Below, one piece after another: positions 1-64,000 of a DNA stretch of 64,000 bases. The position numbers were made by a program, and so were the translations under genes. Position 1 is the first letter of the stretch. The number at the start of each line of letters is the position of its first letter. Origin of the DNA: an uncultured Planctomycetota bacterium (GTDB lineage Bacteria > Planctomycetota > Planctomycetia > Isosphaerales > Isosphaeraceae); assembly GCA_963823665.1 (NCBI GenBank), contig CAWGMQ010000006.1, positions 1,632,001-1,696,000 of the forward strand. The letters run 5' to 3'. The notes below the pieces were generated by a model. It ran no database searches, was not told the DNA's origin, and was given only the letters and a program-made list of their open reading frames with translations.

Positions 1-498
1 AAGATCAATGAGTTCAAGAAAACTCTCAAAGACCCGGCGAAGCCTCTTGAACAGCGGCGGCTGGCGCTCCGATTCCTCGTTCATTTGATTGAAGACCTCC
101 ACATGCCCCTCCACGTCGGCGACAACCACGACAAGGGCGGGAACAAGACCCAGGTGCGGTTCTTCGATGACGGTACGAATATGCATCGACTCTGGGACGG
201 TGGGATGATCCAGCGAGTTGGTGACAGCGAAGATTTCTGGGTCGCCGATCTCGGCGAGCTCGATACTCCGAATAAACGCGCCGAAGCCGTGAAGGGAACC
301 GTCGAAGACTGGGCCACCGAAAGCCTGTTGCTCGCCAGAGCCGCCTACCAGGTCCCCGAAACCGGCAAACGGCTCAAAGCCGGTCAGAAACTCGGCGATT
401 CCTATTTGAACATACACCTGCCAGTGGTGCGAAAACGGCTCTACCAGGCATCAATCCGCCTCGCCCTGACGCTCAACGAGGTCTTTCCAGACGAGTGA
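1..498 (+). CDS. S1/P1 nuclease family protein (5' end outside the window)
   Basis: Frame is open from base 1. Motifs ALRFLVHLIEDLHMPLHVG, D.GGN, NMHRLWD and DWATES are typical of S1/P1 nucleases. Confidence 0.9.
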   Translation, partial: KINEFKKTLKDPAKPLEQRRLALRFLVHLIEDLHMPLHVGDNHDKGGNKTQVRFFDDGTNMHRLWDGGMIQRVGDSEDFWVADLGELDTPNKRAEAVKGTVEDWATESLLLARAAYQVPETGKRLKAGQKLGDSYLNIHLPVVRKRLYQASIRLALTLNEVFPDE

Positions 499-502
499 TT
501 GA

Positions 503-584
503 GTAGGTCAGGCTTCAGCCTGACGCATTGAGTACGTCGGGCTGTCAATCCCACCCATCGAGTATGTCAGGCTTGCATCCTGAC
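503..584. repeat. GTAG-type REP-like palindrome plus a degenerate copy
   Basis: GTAG-GTCAGGCT-TC-AGCCTGAC at 503-524 and a degenerate GTAT-GTCAGG-N7-CCTGAC at 562-584. A near-identical copy is at 30951-30972. Confidence 0.7.
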
Positions 585-1891
585 GCATCGACCTCTTTCC
601 CCGGCGGACGGACAAAGAACCAGATCGCCCCACCCGCGAACACGATGATTCCGGCCAGGCCCAGCGCGATGCGCCACCCGGCATCCGCGCCCGATTGCCG
701 GGCGATCACGTCGCTCAGAAACGGTGTAAGATAGGGTGAGATCGCGCCCCCGGCATTCCCTCCCGTGTTCATCAAGCCCGCAGCCGAGCCGCCGAATGGG
801 CCGCCCAGCTCGACCGCCGTGGTCCAGAACGCCGCCTCACAAAGTCCCAGAAGCGCGGCTGATAGCACGAACGCCACAATCGTCGCCTGTGGATTGGATG
901 CCAGCAGCCCCAGCTCGAACACCGCCCCGCTCGCCAGCATGCCCACCATCGGCACAATCGCCCGCCTGGCCCACGGTGAAAAGCGAGCGGGCACCCGGCT
1001 CATCAGCCAGCCGCCGCAGAGCATCCCCGCGCCCATCGCCAGCGTGATCGCCGTCGTGTAGCCGCGGGCGACCACGCGGTCCTGGTGTTGCACCTTCTCG
1101 AAATAATAAGAAATCCAGTAAAAGAACAAATATTGAAAATAACCATACGCCGCATAGCTCGCCGTGATGCCGATCACGCTTCGCTGGCGAAGGACGCGCC
1201 AGAGCGCTTCCAGATCGATCGACACCGCCGGCTGGTCTGTCTTTTCATGGTGCGCCGTTCCGGTTGCTCTCGTTCCTTCTGTCCAGACGAGGGCAACGAC
1301 CAGGCTAAGCGCACTTGAAATCAGAAGCGCGACCTGCCAGTCGAACCGATCGATCAGCGCTCCGAGCACAAGCTGCGTCGCGGCGATCCCCAGGCAAGCC
1401 GAGAAGTTGATCCAGCCCAGCGCCTTTGGCCTCGCCTCCGGCGGCAGCTCATCGGCCACCATCCGTGCCGACCCTGGGTGCAGCGGCGCGTAGACCAGCC
1501 CCAGTAGCGACCTCACCACCAGCAATCCCATGATCAGAGTCGTTGCCTCGTAAAACACCAGGCCGACACAGCCGGTCAAAGCGACGAACACCGTTGCAGA
1601 GAAGCCCAGGAGCACAAGCGCCCGCCGAGCACCGAATCGGTCGATGAACCAACCGCCGGGGAACATCGCCAGCGTGTAAAAAACGAGGAACGCGGAATAA
1701 ACCATCCCCATCTTTTCGGGAGAGATTCCGTAGGCCGGAATGATCCGCTCGGTCCCGGCAACGGAAATCCCCACGCGATTGAAGTGCCCGCACGCGACCA
1801 CGCACATGAGAAGCAGCACCGTCCGCCGCGTCGGTGGCGATGTCGATTTCGAGGGCGAGCTGCGCACGATCTTCCTTCCTGAGTTGAGCAC
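545..1891 (-). CDS. MFS transporter (ACS-like)
   Basis: About 12 hydrophobic segments, MFS motif GWFIDRFGARR, and C-terminal GSAAGLMNTGGN. Confidence 0.9.
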   Translation of the reverse strand: MLNSGRKIVRSSPSKSTSPPTRRTVLLLMCVVACGHFNRVGISVAGTERIIPAYGISPEKMGMVYSAFLVFYTLAMFPGGWFIDRFGARRALVLLGFSATVFVALTGCVGLVFYEATTLIMGLLVVRSLLGLVYAPLHPGSARMVADELPPEARPKALGWINFSACLGIAATQLVLGALIDRFDWQVALLISSALSLVVALVWTEGTRATGTAHHEKTDQPAVSIDLEALWRVLRQRSVIGITASYAAYGYFQYLFFYWISYYFEKVQHQDRVVARGYTTAITLAMGAGMLCGGWLMSRVPARFSPWARRAIVPMVGMLASGAVFELGLLASNPQATIVAFVLSAALLGLCEAAFWTTAVELGGPFGGSAAGLMNTGGNAGGAISPYLTPFLSDVIARQSGADAGWRIALGLAGIIVFAGGAIWFFVRPPGKEVDASGCKPDILDGWD

Positions 1892-1901
1892 TTGAAATGA
1901 G

Positions 1902-4360
1902 TCAAGGCCGCGGCACGCCGAAATGGGCCAGCACGTTCTTCAGCAGGCCGCCCCATTTCGGATCAGCGTCGAGTGTCATTCCCGAATTGATCGATCCACT
2001 GTGAAACACCCGCCCGCCGCCGGGCCGCTCCCAGTAGATCATCTCGGCGGCGACTGGAATAGCCGGCGCCTTCGCGGCCGGCACACTTCGCTGGAAATAA
2101 TCCCAAGGCGCGCCGATCGCAACCTTCTTCCAATCGGCGAACCCTTCAGCCAGCAGCGTCATTCCAGGCGGATCGCTCACCGGCTGAGCCATCCCTTCCG
2201 GCGGCGGCTCGACCTGAAACCTGGCCAGCGTCGAGACCCGCACGTCGCCCTCGTGGCCGATCGGCTGCGGAAGCGGCCGCCCGGGTGCCTGACCCAATCG
2301 GTCGCCATCTCGAAGCTGAAGATCAACCGGTTCTCGAAGCAGAAAATGATCCGCATTTCGCACCAGGTACGGCCCCACCCCTGCGGAGCCGACACCCACG
2401 AGCGAGAAATATTCAAGCCCGAACAGTCGCCACGCCGGGAACCCGCACTCTCGCGACATACCTCCCCGTCCCCCGTCGTGGCTGTGCCACATCTCGCCCC
2501 GGCGATCACTGCGCACCTGCGTGCCGGGCGCATCGCCCTTGCGACACTCCATGATCGTGGCATCGGAGTTGAAACTTACTCGCCAGAACGCCGTGTTCCC
2601 CGAAAGAACCACCGCGTTACCGCCCCGATCGAGAAAGCGGCTCACCGCATTCATCGCGTCGAACGACCAGTACTCGCTGTGCCCGACGACGAACAGCACC
2701 TTGTAGCCCTCCAGCACGCCTGCGTCCATGTGCACGTCGGTGTCGCTCAATACGTCATAAGAGTATCCGGATTTCTCGAGCCAGGTTTGCGTGAACCGAT
2801 CCTGGCGGCAGAGATGGCTGTAATCCCACTCCTCCGGGCCCATCAATGTGTATGGACCCACAACCGGCCAGGGCATCCGGCTGCCCACGAAATAAGTCCC
2901 CTGCCCCGCCCGATGCGGGCGGTACAAGCAGAACGCCGGCGGATCTCCCGGCGCTGTTCGCGAAGCCGTTATTGCCGATCGACTTCTTCAGCCCGCTCCA
3001 GCTCGCCGAGAACGGCGTTGCGGCGTAGGCTCGCCAGGTGTTCGTCGAACAAAGAAACGCAATCGGTGCCTTCGAGGGTGAAATCCCCTTCTTGACGATG
3101 AACACACTGTGATAAAGCCGCTCCTCCCCACCGTGCGAAAACCGGATTCGCGCCGCGTAAATGCCGGATCGTGCCTGCTCGCTCAGGCGAATTTCGTGCG
3201 TGGCCGGCCACCGGCAGTCGAATACATCGTCCGACGCCAGCCGCAGCCCGTGTCCCCGCGCGGTCCTTGGCGGGGTCATAAGCCGCCGCTCGCGGCACGT
3301 CGCACTCGAAGCTCGGGCCGCCGATCATCCATGTTCCATGATCGATGATTCTCGCGTCGCGCCGGTGCCGCGAGGCGTCCGCAGCCCGATCGCCTCGCTC
3401 CTCATCAAGCGGCCAGGAACCGAGTAACGCCGCGTCAACGGGCCGCGAGAGCGCCTGCGAGCGATATCTCGCCCCAATCTCGTCCGCCGATAGCGCTTTG
3501 CCGTAAACCGCCGGCATGGCAATATCGGCATCAAGCAAGTAATCGGCGAGCCCGTCTTTGCCCGAGGCACCGATGCGCAGCGGTGCATCACCGGGACGGA
3601 TCGGCCCCGGCGTCACCCAGGTTGCTACGTTCACTCCGTCGATCCAGAGGTATTTTCTCTTGCGATCGGCGCATGCGACCACATGATGCCACCGGTTTTG
3701 AAGCACCGAGCTCGGCGTGTTGTCCGCCTGGATCTTGAGACCCAGCGGGTTGATCTGCATCGTGATCTGCCCTGGTCCGGTCGTGTGCAGATTCTCTTGC
3801 TGAAACCCTTGGCCGCTCCCGGTATAAAAGCCGATCGACCCGTCTTCGCCGACGAACAATCCGAAGCCGCCCGGTCCTCGTTCGTCGAGCTGGCCCATGA
3901 GCGCCTGGCGGCCCACGGTACGCCAGCGTCTGACCCAGACCTCCAGCGTCAAGCCCTCAAGCTCGATCCCGGGGTCGATCCGATCCTCAACATGCAGGTA
4001 TGAGCCCGGATGAATCGGTCGCTGGCTCGGTGCAGATCGGCCGAACGAGTGCACCGTCTCGTCGCGAGAAGTGCTGTTCGGGTCGCTTCCCAGCCGGCAA
4101 ATGGCTAGCTCATACGGATAAGAGCTGCTCACATGAACGCGAACGGCCTCACCCGCGGCCACGCTCACCTGGCTCGTGTAGGCATGAACGCCCTCGACCA
4201 TGACCGGCCGATGCGGCGGCAACACCCCGGGATCAACCTGGCCCCCTGGGCCGCCGGCGAGATTGCATTCGCCTGACCGCGAGGCACCGGAACCTGGGCC
4301 CGCCGCCGCCAGCACGCCGCCGGCGGCCGCAAGGAACTCTCTCCGAGTTGGATCGATCAC
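1902..4360 (-). CDS. N,N-dimethylformamidase beta-subunit-like protein with LamG domain and Tat signal (two frameshifts)
   Basis: GTG start after GGAGG and Tat motif TRREFL. LamG segment (LTLEVWV...WHHVV), then STNTWRAY, GHSEYWS and LSGNT spread over ORFs 2969-4444, 2755-3279 and 1902-2927. Confidence 0.75.
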
Positions 4361-4445
4361 GGGCGTCGCCTCCCGCTGCACGCAGCATCGTGGAAGTGGG
4401 CAATCAAGCCGAGACGAAGCGAACGGCGACTCGGGCACCAGCAAT

Positions 4446-5877
4446 TCACGCGAGGATTCCCTTCACGATTTCTCCGTGCACGTCCGTCAGCCGGAAGTCA
4501 CGGCCGGCATGACGGTAAGTCAGCCGCTTGTGGTCGAGCCCCAGAAGGTGAAGAATCGTGGCGTGAAGGTCGTGCACGTGCACCTTGTCTTCAACCGCGA
4601 AGTATCCATAGTCGTCGGTCTTGCCCCACCGAAGCCCTGATTTCACTCCGGCCGCCGGCAAGCCACATCGTGTATCCGTGCGGATTGTGATCGCGACCGT
4701 CGGATCCCTCGCACGTCGGTGTGCGGCCGAACTCGCCGCCCCACACAACCAGCGTATCATTCCACAGTCCACGCTGTTTCAGGTCGGTCAGCAACCCGGC
4801 AATCGGCTTATCGACCGCGCGTGCAAGCCCGCTGTGCGCGGCCTTCAGGTTCGAGTGCGAATCCCAGCCGCCCAGGTTGCATTGCACGAAACGCACGCCG
4901 CGCTCCGACAAGCCGTCGCGCCAGCAAACACTGCGTGCCGAAGTCGGCCGTCGCCTCGTCGTCGAGGCCGTAGAGGCGCTCGGTGGCGTTTGATTCGCCC
5001 GCGATATCGAGCATCTCCGGTGCCCGGGCTTGCATCCGGAAGGCCAGCTCGAACGAGGAGATCCTGGCATCCAGCTCGGAGTCCGGCTCTCGTTGCATTG
5101 CCTGGCGCCGATCCATCGCGGCGATCAAGTCCAGCTCGAGACGCTGCAATTCGGGTATCGCCGAGCCGTCTCCCGAGAAACGGGATCCGCGCATCCGCCG
5201 CACGCTCGCCCGCGTAGCCCAGAGTCGTCCCCTGGTACACGGCCGGCAAAAACGCCGACCCGAAGTTGTTGGCTCCTCCCTGGGAAAGGTCCTGGCAGAT
5301 CGTGACGTACCCGGGAAAATCCTGGTTTTCACTCCCTAGCCCATACGTGACCCACGACCCGAAGCTCGGCCGGATGAACGTATCGCTGCCGGTGTGCCAC
5401 TCCAGCACGGCGCCACCATGCCGCGAATTGGAGCAGTGCATTGAGTTGATGACACACAGGTCGTCGGCGCGCTGCGCCAGGTGCGGAAACAACGAGCTGA
5501 TCGCAAGCCCGCTCTCGCCGTGCTGCCCGAACTCGAAAGCCGAGCCCACGAGGTTTCCCATCCGGTTCGGAAACGAGACCACTCGCGGCCGTTTTTCTTG
5601 TGGCAGTGGCCGCCCGCTGTCGCGCAGGAGCAGAGGCTTCGGGTCAAATGTATCCAGATGTGACGGTCCGCCGAACATGAAGAGCATGATCACGCGCTTC
5701 GCCCGCGGCGGAAAGTGAGGCGGCCGCGGCTCGAGCGGGTTCCCCGCCGCAGCCGATTCCTCGGCAAGGAGCGCCGTCGAGCGCCATTCCGCCAAACCCT
5801 GCCCCCATCCGCGCGAGCGCCTGCCTTCGCGAGAGTGACGGTGCGGCCCGGTCGCGGTAGAAGTGTTGCTGCGTCAT
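4446..5877 (-). CDS. DUF1501 domain-containing protein (several frameshifts)
   Basis: Tat-like [57 protein letters not shown] and GRDFRLTDV across successive frames. Confidence 0.9.
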
Positions 5878-5908
5878 GAAAAGCTCCCGTCATTCGCTCC
5901 CGGCACGC

Positions 5909-8340
5909 TCACTCCACGTACACGAACTCGTTGGAAGACAAGAGCGCGCGGCAGAGCCCCTGCCAGGCGCGGCAGCGAACGATCGCCGGATCTTGCCCGG
6001 AGAACGCCGCAGCAGATTGATATCGATCGAGAAACGCACCCCATGAGTCGATTTCCTCAGCCGTGGCCTCGCGCCCGAGCACGCACCGGCACGCGCGCGC
6101 CATCCGCGCCTTGGCATCGCCCCGGCCATCGCCCAGCAAGCTCGCCGCCAGGTTTGCCGACGCTCGCTCCATGATGCTGCTGTTCATCATGAACAGCGCC
6201 TGTGCGGCAACCGTCGTCACCGCGCGATCGCCGCTCGAGGACGCAGGATCGGGAAAATCGAACGTGCGATACACTTCGTAAACGGCTCCCCTGAGCACGG
6301 GAAGATAGATGCTTCGCCGCGTTGATTCATAAAGTGCCGGGCTGCGCGACACTCCACCCGCTGAGAGGTCCTGAAACGGAGTCGTCTTGAGCGGCGTGCC
6401 CCCCATCTTCCGGTCGAGCTGTCCCGTCACGAAAAGGATCGAGTCGCGCAACTCTTCGGCGTCCAGCCTTCGCCGCGGCATTCGCCACAGGTAAGCACCC
6501 TCAGGATCAACGCTCGCTGCATGTTCGTTCCATCGCGTGCTCATCTGATAGGTTTTCGATAGCATGACCTCCCTGTGCAGCCGTTTGAGCGACCAGCCCT
6601 GCTCGAGGAGCCGGCTCGCCAGCCAGTCAAGCAGCTCGGGATGAGCAGGCGGCTGGCCCAGCCGGCCGAAGTTGTCGACCGAGGCGACCAGTCCCCGGCC
6701 GAAATGCCATCGCCAGACGCGGTTGACGATCACACGCGACAGCAGCGGATGATCCGGCGCCGTCAGCCAGCGCGCCAGCTCCAGCCGGCCGCTGTGCGCG
6801 CGATCGATTGCCGGCTGCTCCCGCTCGGGAGAGAATCGCCGGAAAACGTCGTGGAACGAGCCGGCCCGCGCGTGAGATGGTTGCCGCGCAGGAAGATCTC
6901 CAGGTCGCCCGGCGTTCCCTCGACAACCGCCATCGCCTTGGGAATCGACGCGTACTCCCGCTTCGCCTCCTCGAGCAGCTTGGTGTGGGCCTCGCGAGCG
7001 TTGGCACCCATCCGGGCGGGGTTGCCGTTGACGAGCAGATTGTCGTGCCGGTCGATGATCTGCTCGAGATCGTCCAGTCGCAGCGCGGCTTCGCTCGTGC
7101 CCAGCCCGGTGACGTTCCACTTGGAATCGACACGATGCGAGAGCATCGTCCGCGTGCTCTTGAAGATCCCCGCCAGGCCGTAGTAGTCGCTCATGTCGAG
7201 CGGGTCGAACTTGTGATCGTGGCAGCGAGCGCAGCCCATCGGAAATCGCCATGAACACCCGGCATGCCGTGTCGAGCTGCTCGTCGACGATGTCCATCTG
7301 CTGCTTGACCGGATCATCCTCTGCGAGCATCTTGGGCCCGATCGCCAGGAAACCGGTCGCGATCACCAGCTCGTCGCGCCGCACCGGCTCGCCCTCGGCG
7401 AGCAGGTCGCCCGCGATCTGCTCGCTCACGAAGCGGTCATACGGCTTTGTCGGCATTGAACGACGACGATCACGTAATCGCGAAACCGCCACGCGTCCGA
7501 GTACGCGAGGTTGTCGTCCATGCCGTTGCTGTCGGCGTATCGAACGAGGTCGAGCCAGTGCCGCCCCCACCGCTCGCCGTAATGAGGCGACGCCAGCAGC
7601 CGATCGACAACAAGCACGAATGCCATCGGGCTCGAGTCCGCCAGGAAGGCCTCCATTTCCTCCGCGGAGGGCGGCAGACCGGTCAGATCAAATGTCGCTC
7701 TGCGCAACAGCGCCCGCTTCGACGCGGGCTCGTTCGGCGCGAGTCCCTTCTCTCGCAGCCTCGCCGCGATAAAGCAATCGATCGGCGAGAGGGGCGATCG
7801 CGAGCCGGCAACCGCCGGAGGCAAAACGTGTCGGCGCGGCCGGAACGCCCAGTGGTTGGCGACATGTTCATCCCATCGCGCTTGGCTCACGGCTTGGGCC
7901 GGCCCAATCCTCCCCTGCACCGCCGCCGGCCAGGGCGCGCCCATCTTGACCCACGCCGCAAGGGTATCGATCTCCATCTGCGACAGTTTCTTCTTGGGCG
8001 GCATCGCCACATCACCTTCGTGGCGAACTGCGAGCATCAACATGCTCCGTTCGGGCTCACCCCGAACCAGAGCCGGCCCTGACCAACCTCCCTTGAGCAG
8101 GCCGTCGAGCGAGTCCAGGCGAAGCTCTGCCTTGCCGCCGCCGGATGCCGGACCGTGGCATTCGTAGCAATGAAGGGCCAGAATCGGCCGGACCTTGTCC
8201 TCGAAGAATTTGAACCCAGCATCGTCCTCACGCGGCGCTGCCATCCCCATGACCGAGCATCCGGCAACCAGCCATGTCATGGCCGTTACCGGAATACCGA
8301 GCCACTTCCAGCGCGAAGCACAACGCCCTTCCTTTCGCAC
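5909..8340 (-). CDS. Planctomycete cytochrome c / DUF1549 / DUF1553 protein (frameshifted)
   Basis: [16 protein letters not shown] heme motif, [51 protein letters not shown] and [10 protein letters not shown]. Confidence 0.9.
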
Positions 8341-8478
8341 GCGATCTTCTCCCCAGTTGCCAATCAATCGATTCGGCCTCGCAGGCCCGCCCACCCAACC
8401 GAACGCCCATTCGTTCCGGCAGGTTTAACATTGATTGTACATCGAGCAACGCCGGCAGTCCGCCCTGCCCTGAACACA

Positions 8479-8586
8479 GTGGCATTTCTCACCGCGAAAG
8501 TGCGATGGTGAATCCGATTGTCGCCTTTCGCTCAGCGAATGTGCGGCCCCGAATTAGATTGTCGCCTTTCGCTCCGCGAAAGGATT
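8479..8586. repeat. Three palindromic ~26-bp repeats with 41-nt period
   Basis: GTCGCCTTTCGCTCCGCGAAAG-like copies start at 8479, 8520 and 8561, each with an internal TTTCGC..GCGAAA-type hairpin. Confidence 0.7.
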
Positions 8587-8613
8587 TCTTGAATTCGCGC
8601 AGAACGACAATCC

Positions 8614-9342
8614 TCACCAATCCGGAGCCGCGTGCGTCCCGAAGGCGACCGGCTGCAGGATAATCGTCGTCGGTTGAAGCGGCCCGATCGCGGAAAAGGC
8701 CGGTATGGTCACTGTCTGGGACGTGCCCGCGGCCGCCGCGCTGGTCGCGACCTTCAGAACCTCAGGATCGGCAGACTTCTTGGCGGTCGCGTTGTTCTTT
8801 GCCATCAATTCGGCTTTCTTCGAGAGCGCTTCGGCGTTCTCGCGTCGCACCATCTCATTGGGATCGATGTAGAACCGCGGGTTGAGCGATGTCATGGCAG
8901 TGAACTCGCCGGACGGGACGCCCCGCGCGGTGGGTGACTTCCGTTTGTAAATGATCCGGCATTCCCGGACCATGATCTTGTCCTTCTGTTCGAAGGACGT
9001 GGTCTGGTCAAGCTTGCCGAGCTTGATCATCTGGTTGAGCGCGGTGACATTCGGCTCGGTTTCGAACTGTGTCTTGCGGCCGACATCCAGCGTTCTCTCG
9101 CCTTCATTGACTTCCTCGGCACGCACGATTTCATACCCGTCGGGGAAGTGCCGGGCCATGAGCGCTTCAGCTTCATCGCGGAAGCTCGCTTTGCCCAGGT
9201 ACGTGTTCATCGGAATGGCGACCACGCCGAATTCGTGGTCCTGATAGACGTAGCGCGCAACGAGTGGCCTCATGCAGCCCGGGATGAGAAGCACGAAAAC
9301 ACCCAGACCGATCGCCGGTAACAGGAGCTTGGAGCACCTCAT
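8614..9342 (-). CDS. Hypothetical lipoprotein
   Basis: 242-aa ORF, GGAGG-like RBS, signal peptide ending LLIPGC. Confidence 0.7.
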   Translation of the reverse strand: MRCSKLLLPAIGLGVFVLLIPGCMRPLVARYVYQDHEFGVVAIPMNTYLGKASFRDEAEALMARHFPDGYEIVRAEEVNEGERTLDVGRKTQFETEPNVTALNQMIKLGKLDQTTSFEQKDKIMVRECRIIYKRKSPTARGVPSGEFTAMTSLNPRFYIDPNEMVRRENAEALSKKAELMAKNNATAKKSADPEVLKVATSAAAAGTSQTVTIPAFSAIGPLQPTTIILQPVAFGTHAAPDW

Positions 9343-9665
9343 TTCAAGCCCCTCCCCCGCTCAATCGAGGTTTCGGGCCGCCCGGAGACGATTGCAAACA
9401 TGCGCAGAGATGGTAGGGCGCGAAAAACCAAGAAATGCAGTTGGCCGAGTGCATTCTATGCAGTGGCCCGATTCGGTCAAGTTCATTGAAAGGATTAAGG
9501 GAACGCAGCCAGTCGGCCCGCCACTCACGCCTCCAGCCTCACACCGAGGCCCCGCTCCAACGAGACCCCCCGCACGTCCCTTTCCCCCCCCCGTCGCAAA
9601 GGGGGGGCCAGGGGAAGTGAAGGGCGTCACCCGCCAGTGATCCGTTCGCCGCGCAAGATCCCACA

Positions 9666-11882
9666 TCAAGGCCCCCGCACATCGTGCGGCGGCACGGCTT
9701 CCCCCGCTGGCGACGAAGTCGTCCCAGGATTCGCTACGCCCCCATTCAACCTCGCCAAACGCTCCCGCTCCCGCGCCTCCTTCTCCGCACGTGCACGAAT
9801 CCACTCCCTCCGCCTGATTTCCTTCCACGCGTCCCGTCTCTCGTTATCCGTCAATGCCCGTCGAACCGGCTGAGTCGACCCACCAGATGCGCCCGCCTCC
9901 GCACCGCCCGCCGGAATTGGCTTCGTTTGCAAATTTGGCTTCGTTTGACAACCTTCAAGTCCCGAATCACCACCGGAATTCGTCGGAACACCAATAATCT
10001 CTTGAGGTTGTGCTATGCACACGTCATCACGCAAATTGGCTTCGTTCGGCGCTTTTTCACCGGTTTGACCCTCGTCGCCGCCCGCGGCACGCCCATCCTC
10101 CCGCGCCCGATCAACCGCTTCCGCCAGCCCCTCCTGCGTGACTTCACTCACACTTCCCGCATTCAGATCCATGTCGACTCGCTTGGCGTCCTCAGATTCG
10201 GAACCCAAGGTTTCAAGACTCGGCACTTCGTCCTCAAGCGCAGCCGGAGCCTCGTCCTCGAGCGCACCCGGAGCCTCGTCCTCAAGCGCAGCCGGAGCCT
10301 CGTCCTCGAGCGCAGCCGGAGCCTCGTCCTCAAGCGCACCCGGAGCCTCGTCCTCACGGCGAACGTACTTCTCCGGAAGATACCCCCCACACGCCAGAAC
10401 GTCCGATTCCTCCACCACGACCGAATCCCACCCGCGGCCCCTCCCATTCGGCGTAGCAGGCACACTCCGTGTGCCGTCCGCCCCGGCCTCATGGCCAATT
10501 TCAACGGCCGCGTTTGAACCACCATCCGCAACTGGCCCGCCGCGCCCACAATCACCCAGAGGTAGGTCCCCGTCCCCCAGACCCCGCCCCGAGCCCGCGT
10601 CTTGGGCGGGGGTCTCGAGACCCCGCCCTCCGTCCGACCGTAGGTCTCCTGTCCCCCCATCCCCATGTTGGCCGCCACTCTCCTGACCCCGCCCTCCGCT
10701 CTCCGTCCTCCGTCCCCCGTCCTCCGCCCTCCGTCCTGCCTCCCGCCCGTCTCCCCTCTTTCGACCGCCACCCGCGTTCTCTCTCCACCAAGCCGCCGAC
10801 TGCCCATCATACGGGCTAACATCTTTCCCAGGCACCGGCGGCAACGTCTCCGCATGGTTATCCGCCTTCCGCGCCCGTACCTCCTGCCGAATTACCTTGC
10901 CCCCTCGCTCCACCGACCCCTTGGCGCGCACGAACCATCGCCGCATCGCCTCAGCTTCCTTGGTATAAACAAATCCCTTGCGTCGCCTCGTCCGCGCAGG
11001 TTCATCCTTGATATGGGTGTCATGTTCCGCCGCAATGGCCCACACCCGCTCGATCTCGCCCTCCACCAGCTCGATCAGGCTCTGCCTGGCCTTCTCCTTT
11101 TCACCTTTGTGCGAAAGGTCAGGCCACGCCGCCGCGATTTCCTTCACATGGGCCTCGAGCGCCAGCTCATTCATATCGCTGAGCAGATCGTCAAACGGTT
11201 TGTTCACCGGCCGAAGCGCGTGGCTTGCCGCGAAAACCTCAGCGACCCTCCGGTCCGCCACGCCGTCCACAGGATGCCGCCCCAGCAACCTGATCATCAT
11301 CAGCCGATCGCCGCTTGCCCAGAATCGCTTGCGCGCCCGCTCAAGCAGTTCCTCCAGAACCTCCAGGATCCAGTAGCACCCCATCGCGCTCGATTCCAGT
11401 TTCCCCATGAGCTCTTGGGGCTTGATCCCCGGCGCAGTTTCGCTACCCCATGACGGCCCCCCCGGCTTCTTGTTGTTAAACCGACGGGTGCCATACAACG
11501 AAACCGGCACGCCTCGTGAATCGGTGAACAGCAAGTCGCCCGTCTCGCGCACCTCTTTGATCTCGTCGTCCTCGGCATTGTCGATCTGGCTTTGAGTGAG
11601 TTCCAGGTAGGCACCCCTCACCCGATCCATGTCGGACGCCAGGAACAGGTTGGCATTTAATAGAAACTCCTCGGGGTCACTCTCCACCCCATAATGCGCG
11701 GACCAGCGAAAGTATCGCGCTTCATACGCGATGCTTTCCTCCCGCGCGAGCTTCTCCCGCTCCGATCGGAAACCGTGTTTCCGACTGTTCCGAGCACTTC
11801 TAGCGCGTCCCCGCGGAGTCACAGGCCCGGTGGAGCGCAGGGCATTGCGCTGGTTCGCTGCGATTTGTGCTTCGGAGGCCAT
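9666..11882 (-). CDS. Large hypothetical protein, N-terminus 'QIAANxRNAxxSTGPxTxxG...N..KHG', low-complexity C-half
   Basis: Long ORF with ATG at 11882 after GGGAG. The N-terminal motif is one I recall from multicopy planctomycete/acidobacterial hypothetical proteins. Confidence 0.7.
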   Translation of the reverse strand: MASEAQIAANQRNALRSTGPVTPRGRARSARNSRKHGFRSEREKLAREESIAYEARYFRWSAHYGVESDPEEFLLNANLFLASDMDRVRGAYLELTQSQIDNAEDDEIKEVRETGDLLFTDSRGVPVSLYGTRRFNNKKPGGPSWGSETAPGIKPQELMGKLESSAMGCYWILEVLEELLERARKRFWASGDRLMMIRLLGRHPVDGVADRRVAEVFAASHALRPVNKPFDDLLSDMNELALEAHVKEIAAAWPDLSHKGEKEKARQSLIELVEGEIERVWAIAAEHDTHIKDEPARTRRRKGFVYTKEAEAMRRWFVRAKGSVERGGKVIRQEVRARKADNHAETLPPVPGKDVSPYDGQSAAWWRENAGGGRKRGDGREAGRRAEDGGRRTESGGRGQESGGQHGDGGTGDLRSDGGRGLETPAQDAGSGRGLGDGDLPLGDCGRGGPVADGGSNAAVEIGHEAGADGTRSVPATPNGRGRGWDSVVVEESDVLACGGYLPEKYVRREDEAPGALEDEAPAALEDEAPAALEDEAPGALEDEAPAALEDEVPSLETLGSESEDAKRVDMDLNAGSVSEVTQEGLAEAVDRAREDGRAAGGDEGQTGEKAPNEANLRDDVCIAQPQEIIGVPTNSGGDSGLEGCQTKPNLQTKPIPAGGAEAGASGGSTQPVRRALTDNERRDAWKEIRRREWIRARAEKEARERERLARLNGGVANPGTTSSPAGEAVPPHDVRGP
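10228..10356. repeat. 24-bp coding tandem repeat (5 units plus 9 nt; EDEAP[GA]AL)
   Basis: TCGTCCTC[AG]AGCGCA[GC]CCGGAGCC repeated from 10228. Confidence 0.95.
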
Positions 11883-11935
11883 ATCAGTGTAAACTCCCAT
11901 TTAAATAAGGTTCGTATCCCTCCCCCCTTGTGGAG

Positions 11936-12054
11936 GAGGTGCCGCCGCAGGCGGCGGTGGCGGGTCGCGCACAGGTGAGGTGCCGCCGCAGGCGGCGGAG
12001 GGGGTCAGGGGCATACCGCCCCCCTTGCGGGGGAGGTGCCGCCGCAGGTGGCGG
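11936..12054. repeat. Three GC-rich palindromic repeats
   Basis: GAGGTGCCGCCGCAGG[CT]GGCGG at 11936, 11977 and 12033 (CCGCC-GCA-GGCGG hairpin). Two copies are preceded by CCCCCTTG. Confidence 0.8.
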
Positions 12055-12815
12055 AGGGGGGGCGCTAAGGAAGAAACTCGTTCCGAAGGCGCACACCGTC
12101 GCATGACTTCGAAAACTCTTCCTTCATGTCACGAAATGTTGCTGGATGTTACTGATTTTGAAAAACTCACTCTCGCTTTCTCTCGCGGTTCTCGGCTTGG
12201 GCCAAGTCTTCGTCGCACGCTTGCCGCGAGCGCCAACGTCAGTGCCCGTTCGATCAACAACTCCGATCCTGTCACCCCAATCCAACGCGCGTTGTTTGTC
12301 ATGTTCATTATTGTGCACATTTGCCAACCGGCCTGAAAGGCCACAACAACAAGGCCCAGGGCGCCCGCCCTGGGTTTCCAAGGCACCGCCTGGGTTCCCA
12401 CTGGGGTTCCCAATTGGGTTCCCTTATCGCTATGTACAATATGCGACGACTTTGCAGACTCGACCCGCCGTCGACTGGGAAATTTCCAGAAAAAATCCGG
12501 GTTCCAGCGATCAAATCGAGTAAGTAAGAAAATTGATTCTGTATTTGCGCACTTTCGAAGCCGCCGTTGGGCCGACACGCCTGTCGGCCACGCCCCGGCC
12601 ATGTCCCGCGCCAACCAACCGCAGGCGTTATAAGGCGATGGGGCCACGACGGGACGCTGTCGACCGACTAACGACAACCGAGCAATTCCCACCCGCAGTG
12701 GACAAAGGAATAGAAATCCCGGTCTATGATAAAATCCCGCTCATCGCGCCCACGGTGCAGAAACCCCGCGCTGAGCCGGCGAAGCCCACCGCTCCAGTCG
12801 ACCGACTCTCAAGGG

Positions 12816-12947
12816 TTGCCCGATGCCCTGATCGAAAACCCGATCCTGAACTCCCCATTCGCCGCGCCCGCGCGTCACTTCAAATTCACAGATGAGGGCA
12901 TCATCAACGAAATCGCGCCCGACGCTCGGAAAGAGGTCGGTATCTGA
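12816..12947 (+). pseudogene. N-terminal remnant of a type III restriction Res-like helicase
   Basis: LIENPILNSPFAAPARHFKFTDEGI resembles the IENPILNSP...P.RHF start of type III Res-like proteins. The frame stops after about 43 codons. Confidence 0.6.
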
Positions 12948-13128
12948 CGTTCCTTTCCTTCACAGAAAGCGAGCCAATCGGCGACCGAGGCGACGAGCTG
13001 ATTACGCGGATTCCACCCAGCGGTCGGATTCATAGACAAACTGGTCGCGTCCGCGTTTCCCTCCCTTGCGAACAACTGCCTCCGACGCATCTCATCTTTC
13101 GGTTACAATGACCTGCGGAGGTGTCCCC

Positions 13129-13383
13129 ATGCCGATTCTCGAATTGAGCGACGCGCAAGTTGTGGATTTGGTGAAGCAGTTGCCACCGGAGCGCCAGCGC
13201 GCTGCACTGCTGGCGCTGGCTTCGGGTGCAGGGCAGCGGCGCGAGGAACGGATGCAATATGCCGAAGCGCAATTGCGACGTGCAAGCAGCGAACGCGGCC
13301 TGGATTGGGACACGATGTCGGACGACCAACGCCAAGATTTTATTGACGATCTTCTGCACGAGGATCGTCCGTGCGCAAAGTAG
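13129..13383 (+). CDS. Small putative antitoxin
   Basis: ATG after GGAGG; 84-aa helical protein overlapping the PIN gene that follows. Confidence 0.6.
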   Translation: MPILELSDAQVVDLVKQLPPERQRAALLALASGAGQRREERMQYAEAQLRRASSERGLDWDTMSDDQRQDFIDDLLHEDRPCAK

Positions 13384-13550
13384 CGGTCTTCGATACCAAT
13401 ATCCTGTTCTCAGCAGTTGGCTGGAAGGGCAACCCGTTCCTGTGCCTTGAATTGGCACGCGCCGGCGCGGTCGACGGCGTGACTTGCCGCGAATTGCTCG
13501 ACGAGTTGGCGGAAAAGCTTCAATCGAAGCTCTCCTTCACTCCGGAACGG
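13371..13550 (+). pseudogene. Truncated PIN-domain toxin
   Basis: Starts VAVFDTNILFSA...LLDELAEKL..K. Similarity ends at the motif GAAAAGGTGTCAGGAACC (13551-13568), after which the frame runs into the convergent gene. Confidence 0.7.
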
Positions 13551-13648
13551 GAAAAGGTGTCAGGAACCGAAAATCCGCCGCTCCGATTCACGCACGACGA
13601 AGGGGTCTTGCTCTCAAACTCAGACGGAAGCTTCGCCGGTACGACCAG

Positions 13649-14563
13649 CTACCACTCCCCCAGCGGACCGCCGTCGTTGGGATTGATAGCCTGGCTCCAG
13701 ATCGTTTGATTGATACCCGGAGTGATCTTGCGGACGCTTCCGTCCAGCATGGCGATGTTCATGATACTATGGAAGCTCTGACAAAGATTGGGGTTCGCCT
13801 GCATGGCAGTGATGCCGATCTGCGGTAGCGGGTAGCTCCCCGTGTAATTCGGTTGCCCCACGAGCTCATCCGGATTGGGCCAGTACGGTCCGTACGTGTT
13901 TGGGTAAGCCGGGTATGACCACGCCATGATGTTTTCGTAGGTTCCCGACTGCGGATCAACAGTGGGATATCCCGGAAAAGACCCGGCCGTCTCGAACAAA
14001 CCCATGGTGTTGGATGTACCATCGGGGATGGTCCCGATCCGATACGGCGATGGCTTCCCCTTGATATTGAACGTTCCGGCGGCGCCGAATAGCTCCAGGT
14101 TCATGCAATAGTTGGAAGTGGCGACCTGCCCGCCCAATATCGCAATTCCCTCGTTATTTGTCGTATCGGTGGGACAGATATGAATGCGCATCGGGGTGAA
14201 TTGGCTCCCCAGATAACCGGGAGTCGTGGTATTTTGCGTATACGTCGCAAAGATCGTGGACTGCTCGTAGTAGGGGAGCAATCCGTAAAACGCGCTTCCC
14301 TCGGCAGCCAAGCCAGTCTGCGAGTTGATGACCTGGAAAAAATTCGCAGCCGGCAACTGGCCGTCGTAACTGGTGGCGAAATTATGCGTGGATAGCATGA
14401 GCTGTTTCGAATTGTTGGCGCATTGCGTCACCCGGGCGGCTTCCCGCGCGGCCTGAACCGCGGGGAGAAGCAAGGCGATGAGTACGCTGATAATGGCGAT
14501 CACGACCAGAAGCTCAATGAGGGTAAAGGCCTGGCGAGGGCGGGGATGAAGGTTTCGACGCAT
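13649..14563 (-). CDS. DUF1559 protein with prepilin-type N-terminal cleavage/methylation motif
   Basis: [45 protein letters not shown], and C-terminal H...[10 protein letters not shown]. Confidence 0.95.
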
Positions 14564-14945
14564 GAAAATCTCCCGGAGACCAAACAACGGGGCAGACGTG
14601 ATGCGGTGACGGAGAAAAACTCGTGACAACCATCGAGTGTTACGATACTAGTGATCGTAATACTCGGACACAAGCAAGTGGATTTTTTTCCAGTACGGCC
14701 AGTCCGTGCCCTCTGCCCGCCTGCCATACATCGGGTCGTGAGTCGTACCAGCGGCGCTTCAGAGGTGGCCATCCGGTCACTTCGATCCGCGTACCGTGAC
14801 GGGAAAAAGACTTCGAACAATCGCTACCATCGCCCCGTCGCCCGCCCCAAAGAACCTCCACGGTACAACCCCGTTGTCCGCCACTCCGCCCGCCGGTATC
14901 CTCCCAGAATCATGGTCCCCCATCTGCCAATCCGGGAGCACAGCC

Positions 14946-15287
14946 ATGATCGACCAAGAACGATTCAATCTCCTTTACGGCTCCTACCTGCCCCCGAAAT
15001 GCAGGATCGGTGACAAGCTGCACTGTGAATACCGAGGCCGGGAGGTCACGGTCCGCGGCATGACAGGTGGTCGTATCCAGTGGCCGTATGCACGAGGTCC
15101 AGGACCGCCAGGCCCAATCGTTTGTGGCAGCCTGATCCAGGCCGTTCGCACAGAATCAGAAATTGTCGTGGCCTACCACTGGGGCGTGTCCACGACCACG
15201 GTCAAAAAATGGCGGCGGGCGCTGGAAGTGCCGGCCGTGAAAAATGAACCCTATCGCTTTACCTGGCATATGGCTACGAGAGGCTAG
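14946..15287 (+). CDS. Hypothetical protein with HTH-like segment (possibly truncated)
   Basis: ATG after GGGAG; ES...VAYHWGVSTTTVKKWRRAL is HTH-like. Confidence 0.5.
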   Translation: MIDQERFNLLYGSYLPPKCRIGDKLHCEYRGREVTVRGMTGGRIQWPYARGPGPPGPIVCGSLIQAVRTESEIVVAYHWGVSTTTVKKWRRALEVPAVKNEPYRFTWHMATRG

Positions 15288-15440
15288 CACCACCGGAGAA
15301 CAAAGCGAAGACGAAGGAGGCAGCCGCCCGCCCTGCGGTTCGTGAGAAAATGCGTGCGTCCCACGTCGGCCGTCCGGCGCATCCGAAGACTGCCGCGGCA
15401 ATTCGCGAATGCGCTTCCCAAACCCCGTTCCAGGGTCGCG

Positions 15441-15800
15441 CTATCTACTCAACTCGTACGCATTTGCCAGCCATTCACGGAGCTCGGCGTCGAAGTCGGC
15501 GGGCTTCGCCAACCGGATCTCATGATGATACCTGTTTGCGGAAACCCGTTCCGTTTTCTGCACGCGCGAACTGCTCCACTCGCGGTCCGCCTTGATCGTC
15601 AAGAGCAGGTAATCCCGACGGACCCGGACACCGGCCAACGCGGAGGAGCACGAGAGATGAATTGACGTCTTTTTCGGTTCCTCGCTGACCGGCCCGAGTT
15701 TCCGCAGCTCAGTCAGTAGCTGCTCGTACATCTTGCGGATCGCCGAATCCTTTCCGACGAAATGGCTATCGACGGTGACCGCCTGCGGCGTCTTCGACAT
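15441..15800 (-). CDS. DUF5655-like protein
   Basis: 119-aa ORF with EEPKKTSIHL, RYHHEIRL and D.EL..WL..AY. Confidence 0.7.
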   Translation of the reverse strand: MSKTPQAVTVDSHFVGKDSAIRKMYEQLLTELRKLGPVSEEPKKTSIHLSCSSALAGVRVRRDYLLLTIKADREWSSSRVQKTERVSANRYHHEIRLAKPADFDAELREWLANAYELSR

Positions 15801-15859
15801 TGGCCGTCTCCGAATCAATTAGCCGATCTCTCGTGACGCTCGCGGCAGACTCGCACGGC

Positions 15860-16315
15860 TTATTCAGGAGCCGATTCCGAGGCATGCCATGCGACGACCT
15901 GCCACTTATCAGACCGCCGCACATAGACCTTGGTGAATCGCCAATCGTCTTGCATCTCGCGACCGTTCAACTCACGCGACCGCCGGAGTCGCCCAGTGAC
16001 GACTGCGGCATCGCCGTACCGGCGCGCTCGGATTTCGGAGGTCTCGTATCGGCGAAATTTCATCCGTCCGCTACGCCAAATGGCGATCGCCTGGGGTTTG
16101 GTCATGACCGGCATCTTGGGGACGGTAACGACGAGGTCTTCCGCCCACAGGCCGTCGAGTTTGTCGGCATCCCCGGACCGGTGAGCGTCATTCCACAGCG
16201 TCTCAAGGCGAGAGAACTCGCTCAGTTCCAACGCGTTCGACTCTTGGTTTTTCGAGTTCTGTCCGATGGGAAGAGCCATCAACATGACCGCCAGAACGCA
16301 TAAACCCGATCGCAT
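15860..16315 (-). CDS. Secreted NTF2-like / DUF4440 protein
   Basis: Signal peptide, WNDAH..GD...LD.LWAED, YGDAAVVTGR and RFTKVYVRR..KWQVVAWH. Confidence 0.8.
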   Translation of the reverse strand: MRSGLCVLAVMLMALPIGQNSKNQESNALELSEFSRLETLWNDAHRSGDADKLDGLWAEDLVVTVPKMPVMTKPQAIAIWRSGRMKFRRYETSEIRARRYGDAAVVTGRLRRSRELNGREMQDDWRFTKVYVRRSDKWQVVAWHASESAPE

Positions 16316-16624
16316 CACCGGATCCTCCGCATGACCTAGCGCGAGCCAGCAGCTCGTATCGACCTCGCCAGACGCCGTTGTCCGAATCCTGAGGAACGCT
16401 ACCGACGGCGTGTCCGAGAACCCGTAGCCCCAAGAGTCTAACAACTGGGTTAGCGGAAACCAAGCCGACAGTCGCACGATGTCGCACGATGACAAGCGGC
16501 GTGCCGACCCACCATCCGATACTTCATCAACCCGGCCCAAAGGGGCGGAGCGTTGGCCGCCCTTCAGTACTTCAGCACGTACGCCGGTGACTTCGAGAGC
16601 CGATCTCTACTCCTTATGTACCAC

Positions 16625-16780
16625 GAGAAGCCAGACACCCACCCAATCTCCTCGAGAAGCCAGACACCGAGAAGCCAGACACCCACCCAATCTGATCGGG
16701 AGGAGCCAGGCGCCCAATCTCCTGGAGAAGCCAGACACCCACCCAATCTGATCGGGAGGAGCCAGGCGCCCAATCTCCTG
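16625..16780. repeat. Repeat cluster with a perfect 56-bp tandem duplication
   Basis: GAGAAGCCAGACACC occurs four times; 16669-16724 is identical to 16725-16780. Confidence 0.9.
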
Positions 16781-16832
16781 GGGAGGAAAACGGGACGCAC
16801 CTAGTTTTTCATCCCAAAGGGGACGGACACGG
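16779..16832 (+). repeat. 54-bp direct repeat, copy 1 (copy 2 at 20039-20092)
   Basis: TGGGGAGGAAA[AG]CGGGACGCA[CG]CTAGTTTTTCATCCCAAAGGGGACGGACACGG, 52/54 identical. Confidence 0.9.
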
Positions 16833-17073
16833 GGAGGAAAACGGGACGGGAGGGAAACACGGGCGCGATTAGTTTGCCTATGCCTATGCTCCGGGAAGGC
16901 GGGACAGGTCCGATATTGCAAAGCGAGGCAAGCCCCCTCCTAGCACATATCGCCAAAATCGGAGCTGTCCCGCCTCCTTCTGTTCTTGAGAATAGGTGTT
17001 GCAACGTAAAAGAGAGCAAGATCAGCAACCGATACTGGGAAGGCTGACGGGCGTGTATGATATTCGCCTGCGA

Positions 17074-17099
17074 AGGCGGCGGGAATTTCACCCGCGTCC
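17074..17099 (-). other. Degenerate tmRNA/tRNA 3'-end-like sequence (possible att relic)
   Basis: Minus strand reads GGACGCGGGTGAAATTCCCGCCGCCT: a GCGGG/CCCGC T-stem with a 7-nt loop, like the tmRNA end GGACGCGGGTTCGATTCCCGCCGCCTCCACCA. Confidence 0.45.
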
Positions 17100-17462
17100 C
17101 AATTTCCACAAGCATTTGCCCCACATGCTGTTACGACATGGCGTCTAGCGGCTGGCCGGAACGTGGCCGGGAGGACGAGGCACTCCAGGAGCTTGTCGCC
17201 ATCTGGCATGGCTTGTCGCCGGAAGTCAGGCAGAAGATCATCAAATCTCGTTGCTACTCTGCCAATACAAACGGCCGTCCCATGTGTGAGGAGGATCAGG
17301 AATCCGTTTTGTGCAGTTTGAGAATGCGTCCGGTCAGGAGCCCTTGTCAGTAATGAACGGAAGCGCTGCCCGGACCAAATTGATTTGGCCCATGCCCTTA
17401 GCTTTGATCGAGTTGGCCCATTGCTCATCGGTTGTCTGTTCGAGAGGCGCCGGGAAAACATC

Positions 17463-18529
17463 ATGGAATACGCAACGCTCGGCAATACAGGTCTCCAGGT
17501 TTCAAAACTCTGCTTCGGAACCATGACATTCGGGGACGGCAGAGGGCTCTTCAAGGCCCTCAGCGCTGTGGGCCAGGCCGGAGCCGACGAACTGATCAAG
17601 GCGTCGATTGACAGCGGCATCAACTTCTTTGATACGGCGGACAATTACACGGAGGGTGAGAGCGAAAAAATTCTCGGGCAATCACTGAAAAACCTTAACA
17701 TCGCCCGGAAGGATGTGGTGATCGGGACGAAAGTCTATAGCCGCGTCGGCCCGGGACGAAACGATGTGGGGGCTTCTCGGGGCCACATTATGGACGGTGT
17801 CGAGGCCAGTCTCCTCCGTTTGCAGACCGACCATATCGACCTGTACCAGATCCATGCCAACGATTCCGTGACTCCTGTCGAAGAGACGCTTCGCGCTCTC
17901 GACACGCTGGTGCAGCAGGGAAAGGTCCGCTACATCGGCTGCTCCAACTGGCAGGCATGGAAGATCGCCAAAGCCCTCGGCATCTCCGAATTCAGGAACC
18001 TGGCCCGATTCGACACGCTTCAGGCTTATTACTCGCTCGCCGGCCGCGATCTCGAACGGGAACTCGTTCCCCTACTGGAATCCGAAAAGGTCGGTCTGCT
18101 CGTGTGGAGTCCGCTTGCCGGCGGCTTGCTTTCCGGCAAATTCAGCCGGACGAATCAGAAGCCTGCGGATTCACGCCGCACCGACTACGACTTTCCTGTC
18201 GTCGACAAAGAGCGGACCTGGAAGACCTCGACGTAATGGCTCCTATCGCGAAAGCCCACGGCTGTAGTCCTGCACGTCTCTCGATCGCATGGCTCTTGGC
18301 ACAGCCCGTGGTAACCTCGGTCATCATTGGCGCGAAACGCCTTGACCAACTTCAGGACAATCTCGCAGCGGTCGAACTCACACTCAGCCAAGATGAGCTT
18401 ACGCAGTTGAATGAGGTCAGCGCTCTTCCCCCTGAGTATCCTGGGTGGGCGCTGCCGTTCCAGGGAGCTGACCGTCTGGGGCCAAAGGATCGCAATGAGT
18501 ATTTACGCGAAGCGATCAAGCCGCGTTGA
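17463..18529 (+). CDS. Aldo/keto reductase (frameshift near 18220)
   Basis: LGNTGLQVSKLCFGTMTFG, GINFFDTADNY, DLYQIH, GKVRYIGCSN and WSPLAGGLLSGK. The C-terminus (VTSVIIGAKRLDQL) is in another frame. Confidence 0.95.
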
Positions 18530-18651
18530 TCCTGCAAATCTCCTCCCGACTGCCAGCAGGTCTGCTATCGCCTCGCCGATCCTCCGGCCGGTGGCCTGCT
18601 GGTAGAAGGCGAAGCCGCGCGATGAGTTGACCTCGGGGGTCTCGATGTGGA

Positions 18652-19461
18652 CTAATCGTGCAAGCCCATCTTTTCGGTGGCCATCGCCGCGATTCGTACG
18701 ATAAGAGATCGAGGCAGCAAACGAGGCAACCAGGTGGCGGCACGCACGCTCAGCCGACCGGGATAGGCGACGGCTTTCCCGCGATCGAAAGCCCTCAATA
18801 TTTCTCGAACGACCACTTCCGAACTGTCCATGTCCCGCGCAGACAAGGCGGTCGCAGTTCCATCAAAGAAGCTGGTCGCCGTCGGCCCGGGGCAAGCAGC
18901 CATCACACGAACACCCCTGTCTTTGAGTTCGTATTGCAGAGCTTCGCTGAAGTGGAGGACGAAAGCTTTGGCAGCCGCGTACGTAGCCATGTGCGGCAGA
19001 GGTTGAAAGGCCGAATTGGACGATAAGTTTATGATTCCGCCCCTGCCGCGAATTGCCATACCGCCTCCGAATTGGTGAGTGAGGGCGACAAGCGCTTGCA
19101 CGTTGACTTGAATCGCCGATTGCTCTTTCGTGATCTCGTGGGAAAGGAAGCTGCCGGTGAGTCCAAGTCCTGCATTGTTGATCAGAAGATCGATCTCAAT
19201 CCCTTGTCGCTCGAGCTCCGCCTCGATCTGGCTGACGGCGTCTGAATCGGCGAGGTCGGCGTTGAGGGCGACGCACTGCACGTCGTACTTGGCGGTGAGC
19301 CGGTCCGCGAGCCCCCGTAATGCGGCAACTGAGCGGGCGACCAGAACCAGGTTCATGGCACGCGCAGCAAGAGCATCCGCAAAGACTTCCCCTAGCCCTT
19401 TGGACGCCCCGGTGACCAGAGCCGTCGAACCACGGTAAACGAACATCTTGTGCTCGCTCAA
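18652..19461 (-). CDS. Short-chain dehydrogenase/reductase
   Basis: TGASKGLG, NNAG and the YAAAK catalytic motif. Confidence 0.95.
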   Translation of the reverse strand: MSEHKMFVYRGSTALVTGASKGLGEVFADALAARAMNLVLVARSVAALRGLADRLTAKYDVQCVALNADLADSDAVSQIEAELERQGIEIDLLINNAGLGLTGSFLSHEITKEQSAIQVNVQALVALTHQFGGGMAIRGRGGIINLSSNSAFQPLPHMATYAAAKAFVLHFSEALQYELKDRGVRVMAACPGPTATSFFDGTATALSARDMDSSEVVVREILRAFDRGKAVAYPGRLSVRAATWLPRLLPRSLIVRIAAMATEKMGLHD

Positions 19462-19946
19462 AGGAGTGTCTGGAACATGACGTAGGCATCGACGAAACCG
19501 CGGGTCCCATGGCGGAAGGCACCAGGGAGGGTGCCGACGATGCTAAAGCCGAGCCGCTCCCACAGCTTGACCGCGGCCTCATTCGTCGAGACCACGAAGT
19601 TGAACTGCATGGCCCGATAGCCGAGGCGCCGTGCCTCTTCCAGGCAATGCTCACCCATAGCCCGGCCGATGCCGAGGCCACGAGCCGAGGGCGAGACCAT
19701 AAAAGCGGCGTTGGACACGTGCGAACCCAGGCCGGGCTGATTGGGTTTCAGAATATAGGTCCCGACCACCCGGCCCTCACTCTCGGCGACATAGGTTCGC
19801 GTACCGGGATGGAACCAATACGCTAACGCCTCCTCGCGGGGAATCTCGAGGTCAAAGACGTAGGTGTCTCCCGCAGCGACGACCGTCCGAAAAATCTCCC
19901 AGACGGCATCCCGGTCGCGTTTTAAAGCTTCGCGAATGGTGACCAT
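19458..19946 (-). CDS. GNAT N-acetyltransferase
   Basis: ARGLGIGRAM acetyl-CoA motif and GYRAMQFNFVVSTNEAAVKLW. Confidence 0.95.
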   Translation of the reverse strand: MVTIREALKRDRDAVWEIFRTVVAAGDTYVFDLEIPREEALAYWFHPGTRTYVAESEGRVVGTYILKPNQPGLGSHVSNAAFMVSPSARGLGIGRAMGEHCLEEARRLGYRAMQFNFVVSTNEAAVKLWERLGFSIVGTLPGAFRHGTRGFVDAYVMFQTLL

Positions 19947-20038
19947 CTCCGCGACCTCCTCAGTCGATTATGCGCGAATGCGGAGTTGCCTGACCATGCA
20001 CGGTCGCCCCGGACGAAGTTCGTTGTTTTTTTCTCCGT

Positions 20039-20092
20039 TGGGGAGGAAAGCGGGACGCAGCTAGTTTTTCATCCCAAAGGGGACGGACACGG
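20039..20092 (+). repeat. 54-bp direct repeat, copy 2
   Basis: Matches 16779-16832 with two mismatches. Confidence 0.9.
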
Positions 20093-20376
20093 TGGTTGAA
20101 AGGCGCTATCCACAGGTTCTCGTGGGATCGAAAAAAAAATGCACATTAAGAGGCACCGTACGATATGACAAGAAACCCTCGGCGGCAACCCTTCGAACAT
20201 TCGGTGATTTCGTCGGTTTTCGGGCGGGTCTGCAGAGCAGAGTAGGCGAAGACGCAAGGCCTGTCCTGCATAACGGTTCCACTCGAGCACGATGTCACGT
20301 AGAATTTTCAGTTCCGAGAAGTGACCCCCAAACCCGTCTGGCATCGGTTGCCGGGAATCAACGGTGAGGTCCGATC

Positions 20377-21479
20377 ATGACCAATCGTCACGTACACAGT
20401 TCCTCGCTCGTTGGAATTGCGATCGCCAGCACGATGTTATTTTCACCTTCGATGACACGGGGCGGAACCGTGACAGCGGACGCTTTCCTTCCAACGGTGG
20501 GGGCGCCTCTTGGCGGTGGTGCGACATATGAACTGCGCGCGTTTAGCGTTCAGTTCACGCCCGTGCCCTCCGGCCCGAACGCTGCAACCACGAATCCTGC
20601 GCCGGTCATAAACTTTACGCCGATCGTGTTTCTCGGGCTTCCTCCCCGATTTTACTTTCCATCCTATTTTTCGACCGGCCCGGCGACGACAGTATTTGAT
20701 GTTAGTACATCAGCTTCCGGAGGTGGCGGAGGCACACCCTTTGGTGCTGTTGGCCAAGCGGTCTGGGATCCTGGGGCCACCGCCCCCGCGGCCCCATTAA
20801 GAGCGTCTGCTACAATACTGCCGCTTCCGGTAACGGGGGCTGCGGCCGGACAAGCCCAGGATCCTTATCAACTCCCAGCAGGTGTTTACCAGAACTACTC
20901 GTACACGGTCGACAGCCTCACCCTAAAAGTCGATCCGTCAAAACCAACTGAGTTTGTCGGCACAGCTACTTCGCGACCGACTCTCGCTATTCCCAGCCAC
21001 TCTGGAGCCTGGCCGTGAGTACTCAGGGTGTCCTGAATAGCCCCTCTGACCTCCAAATCACGTTTGCGAGCAATCCCATCCTCGGTCTCGATGATACGTT
21101 GATCGAAGACGAAGTCCGCGCTGCATTCACGGTCAACTCGGGCACTGCGACTTTGAGTTCGTTCGAGCTCTTCGACACGACGTACAAAGTATCGCAAACT
21201 ATTCAATACTCCGAGGGAGTGAATGCCGACGTCGGGGTCGCGTCCGTTCCTGAACCGTCCAGCGTTATACTGTTGTCATCTGGGAGTCTCATCCTCTTGG
21301 GAATTGTGCTGATTCAGCGAGGTCGTTCTGTTTGGCCTTCCCATAGCGGACGGAAAAAAACACCGCCAGGGCCGGTCCGTCCCGGAACATCCACGGGGTC
21401 ATCCACGGGGTCAGACCATCCACGTCCACGGGGTCAGACCAAGTTTCAAGTTAATTCAGAAGCTGACCGAAGACGCTAG
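20377..21479 (+). CDS. PEP-CTERM surface protein (split near 20960-21015; 3' end runs into repeats)
   Basis: N-terminal signal peptide in 20377-21018. VPEPSSVILL + TM segment + RGR is in the 21015-21479 frame. Confidence 0.75.
21390..21440. repeat. TCCACGGGGTCA(GACC) motif, three copies
   Basis: Copies at 21390, 21402 and 21425. Confidence 0.75.
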
Positions 21480-21633
21480 CGAGCGTCGGGAATTCATCCG
21501 TCCCCGCCCGCGTCGAAGACCGACGCAAGCTGGATTCATCTCGTGGGGAGGGAAACAGGGACGCGATTAGCTTGTCTATGAATCTGACCGCTGGGGAGGG
21601 AAACAAGCGGGCCACTGGGGTAATGACGACGAC

Positions 21634-21957
21634 ATGTCTGTACAGGAAGATCCAACGCAACACGGGAAACCCATGCGGGGAGGGCGTGTGACCCTCAACC
21701 AGACGCCCGTACAGACCCCCGCTATGACCCGCACTCATGGAACTTCCTACATTTCGGGAACCCACGCGCGCCCGCGGCCTCACATCCGCCGGGCCCACTG
21801 GCACTCGTACTGGGTTGGGAAATGCAATGATCCTGACACTCGAACCGTGGTCTTGAAATGGCTGCCGCCCATCGCGGTCAACGTACAAAACGTTGACGAT
21901 TTGACAACAACGGTGCGGGATGTGGGGCACGCATCCGTCACGCAAGTGATGCACTGA
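21634..21957 (+). pseudogene. Fragment resembling the AcrVA2/FinQ-family C-terminus
   Basis: RPHIRRAHWHSYWVG...VLKWLPPIAVN versus the recalled AcrVA2 RPHIRRGHWHGYWQG...RVRWQPAVFVN. Only about 100 aa are present. Confidence 0.55.
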
Positions 21958-22205
21958 ATTCGGCCATTACGGGAGCTGATGCCGTGTCGCCGCGCCCCGT
22001 TCGGCAGATCCGCCGAACCGGTACACGTGCAACTTCTCCGTTCGCGGGGCACATCACCTAATTCCTCCGGAAGGGAATTGCGGCCACCCTTACGGTTGTC
22101 GTACGATATGACGCGAACGTCAAAACCGAGAAGCTCTCGAAGTCATATCCAGTAGCCGGGCCGAGACAATTGGGAGCCAGCAATGATCCAAAGAGGAACA
22201 CCACA

Positions 22206-23321
22206 ATGTGCCGGATCGGGAGCTTGTTGACGGTGCTCGTGCTGTCGGCCACGGCAGGCGTGGCGATGGGTCAGGGGCAACGGCAAGGGCAAGCCGAGAA
22301 GAAGGCGCCGACTCGTGAGTTCGAGATCCGGAACAACCGGGCTTATCTCGGCGGTCAACCGGTCGATCTGTGGGGAGTCCGCTGCGGTAATGCTCTTCTC
22401 AGCCCGGCCGTGACCGAACGAACCATCAACGGCTTCGACGCGATGGTGGCGCACGGTATCAATATGGTCGGCGTCTATATCCAGGGGCCAAACGCCGGAT
22501 GGCCGAACCCCGACGGCGGGTTCGATGGATTCGAACGCGACGGGAAGCTCAAGCCCGCAGTCGCGGAACGCCTCGTGTGGCTGATCCGCGAGGCCAATGA
22601 GCGCGGCATGGTCGTCCAGGTCGGCCTGATTTCTCCACGAAAGGATCAAACCTTCCTTGACGAGGCTGCAATTCGCAGGGGGATCGAGGAAACTGCACAC
22701 TTGCTGATTCAGCATCGGTTGAAAAACGTATTCGTGGATCTGGTGCATGAATTTGGTCATCCCAACCGAATCGATCACGAGATTCTGCGCGAGCCGGATA
22801 GCGCCACCAAGAAGGCCAAGTTGACGAAGTGGTTCAAGGATGTTGCACCCGACATCGAAGTCGGCGTTTGTCCGAATTTCCCAACCGAGACAACGGACGG
22901 CTACCCGGGCATGGACGTGCACATCATCGAGAAGGCAGCGGCGATACCGAGCGACGGTTTCGTGGTGAACGTCGAGATCCCACGCAAGGACGTCTTCGAG
23001 AACGACGGAGTGTTCAAGCCCGAAGACATCGCCGCGATCCTGGAAACGTGCCAGAGCTATCTCGACGCGCCCCACGCCGTCATGATGTTTCATAGCGCCT
23101 ACACGCAGGGGATCACCAACCGAAGTGGCAGTGCCCCGCATGCCGAGGCGGGCGGTTTTGGCACAGGTCCCACGGACCGAGGCATTCGCTTCTACTATGA
23201 CTGGGTTCGCGAGCATGTCGGTCGTTACGAATATCCCCGCCACATCAAGGACGAAAAATCGAAGGTCAAGCTAACACCAATCACGGTGCCGCCCCCTTCA
23301 AGCCGCCAGGGCACGCAATGA
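22206..23321 (+). CDS. Secreted hypothetical protein, possible glycoside-hydrolase-like TIM barrel
   Basis: Signal peptide; HGINMVGVYIQG, LIREANERGMVVQVGL and NVFVDLVHE resemble GH5-like barrels. Confidence 0.6.
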   Translation: MCRIGSLLTVLVLSATAGVAMGQGQRQGQAEKKAPTREFEIRNNRAYLGGQPVDLWGVRCGNALLSPAVTERTINGFDAMVAHGINMVGVYIQGPNAGWPNPDGGFDGFERDGKLKPAVAERLVWLIREANERGMVVQVGLISPRKDQTFLDEAAIRRGIEETAHLLIQHRLKNVFVDLVHEFGHPNRIDHEILREPDSATKKAKLTKWFKDVAPDIEVGVCPNFPTETTDGYPGMDVHIIEKAAAIPSDGFVVNVEIPRKDVFENDGVFKPEDIAAILETCQSYLDAPHAVMMFHSAYTQGITNRSGSAPHAEAGGFGTGPTDRGIRFYYDWVREHVGRYEYPRHIKDEKSKVKLTPITVPPPSSRQGTQ

Positions 23322-23533
23322 GAGCGCGACATCCCCGGGCCTACTCGGAGACCGTCAGGTCGTCAAACTGGCTGGGCACGGTGACTCTCGACCAGTGGAT
23401 TCCGTGGAACCGGCACGGCACATCGAACGTGCTCTGCCTGGATGGCCACGCCAAGTCGGTGCTGAAGCCTGACGCGTATCTGGGCATGTATCCCGGGGGC
23501 GTGATTCTGACCGACCCCAGTTGGTACCCCTGA
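23318..23533 (+). pseudogene. Isolated C-terminal fragment of a DUF1559-type protein (H-X9-DG-like motif)
   Basis: NRHGTSNVLCLDGHAK with no upstream prepilin domain. Confidence 0.55.
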
Positions 23534-23863
23534 TCGACCGGTCAGGGTTAGGGGGCGCATTGCGGTCGCCGCCGGACTGCCGTCAATTGGCAGAGATCGG
23601 ACTCGAATACCGCCGCGCTCGATCACAATGATCGCGCCCTGGAGCCATGGCCCCAACGGGGCCGCGGTCAATAGCCACGGGCTTCAGCCCTTGGCATCGT
23701 GACTTGGAATCCGCTTCCAGGACGCCAAAACGGGAATCCCTGTTCCGGCCTCTGGTATGAGAGCACGCTTTGGCGTACCATACGTTGCCTTTCGCTTGAG
23801 CCTCCACCCATCGTCGTCCAGTCCGATCTCTCATCATCATTCGCACTTAATCGGGGATTCACC

Positions 23864-24778
23864 GTGATCCGCAGGTTCACCCAAGGTTCGGCGACCGACG
23901 GCAAGATCGTTGTCATCGACCTCGATCTCGACGGTACGCGCATGACTGTTGTCCAGAAGCTGGCCGACGGCACCAAGAAACGCTCGGTCAAGGAGATGAC
24001 AAGCGAAGCCGAAGCTCGATCGGCGAGCGAACAGCTCGCCCGTCAGCTCGTCTCAAAAGGTTACACCGAGCGAGCCGGTCGCGGCCCCAATCCGGCCGGT
24101 AACGGCGCCGGATCTTCGAAGCCCGCGCCCCGGTCGCGGGATCATGAACCGGTCACCGCCAACCCTGCGTTCGACGACCTGGAGACACCCGCCGCACAAC
24201 CCCTGCCGCGGCTCGCCCGGTCGGACGGCACATCGGCTTCGGCCGACGACTCGCCCAAGAAAAAGAAGAAAAAGGGTGGCAAGAAAAAAAAGCAGAAGGG
24301 ACAAAGCGGCGACGCCCTCGACAAGCGTGTCCTTGCCGGAGTCGGGGCGGTTGGTCTGGCAATCGTATGCGGACTCGGCTTCGTGATCTACGACGGCTTC
24401 ATCAAGCCACCGTCGCTCTTCGCCAACTGGCAAGGAGGGATGGTCGACCATGAGATCAGCAAGCATCTCACGATCACCCAGTATGTCCTCATCCTCAACG
24501 ACAAAAATCGCGCCGAATTGACGATTGTCGAACACAACGCCTGGATCGGGGTCGGCACTTACACGCTGAAAGGAGATCGCCTCAAGCTCGCCCTCAAAGA
24601 CGGCTTGGACGAGACGACCGAGCGCGAGTACAAGATCGCGCTCGCTCGCTCGACCCTCGAGCTTTACGACCCCGCCAGCGGCAAATTGCTCGTTCAGTTG
24701 CTCCGCCAGCGCACGCCGCCGGTCGTCCGAGCCAAGGCACCGCCCATTACGAACGCCGACGAAATTGGTGGTTTGTAG
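23864..24778 (+). CDS. Single-pass membrane protein with WGR-like N-terminal domain
   Basis: N-domain ends EA...L...KGY, followed by a Lys-rich linker, one TM helix and a beta-rich C-domain. Confidence 0.6.
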   Translation: MIRRFTQGSATDGKIVVIDLDLDGTRMTVVQKLADGTKKRSVKEMTSEAEARSASEQLARQLVSKGYTERAGRGPNPAGNGAGSSKPAPRSRDHEPVTANPAFDDLETPAAQPLPRLARSDGTSASADDSPKKKKKKGGKKKKQKGQSGDALDKRVLAGVGAVGLAIVCGLGFVIYDGFIKPPSLFANWQGGMVDHEISKHLTITQYVLILNDKNRAELTIVEHNAWIGVGTYTLKGDRLKLALKDGLDETTEREYKIALARSTLELYDPASGKLLVQLLRQRTPPVVRAKAPPITNADEIGGL

Positions 24779-24878
24779 GGTCCATTCGAATCGTCCGCTT
24801 GACCAGTCTCCGAGACACTGGATGGTCCGCGGGCAGACGGTCTGCGACGGCATATCTGCCGGCCGGGTCGAAGAGCGA

Positions 24879-25061
24879 ATGACGGCGGTGGAGGATGCAG
24901 TGCGCGAGCTGCAAAAGGCGATGCAAGCTCGCAACCCAGCCCCTGACTGGCTGGAACGTGTGATCGGTTCCATGAAGGACGAGCCGGCATTTGACGAAGT
25001 GCTTGAATACGGTCGGGCGATTCGCCAAGCGGATCGGCCGACTGATGATCAAACGCCATGA
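24879..25061 (+). CDS. Putative antitoxin (start uncertain)
   Basis: W...IGSMKDEPAFDEVLEYGRAIR; ATGA overlap with the VapC-like gene. Confidence 0.65.
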   Translation: MTAVEDAVRELQKAMQARNPAPDWLERVIGSMKDEPAFDEVLEYGRAIRQADRPTDDQTP

Positions 25062-25282
25062 AGTTCCCGCGTTTTGTCTGCGTTTGCAGCGCCCTCATGT
25101 TGCCCTTTGATACGAGCGCATCTGCCGTTTTTGACAGTCTGTTCGCATCGCATGTGAGTATCGCGACGATGGATCTGCGAATCGCATCGGTCGCGTTGAG
25201 TCAGGGATTGACGCTATTGACTCGCAACTCGCGTGATTTCAGCAAGGTTCCGCGCCTTGTCATCGAAGATTGGACCATCTGA
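25058..25282 (+). pseudogene. VapC/PIN toxin with internal deletion
   Basis: C-half LPFD...MDLRIASVAL..GLTLLTRNSRDF.KVP.L.IEDW is present, but the N-terminal LDT motif is missing; only 74 aa. Confidence 0.75.
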
Positions 25283-25416
25283 TTGCGTGGCGCCGAATTG
25301 AGACGGGAGCGCCCGGAATCTCGACGGTCCGCGCGTGACTGTTGTCCAGAAGATGCCCGACGGCAGGGAACACCTCTGGACGCCCTTCGAGTGCAGCCGC
25401 CCAGCCGGGTCACTCC

Positions 25417-25479
25417 GTAGGGTGGGTGCAACCCACCATCCGACATAGCATCACGGCCGGTGGGTTGCACCCACTCTAC
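25417..25479. repeat. Inverted pair of GTAG REPs (REPIN-like)
   Basis: GTAGGGTGGGTGCAACCCACC (25417-25437) and its reverse complement with one mismatch (25459-25479). Confidence 0.85.
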
Positions 25480-25925
25480 GTGCTGCGACCCATCGCGGGT
25501 CTGAGTCTGGCCTGATTCCTTTGAACCAGGCCCAATTTCCTTGCCCGACCCGTGCAATTTGCATGATCACTTCGGTCCGCAAATTCCTCAAATTCCCGGC
25601 ACTTATGGCCGATTCTTAAGGAGCGAGAAGAACGCCGCTCAGCCGCGGTTCACGTCCGCTTTCAGTCCGTTCAACGGGCCGGAACACATCTCTGTCGTGG
25701 CGCGGCGGCTCGTGGTGTTTGCGGAACATCGGCCCAGATAACCATTTACTGCCAATTCTCACGAAAACCTGCTGGTCGGAAAATTGGCTGAAGTTCTCTC
25801 GTTCGCAACGACGAGCCGGCCCGAAGCCGGCAAAACGAATGACACGCCAGCTCGGTTGACGAGAGAGCTTGGCTGTATTGGGCAGTTTCTGGGGCAAGCC
25901 ACGTCTGGGGCAAGCCGGAGAGAAT

Positions 25926-28006
25926 ATGAGGATCACGGATCAGTCTCGCACCGCCCTCCTACCTCGACTCGCCTTGGCGTTATGCCTGGTGACGGTGGTC
26001 TCGGCGGCGCGAGCGCAGGAAACCACACCACCTCAGGCGGTGGACAACACGCCCGATCGCACATCCGGCCCGGTGCGCACGAAGGAGACCCAGGCACGCC
26101 TTCGGACCCAGAATTCCGCCCAGCCGCGCCGTGACATTTCGCGTTGGGAACGCTTTCGCAATTCGATCCGGCCATTTCGTGCCGCAAGCGACGCCGGGTC
26201 GAGCTCCACTGGTGAAAAGCGACGCTCGCTTCTGGGTGATAAGATCGTTTATGGACCTGGCCAGGAGCCGGAGCTCCCCGATTTCTCGCCGATGACGCGC
26301 GACTCCGATTCGTCCGTGTCACGGGCGCGACGCAACGTTGCCCAGGAGCCGCCCCCGCCGGTTCTTCCCAGCAATACCGCCGGGCCGCGCGGACTTCCCA
26401 ATGCCATGGGCAATGGCGATAACCCGAGCGACGCGGTACCCCCGATCGAGGCGTTACCGATGCCCACGCCCGAGCAGCCGGGAGAATATGGACCAGACCA
26501 GACCGATCTCGAAGCCGCGGTGGCGGGCCCGGACGACGGCCCGAGCCAGAGCGAGAGCGAGAGCGAACGGGAATATTACAGTCTGCCCAAGCGGTTCTTC
26601 CGCGGGTATCCCACACTCGTGCTCTGGTTCCCGGAGCTGCTCGGGCCCCTGCGAGAGTCCGACAAGAACGCCCGCGACGACGAGCACCGCGCCGGCGAGC
26701 GCTCCGGCGGCGGCGGCTATGAATCGAATGAACCCACGGCGCGCACCGCCGAGCCCCTGGAATTCCCCGCCCTTTCCCGGTTCCGAGTATCAAGGTTACC
26801 CGCTGATCGGCGTGCCCCCGAGCGGCACCGAGGACCCGATGTACGAAGGCGCTCCTCCTCGGGCCGTACGGCGATGCAATCAAGGACAGCAGAATCGAGT
26901 TTCACGGCTGGGCTACCGTATCGGGCAACTGGAGCAACGCCCGAAATTCAAATCTGCCGACGGCTTACTGGATCGTCCCCAACTCATTCCAGCTCGACCA
27001 GCTCATCACCCGGTTCGAGCGCGAGGCCGACACGGTTCAGACCGATCACATCGACTGGGGGTTCCGCGCAGTCGGCTTGTACGGCATCGACTACCGCTAC
27101 ACGACCGCCGGTGGCGTATTCAGTCAACAGCTTTTATATCATAACAACCTGTATGGGTTCGATCCCGTCGAGTTCTTCGGCGAGCTGTACATCCCCAATA
27201 TTTTCGAGGGGATGTCGATCCGGCTCGGGCGCTGGATCGCCTGCCCGGACATCGAGGCTCAATACGCGCCGGATAACTACCTGGCCTCGCACTCACTTCT
27301 CTTCACTTACGACACATACACCCAGACCGGCGTCATGTTCAGCTTCCAGATCAACCAGCGGAACATGATTCAGGGCGCGATCCAGTCGGGCACCGACATG
27401 GCACCCTGGTACGCCGGCGCGCTGGCAACCGGCTTCTTCGGCTGGCGATGGGTGTCCGAGTCAAATAATGATGCATTCTACACATGTTTGAATAACATCA
27501 ATAACGCGAAGTTTCGCTATTTCATGGCTGACGGCCGCAAGGCAGGCCATGACAACTTCAATTACATCGTCACCACCTGGGAGCACAGGTTCAGTCAGAA
27601 GGTCCATACGAAGACTGAAGCGTATTACATGTGGCAGTTCGACGCGGTCGTGGGCGGCACGCCGAGCCTCGGTCCGCCGATGTCCTTCGGCGGCGGCGGC
27701 GGTCTCGGCAAGTACCTTCCTGGAAACTCGCCGGCTTACGGCGTCTTGAATTACACCATGTTCCAGCTCTCGAAGCGAGATTACTTCACGGTCCGCAACG
27801 AGTGGTGGGACGATTCGCGCGGCGAGCGGTCAGGATTCGCCACGAATTACTCGAGCCACACGATCGGAATCAGCCACCAGTTCAACGACCACGTCATGAT
27901 CCGCCCCGAGCTAGGTTACTACCATTCCTACAATGTGCCGGCCTTCGATCTCGGCAAGAACAACAACCTCCTCATGGGCGGCTTCGACCTGACAGTCCGG
28001 TTCTGA
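25926..28006 (+). CDS. Outer-membrane beta-barrel porin (BBP2-like) with long Pro-rich N-extension (two frameshifts, about 26720-26850)
   Basis: Signal peptide; DTVQTDHIDWGFR, YGIDYRYT, PDIEAQYAPDNY.ASHS, IRPEL and a terminal F. Confidence 0.8.
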
Positions 28007-28111
28007 CCAGCCGGCGCGAGTGGACGTTCGATTCAATTGCAGGCTAAGCTATACCCATGGCGAATCATCCATGCGATTGCCACAGCCTTGGGACGACATC
28101 ACGGCGATTCC

Positions 28112-30064
28112 ATGCACAGTAAATCGGATTCGACCACGGCGCCGATCCGCGAGCAGCCCGGCGAAGCGCCTCGGGACGAGCCGGCGCCGGGCGCAGCTGG
28201 CGACGAGATCGCCGCCCTGCGCGCCATCGTCGACGGAACGGCCCGGAGCACGGGCGAGATATTCTTCCAGTCCCTCGTCCGGCACCTCGCCGAGGCGATC
28301 GGCGTCGAATATGCCTTCGTCGCCGAGTTCGCCGGCACGTTTACGCGAGTGCGAACTCTATCGTACTGGGGAAAGGGCCGGATCCGCGAGAACATCGAGT
28401 ACGACCTGGCCGGAACCCCCTGCGAGGACGTGGTCCGCGGCGGGTTGTGCCATTATCCCAGCGGGGTCAAGGAACGGTTCCCGCGAGATGAGGCGCTCGT
28501 CGAGATGGCGATCGAGAGCTACCTGGGCGTGCCTCTGCTCGACGCGAGGGGTGAGGTGCTTGGCCATCTCGCAGTGTTCGACGAGCGGCCGTTGCCTGCA
28601 GAACAGCGCAATCTGTTCACGTTCCGAAGCTTTGCGGCTCGTGCCGCAGCGGAACTGGAACGGCTGCGTTATGAGCAGCAGCACCTCGAGAGTGAAGAGA
28701 GGTACCGAGATCTTTATGAGGAAGCTCCGATCGGCTACGTCCAGGAAGATCTCGAATCGCGCTTCTTAACGGCCAATCGGGCCGCGATCAGAATGTTGGG
28801 TCTGAAGCCCGACGAAGTGATCGGCACGATCGGGATGTCGCTGGTCGCGCCCACGCCCGAGGCACAGCGACGAGCTCGCGAGGCGTTTGCGTCGATCGGC
28901 CGGGGAACAGATACAGCCGGTGTCGTTCTTGAGCTCCGCCGCAAAGACAACGGCCACCCTCTCTGGGTGCAGTGGTGGTCCAAGCCTGAACCAAACGGAA
29001 GATACACGCGGACGGTGATCGTGGACATCACCGATCGGGTGCTCGCGGAACAGGAAAAATCCCGGCTCCAATTGCAGAACCAATACTTGCAAGAGGAGAT
29101 CAAGTCCGTCCACAACTTCGACGAGATCATCGGCCGGAGCCCTGCCCTGCACGCGGTACTGGACAAGGTCGGCCGCGTGGCACCCACCGATTCAACCGTG
29201 CTCATCTGCGGCGAGACCGGCACGGGCAAGGAGCTGTTCGCGCGAGCCGTGCACTCGAACAGCCGGCGCAGGGATAAGCCGCTCATCAAGGTCAACTGCG
29301 CGGCGCTGCCGGCCGGGCTGGTCGAGAGCGAGCTGTTCGGCCACGAAAAAGGGGCCTTCACCGGTGCGATCGCTCGACGGATCGGCCGATTCGAGCTTTC
29401 CGATCGGGGCACGATCTTCCTCGACGAGATCGGCGAGCTCCCGCTCGAAACACAGGTGAAGTTGCTCCGCGTCCTGCAGGAACACGAGTTCGATCGCGTC
29501 GGTGGCGGCGCCCCGATCAAGGTCGATGTCCGGGTGATTGCGGCCACCAATCGCGACCTGCAGAAGGCCGTGCGCGAGAAGCTGTTTCGCGAGGACCTGT
29601 ACTATCGCCTCAATGTCTTCCCGATTGCGCTTCCTCCACTGCGCGAACGCTTGGAGGACATGCCGATACTGGTGCAATTCCTGCTCGATCGATTTGCCGT
29701 CAGGATCGGCAAGCGCGTCGACGGTGCAAGCCGCGAAACAATGGAGCGGCTCACAGCGTATTCCTGGCCGGGCAATGTCCGCGAGCTGGAGAATATCCTC
29801 GAGCGCGCGGTCATCCTCGCGACCGGCCCGACGCTCGAGATCGCGCCAGACGTCCTCGGCGGGCCCACGATGGCGACGGCTCCCGACGCGCGACTCGCCC
29901 TCGAGGATGTCGAGCGGAACCACATTCAGAACGTGCTTGCAAAGACCGGCTGGGTGATCGATGGGCCGAAAGGCGCGGCGACCCTCCTGGGTCTGCATCC
30001 CAACACTCTGCGCAGCCGGCTCAAGAAGCTGGGGATCGAGCGCGCTGCCCACGACCGCTCGTAG
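28112..30064 (+). CDS. Sigma54-dependent enhancer-binding protein (GAF-PAS-AAA+-HTH; FhlA-like)
   Basis: [40 protein letters not shown] and a C-terminal [23 protein letters not shown]. Confidence 0.97.
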
Positions 30065-30083
30065 CGCCCCACGACATTTCGTG
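30050..30083. promoter_or_regulatory. Candidate upstream activator sites (two CACGA-N4-TCGT[AG] palindromes 20 bp apart)
   Basis: CACGACCGCTCGTA (30050) and CACGACATTTCGTG (30070), about 115-145 bp upstream of the -24/-12 promoter. CATTTCGT resembles the FhlA half-site. Confidence 0.5.
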
Positions 30084-30196
30084 ACCTTGCCCCCGCGGCG
30101 CGATGCCGCCCCCGGGCGATCTCGTCGACGGCAGAAGCTTCATAAGTGCCTTGGTCGCCGCGCCTTGCGAGCGGCGCAGAAGGAATTCTCGCCCTT

Positions 30197-30211
30197 CGGC
30201 ACAAGAGTCGC
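30197..30211 (+). promoter_or_regulatory. Sigma54 (-24/-12) promoter
   Basis: CGGCACAAGAGTCGC has exact GG-N10-GC spacing and lies directly downstream of a bEBP gene. Confidence 0.75.
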
Positions 30212-30255
30212 TTTTCTCCCAGCTCCAACGTCAACGTCAAAGCCGAGAGGAGCCC

Positions 30256-30522
30256 ATGTTACGGATCACCATGACCAATGGCTGTCAGGCGACGAGCACG
30301 CTCAAGCTCGAAGGCAAGCTTTCAGGACCCTGGATCGGTGAGCTGGAGTCAGCCTGCCGTAGTTCGCACGTCTTGCCGGATCGCGTTCGCCTTGACCTCC
30401 ACGGCCTGTCGTTCGTCGACGCGGAGGGGGCTCGGTTCCTGGCGTGTTTGATCCGTGACGGTGCGCGAGTCATCGCCTGCTCTGGGTTCGTCGCGGAGAT
30501 CCTCGACCTCAAGAAGCCTTGA
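30256..30522 (+). CDS. Small STAS-like protein
   Basis: ATG after GAGGAG; LKLEGKLSGPW and LDLHGLSFVDAEG. Confidence 0.8.
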   Translation: MLRITMTNGCQATSTLKLEGKLSGPWIGELESACRSSHVLPDRVRLDLHGLSFVDAEGARFLACLIRDGARVIACSGFVAEILDLKKP

Positions 30523-30594
30523 TGCCCGGCTCGATCGGGGTCGCGGACGTTCCGCGGCCTCCTGCTGGAAGTTCATCATCACAGGAGATCACCC

Positions 30595-30900
30595 ATGCGT
30601 TCGTACCTTCGACTCACGACCCTCGCCGCTTCGCTACTTGTGACCGCCTGGGCGTTCCCCGGCTGTTCTTCGTCCGAGGAAGGGCAGCCTGCCAAGATGG
30701 ACGGCGGTGCCATGCCGTCCGGCAAGATGGATGGTGGTGCCATGGACAAAGGCAAGATGGATGGCGGTGCCATGGACAAAGGCAAGATGGATGGCGGTGC
30801 CATGGACAAAGGCAAGATGGATGGCGGTGCCATGGACAAAGGCAAGATGGATGATGGTGCGATGCATAAGGGAAAGATGGATTCATCGTCAAAGAACTGA
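30595..30900 (+). CDS. Methionine-rich repeat lipoprotein (MXKDX/MrpX-like)
   Basis: AGGAG RBS, lipobox FPGC, about six GKMDGGAMDK units and 13 Met in the mature part. Confidence 0.85.
   Translation: MRSYLRLTTLAASLLVTAWAFPGCSSSEEGQPAKMDGGAMPSGKMDGGAMDKGKMDGGAMDKGKMDGGAMDKGKMDGGAMDKGKMDDGAMHKGKMDSSSKN
30691..30882 (+). repeat. 30-bp coding tandem repeat
   Basis: GGCAAGATGGATGG[CT]GGTGCCATGGACAAA four times, plus degenerate flanking units. Confidence 0.95.
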
Positions 30901-30950
30901 TCGTACGCCATCGCCCGTCACGAAGTGCACCCGGGGAACCGATGCGCAGA

Positions 30951-30972
30951 GTAGGTCAGGCTTTAGCCTGAC
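30951..30972. repeat. GTAG-type REP-like palindrome
   Basis: GTAG-GTCAGGCT-TT-AGCCTGAC, one mismatch to 503-524. Confidence 0.75.
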
Positions 30973-31070
30973 TCCCCGGCTCCAGCACTTCACGCTCGAT
31001 TTTTTCTGCGGTCGCACGTGGCAGCACGCCGGGACGGCAGTCATCGGGTCCCTCACTGGAGCTTCTTACC

Positions 31071-31760
31071 ATGGCGCGCCTCGAGCGAAAACATTCCCTG
31101 GCGACGCGATTGTTTCACTGGGCGAATGTGCCGGTCCTGGCGGTCATGATCTGGAGCGGGCTGCTGATCTACTGGGCCAATGACGTTTACGAGATCCGCA
31201 TCGGGGGCGTCACACTCTTCAAGTTCTTCCCCGAGTGGTCCTACCGCGTCCTGAACGTCGGGCACCGACTGGCGGAGGGGATGGCATGGCATTTCGTCTT
31301 CATGTGGTTCTTCGCCTTGAACGGGCTGCTCTACGTCGCCTACACGATCTGGAGTGGGGAGTGGAGGCACCTGGTCCCGAACCGTCAGACTTTCGCCGAG
31401 GCGTGGCAGGTCGTGCGTCACGACCTCGGGTTGCGAACGGCGCCCTTGCCGCGGCGGAAGTTCAACGGTGCCCAGCGCCTCGCCTATACGGGCGTGGTTG
31501 CGATGGGGGCGGGCTCGCTCCTGACGGGCCTGGCCATCTACAAACCGGTCCAGCTCGCCTGGCTCACCACGCTGCTCGGCGGGTACGGGCCAGCCCGGCT
31601 CGAGCATTTCGTCCTGGCCATCGGTTACGTTGCATTCTTCGTTGTCCACATCACACAGGTGATCCGGGCCGGCTGGAACAACTTCCGGGCGATGGTCATC
31701 GGCGTCGAGGTGGCGAAGGACGAGGAGCTCTCGTATGAATACGAATACGCCCATCGATGA
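31071..31760 (+). CDS. Membrane cytochrome b subunit (Ni-hydrogenase/thiosulfate-reductase type)
   Basis: Heme-ligand His motifs RLFHWAN, WHF, ARLEHF and VVHI; KFNGAQRLAY. Confidence 0.9.
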   Translation: MARLERKHSLATRLFHWANVPVLAVMIWSGLLIYWANDVYEIRIGGVTLFKFFPEWSYRVLNVGHRLAEGMAWHFVFMWFFALNGLLYVAYTIWSGEWRHLVPNRQTFAEAWQVVRHDLGLRTAPLPRRKFNGAQRLAYTGVVAMGAGSLLTGLAIYKPVQLAWLTTLLGGYGPARLEHFVLAIGYVAFFVVHITQVIRAGWNNFRAMVIGVEVAKDEELSYEYEYAHR

Positions 31761-32706
31761 AACGCGGGCCCCCGGGAACACGCCCGTCGATGAGCAACCC
31801 TTGGTTGATCGCACGCCCATCGACGAACCGCCGGCCCAGGAGCCGCCGCCGGTTGATGTCACGGCGTACCTCGAAAGCACGAACAGCGATGAATCGTTGT
31901 CCCCCGAGCGCGCTCGGGTCGATGAATCGCTGCGCCACGAACGCGAACCGCCCGAGCCTCGTCTTCGCCGCCTCTCTCGTCGGGGGTTTGCAATGGGGGG
32001 CGTAGCCGTTCTGGCCGGTTTCGCCGGCTGGAAATGGCTGGTCACGAGAAGCGAGGAGGACGGCCTGGCCTGGCCGCTCCGCCGTGTTCTGCGGTTCAAT
32101 GAGCGCCTGGCGCAAGCGGCGTTCCGAACGTCCAGCAAATCACCTGAATTCCCCCGAAGCGCGGCCCAAGAGCCGCGCGTCAACGGCGAGATCGGCCTCG
32201 ACCCGGCGGTCGCGGCGGCCGACTGGAGGCTGCGCGTCATCGGCCCACCGGGTGAAGGCGGTGCCCGGCTGTTCCGGCTCGACGAGATCAAAGCGCTGTC
32301 TCGCGTGGAAATGACGACCGAGCTGAAGTGCATCGAGGGCTGGAGCACGGTCGTCCACTGGGCCGGCGCGCGATTGGCCGACCTCGCCGCACAGACGGGC
32401 CTGGCGACTCGCAGCGGCCGCGGGCAGGATCCGGACGGCGTCCTCCGTTATGCCGCGGTCGAGTCACCCAACCGCGAGTATTACGTCGGGCTCGACATGG
32501 CGAGCGCCCTCCACCCCCAGACCTTGCTGTGCTACGAGATGAACGGCGAGCCGTTGACTCCGGAGCACGGCGCGCCGCTCCGCCTGGTCATTCCGGTCAA
32601 GTACGGCATCAAGAACCTCAAACAAATCGGGACCATTCGATTCACGGACGTGCGCCCCGCCGACTACTGGGCCGAGCGGGGCTATGACTGGTATGCGGGA
32701 CACTGA
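31735..32706 (+). CDS. Molybdopterin-dependent oxidoreductase, sulfite-oxidase family (MsrP/YedY-like)
   Basis: SRRGF Tat-like motif, CIEGWS, ALHPQTLL.YEMNG.PL.PEHGAPLRL.IPVKYG.KN.K and YWAERGYDW. Confidence 0.92.
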   Translation: MNTNTPIDETRAPGNTPVDEQPLVDRTPIDEPPAQEPPPVDVTAYLESTNSDESLSPERARVDESLRHEREPPEPRLRRLSRRGFAMGGVAVLAGFAGWKWLVTRSEEDGLAWPLRRVLRFNERLAQAAFRTSSKSPEFPRSAAQEPRVNGEIGLDPAVAAADWRLRVIGPPGEGGARLFRLDEIKALSRVEMTTELKCIEGWSTVVHWAGARLADLAAQTGLATRSGRGQDPDGVLRYAAVESPNREYYVGLDMASALHPQTLLCYEMNGEPLTPEHGAPLRLVIPVKYGIKNLKQIGTIRFTDVRPADYWAERGYDWYAGH

Positions 32707-32785
32707 AACTCAAGCGACGTTTATCCTAAGCGACCCTGCGTCGTCGTCAACTGGAGATATCTAGATCATTCAAAGAAAGGGGCTT

Positions 32786-33916
32786 ATGATGCACTCGATC
32801 CGGATCGCACTGGCCCTGGGCCTCGGCACCGCGTTGTTGGGCATACCGACTCCTGGGTCGGTCGTCGCCCAGGAGCAGGAGGCTGGACACTGCCCTGGAA
32901 GACTGGAGGCGCTCGACATCTCATACCGCCGCCAACTTCGCGCAATCGAGCGCAAGTGGATCGCCGATCTCGCCGGCCTCGCGGGAAAGTCGAGCGGTCC
33001 GGAGGCGAACGACGCCTACCGGCAACTGTTCACACTGGCAGTCGCGCGAGACCTTTGCATGGAGGCACAGCCGGCGGCCCAGAGCTGCTTGGCGTCGATC
33101 GCCTTGGGAGAAGCAGATCCGGCGGCCCAAAGCTGCTCGCCGTCGATCCCTAGGACACAGGATCTGCGCATCTTGGCCGCATCGGTCCAGGTCTTCGCCC
33201 GGGCCGAGCAGGGCGAGTACGAACAGTCGCTCGCCGAGCTCAAGGCGCTCTTCAAGAGGCCGGGTTGTGGGCCGCAGCGCGCCGCGAAGTCGAGCGGCGC
33301 GACAGCGTTTGTCGTGGGAGAGGCCTACTTCCAGCGCCTCATCCGCAGCAGCCGCTACGACGTCGCACGCAAGTTGTGTGAGCTGGCCTGCAAGGACGAC
33401 ACCCCGGCCGCCCTCAAGCACCACTTCAGGGCCCGGATGGATCGGCTCGACCTGCTGGAGGGGCACGCGCCGGCGTTCTCCGGCAACGACGTCGATGGCC
33501 GCCACCTGTTCCCGGCCGATCTCAAACGAAAAATCGCCCTGGTCCAGTTCTGGGAGTCACGGTGCCCTCACTGTGTCGCCGCGATCACCGCTCTGAGTGC
33601 TTTGGCCCAAAAGCACGAGCGCCGTGGCTTCGAGATCTCGGCCGTCGACCCCGATCCGCGGAATCTGGACATCAAGGTTGGCACAACGGCGCCGCCAAAA
33701 GCTCACCAGTTCGCGATCGGACACGGCGCGACCTGGCCATATCTATCCGGCGACCAGACGGCGGGCAACGTCTGCACGGCCTGTGGCGTGGAGGTGATCC
33801 CGGCGAACTACCTCTTCAGCCGCGCCGGCAGGATCTTCGCCATCGAGCATGGCGATGCCTTGGAACGGGAGATCGTCCAGGCCAGGAGCGGCTTATCCGG
33901 CGGCGATTCCAAGTAA
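32786..33916 (+). CDS. Exported TlpA-like thioredoxin with helical N-domain
   Basis: Signal peptide; AP.F.G.DVDG...FWESRCPHC...IPANYL (atypical WCxxC context). Confidence 0.75.
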   Translation: MMHSIRIALALGLGTALLGIPTPGSVVAQEQEAGHCPGRLEALDISYRRQLRAIERKWIADLAGLAGKSSGPEANDAYRQLFTLAVARDLCMEAQPAAQSCLASIALGEADPAAQSCSPSIPRTQDLRILAASVQVFARAEQGEYEQSLAELKALFKRPGCGPQRAAKSSGATAFVVGEAYFQRLIRSSRYDVARKLCELACKDDTPAALKHHFRARMDRLDLLEGHAPAFSGNDVDGRHLFPADLKRKIALVQFWESRCPHCVAAITALSALAQKHERRGFEISAVDPDPRNLDIKVGTTAPPKAHQFAIGHGATWPYLSGDQTAGNVCTACGVEVIPANYLFSRAGRIFAIEHGDALEREIVQARSGLSGGDSK

Positions 33917-34049
33917 AGTAATCGAGTACGACGATCCAATGATGAGAGCAAAGTTACGTCAAGTGGTCTTCAACAATAACCGGCAGATCGTCTCGCACGA
34001 CGGCCAGGCCGATCGCTTCGGGGCGTCTCCGGTTCAAGGAGTCAGAGCC

Positions 34050-34448
34050 ATGACATCGCGACCTTGGAGCATGATGGTTTCCGTTCTGGTCTTCGCCTTG
34101 GTGCTGGCCGCGGGCGATAGCGCCCGGGCGCAATGGGTCGTCTCAGGCGGCTCGAGTTATCCCCCGATCGGCCAGTTCGGCCTGGGCTACGGGACGGTCC
34201 AGGGAATCTCGCCTTTCGGCTACGGTTCATTCGGCGCAGGTGTTTACGACGGGTCGAGCCACTTCGTCGGATTCCCGCTCCCCGGTTATGGACGGGCCAT
34301 CGGGCGAACGCCGGTCACGACCACGTCGTTTGAGTCGGTCTCCGACGTCGTGACCTTGGTCCCCGGTTGGAACGGTTCGGGGGGGCACCGGATTCACCGC
34401 CGGCACCGAGCGGTAGCGAGCGTTCCCCGAGCGGCGATAGGTCGGTGA
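34050..34448 (+). CDS. Secreted Gly-rich hypothetical protein
   Basis: AAGGAG RBS and a signal peptide ending ARA. Confidence 0.6.
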   Translation: MTSRPWSMMVSVLVFALVLAAGDSARAQWVVSGGSSYPPIGQFGLGYGTVQGISPFGYGSFGAGVYDGSSHFVGFPLPGYGRAIGRTPVTTTSFESVSDVVTLVPGWNGSGGHRIHRRHRAVASVPRAAIGR

Positions 34449-34666
34449 TCGCGGTCGATCGAGGGTTCGAGGTCAGAGGTAAAACGCTGTCAGGATTTGG
34501 GGGCCGGCTGCGACAAATTCAATAAGCCCCAGCGGAACACCCCGGGGTTTGGCATGCTCGCGAGGCAGGGTTCCGCTCGACGGTCGCGTGCCTTGGCGGG
34601 CATCATCACGAATTTGTTTCGATCGGCTTCCATGTTTAATCTGTCGTGCCGAACTCGGAGCGAGCC

Positions 34667-36901
34667 ATGATCCCCCACGACTCTGACCGAGACAAGCAGC
34701 CCCTTCCCTCCTCAAACGGGCTGTGCGGTAACCACGACCCCCAGGAAACGGGCTCGTATCCTCCGGCGGCTGACCGCCCGCCTGCTGCGACCGCGCCTGG
34801 TGATCGGTTGACTAGCGAGCGCCTCGACTTCCTCGGCTCGCCTAAAGCCGACGGAGAGCTCGGCTGGCTGGCCCACTACCGCGTTCTCACGCTCCTGGGC
34901 GAAGGTGGCATGGGCCTCGTCTTCCTGGCCGAAGACAGTCTTCTCTCCCGACCCGTCGCCTTGAAAGTCATCAGGCCCGAAATCGCGGATACCCCGGGAA
35001 TCACCGAGCGGTTCACTCGCGAGGCCCGGGCGACCGCCGCGATCAAGCACGACCATATCGTCACCATCTATCAGGTCGGGCAGGAACGGGGCGTCCCGTT
35101 TCTCGCCATGGAGTACTTGAAGGGCATGTCGCTGGCCCAATGGCTGGACCGAGGCCACAAACCACCAGTGGAGGTCGTGCTGCGAATCGGTCGCGAGATC
35201 GCCGCGGGTCTCGCCGCCGCCCATCGCCACAGCCTGATCCACCGCGACATCAAGCCGGCCAACATCTGGCTCGAGGCACCGCTCGGCCGCGTCAAGATCC
35301 TCGACTTCGGCATGGCACGGTCGCAGCGCGAGGAAATCGAGATCACTCGGACCGGGGCGGTCATGGGCACGCCGGCCTACATGGCTCCAGAGCAAGCCCG
35401 CGCTGAACCGGCCGGCGCTGGCTCGGATCTGTTCAGTCTCGGCTGCGTCCTGTACCGCCTCTCTACCCTGCGCTTGCCCTTCGAGGGTGACTCGGTCATC
35501 GCGGTGCTGACATCGATCTGGACGGCAACCCCCCCTGCTCCGCGCGCTCTGAACGACACGATCCCGGCCAGTCTGAGTGATCTGATCATGCGGCTCTTGC
35601 ACAAGATGCCGGAGGCACGGCCGGTTTCGGCGGAAGTCGTGGTCAAGGAGCTAAGGAGTATCGAGCGTGAGCTGCTTGCTCAGCGACAAATCGCAGAACG
35701 GGGAGAAAACGAGCCCTTGACGGATCTTGTGAGGCAGATCATCCGGTCTCCGCGCGAGCTCGTCGACCAGACGAGCCCGACTCCGCCGGCGTCAACGCCT
35801 CACGCTCGCAGCCGCAAGCTCGGAGTTGCGGCCGTGCTGGCCGCGCTCACGGCCGCGGCGATCTTTAGCCTTGTGTTCGCCCGGACGCGCAGGAGCAGCC
35901 TCACGATCATCGCCACCGGGCCCGCCACAGCTCCGGACCGTGAGCCGGGCGCGCTTGCGCCGGTCATGAGACCGAAGACCGACGATCCGCGCCCGGCTCA
36001 ACCGGCTGCCGGGCCGGATCGCCTCGCGGCATCGGTTGATCGGGATGACGTCTTGGTGCCAAGTGCTCCAACGGGCCTCGAGGTACCGCGTTCCACCGCA
36101 GTGATCGAACCCGGTTTATCTCCCGCACCGAAGGCTTCCCAGCACGACGACGCTCCGGCGGATCACGTCTCCCCGAGCGACGGAAAAATGCGCGGCGAAC
36201 TGCCAACCGCGAGCATCGCCGAGAACGGGCGAGCACCACAGGGACGGGACCCGGCGGCGCGAGAGAAGCATCCTTGGGGTGATGCCGTCGACCCCGACGG
36301 CGATTGTCAGTTCGAGCTGGACCCACGTGAAGACAAGGTCAGGATCATCGTCCCTGGCAAGCCCCATATCCTGAGCGCCGAGATTGGTCGCGTGAACGGG
36401 CCGCGGCTCCTGCGCGATATCAAAGGCGATTTCGATTTGATCGTGCGGGTCGCGGGCACGGACAACCCAGCAGGGAAAGCGACGACGACGGTCTATCCCC
36501 CTTATCACGGGGCTGGGCTGCTCATCTGGCAGGACCAGGAGAACTACGTCCGACTCGAGATCGCCACCGACGTGCAGCACCGGAAGGCTCGCCCCTACGT
36601 CAACTTCGAGCATCGCAAAGACGGCACGCTCGCCGCTTCAAGCGGCATCGCGAACACGGACGCCTCGAACCACCTCCGGCTGAAGCGGCGCGGTGACGAG
36701 ATCTACGCGTCCTTTGGACCGGACGGCCTGCGCTGGACCTCATTTCCTCCGCTCTCCGTCAAACTCAACGACCGCCTGAAGGTTGGTGTCTCGGCCATCA
36801 ACAGCTCGACGAAGCTCCTGACCGCGGAATTCGAGGGCCTTGAGGCATTGGAAATACCCGGCGCCGGACGTGATCTCAAGACCGAAGGGGTGCGCCCATG
36901 A
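34667..36901 (+). CDS. Membrane Ser/Thr protein kinase with C-terminal DUF1349/ConA-like domain
   Basis: LGEGGMGLVF, VALK, HRDIKPAN, DFG, GTPAYMAPEQ and a TM helix; C-domain has PRLL..IKGDF and GAGLLIWQD..NYVRLE. Confidence 0.95.
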   Translation: MIPHDSDRDKQPLPSSNGLCGNHDPQETGSYPPAADRPPAATAPGDRLTSERLDFLGSPKADGELGWLAHYRVLTLLGEGGMGLVFLAEDSLLSRPVALKVIRPEIADTPGITERFTREARATAAIKHDHIVTIYQVGQERGVPFLAMEYLKGMSLAQWLDRGHKPPVEVVLRIGREIAAGLAAAHRHSLIHRDIKPANIWLEAPLGRVKILDFGMARSQREEIEITRTGAVMGTPAYMAPEQARAEPAGAGSDLFSLGCVLYRLSTLRLPFEGDSVIAVLTSIWTATPPAPRALNDTIPASLSDLIMRLLHKMPEARPVSAEVVVKELRSIERELLAQRQIAERGENEPLTDLVRQIIRSPRELVDQTSPTPPASTPHARSRKLGVAAVLAALTAAAIFSLVFARTRRSSLTIIATGPATAPDREPGALAPVMRPKTDDPRPAQPAAGPDRLAASVDRDDVLVPSAPTGLEVPRSTAVIEPGLSPAPKASQHDDAPADHVSPSDGKMRGELPTASIAENGRAPQGRDPAAREKHPWGDAVDPDGDCQFELDPREDKVRIIVPGKPHILSAEIGRVNGPRLLRDIKGDFDLIVRVAGTDNPAGKATTTVYPPYHGAGLLIWQDQENYVRLEIATDVQHRKARPYVNFEHRKDGTLAASSGIANTDASNHLRLKRRGDEIYASFGPDGLRWTSFPPLSVKLNDRLKVGVSAINSSTKLLTAEFEGLEALEIPGAGRDLKTEGVRP

Positions 36902-36920
36902 ATCTCTTTCAGCGATCGTG

Positions 36921-37129
36921 GAGCACGACGATGCCGTGGAACGCGCTATCGTCCGGGGCTCAGGCGGTCTGTCGGGCGGTGACTCCAAGTAATTGAGCAC
37001 GAAGATCGAATAATAATCGCAAAATTACGTCAACTGATCTTTAACAAGAACCGGTAGAAAGTCTCGCACGATGGCAAGGCTTATCGCTGCCGGATCATCT
37101 CCGGTTCAAGGAGTCAGAGCCATGACATC
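36921..37129 (+). repeat. Diverged copy of 33845-34057 (TlpA 3' end, intergenic region and start of the next gene)
   Basis: Colinear similarity over about 210 bp; the last 32 bp (TCTCCGGTTCAAGGAGTCAGAGCCATGACATC) are identical. Confidence 0.85.
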
Positions 37130-37228
37130 ACAACGATTGAATTCGTCGCCCCGAGTGAATGTCCTTGTGCATCGCGTTACCGCATCCTGTTTGATCAGTT
37201 TCCCCCTTTGATTCTGAAAGAGAGCTGA

Positions 37229-37741
37229 ATGATTAGTCGATTCCGTAATTTGACCGTCCTTGCCCTGGCGCTTTCGCTCAATACCGCCCGCGCCGCCTGG
37301 GCCGACGATGGGCCGCCGGTGAAGCCTTTCGAGGCGGATGGCATCGTCGCCGACGTCCTCGAGCTATTCCCGCACGCCATCAAGGACCACAAGAAAGTCG
37401 ATCGGGCTCGCGCGCAGTCGACGCTCAAAGAGGTTGCCGCCCGCGCTCTGGTCACCAAGGACGGCGTCTACGCGTTTCTCGAAACCCCCGAGAACAAGAA
37501 AGCCTTGAAAGGTGTGAAGCCAGGAACCGCCGTGAGCATCAAGGGACGACTGCTCGCTTCCGGCGCGCTCTTGCACATCGACGCGATCTCCAAGGCGAAA
37601 GACGACCCCGGCGTTGATCTGTCGCGGTACGAAGACGAAGAAGGGAAGGAAGTCACTGTGTTCGTCACCAAGAAAATTCGAGCCAGCCCGGCCGTGCGGC
37701 CGGGCGATGTCGAAAGGGAGTTTTGTCCATGCATGAACTGA
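37229..37741 (+). CDS. Secreted hypothetical protein (3' end possibly truncated)
   Basis: Signal peptide ending AWA; codon usage matches neighbours. Confidence 0.6.
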   Translation: MISRFRNLTVLALALSLNTARAAWADDGPPVKPFEADGIVADVLELFPHAIKDHKKVDRARAQSTLKEVAARALVTKDGVYAFLETPENKKALKGVKPGTAVSIKGRLLASGALLHIDAISKAKDDPGVDLSRYEDEEGKEVTVFVTKKIRASPAVRPGDVEREFCPCMN

Positions 37742-38589
37742 TCAAGCTCGTGGCACTGCTCTTACCGATCCTGGTCGCGCTCGGGCCAAATCAAGCCGCT
37801 TCGGCCGGCGAGCGCGACGAGCCCAAACGAATGGTCCTGGTCGAGCTCTACACCTCGCAGGGCTGCGACATGTGCCCGACAGCCGAGAAGATATTGGGCG
37901 CGCTGGCCGAGCGGGAAAGCAGGATCGTGCCGATTGCTTTTCATGTCGATTACTTCAATGATCCGTGGCAGGACGTCTTCTCCGACCCGCTCTACAGCAA
38001 GCGGCAGATGGTCTATAACCAGCTCTATACCAAGCCCAAGAACCAGGAGTACGGCCTCTATTACACGCCCATGTTGATGATCGACGGCAGGCAGTCAGTC
38101 AACGGCCGCGACCCGGCCTCCGCCCAGGCGGCGATCCAAGCGGCCCTGGCCAGAAAACCAGCCGTCGGGCTTGACGTCGCCCTGGACCTCGCCAGCGACG
38201 ACGGCTCTGGCACGACCACGATCAAGGTGACGAGCCGCTCGACCGCGGCCGAGAAATCGCCGCTCTTGGTCTGCGCCGTGCTTCGCGAGGATGGCGTCGT
38301 CACCAACATCCCGTCGGGGGAAAACGCCGGCAAGTCGCTCATCGCTCGCTTCCCGGCCCGGCAGACGAAGTACGAGTTCATCGAGCTCGACGGCAAGTCG
38401 CCCACGACAAAGCGTTTCTCGTTCAAGATCGAGCCGGCCTGGAACCGTCAAAACCTCAAGCTGGCCGTGTTCGTTCAAGACAAGCGCACGGGCGTGATCC
38501 ACCAGGCGACCGATCTCCTCTGGCGAACGACCCCGACCGCCGCGACTTCGCCGAGTAATGTGACTGAAAAGACGACCCCGGCACGTTGA
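37729..38589 (+). CDS. DUF1223 thioredoxin-like exported protein (copy 1)
   Basis: VLVELYTSQGCDMCP.A, FHVDYF, YTPML and GENAG. Confidence 0.9.
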   Translation: MHELIKLVALLLPILVALGPNQAASAGERDEPKRMVLVELYTSQGCDMCPTAEKILGALAERESRIVPIAFHVDYFNDPWQDVFSDPLYSKRQMVYNQLYTKPKNQEYGLYYTPMLMIDGRQSVNGRDPASAQAAIQAALARKPAVGLDVALDLASDDGSGTTTIKVTSRSTAAEKSPLLVCAVLREDGVVTNIPSGENAGKSLIARFPARQTKYEFIELDGKSPTTKRFSFKIEPAWNRQNLKLAVFVQDKRTGVIHQATDLLWRTTPTAATSPSNVTEKTTPAR

Positions 38590-38600
38590 AAGGAGTTCTA

Positions 38601-39181
38601 ATGTTATCTTATATCGGATCCTGACACTGGCCGCGGCAGTCGCGATGCTTGCCGCCTCGACAGCTTTCTCGCAAGGCAAGGGGAAACCCGCGTCCGACGA
38701 GCAGTCCGGCATGAAGGTCGGCGAGAAGGCGCCGAAATTCACACTGAAAGACCAGGAGGGCAAGGAGCGCTCGTTGGATGATCTGCTCAAGAAGGGCAAG
38801 GTTGCCCTGGTGTTTTACCGCTCGGCCGACTGGTGACCGTACTGTCGCAAGCAGTTGGTTCAACTGCAAACCGATATCAAGTCGATTGAAGACGCCGAGA
38901 TCCAGCTCATCGGCATCAGCTATGATTCGCCCACCGTGCTCAAAAAGTTCTCCGACCGGTCGAAGATTACGTTTCCCCTGCTGTCCGACCCGGAGAGCAA
39001 GACGATCGACGCCTACAACATCCGCAACAAGGCTGCGAAAGGCAAGGCGGAGGGCGTGCCCAATCCGGGTACGTTCATTTTGGATCAAGAGGGCGTGATC
39101 CGCGCCAAGCTCTTCCTGGAGAACTTTCGCGATCGCCATTCGACCGAAGAACTCGTGAAGGCGGCGAAGGCCGTCAAGTGA
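38601..39181 (+). CDS. Peroxiredoxin-like AhpC/TSA selenoprotein candidate (UxxC; Sec at TGA 38834-38836)
   Basis: ORFs 38645-38836 and 38855-39181 share a frame across one TGA, giving FYRSADW-U-PYC-RKQL. The fold continues (IGISYD, FPLLSDP, PGTFILD.EG.IR). ATG 38601 after AGGAG needs a 1-nt indel fix in the signal peptide. Confidence 0.88.
38843..38876 (+). promoter_or_regulatory. Bacterial SECIS-like stem-loop
   Basis: Perfect GCAGTTG-GTT-CAACTGC hairpin (38851-38867) 14 nt after the UGA, with GU in the loop; possible lower stem TGTCG/CGATA. Confidence 0.75.
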
Positions 39182-39210
39182 TTCCCCCACAGCTCATGAG
39201 GAGACAGACA

Positions 39211-40622
39211 ATGCGCACGTTGGCCTTCAGCCTTGCGGCTTGTGGCGTGATCCTTGGCTCGAGTTCGCCCGCCTCGGCCGCGACGTATGCGCCAAAGGTC
39301 GGCGAGAGGCACCCCGACTTTACTCTGCCCACGATCGACAATCGCCGGCCCACATCGCTTTCCAGCTTCCGTGGCAAGAAAGTGCTGCTGATCCAGTTCG
39401 CCTCCTGGTGAGTGGGCTGCCGGCGGCACGTGCCAGTCTGGCACGAAGCGACTCGCGAGGCGGTGGCGCAGGGGCGGCTGGTCGTGCTGGGCGTCACCCA
39501 GGAGCAACATGCCGACCGCTGCCGGCTGTTCGCCCAGTGGAGGCAGTTCGGCTGGCCGATCCTCCACGACCCGATCAATCTTCTCGAGGCGCCGGCGGTG
39601 CCGATCGTGGTGGCGATTGACGAGCACCGCATCGTGCGCGCCGTCCGCCCGCGCCCGAAACGTTCAAAGCCGAGTTCCTCGACAAGACGTTCGCGGACGA
39701 CGCACCGGCAGGAGCTGTTCCGTCCGCCGGTGCTCCCGATCCGGCCTCGCTGCGCCGCACGGCCGAGGCGAAACCCGACCCCGGCGCCTGGCGTGCCCTG
39801 GGCGACGCCTTGACAATCTGGAGCGCCGCGAACCGCCTCGACGAGGCGATCGACGCATACACGCGTGCCCTGGTGCTTGACCCCTCGGACAAAATTGCCC
39901 TGTTCAGGCTGGGTGTCGCCCACCGGATGCGCCACGAGTCGGCAGGACGAAAGCCCGGTGACTTCCAGGCCGCGATCGATGCGTGGGGCCGCGCTCTGGC
40001 ACTCGACCCGAATCAGTACATCTGGCGACGTCGAATCGAACAGTACGGCCCGCGCCTCACCAAGCCATACGCGTTCTACGACTGGGTCGTGCAGGCCAGG
40101 GCGGAAATCGTGCGCCGCGGCGAGACGCCCGTTTCCCTCACGGTCGAGCCATACGGCTCCGAGCTCGCAGGCCCCGTCCGCGACGTCCTGACTGACCCGA
40201 CCGCCCTGGTCGAGCCCGATCCCAAGGGTCAGATCGCGCGTGACGAGCAGCGGTTCATCGAGGCCGAGGTGGTTGTTGTGCCATCGCGCGTCCGCCCGGG
40301 CCAAGCCGCGCGGCTACACCTCACCTTCCGTCCCAGCGCCGCCCACGCCGCACACTGGAACAACGAATCCACCCCGTTGCGGATCTGGGTCACCGGGGCC
40401 GAAGGCTGGACGACGTCCACGCGAATGCTCGAGGCGCCCCAGCCAGACCGGCCCGAGTCTGTTGAGGTCCGCCGCCTCGACTTCGAGGTGAAGGCGCCCA
40501 CCACCGCCGAGGGAAAGACCCGCCTCGCGGCCTACGCCCTCTACAACGCATGCGAACAGGCGGGAGGACGTTGCCTCTTCCTCCGTCAGGACCTGTCGAT
40601 CGAGCTGGACGTTGCGAAATGA
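39211..40622 (+). CDS. Exported thioredoxin-fold selenoprotein candidate (UxxC; Sec at TGA 39409-39411) with TPR and DsbD-N-like domains (frameshift near 39655)
   Basis: GAGGAG RBS, signal peptide, PDFTLP...SLSSFRGKKVLLIQFASW-U-VGC in frame. A TPR follows (AIDAY.RAL.LDP, AW.RALALDPNQY), then a C-terminal YNACEQAGGRC. Confidence 0.85.
39429..39445 (+). promoter_or_regulatory. Bacterial SECIS-like stem-loop
   Basis: Perfect CGTGCCA-GTC-TGGCACG hairpin 17 nt after the UGA, with GU in the loop. Confidence 0.72.
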
Positions 40623-40692
40623 GGGAAGCCCTCCTCCGCCTGTCGGTACGGACAACATTCGCGTTCTGAAACCTCTGCTACGGTGCCCCACT

Positions 40693-41316
40693 ATGGAGAA
40701 TGCAATCCTACCCGGCCAGTCCCGCACCAACCTGGACCAAGCGGCCTTGTTGGCACGGATGCAGGCGGGTGACGACGACGCCTTTGAAGCGTGCGTTCGC
40801 GCCCACTGGGGTCAGTTTTTGCTAGTAGCCCGGCGCATTCTCGGGAATGAAGAGGACGCCAACGACGCGGTGCAGGACGCTTTTCTGTCCGCATTCCAAG
40901 GAATTGGCCAGTTCAAGGAGCAGGCGCAGCTTGCCACCTGGCTGCACCGCATTGTGGTCAATGCGGCACTGGGCCGATTGCGCAGGCGGCAATACCACGA
41001 GGAAAGGTCGATTGAGGACCTACTCCCTCACTTCGCCGCGGGCGAGCACCAGATCGATCCGCCGGTCCCCTGGCAGGGGACCTCCGAATCGATCGTAGAG
41101 CAGCAGGAGTTATGCGCGCTGGTGCGGCGCTGTATCAGTCGGCTTCCGGAAGATTACCGTATCGTTCTACTCTTGCGCGACATCGAAGGATTAGCAACGG
41201 AGGAGACGGCCCGTATACTGAGCACCAGCACGACGGTCGTCAAGACGCGCCTGCATCGCGCACGCCAGACTCTCCGCTCGCTGCTCGACCCGCACATGCG
41301 GCGAGGAAACCTATGA
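40693..41316 (+). CDS. ECF sigma-70 factor
   Basis: EEDANDAVQDAFLSAF, TWLHRIVVN and LP..YR.V.LLRDIEGL...E.A...VKTRLHRAR. Confidence 0.95.
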   Translation: MENAILPGQSRTNLDQAALLARMQAGDDDAFEACVRAHWGQFLLVARRILGNEEDANDAVQDAFLSAFQGIGQFKEQAQLATWLHRIVVNAALGRLRRRQYHEERSIEDLLPHFAAGEHQIDPPVPWQGTSESIVEQQELCALVRRCISRLPEDYRIVLLLRDIEGLATEETARILSTSTTVVKTRLHRARQTLRSLLDPHMRRGNL

Positions 41317-41561
41317 ACTGCCGCGAATTCACCGAGTTTCTCCACGAATACATGTGCGGCGATCTGCCCGCCGACCAGCAAGCGGAGTTCGAGAAGCACC
41401 TAGCGGAGTGTCCCTGGTGCGTGGCGTATCTCGACAGTTATCGCAAGACTATTGTCCTGGTGAAGGCCGCGTTTGCCGGCTCCGAGCGAGCCTCGCAACC
41501 GGCCGACGCTCCCGAGGAGCTCATTCAGGCAATTCTCAACGCCCGGTCGCGCAGGCGGTGA
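41313..41561 (+). CDS. Soluble zf-HC2 (ZAS) anti-sigma factor
   Basis: MNC...HLAECPWC (HxxxCxxC); ATGA overlap with the sigma gene. Confidence 0.92.
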   Translation: MNCREFTEFLHEYMCGDLPADQQAEFEKHLAECPWCVAYLDSYRKTIVLVKAAFAGSERASQPADAPEELIQAILNARSRRR

Positions 41562-41615
41562 CCTCCCCACAACCAGCGGCACATGTCAATCTCTCGCGCC
41601 TTTCGCTTTTTTCTC

Positions 41616-41650
41616 TGTAACCTCCCGTCTCGGCCGGCATCCAAGAGAAT
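41616..41650 (+). promoter_or_regulatory. Candidate ECF promoter TGTAACC-N15-CATCCAAGAGAAT
   Basis: The same bipartite motif recurs at 47131-47166; this copy sits 66 nt upstream of the precursor ATG. Confidence 0.6.
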
Positions 41651-41716
41651 GTGCCCCCGTCCGCCCGCGTGGGTGGGCAGGGGCGGCATCTCCCCGTGAC
41701 TTCTCAAGGAGAACCG

Positions 41717-42160
41717 ATGCAAGTACCAGAGCTGAACCGTCGCGATTTCACCAAGCTGGCCGCGGCCGCCTTGAGCGGAATGGTGGCCGGCGCGAGCCTC
41801 GTCCGAGCGGACGACGAGCCCAAGAAGAAAGATCCCAACAAGCCGCTGCTCCTCCAGGAGCCGCACATCTGTCGCGGCTTGAACCCCACCTGCAAAGGCG
41901 AGGTGGCGGGGAAGAAAAACGAATGCGCGGGCCAGGCCCACGCTGCCACGGTGAAGGACCACTCGTGTAAGGGGCACAACGACTGTGCAGGAGAGGGCGG
42001 CTGCGGCGAGAAGCCGGGCGAGAACAAGTGTAAGGGCATGGGCGACTGTGCCATCCCCCTCAAGGACGACGCCTGGAAGAAGGCGCGGAAGAACTTCGAG
42101 GCGGCGATGACCAAGGCTAACAAGACTTTCGGCGACGCGCCCAAGAAAGAGAAAGAATAA
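41717..42160 (+). CDS. Tat-exported Cys/Gly-rich MNIO precursor candidate 1 (bufferin BufA2-like motifs)
   Basis: AAGGAG RBS, NRRDF Tat motif, 8 Cys in CxGxNxCxG(xG)-type repeats; directly upstream of DUF692. Confidence 0.82.
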
Positions 42161-42209
42161 GGCAAGCGTCACCGGCTTCGGACGATGGCCTTTCTCCGGT
42201 ACCCAGTGG

Positions 42210-42233
42210 ACGCCCCGCCGTTCGCCGGGGCGT
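42210..42233 (+). terminator. GC-rich hairpin between precursor and MNIO gene (attenuator or stabiliser)
   Basis: ACGCCCCG-N8-CGGGGCGT followed by a weak pyrimidine tail. Confidence 0.4.
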
Positions 42234-42258
42234 TCTCCGTCACCCTCACTGTGTCGAG

Positions 42259-43218
42259 ATGACCATGACACCGTCGCGCCTTGGACACCCCGACCTCGGT
42301 CTCGGCCTCGGTTTGCGGACCGTCCACTTCCCTTACATCCTTGAGCACTACCCGCCAGTAGACTGGTTCGAGATCATCTCCGAGAATTTCATGGACTCGG
42401 GCGGCCGACCGCGCTATGTCCTGGAGCAGATCGCCGAGCGCTACGCCGTGGTCATGCACGGCGTGTCGCTGTCGATCGGCAGCACCGATCCGCTTAACTT
42501 CGAGTACCTGACGAAGCTCAAACGCCTGGCGGACGCAGTGCAGCCGCGCTGGGTCTCCGATCACCTGTGCTGGACGGGCGTGGCCGGGCTGAATGCCCAC
42601 GATCTGCTGCCGATCCCGCTGAACGAACAGACGCTCGAGCACGTCGTCGCTCGTATCCGCGTCGTGCAGGACTTTCTGGCACGGCCGCTCGTGATTGAGA
42701 ACCCCAGCACTTACGTAACCTTTGCCGACTCGACCATGAGCGAATGGGAGTTTATCAGCCGCATGGCCGAGGAAACTGACTGCGGCCTGCTGCTGGACGT
42801 GAACAACGTCTATGTCTCGAGCGTCAACCACGACTTCGACCCCGCCGTTTACATCCGCTCGGTGCCGCACCGGCGGGTCGTGCAGTTCCACCTGGCGGGC
42901 CACACGAACTGCCAGACGCACTTGATCGACACTCATGATGGCCCCGTGATCGATCCTGTTTGGGAGTTGTACCGCCTCGCCCATCGCCTGACGGGCGGCG
43001 CCTCGACGCTCTTGGAATGGGACGCCAAGATTCCTCCGTTCCCGGTCGTCCACGCCGAGGTGAAGAAGGCCCGCGGTTACATGAGTGAGGCACTGGCGCC
43101 GCTGGCCGGCGTGGGCCGGCCGGTCGTGGCGTCGGCGTCGGCCGGCGTCTCGAACCCGGTGTCGTTCCTCGTCCCGGAGGTGAGCGGCGCCGACTCCGGG
43201 CCTGTGCGATCGTACTGA
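42259..43218 (+). CDS. DUF692 multinuclear non-heme iron oxidase (MNIO; BufB/MbnB family)
   Basis: [63 protein letters not shown] and LLEWD. Confidence 0.97.
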
Positions 43219-43257
43219 GGCCCTTCTAGCGGCCTCACCTGACGGAGGACAAAAGAC

Positions 43258-43848
43258 ATGGCGGCGCTCGTCGCGAAGCTGGAAAAGTGGTATCTGACTG
43301 AGATCTGGGTGCTGGACCACGTCAAGCACGTCTTCCTGCTGATCCTGCGCCTGTATTTCGACTGGGGATTCATGTCCGCCGGCCTGGGGAAACTGCTCAA
43401 CGTCGAGACCCACACCGGATTCTTCCGTGATTCGGGCATCCCCTTGCCGATGCTCAACGTCTATCTGGCGGGGACCACCGAGACCGTTTGCGGCTTCCTG
43501 CTCTTGATCGGGGCGGCCTCCCGTATCATCACGATCCCATTATTGGGCACGATGTTCGTCGCCTACCTGACCGCCCACACCGAGCAGCTCTACGCGTTAT
43601 GGGGCAACACTCCGCTCTTCTTCAAGGCGCCTCCATTCCCATATCTGTACACCTGTTTATTAATACTTTTCTCCGGGCCCGGCTTCTTCTCTGTCGACGC
43701 CATCATCCACCGGCTCCTGGAAAAGCGAAACCCACGATCCCAATCTGCCGGCCCCCCCAACGGCGTCGACGGCAGCCGAGCATCCTCGGCCGCGCCGGTC
43801 TCGATGGGCCAGCACCCATCCACCTCTGCTTCACGAGGAAAACCATGA
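43258..43848 (+). CDS. DoxX family membrane protein
   Basis: LILRL.F..GF..AG.GKL, GIPLP, E..CG.LLLIG...R and GPGFFSVD. Confidence 0.92.
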   Translation: MAALVAKLEKWYLTEIWVLDHVKHVFLLILRLYFDWGFMSAGLGKLLNVETHTGFFRDSGIPLPMLNVYLAGTTETVCGFLLLIGAASRIITIPLLGTMFVAYLTAHTEQLYALWGNTPLFFKAPPFPYLYTCLLILFSGPGFFSVDAIIHRLLEKRNPRSQSAGPPNGVDGSRASSAAPVSMGQHPSTSASRGKP

Positions 43849-44327
43849 ACGACAACACTCTCGATCGGCGCGACCTGTGCCGGCTGGCACTCGCCGCCTT
43901 GGGCGGGTTGACCGCTGGTGCCTTGGTAGGCTGTGGAGGTGGCAAGACCGAGACGGCGTCGGCACCAGGCAGGGCGGAAAAGGGCCATAAGGACACGGCG
44001 GCCGACGCGACGCCCCCGCTGCTCCAGGACCCGCACGTCTGCCGGGGCATCAACACCTGCAAGAACAAAGGCAAGAAGGGAACGACCAACGACTGCGCCG
44101 GCCAGGCGCACTGCGCAACCGTGGCCGCCCACGACTGCAACGGCATGAACGACTGCGAGGGGCATGGCGGCTGCGGCCAACACCCGGGCGAAAACGAGTG
44201 CAAGGGCAAGGGCGGTTGCGAAGTCCCCTTGAGCGACAAGACCTGGCCCAAGGCACGCAAGCAATTCGAGGTGCTGATGACCAAGGCCGGAAAAACGGTC
44301 TGGGATCCGCCTCCGAAGAAAGGCTGA
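43845..44327 (+). CDS. Tat lipoprotein, Cys/Gly-rich MNIO precursor candidate 2 (paralog of 41717-42160)
   Basis: GAGG RBS, DRRDL twin-Arg, lipobox LVGC and a 9-Cys core colinear with precursor 1. Confidence 0.82.
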   Translation: MNDNTLDRRDLCRLALAALGGLTAGALVGCGGGKTETASAPGRAEKGHKDTAADATPPLLQDPHVCRGINTCKNKGKKGTTNDCAGQAHCATVAAHDCNGMNDCEGHGGCGQHPGENECKGKGGCEVPLSDKTWPKARKQFEVLMTKAGKTVWDPPPKKG

Positions 44328-44455
44328 GTTGCCGCCGCCTGTCCGGGAACGTAGTACGGCTCAATTCCCATTGGTTCCTGCAAGTCGGGTCAACCATGCC
44401 AGGGGATCGGCATGGGTTTGATGATCGACCTCGTGATCCCAACGGAGAATGATCG

Positions 44456-45832
44456 ATGTGGCACATCACCTGGAAACGTCGCCCCTCCCGCCGCGCCGCT
44501 GAGAGACGCCGCGTTCGCCTCTGCCTGGAGTGTCTGGAGGGGCGAGCGGTCCCGTCCGCACTGCACGCAGGCCCCTTTGCCAAGGGGCCAGGCGGTACCA
44601 CCAGGACTACCGTTTACACCGAAAGCAACAACCCGGCCGCGGGCCAGAATGCGGTGCTGGCCTTCCGTCAGAACGCCGACCGCACCCTCACGGAGATCGG
44701 CTCGTTCAACACCAAAGGCACCGGGCAGAACAACTTCCCGACTATCGTCCCTGGCCTCCCTCTCGGTGGGCTCAACCTCGGCGCCGACGATACTAGTTCA
44801 GAAGTAGTGGCCACAGGCGACGGCCGCTTCCTCTTCGCGGTCAATCAGGGCAGCGATTCCGTGAGCTCGTTGCGCATCAAGCCCAATGGCGGGCTGGCTT
44901 TGATCGGCGCGTTCGCTTCCGACGGGGTGCAGCCGGACAGCCTCGCCATCGCCGGCGATACGCTGTACGTATCCAATCGCGGCGATTCGACCACGGCTAG
45001 CCCCGCCGGCACGGTCGTGCCCAACATCACCGGCTTTCGCATCGGCGGCAACGGCGAGCTCAGGGCGATCCGCGGTACGACGGTGACGTTTCCCACGGGC
45101 ACCTCGCCCTCGCAAAACCTGATCACGCCCAATGGCAAACTTCTCTTCTCCGACGTCTTCGGAGTACCGGGCGGCACGGCTGCCGGGGACAACACCTTGG
45201 CCCCCTACCAGATCGAGCGCAACGGCGCCTTGCGGCTCGCCCCCGGCGGCAACGTCGGCACGCCGGCCGGTTCGAGCGCGCTGCTGCTGGGCGCCGCCTT
45301 CAACCCGGATCAGCCCATCATCTACGTCGGCATCCCCGGGCTTAACGAGGTGGCCGTCTTCACCTACGCCAGATCCGGCCAGCTCACCTACGTCGGCGCC
45401 GCGACTACCCCGCTGGGAGGTGGCGCGACCTGCTGGGACAGCACCAATGGTCGCTATCTCTACGTCACCGACACCGTCACGGATTCGGTCAGCGTCTTCT
45501 CGTTGGCCAACCCGCTGCAACCGGTGCAGATCCAGCAGTTCTCGCTGGCCGGCCCGGAAGCTCCGCCTGGTTCGCCGCCCGGCACGATCGAGAGCGACAC
45601 CTTCCAGGTCGCTCTGTCGCCGAACGGACAGACTCTGTACGTCGTCAACCATGATTTTGGCAGCGCGACCCTCGGTTTCGCGGATGGCAACCAGCTTCAC
45701 GTCCTGTCGGTGGCCGCCAACGGCATGCTAAGCGAGCCGAATGCGCCAGTCCTCTTGGACTCGGCTGGCGCCGTCCCCGGCGATGCCCTCGCGCAGGGCA
45801 TCGCGGTGGTCGTTGGCAGAGGTCCCGCGTGA
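44456..45832 (+). CDS. Secreted beta-propeller (lactonase/Pgl-like) with planctomycete LECLEGR export motif
   Basis: VYTESN, GRFLFAVNQGSDSVS, LYVSNRG, ATCW and LSPNGQTLYV blades. Confidence 0.85.
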   Translation: MWHITWKRRPSRRAAERRRVRLCLECLEGRAVPSALHAGPFAKGPGGTTRTTVYTESNNPAAGQNAVLAFRQNADRTLTEIGSFNTKGTGQNNFPTIVPGLPLGGLNLGADDTSSEVVATGDGRFLFAVNQGSDSVSSLRIKPNGGLALIGAFASDGVQPDSLAIAGDTLYVSNRGDSTTASPAGTVVPNITGFRIGGNGELRAIRGTTVTFPTGTSPSQNLITPNGKLLFSDVFGVPGGTAAGDNTLAPYQIERNGALRLAPGGNVGTPAGSSALLLGAAFNPDQPIIYVGIPGLNEVAVFTYARSGQLTYVGAATTPLGGGATCWDSTNGRYLYVTDTVTDSVSVFSLANPLQPVQIQQFSLAGPEAPPGSPPGTIESDTFQVALSPNGQTLYVVNHDFGSATLGFADGNQLHVLSVAANGMLSEPNAPVLLDSAGAVPGDALAQGIAVVVGRGPA

Positions 45833-45978
45833 GGCGAGTGGGTCCCGCGTCGTGGCAGAACGGTTCTCTTTCTAGCCCGCAAGCGCAGGCAAGGGATCAT
45901 CCGGTCCTCGCTTTCGCTGCGGGCAGGTAGTGTTTTTTCCGCTGGTTCGTAGTCTCAAGAGCGAGCACTGGAGCAATC

Positions 45979-46875
45979 ATGACCAACGCGAACAATTCCT
46001 GGCGCGATCTCGGACAGATAGAGCGCTGGATGCAGGCCGCCATCATGCATCCGGTGGGCGTCGAGGAAGGCATCGCCTCCGCAGAGGCTCGGCGCCACAT
46101 CGACATCGGGCCCGACGAGGCGGAAACCGTCGTGACTCGCTCACGGGCGCTGACGGCCATGGATCGCCTGGCGATTTACGCCTACGCCTACTACGCCCGG
46201 CTGCTGGAGTGCATGCGCGAGGAGTTCCCCGTCTTGAAGCATGCCCTCGGAGAGGAGGTCTTCGATGCTTTTGCTGTCGGCTATTTGCAACATTACCCAT
46301 CGCGGAGTTACACCCTGTTCCAGCTCGCCGCGAACTTCCCCCAATACCTCGCTGAGACCCGCCCCGACGCGGACGGGGCCGACGGCTTGCCGGCGGACTG
46401 GCCGGACTTCGTCATTGACCTCGCCCGACTCGAGTTGACCTTCAATGAAGTCTTCGACGGGCCGGGGGTGGAGGGGGAGCGCCTCCTGGAGGCCGACCCG
46501 CTGCTGGCCATCACCCCTGAACGCCTGCTGGAATCGCGCCTCGTGGGTGTGCCGTGTTTGCGGCTGCTCGTCCTACGCTCCCCGGTCCATCGGTACTTCA
46601 CCGCGGTGCGCCGCCACGAGGACCCGGGCCCGCCCGAACCCGCCAAAACCTTTCTGGCGGTCACGCGCCGGCACTTCGTAGTGTGCCACTACGAACTCTC
46701 TCGCCCCGCCTACCAGCTCTTGCACGCTCTGCTCGAAGGTGCATCGGTGGGCCAGGCAATCAGCGGGGCGTTAAAGGAGGCCGGATCGGACCTCGAGCTC
46801 TTGCCGCCTCACCTTTGGACGTGGTTCCATGATTGGGCTGCCGAAGGATTCTTCCGGGCGGTGGAACTGGGATGA
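45979..46875 (+). CDS. DUF2063 MNIO partner protein (BufC/HvfC-like)
   Basis: RLAIY..AY.ARL.E.M.EEFP.L...LGEE.F....Y...YPS.S.TL and DLARLE. Confidence 0.9.
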   Translation: MTNANNSWRDLGQIERWMQAAIMHPVGVEEGIASAEARRHIDIGPDEAETVVTRSRALTAMDRLAIYAYAYYARLLECMREEFPVLKHALGEEVFDAFAVGYLQHYPSRSYTLFQLAANFPQYLAETRPDADGADGLPADWPDFVIDLARLELTFNEVFDGPGVEGERLLEADPLLAITPERLLESRLVGVPCLRLLVLRSPVHRYFTAVRRHEDPGPPEPAKTFLAVTRRHFVVCHYELSRPAYQLLHALLEGASVGQAISGALKEAGSDLELLPPHLWTWFHDWAAEGFFRAVELG

Positions 46876-46915
46876 GGCGACGATCATGTCGTTTCCGTTT
46901 CAATGAGAGGTAGCC

Positions 46916-47122
46916 ATGACGCGAATCGCTTTGGTTCAGTTGCGGGTCAGCGCGGACAAGACGGGCGAACGTCGAGCGGGGCGTGCGGGCGCTTTAGACC
47001 GCCGCGGCGAACGGAGCAGAGCTCGTCTGCTTCCCCGAGCTGGCCTTCGAGCCGTTCTACCCGCAGCGCCGCGCAGAGCGCGGGTTCGAACAGCTTGCGG
47101 AGCCGGTGCACAGCCCCGCTAA
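46916..47122 (+). pseudogene. N-terminal fragment of a carbon-nitrogen hydrolase (nitrilase superfamily)
   Basis: MTRIALVQL, then in a shifted frame GAELVCFPELAFEPFYPQ...LAEP. It ends just before the 47131 promoter motif. Confidence 0.7.
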
Positions 47123-47130
47123 GCCGGGGG

Positions 47131-47166
47131 TGTAACCAAGTAAGTGCCAATCTCATCTAACAGAAT
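47131..47166 (+). promoter_or_regulatory. Candidate ECF promoter TGTAACC-N16-CATCTAACAGAAT
   Basis: Matches 41616-41650; upstream of the DUF1223-msrA genes. Confidence 0.6.
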
Positions 47167-47309
47167 AGGGATCAACGCCAAGGCTTCCGCAGCAGTGGCA
47201 GCTCGCGTGGTCCCGGTGCTCAACGACTACCCGTGAGACTTCTATGGGCCCAAGTCCTTGATGCCTCTCGGGTTCGTTGTCTTGGTCAAGCTCTCGTAAG
47301 GATAAGACA

Positions 47310-48134
47310 ATGATGAGATGGGTCCTGCTCATCGCCATCGGGACTGCCGCGCTCGTGGGCGTGCCGCTATTCAAGAGGAGCGCGCTTTGCGGTCAAAGTG
47401 CGGACGAGAAGAAAGTACAACCAAAGAGCGACGCTGAAACAGCGACACCTTTTGCGCTGGTCGAGCTGTTCACGTCGGAGGGCTGTTCCAGTTGTCCGCC
47501 GGCCGACCTTCTGCTGGGAGAGATCGTGAAGGATGCGCTGACACGCCGGCGGCGCGTCTATTGCCTCTCCTTTCACGTCGATTACTGGAACGGGCTCGGC
47601 TGGCGCGATCCGTACAGCGACTCCGCCTTTTCGCGCCGGCAACAGGAATATGCCAGCGTGTTCAATTCGGATCATGTCTACACGCCTCAGATGGTTGTGA
47701 ACGGCAGCGCAGAATTTGTCGGCTCGGATCGCGCCCGCGCGCGTGATCGCATCGACGACGCCTTGAAGCAGCCGGTCCGCGCGAGCGTGAAACTCAGCGA
47801 AGTCGAGCAGAAAGACCCGAACTCCGTGCTACTCGGCTTCGAGGTCTCGCAGGCCCCGCCGGGCAGCGTCTTGAACGTCGCCTTGGTCGAGCGCGGACTT
47901 GTCAGCAGAGTCACGCGCGGCGAGAACGGCGGCCAAACGCTCCGCCATGAAAATGTCGTGCGTGCTTTCCAGACCACTCGTCTCGGTGAAGCCGGGAAGG
48001 GTACGGTGAAACTCAAGCTGCCGGCCAAGCTGGTTCTCAAGAACTCTTCGGCTGTCGCATACGTTCAGAAGATTGATGTTGGGACCGTGCTTGGCGCAAC
48101 GGCCATCGATCTCCAGCCGTCTATCAACCGCTAG
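47310..48134 (+). CDS. DUF1223 thioredoxin-like protein (copy 2)
   Basis: LVELFTSEGCSSCPPAD, FHVDYWN.LGW.DPYS, YTPQMVVNG and GENGG..L.H.NVVR. Confidence 0.95.
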   Translation: MMRWVLLIAIGTAALVGVPLFKRSALCGQSADEKKVQPKSDAETATPFALVELFTSEGCSSCPPADLLLGEIVKDALTRRRRVYCLSFHVDYWNGLGWRDPYSDSAFSRRQQEYASVFNSDHVYTPQMVVNGSAEFVGSDRARARDRIDDALKQPVRASVKLSEVEQKDPNSVLLGFEVSQAPPGSVLNVALVERGLVSRVTRGENGGQTLRHENVVRAFQTTRLGEAGKGTVKLKLPAKLVLKNSSAVAYVQKIDVGTVLGATAIDLQPSINR

Positions 48135-48173
48135 CCGCAGGGGATTTTCCTAACCTTTTCCTCGGGGTGCGTC

Positions 48174-48884
48174 ATGCGAACCAGATTTCAGTCACTCGCC
48201 GTTTCGGGTTTCCTGGTCGCTACGATTGTTGTCGGTTTGGCCGCGCGCTGGGGCGTCCTGGCGAAGAATCCCGATTTCACCAGACTCTCGAGGTCGCCGG
48301 CGGCTCCGTTGCCGACCGCGCCGCCGGCGTCCGGCTTGGAGCAGGCGACCTTTGGGGCCGGCTGTTTCTGGTCAACCCAGGTCGAGTTTCAGCAATTGAT
48401 CGGGGTGCATTCCACGGTTTGCGGGTACAGCGGCGGCGCCGTTGAGAATCCCACTTACGAACAGGTCTGCACCGGCACAACCGGACACGCCGAGGTCGTC
48501 CAGGTCACTTTCGACCCGAAGGTGATCTCCTACTCGGACTTGCTGGAAGTCTTCTGGCACACGCACGACCCGACCACCCTGAACCGCCAAGGCCACGACG
48601 TCGGGACGAATTACCGTTCGGTCATTTTCTACCACACTCTGAAGCAGCGGGAGGCGGCCGAGCTTTCCAAGCGGAAACTTGAGGCGTCGGCGGCATTCGG
48701 GGCGCCGATCGTCACGGCGATCGTACCGTTCTCGGCCTTCTATCCAGCGGAAGACTATCACCAGAACTACTACATGGATCATCCCGGTCAGCCGTACTGC
48801 GCCGCGGTCATCCGGCCGAAACTCGAGACGTTCGCGAAGACATTCGCGGACAAACTCAAGCCAGGTGCGGCAAAATCCCGCTGA
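48174..48884 (+). CDS. msrA: Peptide-methionine (S)-S-oxide reductase with N-terminal export/anchor segment
   Basis: FGAGCFW, GYSGG, NPTYEQVC, GHAEVV, HDPT..NRQG.DVG..YRS.IF and AEDYHQNY. Confidence 0.96.
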   Translation: MRTRFQSLAVSGFLVATIVVGLAARWGVLAKNPDFTRLSRSPAAPLPTAPPASGLEQATFGAGCFWSTQVEFQQLIGVHSTVCGYSGGAVENPTYEQVCTGTTGHAEVVQVTFDPKVISYSDLLEVFWHTHDPTTLNRQGHDVGTNYRSVIFYHTLKQREAAELSKRKLEASAAFGAPIVTAIVPFSAFYPAEDYHQNYYMDHPGQPYCAAVIRPKLETFAKTFADKLKPGAAKSR

Positions 48885-49199
48885 GCGAAAAGCCCCGGCC
48901 GAAGGCCCGCATGCGCTCCGAGGACTGGACGTCCTGAGTGTCGGGGCGGACGGTCGGTTGATCGAGGTGCCCTCATCGCCTAGAATTCCTCCCGTGCGCT
49001 CCATGACCCGACCGCGGGGCGTGCGGGCCCTTTGCGCGGATGAGAGCTGCCCAGGGGCGGCTCGGGCGCGTCTCGCGACACTCGCGAGGCGGGTCGATCG
49101 CGCACCGCCGAACCGGGGCCGGCCGTTCGAGGCATTCGCCCCAGGCCGAGTCGCGGGTTTGGTGGACGTGGGTGGAAACGAAAACCTTGAGAACACCTG

Positions 49200-49922
49200 A
49201 TGAGCGGAATTCGACCGATGGCACATTACTCTTTTGTCCCTTACAACATGGAATTATTGTCGGAACAAGAGATGATTGCTCGAGGACAGGATCTTTTTCG
49301 AGAGATGTCCAGCCGCCGCAGCGTTCGACATTTCTCGTCGAAGCCGGTACCACGGGAGTGCATTGAACTGGCGATCCGAATTGCGGCGACGGCACCCTCG
49401 GGGGCCCATCGCCAGCCTTGGCGCTTCGTCGCGGTGAGCGACGACGACATCAAGCGCAAGATCCGCGAGGCGGCTGAGACAGAAGAGCGCATATCTTACG
49501 AGGGTGGCCGAATGCCGGCGGAATGGTTGCAGGCGCTGGCTCCGCTGGGCACCAATTGGCACAAGCCGTTCCTTGACACCGTTCCGTGGATCGTGGTGGT
49601 GTTCGAGGAAATTTACCAGGTTGGTCCTGAGCGCCAGCGTCTCAAGAGCTACTATGCCAAGGAGAGCGTGGGCATTGCCTGCGGGCTGTTCATCGTCGCT
49701 CTGCATCGGATGGGCCTGGCAACTCTCACGCACACACCCAGCCCCATGGCGTTCCTCTCAAAGATCCTTGGTCGACCGGCGAACGAACGGCCGTTCATCC
49801 TTTTCCCGGTAGGCTATCCCGCGGATGATGCCACCGTGCCAGACCTCACGCGGAAATCGCTCGACGAGGTGGCAGTTTGGGCGCTGGGAAAATCGCGACC
49901 AGCGCGGTCAACTCACGACTGA
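49200..49922 (+). CDS. Iodotyrosine deiodinase-like nitroreductase-family flavoprotein
   Basis: RRSVRHFS, APSGAHRQPW, lid E-ERISY (ExxxY), TNWHK and TLTHTP match halotyrosine dehalogenase signatures. Alternative start at 49218. Confidence 0.85.
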   Translation: MSGIRPMAHYSFVPYNMELLSEQEMIARGQDLFREMSSRRSVRHFSSKPVPRECIELAIRIAATAPSGAHRQPWRFVAVSDDDIKRKIREAAETEERISYEGGRMPAEWLQALAPLGTNWHKPFLDTVPWIVVVFEEIYQVGPERQRLKSYYAKESVGIACGLFIVALHRMGLATLTHTPSPMAFLSKILGRPANERPFILFPVGYPADDATVPDLTRKSLDEVAVWALGKSRPARSTHD

Positions 49923-50158
49923 GGCTGCTCGAGCCCTTCGAGGGCTTTGAGGAGCAGCGAATACTCCTCGAGGCACTCGCCGCAAATCTGCAAGTGGTGC
50001 CGGACGAGGTCATGCGCTTCTTGGACCGGCAGCCCCGTGAGGGCCCGCTCGGCGAAAACGCCCATTTCCCCCAGGCACTCGTCGCAGGTCAGCTCTTGAT
50101 CCCGCGTGTTGCTGACGGCTTGCAGAAGCGCGCGGACTTGATCGTCTGATAGGTTCAT
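49913..50158 (-). CDS. Small zinc-finger anti-sigma-like protein
   Basis: CDEC and HLQICGEC; directly downstream of an ECF sigma gene. Confidence 0.8.
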   Translation of the reverse strand: MNLSDDQVRALLQAVSNTRDQELTCDECLGEMGVFAERALTGLPVQEAHDLVRHHLQICGECLEEYSLLLKALEGLEQPQS

Positions 50159-50174
50159 GGCAATAGCCTCTTTT

Positions 50175-50785
50175 TCAATCCTTCCACGCTTCAAGCCAGC
50201 TTTCCGCATCAAATCCTGCGGCTTCGAGCCCTGCTCGGAGTTTGCGGCGGGCGTCGTGCGTTAGTTTGTATACAGCATTGCGGTTGCTGCCGAGCTGCCG
50301 GGCGATCTCGTCCTGGGGCATCCCGTTCAGTTCGGCGGTCAGGGCAAGCCATTGCTTGCCGGTGAGCTGCTCGGCGATGACCCGATGCATCGCGGCCAGC
50401 AACTCCGAGCGGAGCGACGCACGCTCCGGCCCCGGGGACCGGTCGGTCACGTCAATGGCCGGGGCGCCGCTTTCCTCCTTGAATCGGTCCAGCGACACGC
50501 CGTGCCACAACTGCTTCCGCATCGCGGTCAGCGCCTCGCGCACGGCGATGGCCATGGCCCAACTGAGGAATCGACTGCGCCCGCGAACGTGTCCAGGCGC
50601 TCAAGCACTTTCAGAAGCGCCTCTTGTACGGCGTCCTCGAAGAGTGCATCGCGCCCACCCGCCCGCCCCGCCAGCGCGGCCCGCAGGCCGCGCAACAGAA
50701 AGACGCGCAGATCGACCAGCACCGCCTCGCGCCGCGCACCGAGCTGCCTCAGCTCCTCAATCCAGACCTCATTCGCGCGATCCAT
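50175..50785 (-). CDS. ECF sigma-70 factor (frameshift near 50575)
   Basis: EDAVQEALLKVL..LDTF, FLSWAMAIAVR and EIARQLGSNRNAVYKL.HDARRKLR. Confidence 0.88.
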
Positions 50786-51089
50786 TTGGGGTGTCCGTTG
50801 GCCAGGTCGAGCCGCTTGCCAACCGCAAGCGATCCGTAGCACCGCCGGGAGATCGAGCAACGTGGCGTCCACATCCTAGTTGGTCAACAGGTCGAGACGG
50901 ACGTCGACGACAAGCTCGGCCCGCTGGCTCAGAGTATAGCTGGCCCGCTTTAACCGGACCAGCCGTCCGTCGCTCATGCCAAGCCAAAAAGTCATTCTCC
51001 TGTCGCGTTGCCGGTCCGGTGCTAGAAGCATCTGCTTCCAGGCGCAAAGTCCAGCCAGCGGCGTTCAAAAGACCTCGTGCGCACCCCCG

Positions 51090-51413
51090 TCAGCGAAGGT
51101 GCGGACCGAGCGCCCCCAGGAGGCGACTTTTCGGCACGACTCCCGAGAACTGTTGCAGGACTTCACCCCCGAGGATGACGGCGAAGCTGGGGATCGATGT
51201 GACGCCGTACCGAACGGCCGTGGCGCTCGCCTCGTCAACGTTCACCTTGATGACGCGGGCGCGCTCTCCAAGCTCCGCGGAAACCTCATCGACGATTCGG
51301 GACATTAAGCGGCACGGGCCGCACCACGGGGCCCAGAAGTCAACGAGGATCGGAACGTCCGACTGAAGAACTTCCGCGCCAAACGTGCGATCATTGAGAT
51401 TCAGGGTAGACAT
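51090..51413 (-). CDS. trxA: Thioredoxin
   Basis: VDFWAPWCGPC, KVNVDE, YGVTSIP; 107 aa. Confidence 0.96.
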   Translation of the reverse strand: MSTLNLNDRTFGAEVLQSDVPILVDFWAPWCGPCRLMSRIVDEVSAELGERARVIKVNVDEASATAVRYGVTSIPSFAVILGGEVLQQFSGVVPKSRLLGALGPHLR

Positions 51414-51862
51414 AGTTATATTCTTTCAAGTTGGGGTCGAGAATCAGTCACAGGAAATCGTCTTGCCGAGAGCAGCGCCCACCCTCAGTCGTTGGAGCCG
51501 ATCTGATGGTGCGCCTCTCGGCCTCTGTCCGGCCTGGGATCCTTCACCAAGCCGTAAGTCTGCCGCCCCTCGTGCTCTTCAGGAAGGTACGTTCGTTATC
51601 GGGGCCGCCGTTCATCGTTTGTACTAGCGTTCGGCCTCGATACCTTGAGGACGACGCTGGCCTCCGATCTCTTACCCCAAAGGAGCAAGATTTGGACGGA
51701 TGCGTTTTCTGAGTCGTTGGAGGTAAGAACCGCTACGGCCACAACGTCTCAAGAGTAGGCGCCGTCCGTGGCTGTGAGCTTCGGCTGATCATTCTCCGTC
51801 GGGCAGCTCGCACGGGGCTGGGAATACTTGCTTCAGAAGGTACATCACGAAAGGAAAAGACC

Positions 51863-52780
51863 ATGAGTCGTGTGTTGCTCGCTCGCTCCCAGGTACTGAC
51901 CGGGTCACTCCTCGCCCTGGCCCTCCTCGCCACCGGGAGCCTGCAATCGGTCAAGGCGGATCAGATGAATGAGCAGCACCGGATCGGCCTCGGGGGCTAC
52001 TGTCCGGTCTGCATTCTCGACGCCAACAAGTGGGCGAAGGGGTCGCCTGAGCACCAGGCGACTTACGACGGTGTGACGTACTACTTTCCGGAGGAGGCCA
52101 TCAAGGAGAAGTTCGTGGCTAACCCCGCGAGGTATGTGCCCGCCTTGGGCGGCGACTGCATCGTCTGCTACGCCAAGCTCGGGAAACGCGTCCCTGGCAA
52201 TATCAAGCACTCCGCGCGCTACGGCGACAGGCTGTTCCTGTTCCCTGGAGCGGAGCAGCAGCAGGCCTTTCTCAGCAATCCGGTAGAGTTCGCCAACGCT
52301 GACCTCGCGCTGAAGGGCGACTGCTCGGTCTGTCTGGTCCACTCCAACAAGCGTGTCGCCGGCAAGCCCGAGTTCGCGGAGATCAAGGACGGATTCCGCT
52401 ATCTGTTCGTGTCCGCCCGCGAGCAGGCCGCGTTTCGCAAGGACCCGGCCCTCTATGTCGCCCCGGCTTCTAAGCCGGCTGCGATGGAGTCACAGACCAG
52501 CCATCGGCCCACAGCCAACGGCTCCCTGACGGTCATGGGGAGGACGACGTGCGCGGGCTGCGAGCACGGTGTCGCGCCGATCCAGAACCCTGAGGAGCTC
52601 GGGCTGGCCGTCAACACCGACGACGGCAGAGTGGTGATCGTTGAGCAGGCGCACAGGCTCTACCGCGATGCCTACGAGCACCGCTATGACGGACAACGCG
52701 TACGCGTGAGCGGCCGCGTCATCAAGCAGCAGGGACGCTACTCCTGGATTGAGCCGACCGAGCTGATGGTCCAGAGGTGA
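51863..52780 (+). CDS. Exported double-YHS-domain protein with C-terminal CxxC domain
   Basis: GYCPVC..YDG.TYYF...F..NP..Y.P and GDC.VC repeats; TCAGCEH. Confidence 0.85.
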   Translation: MSRVLLARSQVLTGSLLALALLATGSLQSVKADQMNEQHRIGLGGYCPVCILDANKWAKGSPEHQATYDGVTYYFPEEAIKEKFVANPARYVPALGGDCIVCYAKLGKRVPGNIKHSARYGDRLFLFPGAEQQQAFLSNPVEFANADLALKGDCSVCLVHSNKRVAGKPEFAEIKDGFRYLFVSAREQAAFRKDPALYVAPASKPAAMESQTSHRPTANGSLTVMGRTTCAGCEHGVAPIQNPEELGLAVNTDDGRVVIVEQAHRLYRDAYEHRYDGQRVRVSGRVIKQQGRYSWIEPTELMVQR

Positions 52781-52998
52781 GTCCGACCCAAACGCGGCGG
52801 GCGGACCGGCCCCTTCGCCGGTCGCTCGTCCGCGGGGCGACCCAGACAGATCGACCCGGTCCATCCGTGCTAGAGGTTCGTCCGCGGCACGGGGAGATCT
52901 GCCCGGTGGGTCCGCTTTACAAGCGTGACCTACCAGGCGAGATACGTCTGATCAAGATACCGATGATTTTGACGACGCAAAACAAAGGTTGTCCCGCC

Positions 52999-55008
52999 AT
53001 GAAATCTCCCCTTCGACTCCTGACTCTTGCCTTCGCGCTCAGTTTCCTCGACTCGCCGCTCCGGCCCGTTCAGGCCGCCGACAATCCTGCGGTCGTGCGG
53101 ATATCCTCGACGTTGACACGCGTATCGGATACAGTCGGCCAGCTATCCGTGACGGCCGATATCGAGAGCGGATTCCACATCTACGCCCAGTCCCAGCCGC
53201 GGCCGTTCCTGGCGACGAGGATCACCGTGGCCGAGTCGAGGGTGGTGCGCGTCACCGGAGTATTCACTCCGTCGCGGCCGCCGAAAATCATTCGGCACCC
53301 AACTCTGGGGGTAGAGCTCCACGAGTACGAGGGCCAGGTCACCTGGACCACCCCCGTCGAGTTCTCGCGGGCCCCGACTGCCGAAGTCGTCGTGCAGGGA
53401 ACGGTCTTCGCTCAGGCCTGCCAGGAGGATCGCTGCCTGGCCCCGAAGATGTACGAGTTTATGGCCCCACTCCGCACCGATTCCGCACCGTCTCACGGCG
53501 GCTCGGCCCAAGGTGTCGCAGTCGGCGAAGCTGACGCGTCGGAGCCCATCGGCGCCCCTCTCGCTCACGCCGGTGCGAGGAAAGAAGCACGCCCGCCAGC
53601 CGATGGGGGACCTTCCAGCGGGAGCTTCTCGCTCGATCAGATCGAAATCGCCGCGGCCGCATCCGGTCGTGATTCCGTCTGGGCGATCTTGCCCCTCGCG
53701 TTCGTCGCGGGTTTCCTGCTCAACCTAATGCCGTGCGTGCTGCCGGTGGTCGGCCTGAAACTCCTTTCGTTTGTGCAGCAGTCGAACGACAGTCGACGGC
53801 GAGTCTTGTTGCTCAATGTCGCCTACTCGGCGGGATTGATGTCGGTGATGCTCGTGCTGGCCACGTTCGCCGTCTTCGCCGGCTTGGGATGCGGCGAGCA
53901 GTTCAGCAGTACCGCGTTCAGCGTGACGCTCGCGGCCATCGTCTTCGCTTTCGGATTGAGCTTTCTCGGTATCTGGGAGATCCCGGCGCCCGGCTTCGAG
54001 GGGACGGCCGGCGGCGAAGGCTACGGCGGCGCGTTCAGCAAGGGCGTGTTGAGCACGCTCCTGGCGACTCCGTGCAGCGGTCCCTTCCTGGGCTCAGCCT
54101 TGGCTTGGGCGATCGTTCAGCCCACGTACGTCACTTACGCCGTTTTCGCCTCGGTCGCGCTAGGTATGGCCAGCCCCTATCTGCTGGTCGGCCTGTTCCC
54201 CCGGCTCGTGCGGTTTCTGCCGCGGCCGGGTAACTGGATGGTCGCGTTCAAACAAATGATGGGCTTCGTGCTCCTGGCGACCGTCGTTTACCTGCTGAGC
54301 TTCATTCCTGCTCCGAGCGTTGTCCCCACTGTGCTCTTGCTGCTCGGCGTCGGCTTCGGATGCTGGTGGGTGGGCCGAGGTCTGTTGCTGGAGTCGCGCG
54401 GGCTACGACTGCGAGCATGGTTCGTCGCCGCGGCAAGCGTCGCGGCAACTGGCTGGCTGTCCTTCGGCTGGCTGGAAGGCGTGATGGCCGGCCGGTTCGA
54501 AAGCGCTGTCGAACGAAGGCTCGGTGCCGCCGCCGATCCTTCCGCGGAGCAGCTGGTGTTCTCCCGTCTCGGTCTCGACCGCATCGCCTGGGAGCCGTTC
54601 TCGAAACACAGGCTGGAGCAGCTCGTCAACGGAGGCAACACTGTGTTCGTCGATTTCACGGCCGACTGGTGCTTGACCTGCAAGACGAACGAAGCGACTG
54701 CCATCGAACGACCTGAGGTCGCCCGGCTGATTCGCGAGAACGGTATCGTCTTGCTCAGGGCAGACAGGATGAAACCGGCTCCCGAGGTCGATGAAACCCT
54801 GCGTCGTCTGGGCAACAAGGCTGCGTCGATACCGTTCTATGCCATCTTCCCCGGCGGTTCCTCCCACACGCCGATCCTGTCGGACGGGCTGCTGACCGGC
54901 CCGGAGCCGATCGTGAATGCTCTTCGTCAGGCGGGTCCGTCACGCCCCATGTTGGCCTCGAACTTGAAAATTGCACCGGCCTCGGGAAACGACGCAGGAG
55001 GATTCTAA
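52999..55008 (+). CDS. dsbD: Protein-disulfide reductase DsbD family
   Basis: N-domain [16 protein letters not shown] domain [11 protein letters not shown] and [13 protein letters not shown]-terminal [13 protein letters not shown]. Confidence 0.93.
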
Positions 55009-55571
55009 TGGCTAGCCGAGTGAAATCGCAGCAGGTCCTCTTGGTACTTGCACTGGCTATTGCGCTGCCCCTGATCGCAAGAGCGAGAATCAGGCGCGCG
55101 ACTGCTCCAGAGTTCAAGGAGAAAGCTACCATGTCGCAAGCATCAGAACAGGATGGGACCCCGCTTCCCGGGACCGACGCTGAGTGGAAGCAGCGTCTCA
55201 CGCCCGAGCAGTACACGATCCTACGGCGCAAGGGTACAGAGACGGCTTTCACCGGCAAGTACTGGCACACCAAGGCGAAGGGAGTGTACCGCTGCGCCGG
55301 CTGCGGCCAGCCGCTTTTCTCCTCGGACGCCAAATTCGACTCGGGCACGGGATGGCCCAGTTTCTGGACAGCGTATGCCCCCAATACCGTAGCGACCGGA
55401 TCGGACGATAGCCTCTGGATGCACCGCACCGAGGTGCTCTGCAACCGCTGCGGCGGTCACCTCGGCCACGTGTTTTCCGATGGACCGCAACCGACCGGCC
55501 TGCGTTACTGCATCAACTCAGCGGCGCTGAAATTGGACGAGCCCGAATCGCCCCAGAAAGCGAACAAATGA
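55008..55571 (+). CDS. msrB: Peptide-methionine (R)-S-oxide reductase with N-terminal signal
   Basis: [54 protein letters not shown]. Confidence 0.97.
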
Positions 55572-55608
55572 GGAGACTGCGATCTCTGGGGCCTGCCAAC
55601 GTAAGCTA

Positions 55609-55812
55609 GCCGAACACTTCAGGAAGAGGCTTGACGCATCCGGGGCTTTTGGCGCCCCGATCGTGACCGACATTTTGGCCTTTCGCGTCTTCTTCGCCGC
55701 CGAGAACCTCCACCAGGACTAATACGAACTCAACGCACGGCAGCCGTACTGCCAGTTCGTTATCCGGCCGAAGGTGTAGAAACTCAACAAGGTCTTCGGC
55801 GACCAGCTCAAG
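55609..55812 (+). pseudogene. msrA: Decayed C-terminal fragment of a second msrA
   Basis: Reads AEHFRKRLDASGAFGAPIVTDI...AENLHQD*Y...QPYCQFVIRPKV*KL..VFGDQLK, colinear with the C-terminus of 48174-48884. Stops at 55720 and 55777. Confidence 0.85.
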
Positions 55813-55932
55813 GACCGGGCGCAACAGCCGGTCAGGAGAGCGACGCGGGTAACCGTCCGGTGAAGTGCATCTTTATCCGGGCGGGGGTTGGTGTCAGGAT
55901 AAGCCGGTGCCCTCACGCACCGGAGTCCACGC

Positions 55933-56328
55933 ATGTCCCGCGCTATTCCCAAATGCGATTGGTCAGCCATACTGGCTGACTTCCACCGCTCTGGTTTGAC
56001 CCAAACTGAGTTTTGTCGCCGCCGTCATATCTCCGTCAGCTCCTTCCGCAGTTGGCTATACGGTCTCCGTGGCGGATTTCCTACCGCCGGCCCCTCGGAA
56101 AGCCGTCGCCCGGCGCCGGTCTCTGCCCCGGCGAGCTCCGCGCTCCCCGCCTTCCTTCCTGTGCTTGTCCGTCCCCAATCGAGGGTTTCTACGGCCGACC
56201 CCCACGTCTCCCATCCACCCGCCTCGCTCGAGCTCGTCGTGAGTGAACGACACTTCGTCCGCATTCCACCCGGCTTTGATCCGGCGACCCTTCATCAACT
56301 CCTCGACGTCCTGGAAGATCGGCCGTGA
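55933..56328 (+). CDS. tnpA: IS66 accessory protein TnpA
   Basis: W......SGLTQTEFCRRR.IS.SSF..W HTH; F.PV and IPPGFD..TL. Confidence 0.9.
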   Translation: MSRAIPKCDWSAILADFHRSGLTQTEFCRRRHISVSSFRSWLYGLRGGFPTAGPSESRRPAPVSAPASSALPAFLPVLVRPQSRVSTADPHVSHPPASLELVVSERHFVRIPPGFDPATLHQLLDVLEDRP

Positions 56329-56705
56329 TCAACTTCCCACCCACAGTCCGCATTTTCTTGGCCGTTGGGCCAGCGGATCTCCGGAAGGGATTCGACGGCC
56401 TCGCTGCCCTCACCTCTTCGACCATCGGCTTGGATCCCCTCTGCGGCCATCTCTTCGTCTTTCGCAATCGGCGGGGCGATCGCCTCAAGATCCTCTACTG
56501 GGACCGCGATGGCTACGCGCTCTGGTACAAGCGGCTCGAGCGAGGCGTCTTCCGCTTCCCTCAACCCACGGCGAACCGCATCGAAGTCTCGCCGGCCGAG
56601 ATGGCTGCCATCCTCGCCGGCATCGATTTACGCACCGCGGGCCGCCAGCGACGCTACACTTTGCCGGCGCCCATCCCCATCTCGCAGGCAGATGCACTCG
56701 TATAA
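56325..56705 (+). CDS. tnpB: IS66 accessory protein TnpB
   Basis: DLRKGFDGL and LFVFRNRRGDRLKILYWDRDG..LWYKRLE.G.F. Confidence 0.96.
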   Translation: MINFPPTVRIFLAVGPADLRKGFDGLAALTSSTIGLDPLCGHLFVFRNRRGDRLKILYWDRDGYALWYKRLERGVFRFPQPTANRIEVSPAEMAAILAGIDLRTAGRQRRYTLPAPIPISQADALV

Positions 56706-56755
56706 TCTTCTGAGAATCTCTCGTCACATTGACGGCGGTCGACCGTAATAACGGT

Positions 56756-58317
56756 ATGACGACGGCGGCCGATTCACTCCCCACCGATCTGGAAACCGCC
56801 CATCAGCTCATCCGCGAGCTCTTGGAGACGCTGCGCCAGCAGACCGTCCTGAACGAGCACCTCCAGCATCAGCTCGAAAAGCTCCTGCGGCGGATCTACG
56901 GCCCCAGGACCGAAAAGCTCGACCCCAACCAACTCCTCCTTTTCGCCCGCGAGATCTTGGAAGCAACCGGAGTCGACCCCGCTGCGGCCCCACCGGCTGC
57001 CGACGCGAAGACAACCGAGTCGGTTGGCCAAGCGGAACCAACCAAGAAGAACGGGCACGGTCGTAAGCCGCTGCCCAGGAGCCTCGAGCGCCGGCGCAAG
57101 GTCCACGACGTTCTCCCCGAACTACTCCCGTGCCCCGACTGCGGCGTCATCCGCACCGGCATTGGCGAGGAGGTTCGCGAGCAGCTTGAATTTGTTCAGG
57201 CCAGCTTGATTGTGGTCGAGCATGTGCGGCCCAAGTACGCGTGCAAGGCATGCCAGGCCAACGTGATCATTGCCGAACGACTTCCTGAGCCGATCGAGAA
57301 AGGTTTGCCTGGCCCAGGGCTCATGGCCCAGGTGATCGTCAGCAAGTACGCCGACCATTTGCCGCTTTATCGGCAGGAAGGAATCTTCCGCCGTCACGGC
57401 GTGGAGCTGTCTCGTCAGACGATGTGCGATTGGATGGCGGTCTCTGCCGAATTGTTGGAACCGATCGTCGCGGAGATGCACTGCGAGATCCTCAAATCGC
57501 GGGTCATTCAGACTGACGACACGCCAGTACCCGTTCTGGACCGGAGTTTGGGGAAGACGCGGACAGGCCGGCTCTGGGACTACCTGGGGGATCGCGATCA
57601 TCCCCACGTGGTGTACGACTACACGCCGGATCGCAGCGGCGAGGGACCGCAGCGGATGCTCGATGGTTATGAAGGCTACCTTCAAGCCGACGCGTATTCG
57701 GCCTACGACGCGATCTACGCCGGGAAGAAGATCATCGAAGTGGGGTGCTGGTGCATGCGCGGCGGAAGTTCCACGAGTCCAAGTCGAGCGACGCGGTAAG
57801 GGCGCACGTGGCGATGGCCATGATTCAGCAGTTGTACAAGGTGGAGAAGGACACCAAGGATCAGGACGACGCGGCGCGCGGGGCATTGCGCCAGGAGCGT
57901 TCGAAGCCGATCTTGAATGAGATCCACGCTTGGTTGTTACAGGAAAAGAGTCGCGTATTGCCCAAGAGTCCGATCGGCGAAGCGATCGGGTATGCCTTGA
58001 ATCACTGGCAGGCGCTCGAGAGATTCACCGAGGCGGGTTGGCTGTCGATCGACAATAACGCCAGCGAGCGCGGGATGAAGCCGGTGGCACTCGGTCGAAA
58101 GAATTGGTTATTCGCCGGGAGTGACGCCGGCGGCAAGACGGCGGCGACGCTGATGAGCTTGTGCATGACGTGCAAGAACGTGGGGGTGGATGCGTTTGCC
58201 TATCTGCGTGACGTGCTGGAGCGGATCAGCACGCACCCCGCGCGGCGAATCAGAGAGTTGCTGCCGGATCAGTGGAAGAAAGAACGGGTGGCAGCGGAGA
58301 CGAAGCCGGTGGAGTGA
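56756..58317 (+). CDS. tnpC: IS66 transposase TnpC (frameshift near 57750)
   Basis: CPDCG zinc ribbon, KYADHLPLYRQ, DDTPV, GYLQADAY, CW.HARRKF and IDNN.SER..KPVALGRKNWLFAGS. Confidence 0.95.
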
Positions 58318-58543
58318 CCGCGCTGGTCACGAGCAGAGAGCTTGCGCGCGTGCTGGTGCGGCCGGCGGTCGAGCGGGCCTGGATGCCCTCGGTGATCGGC
58401 CCCGAGCTCCCAGGCGCGCGAAGCAAGTCGCGCGCCGGCCGCGCGCATTTAGCCGCGTGTACTCCACCGGACGGTTACCGACGCGGTGAGTGGCGAACGA
58501 GCTGACGGCCTCAATGGCACCCGAATCGGAGGTTAAGACCGCC

Positions 58544-59076
58544 ATGTTGACCACTCACCGACACGATCGGCGGGTCCGCCGGCAGACTCGGTTTTTCCTG
58601 GAATCGCTCGATGATCGGCTCGTCTTATCGGTCGGCGCCTTGAGCGCCCGGCCGAGGCCGTGGTGCACCATCCCGCGGCCGACCACAGTCTACTCCAGCA
58701 AAACGACCACCAAACCCGCCGGCGAGGGGTCATCGGGTACGGATCGCCTGCCACGCTGCCGCTCAACGTGGCCGCGGGACTCAGGTTGCTCTTCCGGGAG
58801 TACAAGGAACAGAGCGGCGGCAGTCGCTTCGCGCCAAGCCCGACCACCGGCAGACCGCTCCAGATCATCGACACGAGAGTCGCCGTGCTCATCAAGGTGG
58901 CGTTCCCACCCGCCCTGGATTCATACGTCCCCCGCCTCCGGGCGCTTGGGCTGGATGTCATCCGCACCATCCCGGACTACGGCCTGGTCGAAGGCACGCT
59001 GCGGATCGCCAAGCTGCCGGCCGCAGCGCAGCTCGCGGCGAAAGTGTGGCCGGCTCCCCCGTCGAGCTTGAGATAG
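58544..59076 (+). CDS. Hypothetical protein with planctomycete LESLDDRLVLS motif (frameshifted or degenerate)
   Basis: Motif lies in the 58490 frame and the remainder in the 58660-59076 frame. Confidence 0.45.
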
Positions 59077-59121
59077 CTCCATCGAGACGCGCATCGATCG
59101 GACTTCTCCGGCGTGTCGCGG

Positions 59122-59433
59122 TTAATGTCTTCTAAGTTCGCATTTGATTCGCTCGCGGGCCTCGTCGGACAGTCGCGGCTCAGGCAAGGACTCCGCGCGA
59201 TCGACCAGCCTTGCCAGCCGTCGAAATTCGCTTTGCATGAACCTGAGTTGTTGGGAATAGCGGCGGCATGCCGAGCAATAGATCAAATGCGATCTCAAGA
59301 CGACCGCTTCCAGCAAGCTCAGGTCCCGGTCGAGCGATTCCGAGGCCAAGCGAGTCATTCCTTTGCAAGGCATGTTGAGAAGGCGCCAGGCGGTCTGGAA
59401 AAAGGTCATGGACGGAAATACCTTTCTAGTCAT
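59122..59433 (-). CDS. zf-HC2 anti-sigma factor
   Basis: C....RL.S.SLDR.L...HLIYCSACRRY; ATGA overlap with the sigma gene. Confidence 0.9.
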   Translation of the reverse strand: MTRKVFPSMTFFQTAWRLLNMPCKGMTRLASESLDRDLSLLEAVVLRSHLIYCSACRRYSQQLRFMQSEFRRLARLVDRAESLPEPRLSDEARERIKCELRRH

Positions 59434-60020
59434 GATAAGGTCGACTTCTTCGTCCGTTCTCCGTACCACCGGGATTCGAGACATTGCCGCAAGAGAAATC
59501 GCGCGCGGTGGATGCGCTTCCAGAAACTGGCGGGTGATATGTTCAGAATTGACTGAACCTCATTTGCCTTCAAGCCGTCCACTTCGCGTAGCGTGAAGGC
59601 GTCAGCGAGGCTCGGCGGCAGCCTGGAAAGGCAACCGGCGATGACATCCCAAAACTCCACGGTCTCTAACTGCAAGCTCGGGTCACTACTCCATTCCGCT
59701 GGCCCGACCAGCCACTCACCACGTTGGTCAAACGCCAGTTCGCTCTCGCTCTTGGCCCGCTCACCTCTTCCGGACATCGGTTGCCGACTCGCCTTGCGGA
59801 TGTGGTCGAGAATTTTGTGCCGCAAAATCCCTACCAACCATGTCCACTCACTGGATCGCCCTGCAAATGTACCCCGAGCTCGGAGGGCATCCACGAACGT
59901 TTCCTGAACGATGTCGGCCGCCAGGTCTGGTGACCGAAGCCGCAATAACGCATAGCGATACAGGCCGTCACCATGGCGATCCACCCATAGCTCGGGTTCC
60001 GTCATAACGTCAATACTCAT
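59430..60020 (-). CDS. ECF sigma-70 factor (TIGR02943-like)
   Basis: WVDRHGD.LYRYALLRL...A.D.VQETF, F.GRSSE.TWLVGILRHKI.D and F.LREVDG....HRAR..LRQCLE..W. Confidence 0.95.
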   Translation of the reverse strand: MSIDVMTEPELWVDRHGDGLYRYALLRLRSPDLAADIVQETFVDALRARGTFAGRSSEWTWLVGILRHKILDHIRKASRQPMSGRGERAKSESELAFDQRGEWLVGPAEWSSDPSLQLETVEFWDVIAGCLSRLPPSLADAFTLREVDGLKANEVQSILNISPASFWKRIHRARFLLRQCLESRWYGERTKKSTLS

Positions 60021-60330
60021 GAACGGTTGTCCCAGTTCGGCTTTCTCCTGATGGCGCGCACACAATGGTGAGTCGCTCGACAAGTGAATTTCCTGCCAAA
60101 GAATCTGTGTTTGCTCGCGACGCTGTGCTCGACCGGCACACGGAACATGTTGATCATCAAAACGGAAAACCCCGGTACGGTCATTGCGGTACGTTACGCC
60201 AAGCAGCAAGACTTGGTGGGGTTTCTCCGACGAAATGCGCGGAGCGGCGGTTTCATACGGCGGAGTCCCACGGGTGAACCACACAACACCGATACGAAGC
60301 CCGGACACGCCGGGCAACTCAGTCACCCAT

Positions 60331-61377
60331 TCAGCAGGTGCCGACGAGCGGGCGGAATCCCGGACCGAAAAGGCGATCGTTCGAGCGGGTTGTCGGTGGA
60401 TTGAATGGAGAGCCGCAGGCGGGACAGGTCGCGACGAACGCGCTGTAGGAATCGTCGGTCGTAATGCCCCAAGTATCGATTACTGACAGGTTCAAGAGCC
60501 GGTTCCGTGCAGCGCGGCGCGCCTTGCGTCGTGCGATGACCCGGTCGAGATCGCGAGCATTATCAGCGATATCGGCAGGGGCCTTTCCTGGGTTCCAGGG
60601 CAATTCTTCGGCCTGGAAGACCTGGCCGTTGACGCGATCCTGCGCGAAGACGACCACTCGAAAACTCGCCGCGTCCGCGCCGCCAGGGAGTTCGATGAGG
60701 AACGAAACGGCCCGAGTTCGGGTTCGATCGAGTTTGAGAAACCTTTGGTCGAGCCGGCGGACGATGTGATGTTCGACGAGCATCAGTCCCGCGTTCTCGC
60801 CGCGAAGAACCCTGGTCTTGACTGGGTCTTCGGTCAGTGCCATCCCGATCAAGAGCGCGCGTCCGGCCACCTCGGGAGATCGGGCCGCGACTTTCACCAA
60901 CGCGGTCTTTCGATTCCCCATGCCGCCCAACTTGAGGTCGAGGGCGACCTCCGCCGTCATTTTGAGGGCCTGTTCGATGGCGGCCACGGCCATCGCACGG
61001 TCCGACCCGAAGAGGGGCTGGCGGCCGTCGACCATCAATAGCGGGGTGATCCGCAGGTCGTCGCGGCGCTGCACCCCGTTGTAGTCGCATTGGCGGCGGG
61101 TGTACGAAGCGTCCGAATAGGGGTCGGGCCAGGGTTGATTGAAATAGTCGACATGGAGGTTGAGTGGCACGATCCGGTCGCGGTCAACGCCCGGCTCGGT
61201 AAGCTTGCCGAGGAGGTCCGAAGCGGGTGCGCAGGAACTGCACCCCTGCGAGGTAAAGAGCTCCACGAGCACTCTCTTCGGCTGGTTCACCGGATATTCC
61301 CCTGCGGCCGCCGCGACAGGACGGAGGACCGTCAGCGTAAAGAAAACGGCGATCGCCTTCAGCGCACGGTTCTTCAT
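60331..61377 (-). CDS. DUF1223 thioredoxin-like protein (copy 3; 3' end uncertain)
   Basis: Signal peptide, VLVELFTSQGCSSCAPA, HVDYFN..W.DPYS and GENAG..L..H.IVR. Confidence 0.88.
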   Translation of the reverse strand: MKNRALKAIAVFFTLTVLRPVAAAAGEYPVNQPKRVLVELFTSQGCSSCAPASDLLGKLTEPGVDRDRIVPLNLHVDYFNQPWPDPYSDASYTRRQCDYNGVQRRDDLRITPLLMVDGRQPLFGSDRAMAVAAIEQALKMTAEVALDLKLGGMGNRKTALVKVAARSPEVAGRALLIGMALTEDPVKTRVLRGENAGLMLVEHHIVRRLDQRFLKLDRTRTRAVSFLIELPGGADAASFRVVVFAQDRVNGQVFQAEELPWNPGKAPADIADNARDLDRVIARRKARRAARNRLLNLSVIDTWGITTDDSYSAFVATCPACGSPFNPPTTRSNDRLFGPGFRPLVGTC

Positions 61378-61653
61378 GAGTGTCGCCTCGATTGAGTCGT
61401 GCGCCCGGAATCGGCAAGCCCGAAACGCCGTCGGGGGCTTGTCTGGCGAAATCGTCTGAGGACTTACCGCCGGGGGTGGCAAAACCGGACAGGCCCTGTT
61501 TGCGGCCGACCGCGCGAAAATGAATCGATGGGGAAATACCGCGAAATCATGGATGAACACCGTTGTGAACTCTTGACCGCGCTTCTTCGCCACGCCGGTC
61601 CCGTGGACATTCGCGAGTTTGTCCCGGCGACCGGTCGCGGCGAATGGCAAATG

Positions 61654-62794
61654 TTACTGTACGACCAGGCCGGCCGCGCTCTTCGGCATGACTCCGACCG
61701 GGCTCAGGAACAGCTCGTCCAGGCTTCCTCCCTTGCCGATCGTGAATGCGGCGATCTGGCCGTTGCCCCCGACGTTCACGTAAAGAACGTCATTCCCGAG
61801 GATGGCGTTGTCGGTCGGGCCGGTCCCAGCGGGAAGAATGCCAGCCAGCCCGCCGCCGCCGACGGGGTTCAGCAAGGTCAGCGTCCCCGTGGCGGCATCG
61901 AACCCCAATGCGGTGATGGTCGCCGGCGCGGTGTTCACGGTGTAGATGTACTTCTGGTTGGCGGTGATAGCGCACCAGCAGGGCGCGAGCTGGGTGCCGG
62001 TGACGAGAGTGTTCGTGATCGGCTGGGCGGTTCCATTCGGGAGGATCTGGTAGGAAGAAACCGCGCCGGGAGGCTCCGCATTATTCCCGAAGGTCGTCAC
62101 GAGGAACCCGTTGCTGCTGAAGAGGAATCCGAAGGTGTCGGTGAGGGGTGTCGGGGTGAACGTCGGGGCAGCCGCCCGGCCGTCAGCGCGAACCTTGAAG
62201 ACGTCGATATTATTGCCGTTCCTCTCGGTCACGACGAGCCAATTGCCGTTCGGGGAAAAGCTGACCTGGGCGGGGAGCACCGACGCCCCGCTGAGCGTCT
62301 GCGTGGACTTCGCCAACGCCGTGAGTTTGCCCTTGGCGCCGACCGTGAACCCGGTAATCATGTCGACCGCGCCGTGGGCTCCCCCGGCGTTCAGCACGTA
62401 GAGGAGGTCGCCCGAGACGGCGACGCTGTTCGGAAACGTGCCCCCGGAGGAGATGATCTGGATCAGATCCGGCTCTTTCTTGCTCAAGTCAAAGACGGAA
62501 ATGCTGCCGTCGCCGGCGTTGACCAGGTAGAGGGTGTCGCCGCCGGCGTCCACCGCGATCGACCCCTGGCTGCCGAGCCCGGTGCCCGCGCCAAGACCGC
62601 CCGTGTTATAGAAGAGGGGGAATTCGAGCAGGCCTTTATTGTCGCGTGCGAATACCGCGAGCTGGTTCCCGTCAGCCGCGTTGGTCATCATGTAAACCGC
62701 CCCATCGCCGGCGCGAGCCGTTCCCCAGGACATCGTAAGCAGCACCGCCAACACCGCCAGTTTCGGCGCGGCGCCATAAGGTTGTCGTCTTCAA
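61654..62794 (-). CDS. Secreted beta-propeller (lactonase/Pgl-like); probable 1-nt indel in the signal peptide
   Basis: TTG after AAGGAG; AVYMMTNAADGN, LYLVNAGDGSIS, LLYVLNAG, FSPNG and APCW. Confidence 0.85.
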
Positions 62795-62869
62795 GACAGC
62801 TTCTCCTTTTGTAGTAGTTTCGTCAAATCACGGACTGAGACCGGCTTCGATATTTCGGCCTCGCAAGAG

Positions 62870-62898
62870 TGAGTCGCCGTAGCGAGCGAATCCTGACA
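62870..62898 (-). promoter_or_regulatory. Candidate ECF promoter TGTCAGGA-N14-CGACTCA
   Basis: One of three equally spaced copies; points toward the beta-propeller gene. Confidence 0.65.
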
Positions 62899-62967
62899 CA
62901 AAAATCAATCGGAGCTGCGATCGCTACGCGGCAAAGTTTGTGATCCGGTCGGACGTAACAAATTGGC

Positions 62968-62996
62968 TGTCAGGAAATATGTGGTGGATCGATTCA
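62968..62996 (+). promoter_or_regulatory. Candidate ECF promoter TGTCAGGA-N14-CGATTCA
   Basis: Upstream of the orphan anti-sigma gene. Confidence 0.65.
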
Positions 62997-63042
62997 TACT
63001 TATGAAGTAGCAACGCCTCGAGCCCGAAACGGATTGGGCCAG

Positions 63043-63453
63043 ATGAGCGTCGGCGTGGTGAACGATCCGGACACGCAAATCGTGCTGGGAGCCGGCAAAA
63101 CTATCGGCGTATCGGCCAACGGCGCGAGCTCTCCTGAAAGGTCGGTCCTGTTGCTGAGCCGTTTGAAGGCATTTTGGCGCCTGCTCAATCTCCCCTGCCA
63201 GGGGATGTGCCGGCTGGCGTCGGATTCGCTCGACTATGACCTCGGACGCCTGGGGCGCTTTGCGCTGCGGTCGCATCTGCTCTGCTGCACGAGTTGCCGC
63301 CGCTTCGAGCGCCAGATCAGGTTCCTTCGGTTCGCCATGCGGCGGTTCCCAGGGCAAGTTGAGGACGGAAAGCTCATTCCCGGTACCTATATGCCAGACG
63401 AAGTGCGTGAGCGGATCAGCCGCGCCCTCACGCGTGAAGATTTGCACCACTGA
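63043..63453 (+). CDS. Orphan zf-HC2 anti-sigma factor, paralog of 59122-59433 (start uncertain)
   Basis: WRLLNLPCQGMCRLASDSLD...LRSHLLCCTSCRRF versus WRLLNMPCKGMTRLASESLD...LRSHLIYCSACRRY. Confidence 0.85.
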   Translation: MSVGVVNDPDTQIVLGAGKTIGVSANGASSPERSVLLLSRLKAFWRLLNLPCQGMCRLASDSLDYDLGRLGRFALRSHLLCCTSCRRFERQIRFLRFAMRRFPGQVEDGKLIPGTYMPDEVRERISRALTREDLHH

Positions 63454-63491
63454 TCTTTTGTACGCGCTCGCCGAGGAATTTTAGCAGTTGC

Positions 63492-63520
63492 TGTCAGGAA
63501 TCGGACTGCCGACCGACTCA
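63492..63520 (+). promoter_or_regulatory. Candidate ECF promoter TGTCAGGA-N14-CGACTCA
   Basis: Third copy, upstream of csrA. Confidence 0.65.
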
Positions 63521-63831
63521 ACTGTGCAGCCTTAATTCGTCATCAAGCGTTTCGGCGGCTTCGCCCCGGGATGGTTCGGGTCAACGGCCGTACCGTCCCG
63601 CTCGCCATTTCACCGGCGGGTGCATGATCCGTTTTATCCCGGGCGGTGCGGCCGTCTTCTCTTTCCCAAGATGGAGCCTGCAAGCGCGATTGATCGTACG
63701 AAGTTCGCACCGAAATAGGAGTCGGAGTGGCGTTTTCTCCCATCGCGAATTCGAATGCAGGTTGCGGTCGAGGCAGTCAGTCCACATCGGACGCAATAGG
63801 CAACGGGGTCCAACCCAAGGAGGAACATCCC

Positions 63832-64000
63832 ATGCTCGTTCTCAGTCGCAAGTTTGGCGAACGGATTCTGATACCGCAATTTGAGTTGACGTTCTCCGTG
63901 GTCGGGATCGACGGCAACACGGTGAAGCTCGGGATTACCGCGCCGACGAATGTCAGTGTTTACCGTGAGGAGCTATGGCGCAAGGTCCGTATGCAGCAGG
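63832..64000 (+). CDS. csrA: Carbon storage regulator CsrA/RsmA (runs off the window; absent from the ORF track)
   Basis: AAGGAGG RBS; MLVLSRKFGERILI...VKLGITAP.NVSVYREE. Confidence 0.93.
   Translation, partial: MLVLSRKFGERILIPQFELTFSVVGIDGNTVKLGITAPTNVSVYREELWRKVRMQQ

Follow-up and report, generated by a model that had tools for sequence, protein, structure and literature searches.

The window, that is, the whole stretch of 64,000 nucleotides that was analysed, carries two neighbouring genes in which an in-frame UGA is probably read as selenocysteine (Sec) (Table 1). The downstream gene is predicted, from its sequence and a structural model, to encode a soluble exported selenoprotein of 470 amino acids, in which a TlpA/ResA-type thioredoxin (Trx) domain with a UxxC site is followed by TPRs and by an Ig-like domain homologous to the N-terminal domain of DsbD (DsbD-N). 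An earlier note on this DNA had proposed the order signal peptide, Trx(UxxC), TPR and DsbD-N-like domain, a length of about 470 residues, and an indel at about 39655 after which the protein goes on into the TPRs. The order is borne out by Pfam and TPR matches, the model and a profile comparison, the length by the 470 codons obtained with the missing base restored, and the indel by an extra C in a short contig and by five in-frame relatives.

Table 1. Features of the selenoprotein locus, in window positions.
Feature	Position	Strand	Basis
Upstream AhpC/TSA-family gene with W-U-P-Y-C, putative second selenoprotein	38601..39181	+	PF00578 E=1.2e-36; TGA in 20/20
UGA (38834-38836) and SECIS hairpin (38851-38867) of the upstream gene	38834..38867	+	7-bp hairpin, 20/20 loci
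Whole gene	39211..40622	+	470 codons after restoring the base apparently missing from the assembly near 39656
Signal-peptide-like N-terminus ending in A-S-A, preceded by a GAGGAG ribosome site	39211..39279	+	Sequence
TlpA/ResA-type thioredoxin domain, UxxC (U67, C70)	39280..39686	+	PF00578 E=3.5e-12; fold match; V-P conservation
UGA, predicted to be read as selenocysteine	39409..39411	+	TGA in 86/87 loci; Sec machinery in genome
Putative SECIS hairpin	39429..39445	+	Covariation in 75 sequences
V-P cis-proline loop, P131	39601-39603	+	V-P nearly invariant
C run, one base apparently missing from the assembly (apparent frameshift)	39654..39657	+	Relatives and short contigs
TPR helices, then conserved NQYIWRRRI.QYGPRL.KPY.FY.W motif	39729..40061	+	TPR_11 E=6.4e-11
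Ig-like DsbD-N-homologous domain, conserved HWNNE loop	40245..40619	+	Model and profile comparison
Cx6C pair (C448, C455) on the last beta-hairpin	40551-40553 and 40572-40574	+	Alignment, model

From the ATG at 39211, the frame runs from a signal-like N-terminus to KKVLLIQFASW, TGA (39409-39411) and VGCRRHVPVWH, and after a change of frame near 39655 it continues into the TPRs and then the C-terminal CEQAGGRC. In intact relatives, 66 codons precede the TGA and about 403 follow it. Compared with six close relatives, of which five are in frame and the sixth, L045, has an additional base, the window has one base fewer at the C run. A 151-nt contig of run X2 matches the window without a difference over 39516-39656 and then reads one more C, and a related contig of run X1 has a G inserted there. 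Given this additional C in an otherwise identical contig (a single one of low depth, which may share its source with the assembly), we read the frameshift near 39656 as a base lost in assembly. A purely heuristic signal-peptide rule, based on charge and hydrophobicity, is satisfied in 75 of the 84 loci with a plausible start.

Homologous loci were gathered using the C-terminal part of the protein only, so that the sample is unbiased by the codon at the UGA site. Five of the 92 loci examined have no alignment over this site; in the other 87, the codon is TGA in 86 and AGA in one, and neither TGC nor TGT occurs. All 86 TGA loci have the U-[A/V]-G-C motif. In 78 of them the frame stays open over 360-425 codons; two reach the end of the contig and six are interrupted. 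Programmed frameshifting as the cause of the frame change was ruled out by the 78 open loci. In locus L095 (2605-2607), where AGA replaces TGA, the SECIS hairpin and the C-terminal Cys pair are intact and the genome has selB; this AGA may reflect an error or decay.

The UGA lies within F-A-S-W-U-V-G-C, at the first Cys of the TlpA-type F.ASWCxxC motif, as the earlier note had recognized. A mixture of TGA and TGY homologs, as expected beforehand, was not seen among the matches examined: none of the 87 loci has a Cys codon, and the Sec-less homologs are mostly redox-dead. The CxxC form is absent from the 87 loci and from 17 full-length Sec-less proteins (found among the best 120 matches of one protein search and the best 150 of another), two of which have CxxS. 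Cys at the UGA position is found in more distant TlpA/ResA proteins.

The hairpin that follows the UGA, CGUGCCA-GUC-UGGCACG (-9.6 kcal/mol), begins 17 nt past it; the 7-bp stem and this spacing had been described correctly beforehand, and the 3-nt loop, given earlier as GU, reads GUC. Across the family, the hairpin has a stem of 5-6 bp and a 5-nt loop with an invariant G. In a gap-free alignment (75 sequences), 97.8% of the cells of the 6-bp stem are paired and 24 cells are changed on both sides, counts that are inflated by relatedness; this level of covariation was reached by none of 500 shuffles, and slid registers gave 20-50%. The changes in the stem swap amino acids in pairs (V..H, L..Q and I..Y), a pattern not predicted by protein constraint alone. 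The bacterial SECIS model as described in PMC13188914 has a loop of 3-9 nt with G in the first two loop positions, a stem of 4-16 bp, a distance of 16-37 nt from the UGA and an energy of at most -7.5 kcal/mol, and the present hairpin satisfies it with a GUC loop, 7 bp, 24 nt and -9.6 kcal/mol.

The genome encodes selA, selB and selD, all above curated cut-offs, and a tRNA-Sec with the anticodon UCA. Hairpin covariation, a SECIS search and a search for Sec genes had been put forward as checks on the recoding, and all turned out in its favor. Among 77 carrier genomes tested (28/28 of one locus set and 49/63 loci of a second), selB was found in 73, and the remaining four have selA matches (three over the cut-off) and tRNA-Sec. 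The background of selB is high, with 217 of 301 genomes in a sample of the phylum; within this sample, it occurs in 27/28 carriers versus 189/272 others (Fisher p=0.0014, with kin being non-independent).

It is very improbable that the UGA is a true stop or encodes another residue, or that the copy in the window is a frameshifted pseudogene. Although database products of 380-420 aa start after the UGA, most homologs have GCG rather than a start codon there, and termination at the UGA would cut the thioredoxin fold at its active site. The window is indeed frameshifted as assembled, but the missing base is present in the otherwise identical contig. Six of the 86 TGA loci are broken downstream, whereas the SECIS hairpin covaries and Sec machinery was seen in 77/77 carriers tested. 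Comparative sequence evidence makes recoding of the UGA to Sec via the SECIS hairpin almost certain.

With the UGA counted as a residue, the first 148 codons match AhpC/TSA (PF00578) and Redoxin, and the frame from 39654 matches TPR models. AlphaFold2 predicts three domains for the mature protein of L042, an intact relative modeled with Cys in place of the UGA (pLDDT 95.9, pTM 0.93). Residues 1-135 of this model correspond to a ResA/DsbE/TlpA-type thioredoxin (best match 4grf, Z 16.1, rmsd 1.8, 130 aligned), and TPR matches cover residues 150-257. The hallmarks of the TlpA/ResA/CcmG type are present, namely the thioredoxin fold with an N-terminal hairpin, W-[C/U]-x-x-C and the cis-Pro loop.

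The last 127 residues are modeled as an Ig-like sandwich (pLDDT 96.6). The fold matches listed for this domain are generic Ig folds; they include the C-terminal region of SOQ1 (chain 7djl, Z 9.0, rmsd 2.5, 98 aligned), which is tied with many Ig folds, and E. coli nDsbD is absent among the 50 listed. A profile search of solved structures with this domain gave nothing significant, the cut-off of Pfam DsbD_N (PF11412) was not reached (one of 39 members matched, E=0.18), and pairwise BLAST against the DsbD-N domain encoded elsewhere in the window was non-significant (E=0.35). Comparison by hhalign of the 39-member profile with 30 PF11412 domains from the same phylum gave a probability of 95.8 and E=8e-9 over 121 columns, with both Cys in register (reversed control, E=0.39), and an HMM built from the 30 domains picks the window's domain from the 39-sequence set with E=1.2e-9. 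PF10633, another Ig family (four sequences), gave a probability of 4.4 and is a weak control, since the values for DsbD-N subsets of matched depth spread from 2.8 to 93. The domain is taken as a distant DsbD-N homolog; the likeness proposed earlier is upheld by the profile comparison with PF11412, while the 50 fold matches listed do not include E. coli nDsbD. A catalytic role for a third Cys (HADRC) was ruled out, as it occurs in only 52/78 loci.

The Cys pair in this domain is present in 74 of the 78 intact Sec loci, in 72 of them as Cx6C. It occurs in only one of 17 full-length homologs without Sec, and that one has the CxxS form. These homologs comprise seven from the best 120 matches of one protein search and ten more from the best 150 of another, the other matches being mostly products that start after the UGA; at the UGA site they have SxxC (9), SxxS (4), CxxS (2), SxxG (1) or DxxS (1). 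In a FastTree phylogeny of 196 sequences, from which both Cys sites were left out, they fall at five places: 13 of them group in a clade with support 0.97, and the other four stand singly (parent support 0.04-0.90). The clade of 13, which includes P0131, P0132, P0143, P0146, P0157 and P0163 and one sequence labelled Phycisphaerae, consists of exported homologs that have mostly lost both redox sites and keep the fold and the TPR motifs; it is possible that they are non-catalytic chaperones or binders. The family appears to use Sec or to drop the redox function, with no fallback to Cys.

Because the pair is mostly kept with Sec and mostly lost without it, these data point to an internal relay of the kind that the earlier note had suggested. 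Loss of both sites fits a single pathway and does not give the direction of flow; alternatively, a general decay of redox function would equally lead to it. The C-terminal pair might also be structural, bind metal or act with other proteins only, so that no internal relay exists. Four Sec members do lack the pair, but a structural disulfide should survive in exported Sec-less homologs, and it is lost in 16/17. The best fold matches of the last domain are generic Ig-like folds, yet its two Cys line up with the catalytic pair of DsbD-N. Downstream in this genome there is a bufferin cluster linked to copper, but bufferin genes adjoin the gene in one other locus only. We regard the absence of a relay as improbable.

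The reading that we favor, with moderate confidence and by analogy with known systems, is that the protein is an exported seleno-oxidoreductase with two redox sites, which would maintain proteins of the cell envelope in the reduced state, electrons passing from UxxC via the C-terminal pair to the substrate. A membrane transporter of the DsbD/ScsB/CcdA type would reduce the Se-S bond of the UxxC site. The selenolate would then reduce the C-terminal disulfide of the same chain, as in transfer from cDsbD to nDsbD or from the Trx domain of SOQ1 to its C-terminal domain, and the resulting dithiol would reduce an oxidized envelope substrate, which may be a disulfide, a sulfenic acid or methionine sulfoxide. 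The neighboring UxxC AhpC/TSA protein is one candidate substrate. The TPRs would serve as a scaffold between the two redox domains; if the protein is rigid, the two sites could be kept apart, which would speak against the relay. DsbD and MsrA- and MsrB-like proteins are encoded in the same window, and DsbD adjoins the gene in one locus only. In SOQ1, a Trx-like domain and an nDsbD-like domain with a Cys pair are combined with an NHL scaffold (bioRxiv 2021.03.16.435614); in vitro, electrons pass from the former domain to the latter, and the latter is active as a methionine-sulfoxide reductase (bioRxiv 2024.11.01.621559). It is by this analogy that we propose the direction of flow.

Electrons may instead flow in reverse, the nDsbD-like domain being a tethered shuttle that recharges the UxxC site, as nDsbD does CcmG/TlpA, and the Sec site working on TPR-bound clients or peroxides; we give this arrangement, the main rival to our reading, some weight, although we think it unlikely. 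The joint loss of the two sites agrees with it equally well. Sec usually occupies the substrate-attacking position, which suits reverse flow. However, a soluble nDsbD-like domain requires a thioredoxin-fold donor, and the only such donor in the chain is the UxxC domain itself. Reverse flow would also suit a Trx domain of the ResA/CcmG/TlpA class, whose usual electron donors are DsbD-alpha or ScsB-alpha, as in the known flow from ScsB to TlpA to PprX (PMC3322552). In SOQ1, the precedent in which flow was measured, electrons go from Trx to the C-terminal domain (bioRxiv 2024.11.01.621559).

The start of the upstream AhpC/TSA gene, which the earlier note had missed, was inferred at 38601, and another one-base indel in the signal region seems to hide where its signal peptide begins. 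Such a gene adjoins the selenoprotein gene in 23/60 loci (flanks of up to about 3 kb), almost all of them labelled Planctomycetota. In the 20 loci in which the motif (ADW-U-PYC here) is visible, the codon is TGA in all, and the 7-bp hairpin present in all 20 shows synonymous compensatory changes. The neighbor lies on the same strand in ten loci and is divergent in ten, being tandem in Isosphaeraceae-like and divergent in Gemmataceae-like loci. Among 75 AhpC/TSA matches in this genome, three others (C4:2630214-2630654, C4:2823527-2823901 and C3:1914-2111) have one in-frame TGA, and these are likely to be further selenoproteins.

Downstream, 40612-46875 (+) encodes an ECF sigma factor, a small anti-sigma-like gene and a bufferin-type cluster with a BufA-like Cys-rich precursor (41651), a BufB MNIO over the cut-off (42259), DoxX/HvfX (43258), a second precursor-like frame near 43800-44327 and an HvfC-like gene (45979). 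A family-wide link to these genes was ruled out, the sigma gene being in tandem in two other loci and the bufferin genes in one. At 31071-32706, 48174-48884 and 52777-55571 (+), the window further encodes an MsrPQ-like pair, DsbD and genes that, judged by their sequences, are presumably MsrA- and MsrB-like, several of all these with signal-like N-termini; there are also three DUF1223 genes (37723, 47277 and about 60331-61650, -). These Msr, DsbD and DUF1223 genes, of which DsbD and the first DUF1223 are backed by library matches, may form an envelope redox island; the DsbD, DUF1223, ECF sigma, bufferin and Msr-like genes do not travel with the selenoprotein gene. A small lipoprotein-like, Met-rich ORF with tandem KMDGGAMDKG repeats (30595-30900, +) is possibly a copper binder or an MsrPQ substrate. 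At 56243-58317 (+) lie what are, judged by their sequences, presumably IS66-like transposase genes, apparently frameshifted.

The best NCBIfam match of the protein is NF041054 (WAxxUGC_long), which covers Trx and TPR (residues 33-275, E=4e-16); an intact relative scores 59.2 bits against a cut-off of 300, which places the family outside NF041054, and the motif is U-[A/V]-G-C in our family versus UGC in NF041054. Eleven sister loci (L103-L113) were found with the NF041054 model, and as none exceeds its cut-off they are NF041054-like only. They have Trx and TPR in common with our family, their motif being WASW-U-GC..L-P/S-V/G-W, with W-U-G-C in 9/11 and, in the eight listed, the same hairpin 3 nt closer to the UGA. 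They have no C-terminal Ig domain, and 9/11 have a Cx4C pair in the N-terminal domain, which is a parallel two-site design. L109, which has neither Sec nor Cys at the site, lacks the Cx4C, as does L113. Judged by these alignments, our family is a sister of WAxxUGC, with a motif one codon longer and a different accessory dithiol domain.

SOQ1 of Arabidopsis and human NHLRC2 share the layout of a Trx-like domain, a repeat scaffold and an nDsbD-like C-terminal domain with a Cys pair (bioRxiv 2021.03.16.435614), and C689/C696 of NHLRC2 have the Cx6C spacing of our family (bioRxiv 2024.11.01.621559). Our protein differs in having helical TPRs in place of the NHL beta-propeller and Sec in place of Cys, and in being a soluble exported bacterial protein; the likeness is one of layout and does not imply common ancestry of the whole proteins. 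DsbD/ScsB (alpha, gamma) with CcmG/ResA/TlpA uses the same two redox modules, an Ig-like dithiol domain and a thioredoxin, whereas our protein has no transmembrane domain, the reverse order, a TPR spacer and Sec.

UGC-containing Prx-like selenoproteins were already listed in 2008 (PMC2398784), and the UxxC entries of a 2026 catalogue comprise Prx-like thiol:disulfide oxidoreductase (PF00578), redoxin (PF08534) and thiol-disulfide isomerase-like (cd02966) proteins (PMC13188914). These predicted selenoproteins carry UxxC in a PF00578/PF08534 domain, as ours does, and this domain-based catalogue would file our family under its UxxC thioredoxin entries. Its Table 1 covers 119 families, and none of their descriptions mentions a TPR or DsbD-N domain. 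No TPR or TlpA entries were found in deep-Sep (main text and four supplements) or in the main text and part of one supplement of BSepDB, and no paper on the family was found among those listed by full-text literature searches; the BSepDB database and RefSeq may hold members already. The earlier note did not recognize this architecture as a described selenoprotein family; this stands in that no catalogue entry names TPR or DsbD-N, and needs qualification in view of the WAxxUGC sister and the SOQ1/NHLRC2 layout. The family is built from known modules in an uncatalogued and widespread combination.

Close relatives (78-96% identity) are labelled Isosphaeraceae or Planctomycetota. At E<=1e-30 there are 482 clusters (50% identity), full membership having been checked for a part only, and the record labels include Planctomycetota, Verrucomicrobiota, Acidobacteriota, Gemmatimonadetes, Latescibacterota and Armatimonadaceae. 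Tundrisphaera lichenicola and Tautonia species are cultured carriers.

A bolder and rather doubtful proposal is that this protein arrived independently at the SOQ1/NHLRC2 design, as an envelope repair enzyme that is self-contained and strictly dependent on selenium; its Sec site would drive an nDsbD-like domain that is itself a methionine-sulfoxide or sulfenic-acid reductase. Together with the WAxxUGC sister, it would then be a case in which UxxC and UxC motifs change into one another through a single codon while the SECIS is shared, with different accessory dithiol domains recruited in the two lineages. The authors of the SOQ1 work themselves ask whether nDsbD-like domains act as terminal reductases (bioRxiv 2024.11.01.621559), and the present protein offers a soluble single-chain bacterial model for testing this. 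The finding adds to the bacterial selenoproteome a large, systematically truncated family, whose gene is routinely mis-annotated.
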